Shown here piece after piece: positions 1 to 32,000 of a DNA stretch of 32,000 nucleotides. The position numbers and the translations under genes were made by a program. Numbering within the stretch: the first letter of the stretch is position 1; each line of letters begins with the position of its first letter. The notes beneath the pieces are model-generated. The model ran no database searches and was not told where the DNA came from. It saw only the letters and a list, made by a program, of their open reading frames with translations. Source of the stretch: Vibrio alginolyticus NBRC 15630 = ATCC 17749 (GTDB taxonomy: Bacteria; Pseudomonadota; Gammaproteobacteria; Enterobacterales; Vibrionaceae); the NCBI RefSeq assembly GCF_000354175.2, contig NC_022359.1:30001-62000 (forward strand), in the 5' to 3' direction.

Positions 1-1
1 A

Positions 2-901
2 TTAGCCTTGGCTTTATTGATATTGATTACCCGTGCAGCTGCACCTTTGGGTGAACTCGCGTTGGCAGGCTTTGCGATTAACGACGTAAAATCCTCAATT
101 AAAAATTACGCTCAGTTAACGAATGTCCCTGTTCTGCCTGAGCCTAATCCTCAATTTGCAACCTCCCCCAAAAACCATAAGTTCGAACTGAACCTTGTGG
201 GCCATTTAGATCTCTTTGAAGATGCTAGCACGGAGATCAAACAAGGTGATACCGTCGTCATCAATGGAGTCAGTGGCAGTGGGAAAAGCACTTTACTGGG
301 CCTGTTTCTAAGGTTTGATGATCCTGACCAAGGTCTTATTTCGCTCGGAGGGATAGATCTAAAGAATATCCCTTATGACGTGCTCACCCAGCATATAGCC
401 TATGTTGCTCAGGAACCGGTCATTTTTACTGGCACATTGGCGGATAACATTCGGTTAGGTAATCCCAATGCAAGTGATTATGAAGTTGAGAGCTTTGCAA
501 GACACGCACAATTGGACAAACTTATTGACTCATCTCCTAAAGGAATACATCAAACAGTAGGACAAAGAGGCTCAGGGTTGTCAGGAGGTGAAAGACAGAG
601 AGTTGCAATTGCGCGAGCTCTCATTAAAAAGGCGCCAATCCTCATTTTCGACGAAGCGACGGCAGCATTAGACGAAGCAACCGAAAAAAGTATTGCTCAA
701 CATATTCAAACATTGAACTCGACCGTGATTATTGTGACGCATCGCGATCAGAATATATGGTCACCCACATTGGAACTCACGATTGAGGGTAGAAGAGTTA
801 TAGTTGCACAGTACAACTCTACTTCCTTGAAAAGTAGGGACAAATTGGCGGCTGAAGAAACTAATAACAATCAATACTTAAATCTAAGCGGTGTCAATTG
901 A
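2..901 (+). CDS. ABC exporter, C-terminal ATP-binding domain of a fused permease/ATPase (5' end cut by the window edge)
   Basis: The frame is open from the window edge. Walker A is GVSGSGKST, the ABC signature is LSGGERQR, Walker B is ILIFDEATAALD and the H-loop is VTHR. Confidence 0.85.
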   Translation, partial: LALALLILITRAAAPLGELALAGFAINDVKSSIKNYAQLTNVPVLPEPNPQFATSPKNHKFELNLVGHLDLFEDASTEIKQGDTVVINGVSGSGKSTLLGLFLRFDDPDQGLISLGGIDLKNIPYDVLTQHIAYVAQEPVIFTGTLADNIRLGNPNASDYEVESFARHAQLDKLIDSSPKGIHQTVGQRGSGLSGGERQRVAIARALIKKAPILIFDEATAALDEATEKSIAQHIQTLNSTVIIVTHRDQNIWSPTLELTIEGRRVIVAQYNSTSLKSRDKLAAEETNNNQYLNLSGVN

Positions 902-1104
902 GTTTTTTGTCACTTTAGCACATTGTATCATCTAAAGAATCTTACAGGCATGTTGTAAAGCAATAATAATAAAGCGAATTCTCAAGGTTATAATTCTGAC
1001 TCAATCTGACACAAGATAGACGTAGGTCTTTCCAATACCATCAGCTTTTCGAGTCGGTCATCATACAGCGCATTGTCAATTTTTTTAAAATAGACTCTAC
1101 ACTT

Positions 1105-1893
1105 TTACAACAATCGATTCTTGTATTGCTCCGGTGTCATGCCGGAGTATTTCTTGAACATCGCGATAAAAGGGCTGGCTTGGTTATAACCTAACGTCAG
1201 AGCGACTTCTTTTACGGTCTGCCCTTTACGCAGCAACTCCATAGAATGCAAATAACGTACACGTAAGCGCCACTCAGTAAAGCTCATTCCTAATTCACTC
1301 TGGCAATGTCTCGCTAACGTGCGTTCTGTGGTATGCACTTTTGCCGCCCACTCCGCCAAACTGATCTCATCCGTCGGCGATTCTTCTACTGCTTTTAAAA
1401 TCGGTTCAAGATACTTATTGTCGGTAGTCGGTAAAAAGTGATGTTCGACTTCTTGCTTTGCAAGCTGGTCCAATAACACTTGTACCAAGCGCTTGTCTTC
1501 ATCAGTTTGCGCCACATTAATGTCTCGCTGACGAAAGTCCTCAATAATAGATGACACGATTGGAGTCACTTTGATCAAGCTCGTTTTGGTAGGAAAATGC
1601 GCTGTCAATTCAGGGGCAATGTTCAAAGAACAATATTCGATTGGCTTACGGTTGTAGCTAGTGTGACGAATTCCGGCGGGAACCCAAATAGCAAGATGTG
1701 GAGGTGCTAGAAATCTTGTGTCTTCTGCATCCATCTCCAGAATCCCACCGCTGATCAGTTGCACTTGCCCCCAAGGGTGGCTATGAATTCGTGTTTCTGT
1801 ATTAGAGAGAAACGCTTCGAAATTCATAAATACATCTGATGGCGCACGATCGATTGATAAGGAGGGGTGAAGATTTCTGGCGCTCTTTTTCAA
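1105..1893 (-). CDS. AraC-family transcriptional regulator (N-terminal cupin-like sensor, C-terminal double HTH)
   Basis: 262-aa ORF. The C-terminus has an AraC-type HTH (LARHCQSELGMSFTEWRLRVRYLHSMELL...GYNQASPFIAMFKKYSGMTPEQY). The gene is divergent from the adjacent transporter gene. Confidence 0.85.
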   Translation of the reverse strand: MKKSARNLHPSLSIDRAPSDVFMNFEAFLSNTETRIHSHPWGQVQLISGGILEMDAEDTRFLAPPHLAIWVPAGIRHTSYNRKPIEYCSLNIAPELTAHFPTKTSLIKVTPIVSSIIEDFRQRDINVAQTDEDKRLVQVLLDQLAKQEVEHHFLPTTDNKYLEPILKAVEESPTDEISLAEWAAKVHTTERTLARHCQSELGMSFTEWRLRVRYLHSMELLRKGQTVKEVALTLGYNQASPFIAMFKKYSGMTPEQYKNRLL

Positions 1894-1991
1894 AATTGTC
1901 TTCCTATCGCTTACGATGTCTTTTAAGAGATACTTTTTATTATAAAGACCTGCCAGACTAGCGCCATCAATAATTGTGCTATAGGGTTCTC

Positions 1992-2897
1992 ATGATTTAT
2001 TTACTTCCGTTTTTCACCGTTATGATTTGGGGTGGTAACTCAATTGTGAACAAGATGGCTGCGAGCGCCATTGAACCAAGTGCGATGAGTTTCTACCGTT
2101 GGTTTGTCGCAATGGTACTCCTAACGCCATTTTGCCTGCCTGCAATCATCAAACAACGACACATTATTCGACCTTACTTAGCTAAGTTGGCGTTTCTTGC
2201 GTTACTTGGTATGGTTCTCAACCAGTCACTTGGATACTATGCCGGTTTAACAACAACGGCCTCTAATATGGCCCTGATCACCTCTTTAGTTCCTTTGATC
2301 AGCGTGTTTTTAAGTGTCCCATTGCTCGGTAAATCTATATCAATGTTAAGTATCGTCGGTGGTGTCATTTCGCTCGGCGGCTTAGCATTTATGCTTGGTC
2401 ACGGTGATATCACTTACTTTTTACATCAAGACTTAACGCAAGGTGACAGCTTAATGCTCGTTGCTGCCATGGTATACGCGGCTTATTGTGTTCTGCTAAA
2501 ACGCTGGAAAATGCCATTCAGTAGTTTGACTCTGGTTTACATGCAGGGCTTCTTTTCTGTTTTGATGCTCACACCACTTTGGCTCTCTAGTGAGCAATTG
2601 TTACCAAGCCAAGATGCGCTGCCGTTAATCGCTTATGCTGGTATTGCTGCTTCCATTTTCGCGCCGCTGATGTGGGTAAAAGCGATTGATTCAATTGGTG
2701 CTGATTCAAGCGCTATGTTCATGAACCTAATGCCTGTGGTTTCCGTCATACTTGCTTCAACACTAATTGGTGAGAAAATTTACGCTTACCACATTATTGG
2801 TGGGTTGTTAGTCATCTCTGGCGTTATCTTGTCGCAAATAAAAGTAAGACAGAGAAAACCATTGTCCAATTCTGAGATTGCCTCTACCGCCAATTAA
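1992..2897 (+). CDS. EamA/DMT-family inner-membrane transporter
   Basis: The protein is about 300 aa and highly hydrophobic, with roughly 10 predicted TM segments in two EamA-like halves. I prefer the ATG at 1992 over the TTG at 1974 used by the ORF track. Confidence 0.8.
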   Translation: MIYLLPFFTVMIWGGNSIVNKMAASAIEPSAMSFYRWFVAMVLLTPFCLPAIIKQRHIIRPYLAKLAFLALLGMVLNQSLGYYAGLTTTASNMALITSLVPLISVFLSVPLLGKSISMLSIVGGVISLGGLAFMLGHGDITYFLHQDLTQGDSLMLVAAMVYAAYCVLLKRWKMPFSSLTLVYMQGFFSVLMLTPLWLSSEQLLPSQDALPLIAYAGIAASIFAPLMWVKAIDSIGADSSAMFMNLMPVVSVILASTLIGEKIYAYHIIGGLLVISGVILSQIKVRQRKPLSNSEIASTAN

Positions 2898-2909
2898 CAT
2901 CTGCACCCC

Positions 2910-2934
2910 AAGCCACAGAACTACGCTGTGGCTT
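2910..2934 (+). terminator. Hairpin downstream of the EamA gene (weak U-tract)
   Basis: AAGCCACAG-aactacg-CTGTGGCTT forms a 9-bp perfect stem 13 nt after the stop codon. The trailing sequence gtcacttcc is only weakly T-rich. Confidence 0.4.
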
Positions 2935-3042
2935 GTCACTTCCAGCGTTCGAATAAAAGTTAATATTTTGTTTCATTCGCTATTCCCGAAAATTCATCTT
3001 GCTGCTAAATTGGGAAAACAATAACCCATCAAGGAAAGACAG

Positions 3043-3528
3043 ATGAGCAGTGGTCAAAGAGACATTACCCTTCGCTTTTTAGCAGAACCCAGCGACGTAA
3101 ATTTTGGCGGAAAAGTGCACGGCGGCGCCGTAATGAAATGGATCGACTTGGCAGCGTACGCCTGTTCTGCAGCGTGGAGTGGTAAATATTGCATTACCGC
3201 ATATGCTGGCGGCATTCGGTTTGTTGCTCCGATTCATGTCGGCAACTTAGTCGAAGTTAGCGCGAAAGTCATTTATACCGGACGAAGCTCAATGCACATT
3301 GCGATTGACGTGCAAGCTAGTGATCCAAAGCAAATGAAAAACAGACTCACCACTCACTGTATCGTTATCATGGTTGCTGTAGATGAAAACGGAAAACCAA
3401 CCGATGTACCGAAATGGATTCCAGAGTCAGATGAAGACAAAGCCTTAGAGCAATCCGCTATCCGTCTTATGAACATGCGTAAAGAGATTGGGGAAGAAAT
3501 GGAAGCACACGTTAAATACCTCAAGTAA
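3043..3528 (+). CDS. Acyl-CoA thioesterase, hotdog fold (YciA/Acot7-like)
   Basis: 161 aa. The N-terminal motif LRFLAEPSDVNFGGKVHGGAVMKWID is typical of the 4HBT/BFIT thioesterase family. An AAGGAAAGA RBS lies just upstream of the ATG. Confidence 0.8.
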   Translation: MSSGQRDITLRFLAEPSDVNFGGKVHGGAVMKWIDLAAYACSAAWSGKYCITAYAGGIRFVAPIHVGNLVEVSAKVIYTGRSSMHIAIDVQASDPKQMKNRLTTHCIVIMVAVDENGKPTDVPKWIPESDEDKALEQSAIRLMNMRKEIGEEMEAHVKYLK

Positions 3529-3681
3529 CTGGCATCCGTTAAGAACGCTATTAAGTACCTCAACGTTACCTAGACCCAGAGTGTGGAGCAACATCATGGT
3601 TTTGCCATTTGTTTCACGCTCGCCCTTCTCTGTCATAAATCCTTCACCTAGCTTTGCTTAAATCCATCCATTATTTTAGAG

Positions 3682-3945
3682 TTGGATAGAGTTTGGATCT
3701 TGAGACTAAAAGAAACGACCTTAAGTGAAGAGACGTTGACCAATTTAAAAGCGGTCGAGTACCAGTGGGTGAGAACCATGTACGTCGAGGGGTATAACGA
3801 AACAGAAATTAATCATTACATTCAAACTTGCTTTGGCGGTGACGTTACCTTTGCTAATCTATTTCGTCGCGTCGCACTGCAGCAAGAAAGTTTGTACACG
3901 CTGCTTCAATACGTTGGATGCGCACCTTCCAGCCGAGAGTTTTAA
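3682..3945 (+). CDS. Hypothetical small protein (87 aa, TTG start)
   Basis: This is the only ORF in a 780-bp gap and its composition is protein-like. However, it has a non-ATG start, no clear RBS and no family I recognise. Confidence 0.3.
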   Translation: MDRVWILRLKETTLSEETLTNLKAVEYQWVRTMYVEGYNETEINHYIQTCFGGDVTFANLFRRVALQQESLYTLLQYVGCAPSSREF

Positions 3946-4093
3946 TCTCTTCCTTCCCTACCTCAATTTAGCTTTTTACTAAGCTCTAGTTATTTATGTG
4001 AAGTGCTACGCAGGGCATTATTCAAGCCCTGTGTAATCCATTGCAAAGCCGCTAATCTCTATCTACTTATTGCACAATTGCCTTTAACAGGCA

Positions 4094-4120
4094 TAAAAAA
4101 ACCTGAGTCTAAACTCAGGT
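4094..4120 (-). terminator. Rho-independent terminator oriented for the minus strand
   Basis: ACCTGAGT-ctaa-ACTCAGGT forms an 8-bp stem. On the minus strand it is followed by a run of seven U (the plus strand shows AAAAAAA at 4094-4100). It lies 193 nt downstream of the malG stop. Confidence 0.65.
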
Positions 4121-4252
4121 TATGGTTACAAAAACTGTTAGTGATTGAATCGTAAGGAACTAAGCTAACAGCCAGCTATGCGTAACGCCAATAAAAGCCA
4201 AGATATTACTGATCGGCGGCCAAACCAAAATTGTAATATCCGTGCTAAGTAT

Positions 4253-4276
4253 AAGGGCGACCATGTGGTCGCCCTT
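4253..4276. terminator. Perfect 11-bp-arm palindromic hairpin immediately downstream of malG
   Basis: AAGGGCGACCA-tg-TGGTCGCCCTT. The plus-strand reading is followed by TTTCT and the minus-strand reading by UUAUACUU. It lies 37 nt after the malG stop, so it is probably the proximal or bidirectional terminator. Confidence 0.55.
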
Positions 4277-4312
4277 TTCTAGTTATTCTTATCAATCTCA
4301 GACCACAAGAGA

Positions 4313-5203
4313 TTATCCTTTCACACCACCAGCGGTTAGACCACCAACCAACCAGCGCTGCGCAAGTAAGAATACGGCAGTGATTGGCACTGCTGAAAGT
4401 ACAGCAGCTGCGGCAAAGTCACCCCACAAGTAGTTTTGTGGATATAGGTATTGCTGCATACCCACTGCAAGTGTGTACGAGTCTACATCAGAAAGCAGTA
4501 GTGACGCTACAGGAACTTCACCAATTACCATGATGAACGACAATATGAAGACTACCGCTAGGATTGGCACAGACAGTGGCAGCAATACCAAACGGAATGC
4601 TTGCCATGGTGTAGCACCATCAAGAGCCGCTGCTTCTTCTAGAGACGAGTCAATACTTTCGAAGTAGCCTTTAATGGTCCAAACGTGCAGTGCGATACCG
4701 CCTAAGTAAGCGAAGATCAGACCGCCATGCGTGTTCAGACCAAGGAAAGGAATGTACTGACCCAGTTTGTCGAACAACGCGTACAGAGCAACCAGTGCCA
4801 ACACCGCAGGGAACATCTGGAAGATCATCATCGCTTTAAGAATGGTGTTCTTACCTTTGAACTTCATACGAGCAAACGCGTAAGCCGATGTGGTTGATAG
4901 CGCCACGATTAGGATTGCAGAAATACCACCCACTTTTACCGAGTTCCACAGCCATGTCATTACTGGGAATGGTGGCGGTGTAACTGTACCGTCTGGATTA
5001 GTCACCGAGAAACCTAATGCCAATTTCCAGTGATCAAGTGTTGGGTTGTCTGGGATCAGGCTACCCGTTGCAAAGTTACCTTCACGGAATGAAATCGCGA
5101 TGATCATCAGCAAAGGGAAAATAATCAGTGCCAAGAATGCCCACATTGCAATATGAGTAGCCCAAACACGATACTTTAATGACTTACCTTGTACCATTGC
5201 CAT
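4313..5203 (-). CDS. malG: Maltose/maltodextrin ABC transporter permease MalG
   Basis: 296 aa, near-collinear with E. coli MalG as I recall it. It has the EAA loop region ([21 protein letters not shown]) and sits directly downstream of malF. Confidence 0.95.
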
Positions 5204-5215
5204 TGTAATTTCTCC

Positions 5216-6790
5216 TTAGTCCTGAGCTACTTTAGTTACGCGTAGGTTGATAAGTGCCAATGCGCCAACCAATAGGAAGATAAGCGTTGCTACTGCACTT
5301 GCTAGACCGAAGTCTTGACCACCAGCACCTTCGAATGCGATTCGGTAGGTGTAACTTACTAGCAGGTCGGTGTAACCCGCAGGCTCTGATGTACCAATCA
5401 TGTTTGGACCACCGCCAGTCAACAACTGGATAAGTACGAAGTTGTTGAAGTTAAATGCAAAACTCGCGATCAACAATGGTGTTAACGGCTTCAACATCAT
5501 TGGTAGTGTGATACGTGTGAAGTTCGTGACAAAGTTCGCACCATCAATTGCTGATGCTTCATATAAATCGTCTGGAATCGCTTTTAGTAAGCCCATACAC
5601 AAAATCATCATGTAAGGGAAACCAAGCCAAGTGTTCACAATTAAGATCATGGTTTTCGCCATGAACGGGTCAGAGAACCAAGCCGGGCTAATGCCGAACA
5701 AGCCTTCCAACAACATGTTGATCTCACCAAAGCTTTGGTTAAACAAACCTTTAAAGATCAAGATAGAAATAAACGCCGGAACTGCATAAGGCAGGATTAG
5801 CAACAAACGGTAAACTGAGCGACCTTTAAGTGCTTCCCACTGAACCACACTGGCAAGGACCAGACCAATAACAAGCGTAAACAATACGGTTAGCGCAGAG
5901 AAAACAATGGTCCAGATAAAGATACTGATAAACGGCTCTTTGATACCATCATCTTTCCAAACACGCTCAAAGTTGTGGGTACCAATGTTCACCACGAAAC
6001 CTGGTGACACTGTGCTACCAACAAATTGACCGTTTTCATCGACAGGCTGGTAGTAACCTACTTCCATATTTGGACGTAGCGCTTCTTCAGTCCGGTTGTT
6101 GTAAAGCGTTTCACCATCTTCTTGTAATGTGTACAAAGGTACAACTGCAGCAAATTTGCGCAGCCCACTCATGCGGATATCATCACCACTTGGCAAATGT
6201 AAATCGACACTGCTCAACGCACTGCGGTTCTTAACAATCGCCTTGATTGATTCTTTTTCACCCGTTACTTCTTCAATTGGTGAAAGATCAAACTCCGATG
6301 CTGAAAGGTTATCAAGCTGAAAAGTCGGGCTTGCAAGTAGCTCACCATCTTTTTCAACCACAAGTTGATGGCCTTGCTCCGTTTTATACAAAGTGAACGG
6401 GTAGCTATCACCACTTTGGTAAGTTCGGTCCAAAAGTACGTTCTGAGCGCGATCAAAAGAGAGTTGGTTCTTCGCGCTATAGTTGGTAAACGCCAAACCT
6501 ATGGTGTACGCCAAAGGAAAAAGAATGAAAAGGATCATCCCTGCTATACCAGGGTAGATGTAACGGTGTGCGTACGTCTTTTTACTACCAAAGATGAACA
6601 ACGCTAAAGCGGTAAGAATGAGCGTAAGTAGTGCAAACGCAATCTCACCGCGAGAATACATAAGGATTGTTGCGTAGCCATTGATGATGCCGACTGTGCC
6701 TAAAAGTGACCATTTCATGAACACTTTTTTGCTGCTCGGAAGGCTGGCTTCTGGTGCTGTCATAGCATTTGTACCTTGAACTGACTGCAT
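5216..6790 (-). CDS. malF: Maltose/maltodextrin ABC transporter permease MalF
   Basis: 524 aa with the large periplasmic P2 loop. Long stretches match E. coli MalF, for example ILPYAVPAFISILIFKGLFNQSFGEINM and LLKAIPDDLYEASAIDGA. Confidence 0.95.
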   Translation of the reverse strand: MQSVQGTNAMTAPEASLPSSKKVFMKWSLLGTVGIINGYATILMYSRGEIAFALLTLILTALALFIFGSKKTYAHRYIYPGIAGMILFILFPLAYTIGLAFTNYSAKNQLSFDRAQNVLLDRTYQSGDSYPFTLYKTEQGHQLVVEKDGELLASPTFQLDNLSASEFDLSPIEEVTGEKESIKAIVKNRSALSSVDLHLPSGDDIRMSGLRKFAAVVPLYTLQEDGETLYNNRTEEALRPNMEVGYYQPVDENGQFVGSTVSPGFVVNIGTHNFERVWKDDGIKEPFISIFIWTIVFSALTVLFTLVIGLVLASVVQWEALKGRSVYRLLLILPYAVPAFISILIFKGLFNQSFGEINMLLEGLFGISPAWFSDPFMAKTMILIVNTWLGFPYMMILCMGLLKAIPDDLYEASAIDGANFVTNFTRITLPMMLKPLTPLLIASFAFNFNNFVLIQLLTGGGPNMIGTSEPAGYTDLLVSYTYRIAFEGAGGQDFGLASAVATLIFLLVGALALINLRVTKVAQD

Positions 6791-6869
6791 AGGGAACCTG
6801 CTAGCGAATATAGAATAAATATAGAAAAGTAAGGAGGAGTTGCCCCCTCCTTAAAAAGGTCTTACTTAA

Positions 6870-8048
6870 TTATTTAGTCATTTGTTTTTCTGCATCTGCA
6901 AGAGCTGCATCGACAGTTTGACGACCGTCAACTACGTTGATGATTGCGTTCTTAGCCGCCCCCCAGAATGCGTTCATTTGAGGGATATTTGGCATGATTT
7001 CGCCGTTCATCGCATTGTCCATTGTTGCTGCGATACGAGTATCTGAATCTAGCTCACGTTGGAACGAGTTAAGTGCTACCGCACCTAGAGGCTTATCGTT
7101 GTTAACCATACGTAGGCCATCGTTTGTTAGTAGGTAGTTCTCAATGAACTCAACTGCTAGGTCTTTGTTTGGAGACGCAGTGCTGATACCAGCCGTTAGA
7201 ACACCAACGAATGGCTTAGAAGATTGACCTTGGAACTTAGGTAGCGTAGTCACGCCGTAGTTAACGCCAGACTTCTCAATGTTGCCCCAAGACCATGGAC
7301 CGTTGATCGTCATCGCTGTTTTGCCTTGGTTGAACGCAGACTCAGACACTGAGTAATCCATATCCGCAGAGATTACGCCTTTATCAACTAAGCCTTTTAC
7401 GAAGCTCATTGCGTCTTTAACGCCTTCTTTCGCGATACCAGCGTCTTTAACATCGTAACCTTCAGAAGTGTATTTGAACGCGTAGCCGCCATCAGCCGCC
7501 ATTAGTGGCCAAGTGAAGTACGGTTCTTTTAGATTCCACATGATTGCAGACTTGCCGTCTTTTTTAAGTTTTGCATCTAATGCTGCAACCTCTTCCCAAG
7601 ACTTTGGTGGGTTTGGAACTAGGTCTTTGTTGTAGATTAGAGATAGAGACTCAACCGCAACTGGATAGCCGATCAATTTGCCATCGTAACGTACTGCATC
7701 CCAAGCGAAATCAACGATACCTTCTTGAATATTCTTAGAAGGTTTAATTTCTGCTAGCAGGCCAGCTTCTGCGTAACCACCGAAACGGTCGTGAGCCCAG
7801 AATACGATATCAGGACCGTCGCCAGTCGCTGCAGTTTGAGGGAATTTGTCTTGAAGGCCATCTGGGTGAGCCACAGTCACTTTAATGCCTGTGTCTTCTT
7901 CAAATTTCTTACCAACTTCAGCAAGGCCGTTGTAGCCTTTATCACCGTTGATCCAGATAGTAAGTTGTCCTTCTTCGATGGCAGCATTAGCACCAAAAGA
8001 ACCCAAAGCAACAAGAGTACCTAGTGCTACAGCGCTTAACTTTTTCAT
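6870..8048 (-). CDS. malE: Periplasmic maltose/maltodextrin-binding protein MalE
   Basis: I place the start at the ATG at 8048. This gives the signal peptide [22 protein letters not shown] followed by [20 protein letters not shown], which is MalE-like. The 32 extra codons in the ORF track lack support. Confidence 0.95.
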
Positions 8049-8720
8049 GTTCGTATCCTTTTTATATTTTTGATGTAGGGCTAGTCCATTGAGGTTCAGC
8101 CGTATTTCGACATATATCATCTGAAATAATCCAATATGTCTCATCCTCCTAATCCCTACGCCCTTACAATTATGACGTATTTTCGTGATCTAAATCGCCA
8201 AGGGTAAGAGACTCAAATCACAAAATGGATAGTTCCTGTGATCGGTTTCAACTTTAGGTGGTGCAATAATGTGATTTCCGACCAACTGCTTTCTTCCTCC
8301 TCCTTTTTTACTCCTCCCTTTCTACTCCCCCTACAATTATTTCTATTAGGAGGATGTCGCACTACGCACAATCTTAGAAACTGCAGTCATCCAAGAGTGG
8401 ATGGTAAGAACCCTTTCCCAGCAGTGCCTACGTATTAGGAAAAAGATTTGCTGGTTTTGCATTGCCAGACGAGTGGAATGTCATTATTAGTGTTGTTTGT
8501 GGTAATTATTTCACGGGGGAGACAATACGAATAATGTGGGGGAGAGAAACTCGTACTTGGCTATGATGGGTAGCACTTCTATTCAGGACATTTTATTGAA
8601 GTGCTACCCTACTTTTCTTACCAACCGCAAGAACTTACCGATTCCTACTGTTACTGCTCGCTAGATAATTCATATAATGATGAGCGGTGAATAATAAAAA
8701 ATTGATCGAGGACGAGCTAC
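8049..8720. promoter_or_regulatory. Divergent malE / malK control region with MalT-box-like and CRP-like motifs
   Basis: - **Boxes reading towards malE (minus strand):** GAGGATGAGA (complement of 8139-8148, 8/10 to GGGGA(T/G)GAGG), GGAGGAGGAAG (8293-8303), GGGAGGAG (8311-8318) and GGGGGAG (8325-8331).
- **Plus-strand boxes:** AGGAGGATG (8348-8356), GGGGGAGAC (8515-8523) and GGGGGAGAGA (8538-8547).
- **CRP-like site:** TGTGAtcggttTCAAC at 8237-8252, plus weaker half-sites at 8218-8222 and 8270-8274.
- **Sigma70-like promoter:** TTACTG-N16-TATAAT at 8651-8678.
- **malK RBS:** GAGGA at 8708-8712. Confidence 0.6.
8568..8609 (+). terminator. Terminator/attenuator-like hairpin in the malK upstream leader
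   Basis: GGGTAGCACTTC (8568-8579) and GAAGTGCTACCC (8598-8609) form a perfect 12-bp stem with an 18-nt loop. The hairpin is followed by TACTTTTCTTA. The minus-strand reading has no U-tract. Confidence 0.4.
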
Positions 8721-9839
8721 ATGGCGAGTGTCACGTTAAAAAATGTTTGTAAAGCGTATGGCGACGTACTGATTTCTAAGAACGTAGACCTAACAATCAA
8801 CGAAGGTGAATTTGTTGTTTTCGTAGGTCCATCAGGTTGTGGTAAATCTACCCTTTTACGTTGTATTGCCGGTCTTGAAGACATTACTTCAGGTGATTTG
8901 TATATTGGTGACCAGCGCATGAATGACGTCGAACCATCCAAACGTGGTGTTGGTATGGTATTCCAGTCTTACGCTCTTTACCCGCACCTTAACTTATATG
9001 ACAACATGTCATTTGGCTTGAAACTAGCAAAAGCAGACAAAGCAGAAATCGACAAGCGTGTTGAACAAGCAGCAGAAATCCTACAACTAGGCCACTTGCT
9101 TGAGCGCCAACCAAAAGCACTTTCTGGTGGACAGCGTCAACGTGTGGCGATTGGCCGAACATTAGTATCGCAGCCAAATGTATTCCTTCTAGACGAGCCA
9201 CTATCAAACTTGGATGCGGCACTGCGTGTAAACATGCGAGCACAAATTACTAAGCTACAACGCCAACTTGGTTGTACCATGATCTACGTAACGCACGATC
9301 AGGTAGAAGCGATGACAATGGCAGATAAAATCGTTGTACTAGACGGCGGTTATGTATCGCAAGTTGGTAAGCCGCTTGAGCTTTACCATTACCCACAAAA
9401 CCGCTTTGTAGCTGGCTTTATCGGTTCTCCGAAAATGAACTTCATGAGCGTATTCATTGATGAAGTAGAAGCAGAGCGCGTCAAAGTTCAACTATCTAAC
9501 GGCGTATCTTTCTGGATTCCGGTGGATGGTACAACAGTTAACCGCGGCGACCGAATGTCTTTAGGCATTCGCCCTGAGCACCTATTATCCGCTTCTGAAG
9601 CTGATGCAAGTATTCACGGTGAAGTGATGATTGTTGAGAAGCTAGGTAACGAAACTCAAGTATACCTAAACCTAGAAGGTGCGGACGCCGACGTTATTTT
9701 CCGTCAGCCTGACACGCTTGCAGTCGACACTGGCGATAAAATCGAGATCGGTATTCCAGCTCATCGTTGTCACCTGTTCCACAGTGATGGTCGCGCATGC
9801 CGCCGCCTATACAAAGAAAACGGCGTAGAAGTCGAATAA
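8721..9839 (+). CDS. malK: Maltose/maltodextrin ABC transporter ATP-binding protein MalK
   Basis: 372 aa. Walker A is GPSGCGKST, the signature is LSGGQRQR and Walker B is [12 protein letters not shown]. It also has the C-terminal regulatory (TOBE-like) domain and is divergent from malEFG. Confidence 0.95.
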
Positions 9840-9855
9840 TTCATTCGTCCTTACT

Positions 9856-9891
9856 CAAAAAAAATCCCTCTCAAGTGAGAGGGATTTTTTT
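9856..9891. terminator. Strong bidirectional rho-independent terminator after malK
   Basis: AAAAAAAATCCCTCTCAagTGAGAGGGATTTTTTT. A GC-rich stem is flanked by an A-run and a T-run, 17 nt after the malK stop. Confidence 0.85.
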
Positions 9892-10231
9892 ATCTTAATA
9901 AATATCAGCAATTCGATACTAAATCATTAATCGTGAACGAATCAAATCACCCGTTTCTTCTACCCTCACATAAACCATTGTCTTTGTACTGATACTTCAT
10001 TTTTAATACTTTTCCTCATTCCTCATAAGTAAGTACCAGCTTTTTCCTAACCCGCCAAACTTAGCCAAAGGGCTAAATATCATTCTTATTTCCACTTACC
10101 TCAACAAAGCAAATTTTTACACTTATCAACGAAATTACACGTGACAAAAAACTCAGCAGCATTCCACAGAATGCTCTGTGCACTAACTACTAATAACGTT
10201 CACGACACGGCAATTGGGGAAGACACCCAAG

Positions 10232-10243
10232 GGCGGTAGCGTG
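10232..10243 (+). promoter_or_regulatory. ops (operon polarity suppressor) element, RfaH recruitment site, in the EPS operon leader
   Basis: GGCGGTAGCGTG is an exact match to the ops consensus GGCGGTAGnnTG. It is embedded in GGGCGGTAGCGTG as in JUMPstart leaders. It lies on the coding strand, 19 nt upstream of the first EPS gene ATG (10263). Confidence 0.7.
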
Positions 10244-10262
10244 TCAGAAGGGAAACTGAGTC

Positions 10263-11663
10263 ATGAAACAAAAAGGACTTATCCGCTCTCATGAGATGGA
10301 GTTCGCTTTTTTATATCGCATCTCAGATCTTGCTGTCATCGTCTCTTTTATGCTGCTTTTAGTGTTCAAAGACATGAATACTGCGATGGGGAAAGATTAC
10401 GTCATATTGGCTTTCGTTGGAGGCATCTCCTTTCTATTTATGGCAGAAAGCGGCAATCTGTATCGCTCTTGGCGAACCAGTTCGTTTAAAGAGCAGATGT
10501 TTATTGTCTGTGTTTCTTGGGCGGTGACTTCTGCACTTATCTTTATTGTGCTGTATTTTTCTGAAGTCCATACCTTATTTGATAACACAATTTTAGCGCT
10601 GTGGTTTGCGATTACGCCCGCTCTGCTCTTAGCATGGCGAGTAACATTCCGTACCGGATTAGCCTATTTGAGAAAAAAAGGATTCAACACTCGCACTGCG
10701 ATCATCATCGGCCAAACTCCTCACGGCATTACCCTAGCTAACGAAATTCAAAACCACACAGAACACGGTGTTCTTTTTGATGGCTTTTACGACGAACGAT
10801 CTTCCGACAGATTGCCAAATTCTGATTATCCTATTAAAGGAGCTGTTGACCACGCCCTTGAGCGAGCTAAAAAAGGGGAAGTAGATTACGTCTATATCGC
10901 GATGCCAATGCACGCAAAAGAACGCATTGCGTCACTTCTTAACCAATTCTCAGATACCACCGCAAATACGTATCTGATTCCCGACTTCTTCACTTATAAC
11001 CTTTTACATTCTCGTTGGGCGCAGATCGGCCAAGTTCAAACACTAAGTGTCTTTGATACACCTTTTGCTGGAATTTCTTCTTGGGTAAAACGGTTTGAAG
11101 ACATCTTGTTTTCGAGCATTATTTTGGTCTTAATCGCCCCTATTCTATTCGTCATTGCGATCGGCATTAAGGCAACTTCTAAAGGCCCTGTCATCTTTAA
11201 ACAACATCGGTACGGTCTTGATGGACGCAAGATTGAAGTCTGGAAGTTCCGTTCAATGACAACCATGGATCAAGGTTCCAACGTGAAACAGGCGACAAAG
11301 AACGATCCTCGTATTACGCCTTTTGGCGGATTTCTGCGTCGCACCTCTTTGGACGAACTGCCTCAATTTATCAATGTACTGCAAGGGACTATGTCTATTG
11401 TCGGCCCACGCCCTCATGCCGTGGCACACAATGAAGAATACCGTCAGATCGTGGATCGCTACATGCTACGTCACAAAGTAAAACCAGGCATTACTGGCTG
11501 GGCGCAGATTAATGGTTATCGCGGCGAAACCGACACCTTAGAAAAAATGGAAAAGAGGGTCGAGTTTGATTTGGATTACATCCACCATTGGTCGGTTTGG
11601 ATGGACATCAAAATCATCTTTATGACCGTTTTCAAAGGCTTCACTGGTGCTAACGCTTACTAA
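10263..11663 (+). CDS. Undecaprenyl-phosphate hexose-1-phosphate priming glycosyltransferase (WcaJ/VpsL/CpsA-like)
   Basis: 466 aa with N-terminal TM helices. The C-terminal bacterial sugar-transferase domain shows GPVIFKQHRYGLDGRKIEVWKFRSM...DELPQFINVLQGTMSIVGPRP. It is the first gene of the EPS operon. Confidence 0.9.
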   Translation: MKQKGLIRSHEMEFAFLYRISDLAVIVSFMLLLVFKDMNTAMGKDYVILAFVGGISFLFMAESGNLYRSWRTSSFKEQMFIVCVSWAVTSALIFIVLYFSEVHTLFDNTILALWFAITPALLLAWRVTFRTGLAYLRKKGFNTRTAIIIGQTPHGITLANEIQNHTEHGVLFDGFYDERSSDRLPNSDYPIKGAVDHALERAKKGEVDYVYIAMPMHAKERIASLLNQFSDTTANTYLIPDFFTYNLLHSRWAQIGQVQTLSVFDTPFAGISSWVKRFEDILFSSIILVLIAPILFVIAIGIKATSKGPVIFKQHRYGLDGRKIEVWKFRSMTTMDQGSNVKQATKNDPRITPFGGFLRRTSLDELPQFINVLQGTMSIVGPRPHAVAHNEEYRQIVDRYMLRHKVKPGITGWAQINGYRGETDTLEKMEKRVEFDLDYIHHWSVWMDIKIIFMTVFKGFTGANAY

Positions 11664-11673
11664 GGTTAAGATT

Positions 11674-12879
11674 ATGAAGAAACTGACAATGGCAATAGCA
11701 TTAAGTCTGTTTTCTACTGACTTGCTCGCAGAACCGATGGCTTACCAAACCGAGTCTGGTATAGAGTTGATTCCCCTCGTAAAAACTTTCTACGAGGGAG
11801 ATGACAACATCAATAAAGCGGAAAAATCCGGCAATGTAGAATCGGTCAATATTTGGGGTATAGAACCAAGCTTACTAGCACGTATAGAACGGAATCGCTA
11901 TCGCGCAGATATTTTATATAAGTTAAAAGCTGGCTTTTCATCTGACGATCGCAACGACTTCGACGACCACACTTTTCAGTTTTCCAACTTTTTCGAATTT
12001 AATCATCGTCATCGTTTAGTGGTTGATTACCGTTTTCGCGCCCAGCATGAAGTTCGAGGAGAAGATATTACCGAAGGTAATGGTAGCGCAATCGACTCAC
12101 CAATAGAGTTCAACCGTAACGATGTAAAAACCAATTATGTCTTTGGATCTAACGGTGCCAAAGGCAGACTCGAATTCGGTTTAGGCTATAGTGATAAAAC
12201 CTATCAAAACTATCGTGACGGCTTGCCTGGTCGCCCAAACGCTAAAACTAAATACAACGATTTTCGAGCTCCCAATGCACATTTGGAGTTCTATTTAAGA
12301 GCGACGCCAAGAACCTATTGGTTAGTCGGAACAAACCAAATCGTAACCGAGTATCAGCACCGAAATTCTGCGCAGCCATCGAAAGATAACAACACCAGTT
12401 TCTATTACACCGGTGCCGAATGGGAAGTCACAGGAAAAACCAAAGGCATCGCTCGACTCGGTTATCAAATCAAAGATTTTGACAGCGCTCAACGAGAGAC
12501 ATTTAAAGGCTTTAGTTGGGATATCGGCTTTGAATGGTTGCCTCAAGAACAAACTCTAGTCAGCGTGAAAACCACTCAAGCGGCGGTTAACCCCGATCAA
12601 GATGGCGATTACAACCTACAAACTCGTTACCGACTGAACCTCAAGCACGATTGGAATAGTTACCTTGCAACTCGCTTAGGTGCTGTTTATCAACAAGATG
12701 ATTACACGGGAATCTCCAGAAACGACGATCGGTACACTCTATCTTTTGGTATCGATTATCAGATCAAACGTTGGATACAGCTGCAAGCCGATTGGCAATA
12801 CCAAGATAAAAACTCTAGCCGATCGGGTTATAGCTTCGAACAAAACATTTGGACTTTAAGCGCACAGTTTTCTCTGTAA
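11674..12879 (+). CDS. Outer-membrane beta-barrel protein of the EPS export apparatus (VpsM-like position)
   Basis: I place the start at the ATG at 11674, which gives the signal peptide MKKLTMAIALSLFSTDLLA. The protein has an alternating amphipathic pattern rich in Y/G/D/N/R and ends with an aromatic-containing terminus (WTLSAQFSL). It lies between the priming transferase and the OPX gene. Confidence 0.7.
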   Translation: MKKLTMAIALSLFSTDLLAEPMAYQTESGIELIPLVKTFYEGDDNINKAEKSGNVESVNIWGIEPSLLARIERNRYRADILYKLKAGFSSDDRNDFDDHTFQFSNFFEFNHRHRLVVDYRFRAQHEVRGEDITEGNGSAIDSPIEFNRNDVKTNYVFGSNGAKGRLEFGLGYSDKTYQNYRDGLPGRPNAKTKYNDFRAPNAHLEFYLRATPRTYWLVGTNQIVTEYQHRNSAQPSKDNNTSFYYTGAEWEVTGKTKGIARLGYQIKDFDSAQRETFKGFSWDIGFEWLPQEQTLVSVKTTQAAVNPDQDGDYNLQTRYRLNLKHDWNSYLATRLGAVYQQDDYTGISRNDDRYTLSFGIDYQIKRWIQLQADWQYQDKNSSRSGYSFEQNIWTLSAQFSL

Positions 12880-12891
12880 AAAGGATTATTA

Positions 12892-13425
12892 ATGAAGGCA
12901 TTCATCAAATTCATGAGTGTAGCGTTGTTGCTATTTAGCACTTTGGTCAACGCTGACTCAAACGAGGAAGATTACTTACTCGATACTGGCGATACCATTT
13001 CCGTGCAGGTCTATGGTGAAGAAGATCTTACGATTAAAAATATTCTAATAACGTCAGATGGCTATTTTGATTACCCCTACCTTGGCCGAATCAAAGCAAT
13101 CAAAAAAACACCAAAACAACTCAAGTACGAAATAGAAACGGGCTTAAAAGGCGATTATCTCATCAATCCAAAAGTGATGGTCACCATCAATAACTTTCGT
13201 CTGTTTTACGTTAATGGCGAAGTCAGGAAACCTGGTGGATTTGAGTACCGTCCAGGGTTAACCATAGAGAAGGCCATCGCTCTAGCAGGTGGCTTGACCG
13301 ACAGAGCCTCACGCAAAGGCATTAACCTCACCAAGCATAAAACAGGTCAAACGATGGAAGGGGTCAGTATGCACCGCAACGTTGAACCTGGTGACATTGT
13401 ATTTATTGACCAGAGCTTCTTTTAA
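12892..13425 (+). CDS. Short OPX-family polysaccharide export protein (Poly_export + one SLBB domain; VpsN-like)
   Basis: 177 aa with a signal peptide ending VNA/DS and no lipobox Cys. Poly_export motifs are present (YLLDTGDTISVQVYGEEDL...DGYFDYPYLGRIKA) along with SLBB (VNGEVRKPGGFEY...AIALAGGLT). It lacks the C-terminal amphipathic helix of the roughly 380-aa Wza. Confidence 0.85.
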   Translation: MKAFIKFMSVALLLFSTLVNADSNEEDYLLDTGDTISVQVYGEEDLTIKNILITSDGYFDYPYLGRIKAIKKTPKQLKYEIETGLKGDYLINPKVMVTINNFRLFYVNGEVRKPGGFEYRPGLTIEKAIALAGGLTDRASRKGINLTKHKTGQTMEGVSMHRNVEPGDIVFIDQSFF

Positions 13426-13440
13426 GTGACAGGGAATCAA

Positions 13441-15621
13441 ATGAACGGGACTCATCCAAATAATCTCCAGATGAACAAAGTAGAACTGATTCGTTTTGGC
13501 CATCACTTCAAAGCGATTAAAAAGAATTGGCTAAGCATCGCAGCATTCACGCTTCTGTTCTCATTAACTTGTACTTGGTATATCTACTCCAAAGCATCGA
13601 TATACCAAGCTACAGCTACGCTACTCATCCAAGAGGAGCAAAAAAGCGCCCTTTCAATCGAGGAAGTATATGGCGTCGACACGACAAAAAAAGAGTACTT
13701 TCAAACGCAAATCGCCATTTTAAAATCGAATCATATTGCAGATAAGGTCATTAGAGAGCTGAACCTTACCCAATTACCTGAATTCACAAGCTCAGGGGGG
13801 TTAAATAAAAAAATCGACCAAATAAAGTCGATTCCTTTTGTTCAAGACCTACTGAATGTGGCACCAAGCCCAAAAGAAACCGCCCAGTTTTCAGAGTCCT
13901 ATTATCAGGCACTTCAAGCTTTCAGAAGTAAACTCGATATTGAGCCAGTACGTAACACCCAATTAGTCAGAATTCGCTTTCGTTCTATCGATCCTAAGCT
14001 TGCGACGACAATCGCCAACGCGGTCGGCCAAGCCTACATTGACGCAAATTTTGAAGCCAAATTGGTCGTTACACAAAATGCGGCTACTTGGTTGACAAAT
14101 AACTCTCAAAAATTGGAGGAGCGATTACGTAACTCGGAGCAAGCGCTGCAAGAATTCTTGTTAAAAGAAGGGTTGATCGATATAAACGGTATTGATGAAA
14201 TTTACGCAAATGAGCTAGAAGAACTCACTCGCAAGCTGAATATCGCTGTTAATAAGCGTATTGAAGCGCAGACGTTAATCCAACTGTTACGACGTAAATC
14301 TTCGCAAAGTTTAGACAGCTTGTTGTCAATTGATGAATTCGCTAATCAAGCGCAAATCCGCGATCTAAAATTGTCGGAAGCACAGGCAGCCAAAAATCTC
14401 TCTGAACTGGCACAGCGCTACGGACCTAAGCATGATCGAATGATTCAGGCGAAAGCACAGCTTGCTGAAATTCAATCAAGAACCCAGCAACTCATCCGGG
14501 ACATTTCCTTCAGTAAGCAACAAGACCTTCTTGCTGCAAAAGCGCAAGAGGACATGCTTCGAGCAGAACTCGATAACAAAAAGTCAGACTTCCAATCGTT
14601 AGGGTCACAAAAAGCGCGTTACGAACAGTTAAAACGCGAGGTTGAATCCAATAAGGCACTCTATGAAGCGTTCTTAAATCGTGAGAAAGAGACCAACGCC
14701 ACCAGCGACTACAAGAATGTCACGGCTCGCTTTACTGATAAAGCCATCATTCCTCTATTCCCGGTGGCACCACAACGAATCAAACTGGTACTGATTGCCA
14801 CCTTTTTTGGCTTTGCCATTGCTTGCGCTCTGGTCATCATCTTAGAAACGATGCGAGAAGTTATCCGAAGCACAACCGATGTGCAGGAAAAACTTGGTGT
14901 TACGTGTTTAGGTGTGATTCCTATGGTCAAAAAACGCAATTTGCGTAAAAACGGCGTCAGTTATACCGCGTATTTAGATGATGAAGAAAAGCTATTTAGT
15001 GAAGCTTGCCGCTCCGTCAGAACCTCGCTTCTGCTCAGATTAACCAACACGAAGCAAAAGATATTGCCCTTTACCTCTGCTATTCCAGAAGAAGGAAAAA
15101 CATCGACCAGTATCAATATGGCGGTGTCGTTTTCAAAAATGGAAAAGGTGTTGATCATCGACTGCGATTTACGTCGACCTTCCATCGCAAAGCGATTCGG
15201 TATTGCTGAATCAAGCCCTGGCTTAACGCATATCCTGACGATGGATACGCCAATCAAAGATTGTGTTACACATATAAAAGAAGCCAACTTAGATGTATTA
15301 CCGGCCGGCCTAATTCCGCCAAACCCACAGGAATTACTGGCTTCTGATCGCTTTAAAAAGTTGCTCGAACATTTTCAAAATAAGTATGACCGGATCATTA
15401 TCGATACACCACCCCTACTGTCAGTGAGTGACGCACTTATTCTTGGTCAGTATGCCAATGGTCTGATCACCGTCATTCGCTCAGAATCAACAAAATCATC
15501 ACTGGTTAACCTTGCGTTATCTAAACAAATACAACACTCAGTTCCATCTCTTGGCGTCTTAATCACACAAGCCAAGGCCAAGGAAGGAGAGACGCTTTAT
15601 GTCCAGAAATACGCCTACTAA
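13441..15621 (+). CDS. Polysaccharide co-polymerase / BY-type tyrosine autokinase (Wzc/VpsO-like)
   Basis: Contains a Wzz-type periplasmic coiled-coil region between two TM helices. The C-terminal kinase has Walker A AIPEEGKTS, Walker A' VLIIDCDLRRP and Walker B RIIIDTPP. The short Tyr tail is LYVQKYAY. I prefer the ATG at 13441, which has an AGGGA RBS, over the GTG at 13426. Confidence 0.9.
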   Translation: MNGTHPNNLQMNKVELIRFGHHFKAIKKNWLSIAAFTLLFSLTCTWYIYSKASIYQATATLLIQEEQKSALSIEEVYGVDTTKKEYFQTQIAILKSNHIADKVIRELNLTQLPEFTSSGGLNKKIDQIKSIPFVQDLLNVAPSPKETAQFSESYYQALQAFRSKLDIEPVRNTQLVRIRFRSIDPKLATTIANAVGQAYIDANFEAKLVVTQNAATWLTNNSQKLEERLRNSEQALQEFLLKEGLIDINGIDEIYANELEELTRKLNIAVNKRIEAQTLIQLLRRKSSQSLDSLLSIDEFANQAQIRDLKLSEAQAAKNLSELAQRYGPKHDRMIQAKAQLAEIQSRTQQLIRDISFSKQQDLLAAKAQEDMLRAELDNKKSDFQSLGSQKARYEQLKREVESNKALYEAFLNREKETNATSDYKNVTARFTDKAIIPLFPVAPQRIKLVLIATFFGFAIACALVIILETMREVIRSTTDVQEKLGVTCLGVIPMVKKRNLRKNGVSYTAYLDDEEKLFSEACRSVRTSLLLRLTNTKQKILPFTSAIPEEGKTSTSINMAVSFSKMEKVLIIDCDLRRPSIAKRFGIAESSPGLTHILTMDTPIKDCVTHIKEANLDVLPAGLIPPNPQELLASDRFKKLLEHFQNKYDRIIIDTPPLLSVSDALILGQYANGLITVIRSESTKSSLVNLALSKQIQHSVPSLGVLITQAKAKEGETLYVQKYAY

Positions 15622-16408
15622 CGTAAACCTATCTTGGTACCAAACGTTGAAAAGCCAAGAACAGCCGGTATTGATCTATCAAATGGGCAAAGTAGGTTCG
15701 AGTGCATTAGAGCATTCCATTCCTAACTCGATTCACTTGCACGACCTTATGACCGTCGATGCGCAAAAACAAATATCCCCCGTTAGAGCGCAATTGCATA
15801 AGCCTCAGATCAATGCGTTAAAGCGACGACTAAAGCGTATAACGATGAGCCATATGTTAAAGCGCAAGAAAAAAGTTCGAATTATCTCGCTGGTGCGTGA
15901 ACCGATCGGACGAAATGTCTCAATGTTCTTTCAAGCACTTCCTTTTTGGATGGCGGACAAATATCTAAAGGATGACAGCGCAATACGTACCGAACGACCG
16001 CAATTACTCCAAGAAGCATTTGATAAGCACATGAATCATCAATATGCGCTGCAGTGGTTTGACAACGAGATCAAACAACTAACAGGGATTGATGTGTTTA
16101 ACGAGTCTTTTAATCACGAAGTAGGCTATCAAACATACCATAACAATAACTTCTCGCTGTTGGTCATTCGAAGTGACAAGCTAACAAAGGCTAACTCCGC
16201 AGTTGAAGACTTTTTAGGTTACCCCGTGGATGTTGTTTATGAAAATCAATCAGACAACAAATGGTACTCGCCACTAATGAAAGAATTCAAAACGCAATTT
16301 CAACCTACACCCGAGTACGTTGAAGAAATGCTGAATTCTAAATTGACGAAGCACTTTTTCTCAAATGCAGAAATCACCGACCTTAAACAGCAATATCTGA
16401 CCAATTAA
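15599..16408 (+). CDS. Uncharacterised EPS-modification protein with sulfotransferase-like PAPS-binding motifs (paralog 1)
   Basis: 269 aa. The strong RBS AAGGAAGGAGAG lies upstream, and the start overlaps the wzc 3' end by 23 nt. The P-loop-like motif is VLIYQMGKVGSS (compare the 5'-PSB PKxGTT). The motif RIISLVREPIGRNVSMFFQ resembles the 3'-PB xxIYLxRNPxDxxVSxY. It is a paralog of 18692-19525. Confidence 0.55.
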   Translation: MSRNTPTNVNLSWYQTLKSQEQPVLIYQMGKVGSSALEHSIPNSIHLHDLMTVDAQKQISPVRAQLHKPQINALKRRLKRITMSHMLKRKKKVRIISLVREPIGRNVSMFFQALPFWMADKYLKDDSAIRTERPQLLQEAFDKHMNHQYALQWFDNEIKQLTGIDVFNESFNHEVGYQTYHNNNFSLLVIRSDKLTKANSAVEDFLGYPVDVVYENQSDNKWYSPLMKEFKTQFQPTPEYVEEMLNSKLTKHFFSNAEITDLKQQYLTN

Positions 16409-16410
16409 TC

Positions 16411-17463
16411 ATGAAAACCAAGATTCTACATATTATCAATGATCTTTCTCAGAACGGCGGTGCTCAGAAGTTCTTAGTCGACCTTGTTTTAGAACATAAG
16501 CCTGAATACGAAATCAAAATTTTGGTCTTGTGTGATGAAAATGATTACTTACCAATGCTATCCGCCCAAGGCATAGAGTGTTTTAACTGGCGCACATTGC
16601 CATTGAGTGAGAAATTCTCTTTGCTGCGTTGGCCGGATGTCGTTCACGGGCACCTCTACCCTTCCATTTACCTAGCGCTATTGGCGGTAGGTAAAAAACG
16701 AATCCAGACTGAGCACTGTTCTTATAACCGTCGACGTGACTATCCGCTGTTTAAGTTCATGGAATACGTCTTATATTGGGGCCACGACTTGACAGTCAGT
16801 ATTAGTGAAAAAGTACAAGATGAACTGGTGAAGTTCATGCCTCGCTACCAACACAAATATCACGTGGTGCACAATGGCGTTGATTTAAAAAGGTTTTCTA
16901 TGACGCCAAGATGCGCCAGCCACCTAATCGACAAACCAGTTATCAAGATTGGAATGGTGGGCCGACTTCACCAACATAAGGATCATGAAACGCTTATCCA
17001 AGCACTTATCCATTTACCAAGACGATACGAACTCCACCTTGCGGGAGATGGAGAAAAAAAATCGTCACTGCAAGAATTGGCAACAAAAATCAACGTCGCG
17101 CAACGTGTTCACTTTCATGGCGTAGTTTCTGACGTTCCAGCCTTTTTGAACGACATGGATATTTACGTGCAATCGTCGCACGTCGAAGGCTTTGGCTTGG
17201 CGGCGGTTGAGGCCATGGCAGCAGGCTTACCCGTATTATCATCGGACGTACCTGGTTTGGATGACGTCACCGGACGTGCCGAATATTTATTTCAAGTTGG
17301 TAACGCCACTGAACTGAGCCAAAAAGTCCTCCAGCTGTGTGAAAGTGTTGAGCGGTACGACGCTGCAAGTCAATACTCAGTCAATAGGGCCTCTCTCTAC
17401 ACCATCGATAAATTTCGTGAAGGTTACTATGGAATCTACCAGCAGCTTTGCGCCAACAAATAG
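16411..17463 (+). CDS. Glycosyltransferase family 4 (GT-B, group 1)
   Basis: 350 aa. The N-terminus is KILHIINDLSQNGGAQKF, and the C-terminal EX7E region is SSHVEGFGLAAVEAMAAGLPVLSSDVPG. Confidence 0.9.
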   Translation: MKTKILHIINDLSQNGGAQKFLVDLVLEHKPEYEIKILVLCDENDYLPMLSAQGIECFNWRTLPLSEKFSLLRWPDVVHGHLYPSIYLALLAVGKKRIQTEHCSYNRRRDYPLFKFMEYVLYWGHDLTVSISEKVQDELVKFMPRYQHKYHVVHNGVDLKRFSMTPRCASHLIDKPVIKIGMVGRLHQHKDHETLIQALIHLPRRYELHLAGDGEKKSSLQELATKINVAQRVHFHGVVSDVPAFLNDMDIYVQSSHVEGFGLAAVEAMAAGLPVLSSDVPGLDDVTGRAEYLFQVGNATELSQKVLQLCESVERYDAASQYSVNRASLYTIDKFREGYYGIYQQLCANK

Positions 17464-18676
17464 TTCCGCGCCATCGAGCCATCGCGCCTCATTGCTTGCA
17501 GCATGCCTATTAGTATTGTTCTTTATTCCAATGAAGTTTCGTGCTGGAGGAATAGCGCTAGCCCCATCTGACATCGCAAGCCTTTTGTCTATTGGTTTTA
17601 CTGCATTAGTGGTATTGGAAGGAAAAGCTGAAAAACTCATGCATCCCTGTATGGGGTTCCTCGTATTGTTCACTGGGTATGTGTTCATAAATGGTCTGCT
17701 AAATCGCGTCCCTTTAATGCCGCTAGTTATAGAAACTGTGCAATGGTTAGCGATTTTGTGCCTACTGAGCCTAATGTACGCCTATGGCGTGTTTGATGAC
17801 GAACGGGTAATGGTATATTTCACGTATCTGTTGTTTTTCATCTGTACGCTCGTTGCCTTATGGCACTTTGCTCAGGGCTATCAAAGTGGGTTTAAGTTAC
17901 TCGGGGTAAGTAAATACGGGTTCGGTGTACTGTGCTCACTACTGTACCTTTATCGAGATAAAATTCGCGCTTTCCACCTTTTGATGCTCGTAGCTTTAGT
18001 ATTACTGGTGTTGTCACAAGAAAGAAAAGCGCTACTTGGTTTTTGTCTGCTTTTCTTCTTTGACCAACTGCTCGTAAAAAACTTAATGAGAAAATCGCTC
18101 AGCGAAACGTACACGTGGACGATTTTATTAGCCTTAAGCTTTATTGTGTTTACTGCCGTCACAACCACACTCTACGTTGGGTTTGAAACGCTAGCAGACA
18201 CATTGGAAATAACCCAAGAAGACGTCTTATTTGCCAACCAAAGTGAAGCCCGCTGGGTATCGAATCTTCATAGAAAACTTTTACTTGCCAATGGGCTAGA
18301 TATTTTACTTCAACACCCAGTGTTAGGTGTCGGCGCGAAAATGTTACCCAACTTTATGATCAGTTACTTTAACTATGATGAGCTGGCGATCTACACCCAC
18401 AACTTTGTGTTAGATACCGCAATTGAATACGGATTACTTGGTATCGGTCTGCTGTTTGGTGGTTATTTTCTTTTTATTCGCTTTTGCTTCCGTAGTCTTA
18501 ATGAAAACAGAAAAAGCCTATTACTTGCGATATACGCCCTCATCATGGTGTTTTTCGTTGCGGTAAACACCACCATAATTTTAATACTCTTATTACCCGT
18601 CATGATCAGCATGAGCAACGACTCAAGGGCCATTGCTCATACTTTTCCGGTAAACCATCACCACGAATATGAATAA
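17429..18676 (+). CDS. Wzy-type polymerase / O-antigen-ligase-domain membrane protein
   Basis: Polytopic membrane protein with a Wzy_C-like loop (VSNLHRKLLLANGLDILLQHPVLGVGAKM...HNFVLDTAIEYGLLG). The start is uncertain: ATG 17429 overlaps the upstream GT by 35 nt, and ATG 17531 is the alternative. The ORF-track start at 17339 is rejected. Confidence 0.8.
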   Translation: MESTSSFAPTNSSAPSSHRASLLAACLLVLFFIPMKFRAGGIALAPSDIASLLSIGFTALVVLEGKAEKLMHPCMGFLVLFTGYVFINGLLNRVPLMPLVIETVQWLAILCLLSLMYAYGVFDDERVMVYFTYLLFFICTLVALWHFAQGYQSGFKLLGVSKYGFGVLCSLLYLYRDKIRAFHLLMLVALVLLVLSQERKALLGFCLLFFFDQLLVKNLMRKSLSETYTWTILLALSFIVFTAVTTTLYVGFETLADTLEITQEDVLFANQSEARWVSNLHRKLLLANGLDILLQHPVLGVGAKMLPNFMISYFNYDELAIYTHNFVLDTAIEYGLLGIGLLFGGYFLFIRFCFRSLNENRKSLLLAIYALIMVFFVAVNTTIILILLLPVMISMSNDSRAIAHTFPVNHHHEYE

Positions 18677-18691
18677 TCAAGGATAGGATAG

Positions 18692-19525
18692 ATGAAGTAT
18701 TCAATCTCTCGACAATTTGAAAAGAACCGAGAACTCCAAGCTGATAATTTTGTTTTAGTTTACCAAATGGGCAAAGTTGGCTCCTCATCAATTGAGCACA
18801 CGCTAGGGGAGAAAAATATCCCGAGCTATCACATCCACACCTTTGATGATCACGAAGAATTTCACATGTATCACAATAAAAAAGACGTGAGTAAATTCTT
18901 CGACTTCCGAAACCGCGCACTCTATCGCTTAGTGCTCAAGCAGCGAAAACGTATCTTACAAAAACGCGAGCAGATTAAAATCGTTACGCTGGTCCGCGAT
19001 CCAATCGCAACTGTCTTTTCTCGCTTCTTTCAAGATCTCCATTTGCAATTTATCGAAGGCAAAAAGAACGATGCAATTCACCGAGATATGGAAGTCACGT
19101 ATCAGCACCTCGAGCATTGCTTTGATAACTATATCAATCTCAACTATTTTGCGGACTGGTTCGACAACGAGTTAAAGCGTAATTTCAATATCGATGTGAT
19201 GCGCCAAGAGCTGGACAACACTCAACCTTTCTTCACATTCCAGAACGCTCAGGCCAACGTCATGCTAATCAAATGCGAACAGCTCAGTTCTCTTGATAAA
19301 GAAATCGGTGAGTTTCTTGAGTTGCAAGACTTCGTGCTGAAAAACAGCAACGAAGCGAAAAACAAGTGGTACTCCAATATCCACCAACACTTTAAGAATC
19401 ACTACGACTTCTCAAAACTGTTCTATATGTACGATCTTCCCTTGTATCGCCACGTTTATTCAGAGCAAGAGCGTGATGCTTTTAAACACAAATGGATGCA
19501 AACACCAGGGACAAAATCATCATGA
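18692..19525 (+). CDS. Uncharacterised EPS-modification protein with sulfotransferase-like PAPS-binding motifs (paralog 2)
   Basis: 277 aa. It shares these blocks with 15599-16408: FVLVYQMGKVGSS, KIVTLVRDPIATVFSRFFQ, WFDNELK..NIDV and NKWYS. Confidence 0.55.
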   Translation: MKYSISRQFEKNRELQADNFVLVYQMGKVGSSSIEHTLGEKNIPSYHIHTFDDHEEFHMYHNKKDVSKFFDFRNRALYRLVLKQRKRILQKREQIKIVTLVRDPIATVFSRFFQDLHLQFIEGKKNDAIHRDMEVTYQHLEHCFDNYINLNYFADWFDNELKRNFNIDVMRQELDNTQPFFTFQNAQANVMLIKCEQLSSLDKEIGEFLELQDFVLKNSNEAKNKWYSNIHQHFKNHYDFSKLFYMYDLPLYRHVYSEQERDAFKHKWMQTPGTKSS

Positions 19526-20553
19526 AGAAAGTGCTCCATGTTACAGAAGCATTTGGAGGTGGCGTTCAAACCGCCCTCTATAGTTATGTTCACTCATCCA
19601 GAGACGAGCCTTATCAGCATTTCTTGCTAGCCAGAGCCCGAGAAAACGACTTGACCAATGAGAACAACCACCACATTTTCGTACAGACAAAGTGGGTAGA
19701 AGGCGGCTTGCTTCAATTTATTCGCGATGCAAACCACATGATTGCATCACTTGGTCCCGACGTCGTTCATTTGCACTCGAGTAAAGCAGGATTTCTCGGC
19801 CGATTTCTAAAGCTTGGCAAGGCACGCTTGGTTTACACACCGCACTGTTATGCCTTCGAACGTGAAGATATCTCAGAGCTTGCACGCCAGATCTATAAAG
19901 CACTAGAGAAAGTAAAACTGAGCAAAATTGATGTGGTTGCAGGCTGTAGCCAACGAGAATGTGACCTAGCCATTAGCATTGGTGCGAAACGTGCCGAACT
20001 GCTCAACAACTACGTGTCTTATCAAAGTGAAGATCGTATAGAGCGAAACAAGCAAGAAGCGCTGAAGCTCGTTGTACTTGGTCGTGTCGCGCCTCAAAAA
20101 GATCCTCAGTTTCTTATCAGCACATTGCAGTTCCTTAATCGGTATGCGCTTAACCGCCCGATAGAGATCACATGGATAGGTGGCGGTGACCACGTACTCG
20201 AACAGAAATTACGCACTGAAAATGTGGATGTAACGGGCATGCTGCCTCGCGATGAGGTAGTTGAAAAGCTCAAGGGTTCAGACCTTTATCTACATACTGC
20301 AGCATGGGAAGGGATGCCGTTAACCATTCTAGAAGCATCCAAGTTACATCTTCCTATGGTTATTCGGACCATCGGCGCAACCAAAGATCTCAACTACCCG
20401 TTTTTAGCGCTCACACCTGAAGAAATGGCCAAGCAGATCGCGCATTGTGTCAATCATTATGAAGAGATTGATTTTCGCCAATATACAGCAGAATTAAACG
20501 ATGCCTTCAGTGAAGAAAAACAGCGCCTCGCACTCAATAAACTTTACGGTTAA
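19522..20553 (+). CDS. Glycosyltransferase family 4 (GT-B)
   Basis: I place the start at 19522, where it forms an ATGA overlap with the upstream stop (translational coupling). This gives MKKVLHVTEAFGGGVQTA. The C-terminal motif is AAWEGMPLTILEASKLHLPMV. Confidence 0.85.
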   Translation: MKKVLHVTEAFGGGVQTALYSYVHSSRDEPYQHFLLARARENDLTNENNHHIFVQTKWVEGGLLQFIRDANHMIASLGPDVVHLHSSKAGFLGRFLKLGKARLVYTPHCYAFEREDISELARQIYKALEKVKLSKIDVVAGCSQRECDLAISIGAKRAELLNNYVSYQSEDRIERNKQEALKLVVLGRVAPQKDPQFLISTLQFLNRYALNRPIEITWIGGGDHVLEQKLRTENVDVTGMLPRDEVVEKLKGSDLYLHTAAWEGMPLTILEASKLHLPMVIRTIGATKDLNYPFLALTPEEMAKQIAHCVNHYEEIDFRQYTAELNDAFSEEKQRLALNKLYG

Positions 20554-20561
20554 ATGCCCCT

Positions 20562-21868
20562 ATGTTTCACACTGTTCAACAAAAATTACTGTTGATGCCC
20601 AGCGGTAAAAAAAGCTTGTTATCTACTGGATTAAAAACCGCAATCACGCGTGTGTTGAGTGCGCTATTTGCTTTTTTACTGACTCTGATTGTATCGAAGA
20701 CCAGTGACGCTTCGACGGCCGGTCAATTTTTCTTTTATTCAACCTAGTCTCGCTACTCGCTATCGTTTCTCAGCTAGGTTTTGATGTCTCGTTAGTTCGT
20801 TACAATGCGATCGCTTTTAATAACAAAGAGAAGCTTGAACAAAGCCAAAACTATAAAACCGCACTTTATCGAAGTATGGCATTTTGCTTGCTCGCCATAG
20901 GCGTTTTGTTAGCAGGGTTTAATCTGTTTCCAGAACAGCTAAACCAGACTCAATCACCAATGTATGCGATTACTTTATGCTTGCTTTGCATACCTTTCTT
21001 GGTGCTTGCGCAAACCAACAGTCGGGTGCTTCAAGCATGTAGAAAAGTCGTATCATCTCTGTTTGCGTTGCAGCTTGGGGTAAGCATGTTGATGGTCATT
21101 TTTGTCTTTGCCCTAGACTATATCGGTCAGCAAAATATCAACAATCTAATGACCGCACTGCTTTTAGCGAGCATAGGTGTCGCGGTCATATCTAGTGCCA
21201 ATTGGCTTGGCTCAGATCAATATCAAACATCGGCTTTCGTACCAAACAAAAAAATGGTCTCTTCTGCCAAGCAAGTCTGGGTTGGCAGTATCTTCACGAA
21301 TGTTCTTCAATGGGGAAGCCTTGTTATTACGGGCTTTTTTATCTCAACAGCGGAACTCGGTTTGTTAGCCGCAGCCCAACGTACATCACTACTGATTGGC
21401 TTCGTGCTGATTACCATTAACTTTGTGGTCGCCCCGATGTTTGCCTCTCTCTACAAAGAGCGTCAAATGCGTAAACTGCAGAACCTGAGCCGCTTGGCGT
21501 GCCGAGCCAATGTTGGTTTAGCGATTGTACCCGTAATTATTTGCACCCTCTTCCCCGAGTTTGTAATGCAGTTTTTTGGTGAGGAGTTTCTCGCCGCGGC
21601 GCCACTATTAGTCGTCCTTTCTCTGGGGCAGTTAGTCAATGTTGCGACTGGTTCAGTAGGTTTTTTATTATTAATGAGTGGTCATGAGAGAACCATGAAA
21701 TACATTACAATTTCCTCCGGTACGGTGTCCATCTGCCTACTTGTTACGCTTTGCCAAATGTTTGGGGTGATTGGTGCAGCGTGGGCAATGGCAATTGGCA
21801 TGGCTATCCAGAATTTAGCTGCACTGTACTTTGTAAAACGTTACTTAGGCTTCTTTCCAATAGGTTAA
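20562..21868 (+). pseudogene. wzx: Wzx/MOP-family flippase interrupted by a frameshift in a T-tract (or a homopolymer sequencing error)
   Basis: The ORF 20562-20747 (61 aa, frame 3) stops at TAG. Frame 2 is open from 20708 and reads ...IFLLFNLVSLLAIVSQLGFDVSLVRYNAIAF..., continuing into the 330-aa ORF that ends at 21868. Joining the two parts gives about 436 aa, a typical Wzx length with the typical N-terminal pattern. The shift must lie within 20708-20747, which contains a T5 run (20727-20731) and a T4 run (20733-20736). Confidence 0.75.
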
Positions 21869-21870
21869 TT

Positions 21871-22266
21871 ATGGCTTTAATACTGGCACGCACGAGTTTT
21901 GTTTTAGTCCTGATGTTAACCGCTTCACTTTCTTTGTGGAAAAGCTCTGACCTACACCATACCGCTTACCTGCAAATGGAAACCTACTTAGGCGGATCGA
22001 GTACGCTTCACTTTACTTTCAGTTTATTGATCGGCTTTTTATCGGTTTTCACGTTCCCTTCTCTGGTGAGCTCGAATAAAACCGACATTTTTGGGATTCG
22101 TCTTTTGCTACTGCTGTTGGCTATCGTTTCAATGGAAGAAATAAGCCAACTTTTTATTCCAAATCGATCATTTAGTTTTGATGATCTCAGCACCAACTGG
22201 ATAGGCGTTATCTCAGGTTACTTTAGTGCCAAGTTAATTCGCCTCATCCGCGCTCGATCGTTCTAG
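21871..22266 (+). CDS. VanZ-like small membrane protein (last gene of the EPS operon)
   Basis: The ATG at 21871 lies 3 nt after the wzx stop. The protein is 131 aa with four hydrophobic segments and a VanZ-type motif (EEISQLFIPNRSFSFDDLSTNWIGVISGY). Confidence 0.7.
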   Translation: MALILARTSFVLVLMLTASLSLWKSSDLHHTAYLQMETYLGGSSTLHFTFSLLIGFLSVFTFPSLVSSNKTDIFGIRLLLLLLAIVSMEEISQLFIPNRSFSFDDLSTNWIGVISGYFSAKLIRLIRARSF

Positions 22267-22333
22267 TAAGACAGGAATCTCTGGGGTATTTGGGTATATA
22301 ATTACGCCAAACAACCAGACTAACGAGTACATC

Positions 22334-22654
22334 ATGCCATCTCATCCAACCAAGATTACTTTTTTTGAATTCTTAACCCCGTTGATCACGTCAGGCAAAA
22401 AGACGATAACGATTCGAGATGAATCAGAAAGCCATTACGTACCCAATACAGAAGTCGAAGTTTTTACCTTAGAAACGGATCGTAAAGTCTGCGATATCAA
22501 GATACGTTCTGTAGAACCACTTCACTTTGAAGATATTAATGAGTTTCATGCAGAACAAGAAGCCATCGAACTACCAAAACTCAAGCAGTTAATTCGAGAA
22601 ATCTACCCAAATACCGACACGCTCTTTGTTATTGAGTATGAGCTGATTAAATAA
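22334..22654 (+). CDS. yqfB: ASCH-domain protein YqfB (N4-acetylcytidine amidohydrolase family)
   Basis: 106 aa. ITFFEFLTPLITSGKKTITIRDESESHY...FVIEYELI is collinear with the 103-aa E. coli YqfB as I recall it. Confidence 0.85.
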   Translation: MPSHPTKITFFEFLTPLITSGKKTITIRDESESHYVPNTEVEVFTLETDRKVCDIKIRSVEPLHFEDINEFHAEQEAIELPKLKQLIREIYPNTDTLFVIEYELIK

Positions 22655-22662
22655 CCCACAAC

Positions 22663-22685
22663 AAATACTAGACGACTGGTCTAAT
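22663..22685. promoter_or_regulatory. TetR/NemR-type operator copy 1 (upstream of the regulator gene)
   Basis: AAATACTAGACGACTGGTCTAAT, with the palindromic core TAGAC-gactg-GTCTA. The same 23-mer, differing at one base, recurs at 23416-23438. Confidence 0.7.
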
Positions 22686-22704
22686 TCATTCTATAGTACA
22701 CTTC

Positions 22705-23304
22705 ATGAACGCAAAGACGAATGACACACGCCAACATATTCTCGACGTCGGATACGAGTTGATCGTAAACCGAGGGTTCACGAGTGTTGGTCTTTCAGAG
22801 CTATTAAAAAAGGCCGCAGTGCCAAAAGGCTCGTTTTATCATTACTTCAAATCCAAAGAACAATTTGGTGAAGCGATGATTCAAGACTACTTTACTAAGT
22901 ATTTTGAGCGTTTAAACGCACGCTTTACCAATACTGAACTGAGTGGCTACCAACGCCTAATGAGCTATTTCGAAGAAATGGTCAAAGTAGAAGACGACGT
23001 GTGTAATGCGAACAAATGTTTATTGGTTAAGTTAAGTGCAGAAGTCTCCGATCTCTCTGAGTCAATGCGCTTGGCATTACGCCAAGGAGCAGACAAAACC
23101 ATTCAAGCGATAGCGGATTGCATTGACATCGGCATTCAAGATGGCTCAATCCCCAATGGTGACAGTGCGTTATTAGCAAGGCAGATATACTACCTTTGGA
23201 ATGGCGCTAGCTTGCTGAACAAACTTTATCAAGATCAGGCAGCATTGACGCAAAGTCTGACCTATACTCAACACTTACTGCAGAATACGCGCACTTGCCC
23301 ATAA
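22705..23304 (+). CDS. TetR-family transcriptional repressor, NemR-like subgroup
   Basis: 199 aa. The N-terminal HTH is RGFTSVGLSELLKKAAVPKGSFYHYFKSKEQFG. A conserved Cys-containing segment, NKCLLVKLSAEVSDLSESMR, resembles the redox/electrophile-sensing region of E. coli NemR as I recall it. Confidence 0.8.
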   Translation: MNAKTNDTRQHILDVGYELIVNRGFTSVGLSELLKKAAVPKGSFYHYFKSKEQFGEAMIQDYFTKYFERLNARFTNTELSGYQRLMSYFEEMVKVEDDVCNANKCLLVKLSAEVSDLSESMRLALRQGADKTIQAIADCIDIGIQDGSIPNGDSALLARQIYYLWNGASLLNKLYQDQAALTQSLTYTQHLLQNTRTCP

Positions 23305-23383
23305 CGGGCGGCGTGGAAGCAGAATGAACACCCTACACACGTTTCACTGTCAGAAAAAGCGTCAGTGTTAACACAGTAAACCT

Positions 23384-23410
23384 TCCCGCTTTACATAAGC
23401 GGGATATTTT
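23384..23410 (+). terminator. Rho-independent terminator after the TetR gene
   Basis: CCCGCTT-tacat-AAGCGGG followed by ATATTTTG. Confidence 0.6.
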
Positions 23411-23415
23411 GAAAT

Positions 23416-23438
23416 AAATACTAGACGACCGGTCTAAT
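23416..23438. promoter_or_regulatory. TetR/NemR-type operator copy 2 (upstream of the oxidoreductase-GST pair)
   Basis: AAATACTAGACGACCGGTCTAAT, with the core TAGAC-gaccg-GTCTA. It ends 17 nt upstream of the ATG at 23456. Confidence 0.7.
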
Positions 23439-23455
23439 CAACAAGTGAGATAGAT

Positions 23456-24490
23456 ATGACTAACGCAACAAATCGCAGAATAGTACTCGCGTCACGTCCC
23501 CATGGTGCACCGACACAAGAAAACTTTCGTTTAGAAGAGGTAACGAAACCGACTCCGAAAGAGGGTGAAATGCTATTGAGAACGGTTTATTTATCTCTAG
23601 ATCCATACATGCGTGGTCGCATGAGTGATGCCGAATCATACGCTGACCCTGTTGCAATTGATGACGTAATGGTCGGTGGTACAGTTTGTCAGGTAGAAGC
23701 ATCAAACCACCCAGATTACGAAGCAGGTGAATGGGTTCTTGCCTACACTGTTGGCTGGCAAGACTACGCTATCTCAACTGGTGAGATGGTCATTAAACTT
23801 GGTAAAGAACCGCAAAACCCTTCTTACGCGTTAGGCGTTGCAGGTATGCCAGGATTTACCGCGTACATGGGTTTACTCGACATTGGTCAGCCAAAACCAG
23901 GGGAAACCATCGTGGTAGCAGCTGCTACGGGGCCTGTAGGCGCAACAGTTGGTCAAATTGGTAAAATCAAAGGTTGCCGAGTTGTTGGTATAGCAGGCGG
24001 AGAAGAAAAATGCCGTTACGCTAAAGAGGTGCTTGGTTTCGATGAGTGTATTGATCACAGAGCTGAAGACTTTGCAGAACAACTGAAAAATGCCTGTGAC
24101 AAAGGTATCGATGTTTACTTCGAAAACGTAGGTGGCAAAGTATTCGAGGCTGTAATGCCACTTCTGAATACAAATGCGCGTATCCCACTTTGTGGTTTGA
24201 TTTCTCAGTACAACGCGACAGAGCTGCCTGAAGGTACCGACCATCTTCCATTACTAATGGGTAAGCTCCTGACCAAACGAATCAAGGTGCAAGGCTTCAT
24301 CATTTTTGATGATTACGGACATCGTTACGGTGAATTTGCGCAAGATATTAATCAATGGTTGGCAGAAGGAAAGATCCAATACCGCGAACATCTAGTACAA
24401 GGACTGGATAATGCGCCAGAAGCATTCATCGGTCTGTTGGAAGGTAAGAATTTCGGCAAGCTTGTAGTACAGATTAACGACCCATTATAA
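23456..24490 (+). CDS. NADP-dependent alkenal/enone oxidoreductase (zinc-independent MDR; YncB/CurA / LTB4-dehydrogenase family)
   Basis: 344 aa. The N-terminal motif is RIVLASRPHGAPTQENFRLEE, and the nucleotide-binding motif is AAATGPVGATVGQIGKIKGCRVVGIAG. Confidence 0.85.
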   Translation: MTNATNRRIVLASRPHGAPTQENFRLEEVTKPTPKEGEMLLRTVYLSLDPYMRGRMSDAESYADPVAIDDVMVGGTVCQVEASNHPDYEAGEWVLAYTVGWQDYAISTGEMVIKLGKEPQNPSYALGVAGMPGFTAYMGLLDIGQPKPGETIVVAAATGPVGATVGQIGKIKGCRVVGIAGGEEKCRYAKEVLGFDECIDHRAEDFAEQLKNACDKGIDVYFENVGGKVFEAVMPLLNTNARIPLCGLISQYNATELPEGTDHLPLLMGKLLTKRIKVQGFIIFDDYGHRYGEFAQDINQWLAEGKIQYREHLVQGLDNAPEAFIGLLEGKNFGKLVVQINDPL

Positions 24491-24504
24491 AAAGGGATAT
24501 GTAA

Positions 24505-25122
24505 ATGATTAAACTTCACCACCTCAATCAGTCTCGTTCAAAGCGCATCATTTGGTTACTTGAAGAGCTAGATGTAAATTACGAGATTGTACCCTATGTC
24601 CGTGATTCCGTGACCTTCATGGCACCGCCAGAACTAAAAAGTGTTCACCCATTAGGAAAGTCACCTGTTCTTGAAGATAACGGCGAGATTATCATTGAGT
24701 CAGGTGCAATGACCGAATATTTGATTGAGAAATACAGTGACGGAGCCTTTGCTCCTGAGCGTGGTACAAAAGCACACACAGAATATTTGCAATGGATGCA
24801 CTTTGCAGAAAGCTCTGCAATTTTACCTATGCTGCTAAAAATCTTCGTAAGCAAAGAGCCAAATGAAACTCAGTTTTTATCAGGCTATGCCGACAAGGAA
24901 GCAATGAATGTACTAGGCTACTTCGAGCAATCCTTAGAAGGCAAAACTTACCTAGTAGAAGAGCGGCTGACTGGCGCAGACATCATGATGTCTTTCATTG
25001 TCGAATTGGTTCAAAAGTTTGGTTTAGTTAATCACTTCCCTAATATTGAACGTTATGGGAAACAGCTCGCGACACACCCAGCATTTGCAAAAGCTGAACA
25101 ACTTGAAGTGAAGTACTCTTAA
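24505..25122 (+). CDS. Glutathione S-transferase family protein
   Basis: 205 aa. It has a thioredoxin-like N-domain (KLHHLNQSRSKRIIWLLEELDVNYEIV...HPLGKSPVLEDNGEIIIESGAMTEYL) and a helical C-domain. It starts 14 nt after the oxidoreductase stop. Confidence 0.85.
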   Translation: MIKLHHLNQSRSKRIIWLLEELDVNYEIVPYVRDSVTFMAPPELKSVHPLGKSPVLEDNGEIIIESGAMTEYLIEKYSDGAFAPERGTKAHTEYLQWMHFAESSAILPMLLKIFVSKEPNETQFLSGYADKEAMNVLGYFEQSLEGKTYLVEERLTGADIMMSFIVELVQKFGLVNHFPNIERYGKQLATHPAFAKAEQLEVKYS

Positions 25123-25305
25123 TTACTTCCCCCCTTTCGCCCCTTTGATGACACGTAAAACTTCATTTAAGGGGCGATATTACTAGCATCGCAGGCACGC
25201 TAACTGGATAGCGCTCCCCCCCCCAGTCAATCGCTTTCGAGAACGTCGATTGTTATGTCAATCAAGCTAATGTAGTAAATTTCTGATTCTAATATAGTTT
25301 CGACC

Positions 25306-25342
25306 ATAGTCACCATCTATTGAATTGATAAGCAATATCAGT
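25306..25342. promoter_or_regulatory. OxyR-like binding site upstream of the catalase gene
   Basis: ATAG-N7-CTAT-N7-ATAA-N7-CAGT. The first two tetranucleotide elements are perfect and the second two are degenerate. The site lies 74-110 bp upstream of the catalase ATG. Confidence 0.4.
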
Positions 25343-25415
25343 TTTCTCCTCCAGCTTTTCCGTAATAACCTCCTCTACAGTTTCTAAGGTATTGAGCCCT
25401 GGAGGGGGAAGAAAA

Positions 25416-26855
25416 ATGACAAACAAGAAATTGACTACAGCAGCAGGTTGCCCTGTCGCACATAACCAAAACGTTATGACTGCAGGTCCTCGTGGCCCTC
25501 AACTATTACAAGACGTTTGGTTCCTTGAAAAATTGGCACACTTTGACCGCGAAGTGATCCCTGAGCGTCGTATGCACGCAAAAGGTTCTGGTGCTTACGG
25601 TACGTTCACAGTAACGCACGACATCACAAAATACACTCGCGCTAAAATCTTCTCTGACATCGGAAAAAAAACAGAACTATTCGCTCGCTTCACTACTGTA
25701 GCTGGTGAGCGCGGTGCAGCAGACGCAGAACGTGACATCCGTGGTTTCGCACTAAAATTCTACACTGAAGAAGGTAACTGGGACTTGGTTGGTAACAACA
25801 CACCAGTATTCTTCCTACGTGACCCACTAAAATTCCCAGACCTAAACCACGCAGTAAAACGCGACCCTCGCACTAACATGCGTAGCTCTACCAACAACTG
25901 GGATTTCTGGACGTCATTACCTGAAGCATTCCACCAAGTGACTATCGTAATGAGTGACCGTGGTATCCCTGCTTCTTACCGTCATATGCATGGTTTTGGT
26001 AGCCACACATTCAGCTTCATCAACGCAGAAAACGAGCGTTACTGGGTAAAATTCCACTTCAAAACTCAGCAAGGCATCAAAAACCTAACTGACCAAGAAG
26101 CAGAAGCGATCGTAGGTAAAGACCGCGAAAGCCATCACCGTGACCTTTACGAAGCGATTGAGCGTCAAGACTTCCCTAAATGGAAGATGTACGTACAGAT
26201 CATGCCTGAGCTAGAAGCGGATGAAGTCAACTTCAACCCATTCGACCTAACACGTGTATGGTCTCAAAAAGATTACCCACTGATCCCAGTTGGTGAGTTC
26301 GAACTGAACCGTAATCCAGAAAACTTCTACGCAGAAGTTGAGCAATCAGCGTTCAACCCAGCAGCAGTCGTACCTGGTATCGGCTTCTCTCCAGATAAAA
26401 TGCTACAAGGTCGTCTGTTCGCTTACGGCGATGCTCAGCGTTACCGTCTAGGTGTGAACCACCATCAAATACCAGTGAACGCACCTCGTTGCCCTGTTCA
26501 CAGCTACCACCGCGATGGCGCAATGCGCGTTGATGGCAACTTTGGTTCAACACTAGGTTACGAGCCAAACTACAAACAAGAATGGGCAGAGCAACCAGAT
26601 TACTCTGAGCCACCTCTACGCATCAACGGCAACGCTGATCACTACGATCACCGTGTAGACGAAGACTACTTCAGCCAAGCGGGTGACCTATTCCGTCTGA
26701 TGAGTGAAGAGCAACGTCAAACTCTGTTCGACAACACAGCTCGCGCAATGGACGGTGTGCCAGAGTTCATCCAACAGCGCCACGTTCAACACGCATACCA
26801 AGCGGACGAAGCGTACGGCAAAGGTCTTGAAATTGCACTAGGCTTAAACAAGTAA
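25416..26855 (+). CDS. Monofunctional haem catalase (small-subunit, clade-3 type)
   Basis: I prefer the ATG at 25416, which is preceded by GGAGGGGG. Catalase signatures are present: [20 protein letters not shown] (distal His), RFSTVAGERG-like [13 protein letters not shown], and [14 protein letters not shown] (proximal Tyr). Confidence 0.95.
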
Positions 26856-26893
26856 GCGAACGCTGCAATCATTACACTGTGTGATTTAAAGAC

Positions 26894-26930
26894 GAAAAAA
26901 AGGAGGTGCTCTACAGCACCTCCTGATTTC
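26894..26930. terminator. Bidirectional terminator between the convergent catalase and dehydrogenase genes
   Basis: AAAAAAA-AGGAGGTGCT-ctac-AGCACCTCCT-gatttc. The stem is 10 bp. The U-tract is better on the minus-strand reading. Confidence 0.7.
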
Positions 26931-27050
26931 AAATCACTAATCCTTAATCACAAGTCACAAAACATGCTCAAGGTGATTCATTATGATTAACTTAGATTTC
27001 TTTAAGCTCTTTGATACCAAAGAACTGTTTATCTATTACTGATTCATCAA

Positions 27051-27929
27051 CTACTGATTTTTAGCTACCGCTTTGATCAGTACTGATGTATCCATGCGAC
27101 CTAAACCATCACGTTGAAGGTCTGCGTATTGCTCATCCACCTTCTTAGTCAGTGGAAGTTCTAGACCCACTCGCTCAGCTTCTTGCAGACAGAAACCTAA
27201 GTCTTTGCGCATCCAATCAATAGCGAAGCCAAAATCGAACTTGTCTTCAGCCATCGTATTTGCGCGGTTTTCCATCTGCCAAGAACCTGCAGCGCCATGC
27301 TTAAGTGTTTCTACAACTTGAGCAATGTCCAAGCCTGATTTTTGTGCTAGCAACAAAGCTTCACTCAGACCTTGTAAAACGCCTCCAATACAGATTTGGT
27401 TTACCATCTTACAGCGTTGACCCTGACCGTTTTCACCCAGTAGCGTCATCTGCTTCGCGTACACATCCATCGCCGGAGACACACGGTCAAAAATGCTTTG
27501 TTCACCACCACACATGATGGTTAGAACACCATTTTCTGCGCCCGCTTGACCACCAGAAACTGGCGCATCAATAAAGTGATTACCGTACTTAACACACGCT
27601 TCAGCCAGCTCAACCGCTAGGTCTGCAGAAGTGGTCGTGTGATCGACTAGCACTGCGTCCGCTTTCAAGCCGACCAGAATGCCCTCTTCACCGTAAACAA
27701 CGCTACGAACGTCATCATCATTACCCACACAGGTAAAAACGATGTCACAGCCTTCCGCCGCTTCACGTGGTGTTTCACAAGCTACGCCTTGGTATTCTTC
27801 AGCCCATTTGTCTGCTTTCGCTTTTGTGCGGTTGTATACTTTGGTTTCAAAGCCCGCTTTACTTAGGTAACCAGCCATTGGGTATCCCATCACACCCAGA
27901 CCAATAAATGCTACTCGTTGTTTTTCCAT
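27051..27929 (-). CDS. NAD(P)-dependent beta-hydroxyacid dehydrogenase (3-hydroxyisobutyrate / 2-hydroxy-3-oxopropionate reductase family)
   Basis: 292 aa. The Rossmann motif is VAFIGLGVMGYPMAGYL. The family core is DAPVSGGQAGAENGVLTIMCGG and the catalytic Lys region is KMVNQI. Confidence 0.85.
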   Translation of the reverse strand: MEKQRVAFIGLGVMGYPMAGYLSKAGFETKVYNRTKAKADKWAEEYQGVACETPREAAEGCDIVFTCVGNDDDVRSVVYGEEGILVGLKADAVLVDHTTTSADLAVELAEACVKYGNHFIDAPVSGGQAGAENGVLTIMCGGEQSIFDRVSPAMDVYAKQMTLLGENGQGQRCKMVNQICIGGVLQGLSEALLLAQKSGLDIAQVVETLKHGAAGSWQMENRANTMAEDKFDFGFAIDWMRKDLGFCLQEAERVGLELPLTKKVDEQYADLQRDGLGRMDTSVLIKAVAKNQ

Positions 27930-28113
27930 TGCACGCTTCCCTTAGTTCACCTGACTGAAATGTTTCGTAACATGCTACTAAAGAATTGAAATCATTACTC
28001 GTGATTTCTCTTTCCTCGGTCTCGATGATCCTGCATTGCAGTCCGTTTATTGCGCCTTCTACACCCCTTTACTTGACGATTAGCGTAACAGTCAAAGCAC
28101 TTACATAGGTTCA

Positions 28114-28452
28114 CTACTGCTTAGCATGGAACATCGCTTGCCCACTCTTGTCCTTGTTCGACCAGAAATTGATGTTGAACTGAGCATCATCGCTCATCTC
28201 AATGCGGTGCCAGTACTGCGGTGGGCTTGTAGCAAACTGGCCTGCATTAATCACCACCACCACTTCTGCTTCTGTGGCATTTTCATCAGCAAAGCCGTAG
28301 TAAGTCACTTGCCCTTCCATGACGCACAGCTGTCCAAACACTCCCTCAGCGGTATTGTGATGAGTCAGTAGCGCTGGTGGCACATTGTCTTTAGTGAAGA
28401 AAGGCGTTGAACGTTGAACAGTCCAGTCTTTAGGAATTCTTAGATGCGACAT
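28114..28452 (-). CDS. yeaR: DUF1971 protein (YeaR / TehB C-terminal domain family)
   Basis: 112 aa. The pattern RSTPFFTK...GVFGQLCVMEGQVTYYGFADE...INAGQFATSPPQYWHRIE...FNINFW is collinear with E. coli YeaR as I recall it. It lies only 42 nt downstream of norW on the same strand. Confidence 0.75.
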   Translation of the reverse strand: MSHLRIPKDWTVQRSTPFFTKDNVPPALLTHHNTAEGVFGQLCVMEGQVTYYGFADENATEAEVVVVINAGQFATSPPQYWHRIEMSDDAQFNINFWSNKDKSGQAMFHAKQ

Positions 28453-28494
28453 AATGATACCCTCTCTAATTACAATTCTTTTCGTTAAAATCGG

Positions 28495-29643
28495 TTAAGC
28501 CTGAGCGGCTTGAGACAACTCTCGGAGTAGTGGAAATGCTTGCGTAACTTGTTCTCCCGTCACGACGAAGCCCATGAGTCGGCTATTTTCATCTTCTGCT
28601 TTCGCGGCAATGCCAGTTTGAGAAATCTGCACGCTCCAGTTCGTCACCGAACTAAAATCGCCTGCCAATTGAATTGGGTAGCTCGGCGTTTTGACCTTTA
28701 CCATCATAGGCGGTAGTTTCAACTCTGCTTCTTGCCCCAGTAGTTGTTTGCCCAAAGCATTGGCACTTAGCACGATCGGTTGGAGGTACGGCATCATTCG
28801 ACCTTGGATCTCAGCACAATCGCCTAATGCGAACACATTGGCTGCTGATGTCTGTAATCGAGCATCCACCTTGATGCCTTTATTGACACTCAACCCACAA
28901 GCCTTCGCTAACCAAGTGTTTGCACGTAAACCCGCCGCTGAAATCACTACATCAGCTTCAATTGCTTTACCTTGGCTCAAGCTTGCCACCAGCGAATCAT
29001 TTGAGTGATTAATCGCAGCAACTCCAGTCTCCAAGGCAAGTTGAATACCTTGCTGCTTAAGTTGGTTCTCCAGTGGCAATGCGACGAATTCAGGAATCAA
29101 GTTAGCGAGCAAACGGGGATTTGGCTCAACCACCGTAACGGCTTTACCACTGGTTGCGAGATCCATGGCGATCTCGACGCCGATCAAACCACCACCCATT
29201 ACTAGAATTCGTTCCGCGCGGCTAATTTGCTCTTCCGCTAATTGATATTCTTGCAGCGAGTTCAGCGTTATCACCTCAGGTGCTGCACCACCAGATATTG
29301 GCGGCACAAAGGCTTTCGCGCCTGTCGCAAACACCAGTTTGGAATAAGGATAGGTTTGGCCGTTGGCGACCACTTGCTGAGCTTGCACGTCGACATGCTC
29401 AACCTTGGTATGGGCGAACAGTTCGATGTTGTGTTCCTGTGCAAACGCCTCACCACTTTTAACTACCAAGTCTCGGGCAGTTTGCTTGTTACTGAATACA
29501 TGACTCAAATCGGGCTTGTTGTATTCCGCGCCATCATCAACAGTAAACACTTGCAGCGGAATATGTGCGTCCATTCGACGCACTGTTTTCACCAATTGGT
29601 AAGCCGCAAAGCCGCTACCAATAATCACAATAGGTGCTTGCAT
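28495..29643 (-). CDS. norW: NADH:flavorubredoxin oxidoreductase NorW
   Basis: 382 aa. FAD and NAD dinucleotide motifs are present (IVIIGSGFAA; ILVMGGGLIGVEIA). YNKPDLSHV and ALGDCAEI match E. coli NorW. It lies 8 nt downstream of norV. Confidence 0.9.
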   Translation of the reverse strand: MQAPIVIIGSGFAAYQLVKTVRRMDAHIPLQVFTVDDGAEYNKPDLSHVFSNKQTARDLVVKSGEAFAQEHNIELFAHTKVEHVDVQAQQVVANGQTYPYSKLVFATGAKAFVPPISGGAAPEVITLNSLQEYQLAEEQISRAERILVMGGGLIGVEIAMDLATSGKAVTVVEPNPRLLANLIPEFVALPLENQLKQQGIQLALETGVAAINHSNDSLVASLSQGKAIEADVVISAAGLRANTWLAKACGLSVNKGIKVDARLQTSAANVFALGDCAEIQGRMMPYLQPIVLSANALGKQLLGQEAELKLPPMMVKVKTPSYPIQLAGDFSSVTNWSVQISQTGIAAKAEDENSRLMGFVVTGEQVTQAFPLLRELSQAAQA

Positions 29644-29651
29644 ATTCCCTC

Positions 29652-31154
29652 CTAACCGTTGTATTCAACGAAAACGTCTTTACCTAAATGGCATTCTGGG
29701 CACAAGAAGTAATCTGGCACTTCCGACCAAGCTGTACCCGGTTCAACACCTTGGTTAGGCTCGCCTTTAGCTGGGTCGTATACCCAATTACAAACCGTAC
29801 AAACCATGCATTGACAACCTGCAGGATGCGCCTCGGTACTAGGGTTGCTAGGAGCAGTATCTACTACCGCCTGTGTTGTAGCTGGCGCAGCAGGTTGTGA
29901 TTGAACTTGTGGTGCAGACGCAGCAATTGCCGGAGAAATAACAGGACTTGTCAGGTCATGCTTTGCCCATAATTTCGCGATGTTTTGACCATGTTCGCGA
30001 CATTCACGCATCGCTTTACCATCTGGTCGCCATTTGGTTTTCAAACTCACTGCGGTTTCAAAGCCTGCGTCGGTCAATCGAGCATGGATACGATCCACCG
30101 CGCCACCATTCCAACCGTAACTACCGAATGCAGCGGCTTTCTTCGCTTTAAAGCGCAGACCGGTAATTTCTTCTAGCATGCCTGCGATCTTCGGCATCAT
30201 GACGTTATTCATGGTAGAAGAACCAACCAAGATGCCTTTTGAGCGGAATACGTTGGCGAGAATTTCATTCTTATCATGCTTAGAGACATTAAAGACTTTG
30301 ACCGCCACACCAGGATCGACATCGTGAATGCCTTGCGCGATTGCATCGGCCATCATTCGAGTGTTGTTTGACATTGAATCGTAGAAAATCGTAATGCGAT
30401 CTTCTTGATAATTGTCTGCCCATGCTAAGTATTGCTCGATGATTTGAACCGGATTATCGCGCCATACAATACCGTGTGACGTGGCGATCATGTCGACAGG
30501 CAAATTGAAGCTCAGCACTTCTTTGATTTTTGCGGTTACCAAGCTGCTGAATGGCGTTAAGATATTTGAGTAGTAACGCAAACACTGTTCCATCAACTCA
30601 TTTTGATCCACTTCATCATTGAACAGACGTTCATCGCAATAGTGCTGACCAAATGCGTCATTGCTGAATAACACTGCATCGCCCGTTAGGTAAGTCATCA
30701 TGCTGTCTGGCCAATGCAGCATCGGTGCTTCCACGAAGACTAATTGCTTACCGTTACCAATATCGATACTGTCGCCCGTTTTTACGGTTTTGAAGTTCCA
30801 CTCAGGATGGTGGTGATGACCCACAATCGAATCAATCGCCGCTTCTGTACAGTAAATTGGTGTGTTCGGAATTTTCTCCATCAATGCCGACAATGCACCT
30901 GAGTGATCTTCTTCTGCATGGTTTACCACGATAAAGTCGATAGACTTAAGGTCGATTTCCATCTCTAAATTTTGGATGAATTGTTGACTGAATCGATGAT
31001 CGACCGTATCAATCAATACGGTTTTCTCTTCACGAATTAGATAACTGTTGTAGCTGGTACCTTTTGTCATTTTGTATTCTGTACCGTGGAAGTCTTGAAC
31101 TTCCCAATCGCGTTGACCTACCCAGTGGATGTTGTTTTTTACGTGAATTGTCAT
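29652..31154 (-). CDS. norV: Anaerobic nitric oxide reductase flavorubredoxin NorV
   Basis: I place the start at the ATG at 31154 ([19 protein letters not shown]). The protein has a metallo-beta-lactamase-like diiron domain (HAEEDHSG), a flavodoxin domain and a C-terminal rubredoxin (CTVC...CPEC). The 22 upstream codons in the ORF track are rejected. Confidence 0.95.
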
Positions 31155-31203
31155 AATTACTACCTTGAATGACGGGATAAACAAAAATAATTTCTTCTTG
31201 TAT

Positions 31204-31219
31204 TGCACTGGGCGTGCCA
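31204..31219 (-). promoter_or_regulatory. Sigma54 (-24/-12) promoter of norV
   Basis: The minus strand reads TGGCAC-gccca-GTGCA, against the consensus TGGCAC-N5-TTGCA. It lies about 50 nt upstream of the norV ATG. Confidence 0.8.
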
Positions 31220-31273
31220 ACTTATAATTGCCATATATTTCAATAGCTTAATTGAAACCCAACTTTAATGACT

Positions 31274-31328
31274 GTCATTGAGACACAGTTGAAAATTGTC
31301 ATTTAGACACTACAATAGTCATATTGAC
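31274..31328. promoter_or_regulatory. Three NorR enhancer boxes (GT-N7-AC)
   Basis: GTCATTGAGAC (31274-31284), GTCATTTAGAC (31298-31308) and GTCATATTGAC (31318-31328) lie in the norR-norV intergenic region. An AT-rich, IHF-like stretch (TTTCAATAGCTTA, about 31238-31250) sits between the boxes and the sigma54 promoter. Confidence 0.8.
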
Positions 31329-31344
31329 ACAATCGGTATTGGCT

Positions 31345-32000
31345 ATGACTTCTTTAATCGCGCAATGGCTACACATCACGCAAGACCTTAACTCGGCGCT
31401 CACTCAACAAGCTCGCTTTGACACGTTATTAACCACGATTCGAGAGGTATTGAAGTGTGACTCTTCTGCCCTTCTTTTGTATGAAGACCAGCACTTTAAA
31501 CCTTTAGCGATCAATGGATTGGCGAAAGAGGTCCTTGGACGCCGTTTCTCCATTGAGCAGCACCCAAGATTAGAAGCCATTGCCCGAGCAGGCGATATCG
31601 TGCGCTTTCCCTCCGACAGCGACTTACCTGATCCATACGATGGCTTGATTCCAAACCACGATGACAAACTGCATGTCCATTCTTGCATTGGTTTGCCTTT
31701 GCTGATCGACGATCAACTGATTGGTGCTATTACGATTGACGCCTTCGACCCCAACCAATTTGATGGGCTACGCAACCAAGAGTTACGTTTTGTCAGCGCG
31801 TTGGCAGCAGGTGGCCTACACACTGCACTCCTACTAGAACAACTAGAGACACAAGCGAGCCTGCCACGTGATTCTTACGCCGAGAAGCGCACCTTAAGTA
31901 ACGAAATCATTGGCAACTCTCAGGGTATGAAGAATCTTCAAGAGCAGATTGATGCAGTCGCCGATACGGAATTGTCTGTGCTGGTGATGGGAGAAACGGG
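31345..32000 (+). CDS. norR: NO-responsive sigma54 activator NorR (N-terminal GAF domain and start of the AAA+ domain; 3' end beyond the window)
   Basis: This ORF is not in the track because it has no stop inside the window. The translation MTSLIAQWLHITQDLNSALTQQARFDTLLTTIREVLKCDSSALLLYE...GLAKEVLGRRFSIEQHPRLEAIARAGDIVRFPSDSDLPDPYDGLIP...VLVMGETG is collinear with E. coli NorR. It is divergent from norVW. Confidence 0.9.
   Translation, partial: MTSLIAQWLHITQDLNSALTQQARFDTLLTTIREVLKCDSSALLLYEDQHFKPLAINGLAKEVLGRRFSIEQHPRLEAIARAGDIVRFPSDSDLPDPYDGLIPNHDDKLHVHSCIGLPLLIDDQLIGAITIDAFDPNQFDGLRNQELRFVSALAAGGLHTALLLEQLETQASLPRDSYAEKRTLSNEIIGNSQGMKNLQEQIDAVADTELSVLVMGET

Follow-up and report, generated by a model that had tools for sequence, protein, structure and literature searches.

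An exopolysaccharide locus with two NKWYS genes

The window, a 32,000-nucleotide stretch of Vibrio alginolyticus DNA, contains an 11-gene Wzx/Wzy locus for a biofilm exopolysaccharide (EPS) within a chromosome-2-type mal region. Its orthologues are cpsA-K of V. parahaemolyticus and brp of V. vulnificus (Table 1). By Pfam it holds one priming transferase and two GT4 glycosyltransferases, with no acetyl- or pyruvyl-transferase detected in the locus, just as an earlier note made from the sequence had described. Two further genes, here termed NK1 and NK2, encode members of Pfam PF10364 ("NKWYS"), a function-unknown family of more than 6,000 representative sequences. The homology that the earlier note had claimed for them agrees with BLASTP (28% identity and 53% positives over 257 residues, E 8e-31).

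Table 1. Genes and sequence motifs of the EPS locus (positions in the window)
Feature	Position	Strand	Basis
CpsA/BrpA, priming undecaprenyl-phosphate glucose phosphotransferase	10263..11663	+	TIGR03023 WcaJ_sugtrans 568 bits vs cut-off 411; Bac_transf
CpsB, outer-membrane beta-barrel	11647..12879	+	BBP2_2 E 4e-23
CpsC, short Wza-like polysaccharide export protein	12892..13425	+	NCBIfam export-protein matches; Poly_export/SLBB in orthologue
CpsD, Wzc-type co-polymerase/tyrosine autokinase	13426..15621	+	Wzz, GNVR, AAA_31; TIGR01007 above cut-off
NK1, CpsE orthologue, 269 aa, NKWYS family, putative PAPS-dependent polysaccharide sulfotransferase	15599..16408	+	PF10364 E 3.6e-51
NK1 PSB-like loop MGKVGSSA (K31)	15683..15706	+	Aligned to KSGTT of canonical sulfotransferases
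NK1 H-L-H motif (H46, H48), candidate catalytic base	15734..15742	+	Aligned to E-x-H of heparan-sulfate 3-OST-5 and bacterial homologues
NK1 3'-PB-like motif VRIISLVREPIGRNVSMFFQ (R100, S108)	15875..15934	+	R+8=S spacing as in RNPxDxxxS
GT4a glycosyltransferase, CpsF/BrpF orthologue	16411..17463	+	Glycos_transf_1 E 2.9e-34, Glyco_transf_4
Wzy-type polymerase, CpsG orthologue	17339..18676	+	Wzy_C E 2.7e-14
NK2, CpsH/BrpH orthologue, 277 aa, NKWYS family, putative PAPS-dependent polysaccharide sulfotransferase	18692..19525	+	PF10364 E 4.3e-61
NK2 PSB-like loop MGKVGSSS (K28)	18767..18790	+	Conservation and alignment to canonical sulfotransferases
NK2 H-I-H motif (H47, H49)	18830..18838	+	Straight after predicted strand 45-48
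NK2 3'-PB-like motif IKIVTLVRDPIATVFSRFFQ (R102, S110)	18974..19033	+	Aligned to KIIYIVRNPKDTAVSMF of SULT7A1 (5x2b) and KLLIIVREPTTRAISDY of 3-OST-5 (3bd9)
GT4b glycosyltransferase, CpsI/BrpI orthologue	19522..20553	+	Glyco_trans_4_4, Glyco_trans_1_4; V. parahaemolyticus orthologue 343 aa
CpsJ, Wzx-type flippase, frameshifted	20562..21868	+	ORFs of 61 aa and 330 aa
CpsK, VanZ-like membrane protein	21871..22266	+	VanZ E 7.9e-9; orthologue 133 aa

NK1 is 74% identical to a V. parahaemolyticus 'capsular biosynthesis protein', and a 90% identical homologue in Vibrio sp. JCM 19053 carries the source name CpsE. NK2 is 88% identical to its V. parahaemolyticus orthologue and 73% to V. vulnificus BrpH (P0013). 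These are direct orthologues, with gene order and flanks shared by V. parahaemolyticus (CpsE/CpsH, VPA1403-1413 locus) and V. vulnificus, of which the latter lacks NK1 and the Wzy gene. Identity of NK1 to non-Vibrio family members is 32-49% and to the NK2 group 27-28%; judged by such comparisons the two are paralogues in the family sense and not the products of a recent duplication. NK2 is a core member of a GT4a-Wzy-NK2-GT4b module, and NK1 is an accessory gene, missing in V. vulnificus, V. rotiferianus, V. mytili, Enterovibrio and Amphritea. Source annotations extend only to 'putative capsular polysaccharide synthesis family protein', CpsE or hypothetical, as the earlier note had supposed, and the literature searched yielded no assigned function for CpsE, CpsH or BrpH. 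No transmembrane segment was found in NK1 (maximum KD19 0.70) or NK2 and neither has a signal-like N-terminus, which is consistent with soluble, cytoplasmic PAPS-using enzymes.

Each NKWYS gene directly precedes a GT4 gene, again as first noted: the NK1 stop codon (16406-16408) is followed 2 nt later by the GT4a start, and that of NK2 overlaps the GT4b start, probably 19522, as ATGA (19522-19525). The real start of the Wzy-type polymerase gene probably lies downstream of 17339; CpsG in V. parahaemolyticus has 410 aa. In the flippase gene cpsJ a T-run near 20733 is one base short (T4 in the window, T5 in relatives), a -1 frameshift, and addition of one T gives an intact 435-aa ORF. Because its flippase is frameshifted, this strain may not produce the polymer.

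Motifs and sulfotransferase similarity

Four blocks, as quoted in the earlier note, are common to NK1 and NK2: VL[IV]YQMGKVGSS (NK1 residues 24-35, NK2 residues 21-32), [RK]I[IV][ST]LVR[ED]PI....S.FFQ, WFDNE[IL]K...IDV and NKWYS. By alignment these are family-wide and beyond chance. Across 87 sequences M-G-K-V-G, one His (NK2 H49) and an Arg (NK2 R102) are 100% invariant, and two Ser and a Pro, NK2 S110 and P104 among them, are 98-99% conserved. The 3'-PB-like motif has its Arg in 100% and its Ser in 98% of the sequences, and H-x-H its second His in 100% and its first in 80%. In AF2 models of NK1 (pLDDT 88) and NK2 (pLDDT 94) the motifs form strand-loop-helix and strand-Arg-helix units, which in NK2 comprise strand 21-24, a loop and helix 32-40 around the PSB-like loop, and strand 95-101 and helix 104-114 around the 3'-PB-like motif.

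The resemblance to PAPS-binding signatures proposed in the earlier note is supported by profile alignment. Against a 48-sequence alignment of canonical sulfotransferases, which itself matches 3rnl (5e-102), NDST (5e-27) and 3-OSTs (1e-18 to 1e-23), hhalign gave E 2.3e-4 over 170 columns at a probability of only 44.5%, with the PSB loop, the catalytic-type E/H-x-H and the 3'-PB in register with heparan-sulfate-type enzymes. Cross-profile scores lay above every shuffled control for 147 of 257 and 109 of 120 proteins. The sulfotransferase match sought in Pfam held for several family members but not for the window proteins, which are sub-threshold for Sulfotransfer_1 (NK2 E 0.0033, NK1 E 0.015; 17.3 and 15.1 bits against a cut-off of 22) and, in NK2, Sulfotransfer_3 (E 0.05); Pfam matched neither to any enzyme family other than sulfotransferases. 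Sulfotransfer_1 is matched by 27 of the 87 members (best 5.8e-7) and Sulfotransfer_2 by 18 (best 1.5e-5) at E<=0.01, the only recurring second families, and P0048, P0076, P0115, P0105, P0242 and P0307 exceed the gathering score of one or the other. In a PDB search with the family profile, sulfotransferases rank top save for one OspA match (5x2b E 0.014, 3-OST-5 E 0.028, 3-OST-3 E 0.05), the alignments covering the 3'-PB motif and pairing H-x-H with E-I-H-F-F-D.

Heparan-sulfate-type sulfotransferases (NDST domain, HS 3-OST-1/3/5 and bacterial homologues, 3rnl among them; Sulfotransfer_1/Sulfotransfer_3) are the best PDB profile matches and hhalign partner of NKWYS. Common to both are a strand, K-x-G-[ST]-[ST] loop and helix (5'-PSB), a strand, R-x-P and helix with Ser at +8 (3'-PB) and [E/H]-x-H after the second strand, and sugar substrates and a polysaccharide-locus setting are further likenesses. 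However, the similarity is marginal (E 1e-2 to 1e-4; Foldseek TM <=0.34), NKWYS has His in place of the catalytic Glu, and its C-terminal half (WFDxE...N-x4-K-W-Y-S) has no detected counterpart in these enzymes. His is the catalytic base of the cytosolic sulfotransferases (SULT1A/1C/1E/7A, Sulfotransfer_1), which provide the top Foldseek matches of NK2 (1cjm, 2ad1, 3bfx and 5x2b), weak and not statistically significant, and the SULT7A1 sequence aligned to its 3'-PB-like motif. SULTs are nevertheless eukaryotic with small-molecule acceptors, and their C-terminal GxxGxxK motif was not recognised in NKWYS proteins. NKWYS is probably a divergent, uncharacterised branch of the sulfotransferase superfamily.

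Sulfur genes and PAPS dependence

Co-occurring PAPS and sulfotransferase genes have been described as a hallmark of sulfated-polysaccharide production in a study of the Vibrio sp. KMM 8419 capsule (PMC11641403). There the capsule pathway is of the ABC-transporter type, lies on chromosome 1 and has annotated sulfotransferases, whereas the window locus has a Wzx/Wzy EPS pathway and an unannotated enzyme family, yet the combination of polysaccharide locus, PAPS supply and sulfotransferase recurs in NKWYS loci of Enterovibrio, Modicisalibacter, Thalassobacillus and Gracilibacillus. Canonical sulfotransferases likewise occur in the sulfated-polysaccharide loci of rhizobia (KpsS/LpsS/NodH). Six Enterovibrio loci from at least five species, orthologous to that of the window, carry DHH phosphoesterase, CysD and CysN genes between wzc and GT4a and a sulfate-type transporter between GT4b and wzx; cysC is absent from them, though cysDN are present, and NK2 is their sole sulfotransferase candidate. 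In Modicisalibacter (L108) a transporter, NKWYS, APS kinase, CysQ, CysD and CysN are interspersed with EPS genes, NKWYS being the only sulfotransferase candidate in the polysaccharide locus. In Thalassobacillus (L030) NKWYS, the one sulfotransferase-like gene, is accompanied by ATP sulfurylase, transporter, APS kinase and CysQ genes, and Gracilibacillus (L024) and two metagenome loci (L057, L087) have a similar context. PAPS genes thus accompany NKWYS in at least four independent lineages; about three quarters of long metagenomic NKWYS loci have no sulfur gene nearby. Canonical sulfotransferases are adjacent or fused in L021, L025, L109, L110, P0307 and P0352.

In V. vulnificus, brp-dependent rugosity requires cysD/cysC and hence PAPS synthesis, even under forced brp expression, whereas a cysH mutant shows no change. 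BrpT switches on cysDNC as well as brp, the latter from promoters at brpA and brpH; cysD/cysC lesions abolish the cps-dependent pellicle of V. parahaemolyticus (PMC6113621). Chemical evidence for sulfate in Cps or Brp EPS was not found in the literature searched. An older analysis of V. parahaemolyticus CPS is said to have described four neutral or amino sugars and reported no sulfate.

A model for EPS sulfation

We consider it likely that NK1 (CpsE) and NK2 (CpsH/BrpH) are soluble cytoplasmic PAPS-dependent sulfotransferases acting on the EPS repeat unit, and the biofilm EPS of the locus is a candidate sulfated polymer, probably bearing the modification. Sequence does not reveal acceptor specificity, and Chodur et al. 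suggested an effect of PAPS on a matrix component besides the Brp polysaccharide (PMC6113621). Genuine sulfotransferases might therefore modify another envelope glycan, a matrix protein (CabA, for instance) or a small molecule and leave the EPS unsulfated. This is unlikely given that the genes are fixed in the GT4a-Wzy-NK2-GT4b module of Vibrio, Enterovibrio and Amphritea with glycosyltransferase-coupled translation, that GT2 and GT4 domains are joined to NKWYS in some members, that Wzx/Wzy EPS loci house NKWYS in distant phyla too, and that CabA is secreted whereas NK1 and NK2 are predicted to be cytoplasmic.

In the view of the authors of the PAPS genetics themselves, PAPS serves as a signal and is no substrate; in V. 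vulnificus its levels affect both c-di-GMP and the expression of brp (PMC6113621). As the catalytic role of the NKWYS residues is a prediction, the proteins could be inactive sulfotransferase-fold binders of PAPS or PAP, sensors or scaffolds tying EPS assembly to sulfur status ('PAPS as second messenger'). We find this improbable: c-di-GMP bypasses the PbrpA expression effect but not rugosity (PMC6113621), which fits a substrate role, the invariant His and its 80% conserved partner fall at the catalytic E/H position of heparan-sulfate sulfotransferases, and in-locus PAPS synthesis, sulfate import and pAp removal imply high-flux consumption.

It is slightly more doubtful still that NKWYS proteins are ATP-dependent P-loop kinase-like phosphotransferases (zeta-toxin/UNAG kinase-like) that act on a repeat-unit sugar or a nucleotide sugar, yielding a phosphorylated rather than sulfated EPS. 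Zeta-toxin P-loop kinases, not sulfotransferases, are the top Foldseek matches of the NK1 model (6epi E 0.14, 3q8x E 0.35, 1gvn E 1.0), and PezT, zeta toxin and PPK2 are also among those of NK2. Sulfotransferases and P-loop kinases have a common fold, however, so weak fold matches cannot tell them apart; neither model has a match at E<=0.001, TM-scores reach 0.34 at most, and the zeta-toxin matches are all non-significant with TM <=0.28. The family lacks a Walker A motif (GxxxxGK[ST]), its invariant G-K-V-G-S-[ST] fitting the K-x-G-T-T of the sulfotransferase PSB and its R-x-P-x5-S aligning with the 3'-PB. No kinase Pfam family recurs among the 87 members, in contrast to Sulfotransfer_1 and Sulfotransfer_2, and the neighbouring genes specify sulfate activation and pAp phosphatase rather than phosphate chemistry. 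Coincidental resemblance in non-enzymatic 'capsule synthesis' accessory proteins would suit the database names, the sub-threshold Pfam scores and the non-significant fold matches, but is very improbable given three motifs in register, the gathering scores of other members, cross-profile scores far above shuffled controls and the repeated PAPS-gene context.

To the homology, motif conservation, synteny and gene context observed here, our sulfotransferase model adds a donor, acceptor, timing and chemistry that we infer. CpsA (WcaJ-like) places Glc-1-P onto undecaprenyl phosphate, and the two GT4 enzymes would lengthen the glycan at the cytoplasmic membrane face. Both NKWYS enzymes would bind PAPS, each in translational coupling with 'its' GT4. 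The GKVGS[ST] loop would hold the 5'-phosphosulfate through its invariant Lys, the invariant Arg and, eight residues on, the Ser would hold the 3'-phosphate, and with a catalytic base from H-x-H the enzyme would sulfate a sugar hydroxyl of the repeat unit on its Und-PP carrier. Wzx would then flip the unit, Wzy polymerise it, and Wzc, Wza and the outer-membrane barrel export the polymer. NK2 would be the conserved core enzyme, to which part of the Harveyi clade may add NK1 for a second modification; as NK1 is accessory, the doubly sulfated polymer envisaged in the earlier note is speculation. Such a pathway would yield a biofilm EPS that is sulfated and binds calcium. If the model is correct, EPS sulfation would account for the need for PAPS synthesis in cps and brp phenotypes, wrinkled biofilms included, and the "function-unknown" genes cpsE, cpsH and brpH would gain a role in sulfating a sugar polymer.

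Polysaccharide locus and its two NKWYS genes

The window derives from a Vibrio of the Harveyi/alginolyticus group, with 92.4–92.7% nucleotide identity to V. diabolicus-like contigs across 8.7–25.1 kb. On the downstream side of malK, 11 same-strand genes form a Wzx/Wzy-type polysaccharide locus, which includes the CpsE ortholog NK1 and the CpsH/BrpH ortholog NK2. With their mechanically called starts, Wzy (GTG 17339) and VanZ (TTG 21751) each share more than 100 nt with the gene before (17339–17463 and 21751–21868). Given ortholog lengths of 410 aa and 133 aa, the true starts probably lie later, for VanZ at the ATG at 21871.

Genes of the polysaccharide locus, in window positions
Gene	Position	Remark
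WcaJ-type Glc-1-P priming transferase	10263–11663	TIGR03023, 568 bits
Outer-membrane barrel	11647–12879	BBP2_2
Short Wza-like exporter	12892–13425	
Wzc	13426–15621	
NK1	15599–16408	
GT4a (GT4 glycosyltransferase)	16411–17463	
Wzy	17339–18676	mechanical ORF start
NK2	18692–19525	
GT4b (GT4 glycosyltransferase)	19522–20553	start probable
Wzx flippase (cpsJ homolog)	20562–21868	frameshifted
VanZ-like protein	21871–22266	ATG start

The V. parahaemolyticus cpsA-K locus, VPA1403–VPA1413 (PMC7829505), agrees with the window locus in gene order and at either flank. In the V. vulnificus brp locus, the gene order and the mal genes upstream are shared, a cabABC-like gene set and two VpsT-like regulators lie downstream, and the brpH position is taken by a protein (P0013) 73% identical to NK2. 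The arrangement of priming transferase, outer-membrane barrel, Wza, Wzc, (NK1), GT4, (Wzy), NK2, GT4, Wzx and VanZ beside malK recurs in ten or more Harveyi-clade loci. Across 21 genome loci the conserved core is GT4a-Wzy-NK2-GT4b. NK1 is found in most Harveyi-clade species and in V. maerlii, and is absent from the compared loci of V. rotiferianus, V. mytili, V. vulnificus, Enterovibrio and Amphritea. In the V. maerlii locus (L011, 13595–14617) the GT4a ortholog has moved to the locus end after VanZ and Wzy directly follows NK1. The V. vulnificus locus (L028, 9783–10001) lacks Wzy as well as NK1, with brpF (GT4) followed after 218 bp by the NKWYS gene brpH; its polymerase must be encoded elsewhere or its polymer assembled differently.

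A −1 frameshift at a run of four T (T4, about 20733–20736) splits the Wzx gene into ORFs of 61 and 330 aa. Three V. diabolicus-like relatives (L009, L031, L032) have T5 here, and one inserted T yields a 435-aa Wzx ORF 93% identical to that of L009. Either the strain has a real pseudogene or slippage site of its own, in which case the locus may be inactive here, or the homopolymer was misread in sequencing. The V. diabolicus draft L009 carries its own single-base indels (about 4996 and 10114–10184) that break wzc and the NK2 homolog. These are probably assembly errors, so its gene models are not reliable at face value.

An earlier note, made from sequence alone, had described NK1 and NK2 as paralogs that each directly precede a GT4 gene, and both descriptions hold. 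The proteins are homologous (28% identity, E 8e-31) and all four sequence blocks quoted in the note are present in both. Two nucleotides separate the NK1 stop from the GT4a start, and the NK2 stop and probable GT4b start overlap as ATGA, thus coupling each gene to a GT4. A recent tandem duplication is rejected given the identity of only 28% and the closer relationship of NK1 to non-Vibrio members. Both proteins belong to Pfam family PF10364 (NKWYS), with 173.2 bits (E 4e-51) for NK1 and 205.3 bits (E 4e-61) for NK2 against a gathering cut-off of 25.1 bits, by a model that spans only the C-terminal half (residues ~120–257). Pfam describes the family as 'putative capsular polysaccharide synthesis protein', and source names run similarly: 'CpsE' or 'capsular biosynthesis protein' for NK1 relatives and 'putative capsular polysaccharide synthesis family protein' for NK2 relatives. 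No NCBIfam model matches either protein. Neither contains a hydrophobic segment, so both should be cytoplasmic. The family comprises 6,375 representatives at 50% identity (E≤1e-3) from Proteobacteria, Bacillota, Cyanobacteria and others. Tandem double-NKWYS proteins of 500–580 aa are frequent, and other members are giant proteins, up to 2,484 aa long, in which NKWYS is fused to GT2, GT4, FkbM methyltransferase, TPR, MptE-like and Sulfotransfer_3 domains (both kinds among P0241–P0251, P0242, P0317, P0335, P0353, P0307 and P0352).

Sulfotransferase-like signatures in the NKWYS family

In an alignment of 87 NKWYS members, M-G-K-V-G, His49 and Arg102 (NK2 numbering) are invariant, and Ser31, Pro104, Ser110, Glu160, Asn220 and Lys225 are at least 95% conserved. 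The 5'-PSB loop that binds PAPS in sulfotransferases, a β-strand, K-x-G-[ST]-[ST] and a helix, has its counterpart in an invariant G-K-V-G-S followed by [ST][ST], which aligns to KSGTT of the canonical enzymes. The 3'-PB motif, a β-strand, R-x-P and a helix with Ser eight residues past the Arg, is matched by R102 (100%), P104 (99%) and S110 (98%) in a segment aligned to RNPKDTAVS of 5x2b and REPTTRAIS of 3bd9. The catalytic base of sulfotransferases, His in SULTs and Glu in heparan sulfate (HS) sulfotransferases, follows the second strand. H47 (80%) and H49 (100%) align with the E-x-H of 3-OST-5 and of the bacterial sulfotransferase P0121, which makes them candidates for this base.

Profile searches point the same way. 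NK1 and NK2 match Sulfotransfer_1 at 15.1 and 17.3 bits (E 0.015 and 0.0033), below the gathering score of 22, and NK2 also matches Sulfotransfer_3 at E 0.05, again below the Pfam cut-off; the window NKWYS proteins match no other enzyme family in Pfam. Among the 87 members, 27 match Sulfotransfer_1 and 18 match Sulfotransfer_2 (E≤0.01), with no other recurring enzyme family in the Pfam search. Gathering scores are passed in the N-terminal halves of individual homologs, for Sulfotransfer_1 by P0048, P0076 and P0115 (29.6, 25.0 and 25.8 bits) and for Sulfotransfer_2 by P0105, P0242 and P0307 (25.7, 23.2 and 24.6 bits). Searched with the family profile, PDB sequences gave nine matches at E≤0.06, eight of them sulfotransferases (including SULT7A1, E 0.014; HS 3-OST-5, 0.028; 3-OST-3, 0.05) and the ninth OspA (E 0.045). 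These alignments pair KIITLVRDPIARNIS with KIIYIVRNPKDTAVS and KLLIIVREPTTRAIS, and Y-H-I-H with E-I-H-F-F-D of 3-OST-5. Single-sequence phmmer searches of the PDB with NK1 and NK2 returned chance matches only (I-CreI, synaptotagmin).

The family was also compared with 48 canonical bacterial sulfotransferases, an alignment seeded with a Sulfotransfer_1 gene adjoining an NKWYS gene in Gracilibacillus, which itself matches 3rnl (5e-102), NDST (5e-27) and 3-OSTs (1e-18 to 1e-23) in the PDB. Using hhalign, the two alignments match over 170 columns at E 2.3e-4, with a probability of only 44.5% and three motifs in register: KVGSSS with KSGTTS (5'-PSB), H-x-H with E-P-H-F-F, and LVRDPIARnIS with LRNPVDRAYS (3'-PB). 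In reciprocal HMM searches, 147 of 257 NKWYS proteins and 109 of 120 canonical sulfotransferases score above the best of 600–1,285 shuffled control sequences.

AlphaFold2 models (pLDDT 94 for NK2 and 88 for NK1) place the motifs as expected for sulfotransferases, on a strand-loop-helix, a second strand ending at H-x-H, and a strand-Arg-helix. In NK2 these are predicted as strand 21–24, loop and helix 32–40 (PSB), and strand 95–101 and helix 104–114 (3'-PB). Foldseek comparison of these models with the PDB is the weak link of the sulfotransferase case. The best matches of NK2 are cytosolic SULTs, at E 0.046–0.2 and TM ≤0.34, and NK1 finds zeta-toxin kinases first (E 0.14–0.35) and then the sulfotransferase 3rnl (0.37). 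A reading of the loop as the Walker A P-loop of a zeta-toxin-like kinase is rejected: the motif, Y-Q-M-G-K-V-G-S-S, has Val after the invariant Lys, and GxxxxGK[ST] is absent from it and from NK1 and NK2.

Sulfur-assimilation genes beside NKWYS genes

In all six Enterovibrio loci, genes for a DHH/DHHA1 phosphoesterase, CysD and CysN lie between wzc and GT4a, and a CitMHS/Na_sulph_symp/TrkA_C transporter gene lies between GT4b and wzx; NK2 is the sole sulfotransferase candidate. The 20 kb covered in these loci (L014 and others) contain cysD, cysN and the transporter, and cysC (APS kinase) was not found there. The GT4a-Wzy-NK2-GT4b module is bounded precisely by cysN on one side and the transporter on the other, which looks like an insertion into a cysDN-transporter-(cysC) operon. 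The phosphoesterase gene is directly upstream of cysD-cysN (L014, 4244–5215; also L012, L015, L016 and L019), and on a metagenomic contig that also has an NKWYS gene, a close homolog (E 7e-107) comes immediately after the gene for APS kinase (L087, 328–2016). The phosphoesterase is a candidate pAp phosphatase replacing CysQ.

The association extends to unrelated bacteria. In Modicisalibacter xianhensis (L108), genes for a transporter, APS kinase, CysQ, CysD and CysN are interleaved with those for a priming transferase, glycosyltransferases and Wzx, with no other sulfotransferase. The NKWYS gene is likewise the sole sulfotransferase-like gene in Thalassobacillus devorans (L030), beside ATP sulfurylase, transporter, APS kinase and CysQ. 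Gracilibacillus kekensis (L024) has two canonical sulfotransferases, CysD, a CysN-APS kinase, transporter and CysQ; two metagenomic loci have CysQ, CysD, CysNC and transporter (L057), and APS kinase and DHH (L087). Canonical sulfotransferase genes adjoin NKWYS genes in Methyloligella, Thalassotalea, Flocculibacter and Pseudoalteromonas, and the two are fused in P0307 and P0352. A third apparent fusion, P0108, is discounted: of the Sulfotransfer_1 domain, its N-terminal part has just the C-terminal end, and the protein may be a gene-calling fusion.

Sulfur or sulfotransferase genes accompany at least 5 of 24 long metagenomic NKWYS loci, a lower bound that reflects few canonical-sulfotransferase queries and carries no statistical proof. 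They were not found in the other roughly three quarters of these loci, nor in L022/23, L026 and L027. Such loci are expected if housekeeping PAPS synthesis is usually enough, as must be the case in the window.

Two further arrangements recur. A β-CASP metallo-β-lactamase-fold gene stands beside NKWYS genes in unrelated exopolysaccharide (EPS) loci of Thalassotalea (L025, 10832–12253) and Modicisalibacter (L108, 6504–7988). An Alteromonadales locus type (L025, L109, L110) combines a secretin, a Slr4-family protein, Sulfotransfer_2, Wzx, GT4, an optional Sulfotransfer_1 and NKWYS, which suggests a multiply sulfated polymer with secretin export.

PAPS and the Vibrio biofilm matrix

V. vulnificus ΔcysD and ΔcysC strains, which make no PAPS, form neither rugose colonies nor pellicles despite raised c-di-GMP and wild-type-level PbrpA expression, and ΔcysH, in which PAPS accumulates, leaves the phenotype unaffected (Chodur et al. 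2018, PMC6113621). The same study found BrpT binding upstream of both brpA and brpH, activation of cysDNC by BrpT, and loss of the cps-dependent pellicle in V. parahaemolyticus with cysD or cysC lesions (PMC6113621). Chodur et al. concluded that PAPS is a second messenger and that it is required by an unidentified matrix component, and mention neither EPS sulfation nor BrpH (PMC6113621). A PAPS-consuming sulfotransferase encoded by brpH/cpsH would more simply explain the part of the cysD/cysC phenotype that does not depend on expression. In the literature searched, nothing ties NKWYS/PF10364, cps, brp or 'putative capsular polysaccharide synthesis' proteins to sulfotransferases.

The cysD/cysC dependence of brp and cps phenotypes, with the PAPS-pathway genes in NKWYS loci, gives indirect support for the predicted PAPS binding and sulfate transfer. 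In the mechanism we infer, NK2, plus NK1 where present, would sulfate the Und-PP-linked repeat unit in the cytoplasm, with PAPS as putative donor, bound through Arg102 and Ser110 and, in the PSB loop, the invariant Lys and Ser, and with His47 or His49 as catalytic base. Flipping, polymerisation and export would follow sulfation, and the product may bind calcium.

The sulfotransferase assignment of the earlier note is thus supported, short of proof, by motifs in register, family-wide Pfam matches, PAPS-gene context and published genetics. Membership of NK1 and NK2 in the sulfotransferase superfamily is very probable, and active PAPS-dependent sulfation of the window EPS by them is likely. The data support NKWYS as an uncharacterised, divergent and very large sulfotransferase family. 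With more reserve, we lean towards a wider model in which PF10364 is an unrecognised family of PAPS-dependent polysaccharide sulfotransferases, Cps and Brp are sulfated by CpsE/CpsH/BrpH, the need for PAPS is at least partly a need for substrate, and BrpT co-induces EPS genes, sulfotransferase and PAPS supply to build a calcium-binding sulfated matrix.

If true, this would assign a role to proteins that are widespread yet catalogued under no more than the label 'putative capsular polysaccharide synthesis protein', and would make sulfated bacterial polysaccharides predictable from genomes that lack an annotated canonical sulfotransferase. Bacterial EPS of the sulfated, glycosaminoglycan-like kind has biotechnological value, and there is demand for new regiospecific polysaccharide sulfotransferases as tools. 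In V. vulnificus and V. parahaemolyticus it would provide a directly testable biochemical reason for the brp-transcription-independent PAPS need of biofilm rugosity, and would connect a polyanionic EPS with calcium and the matrix protein CabA.
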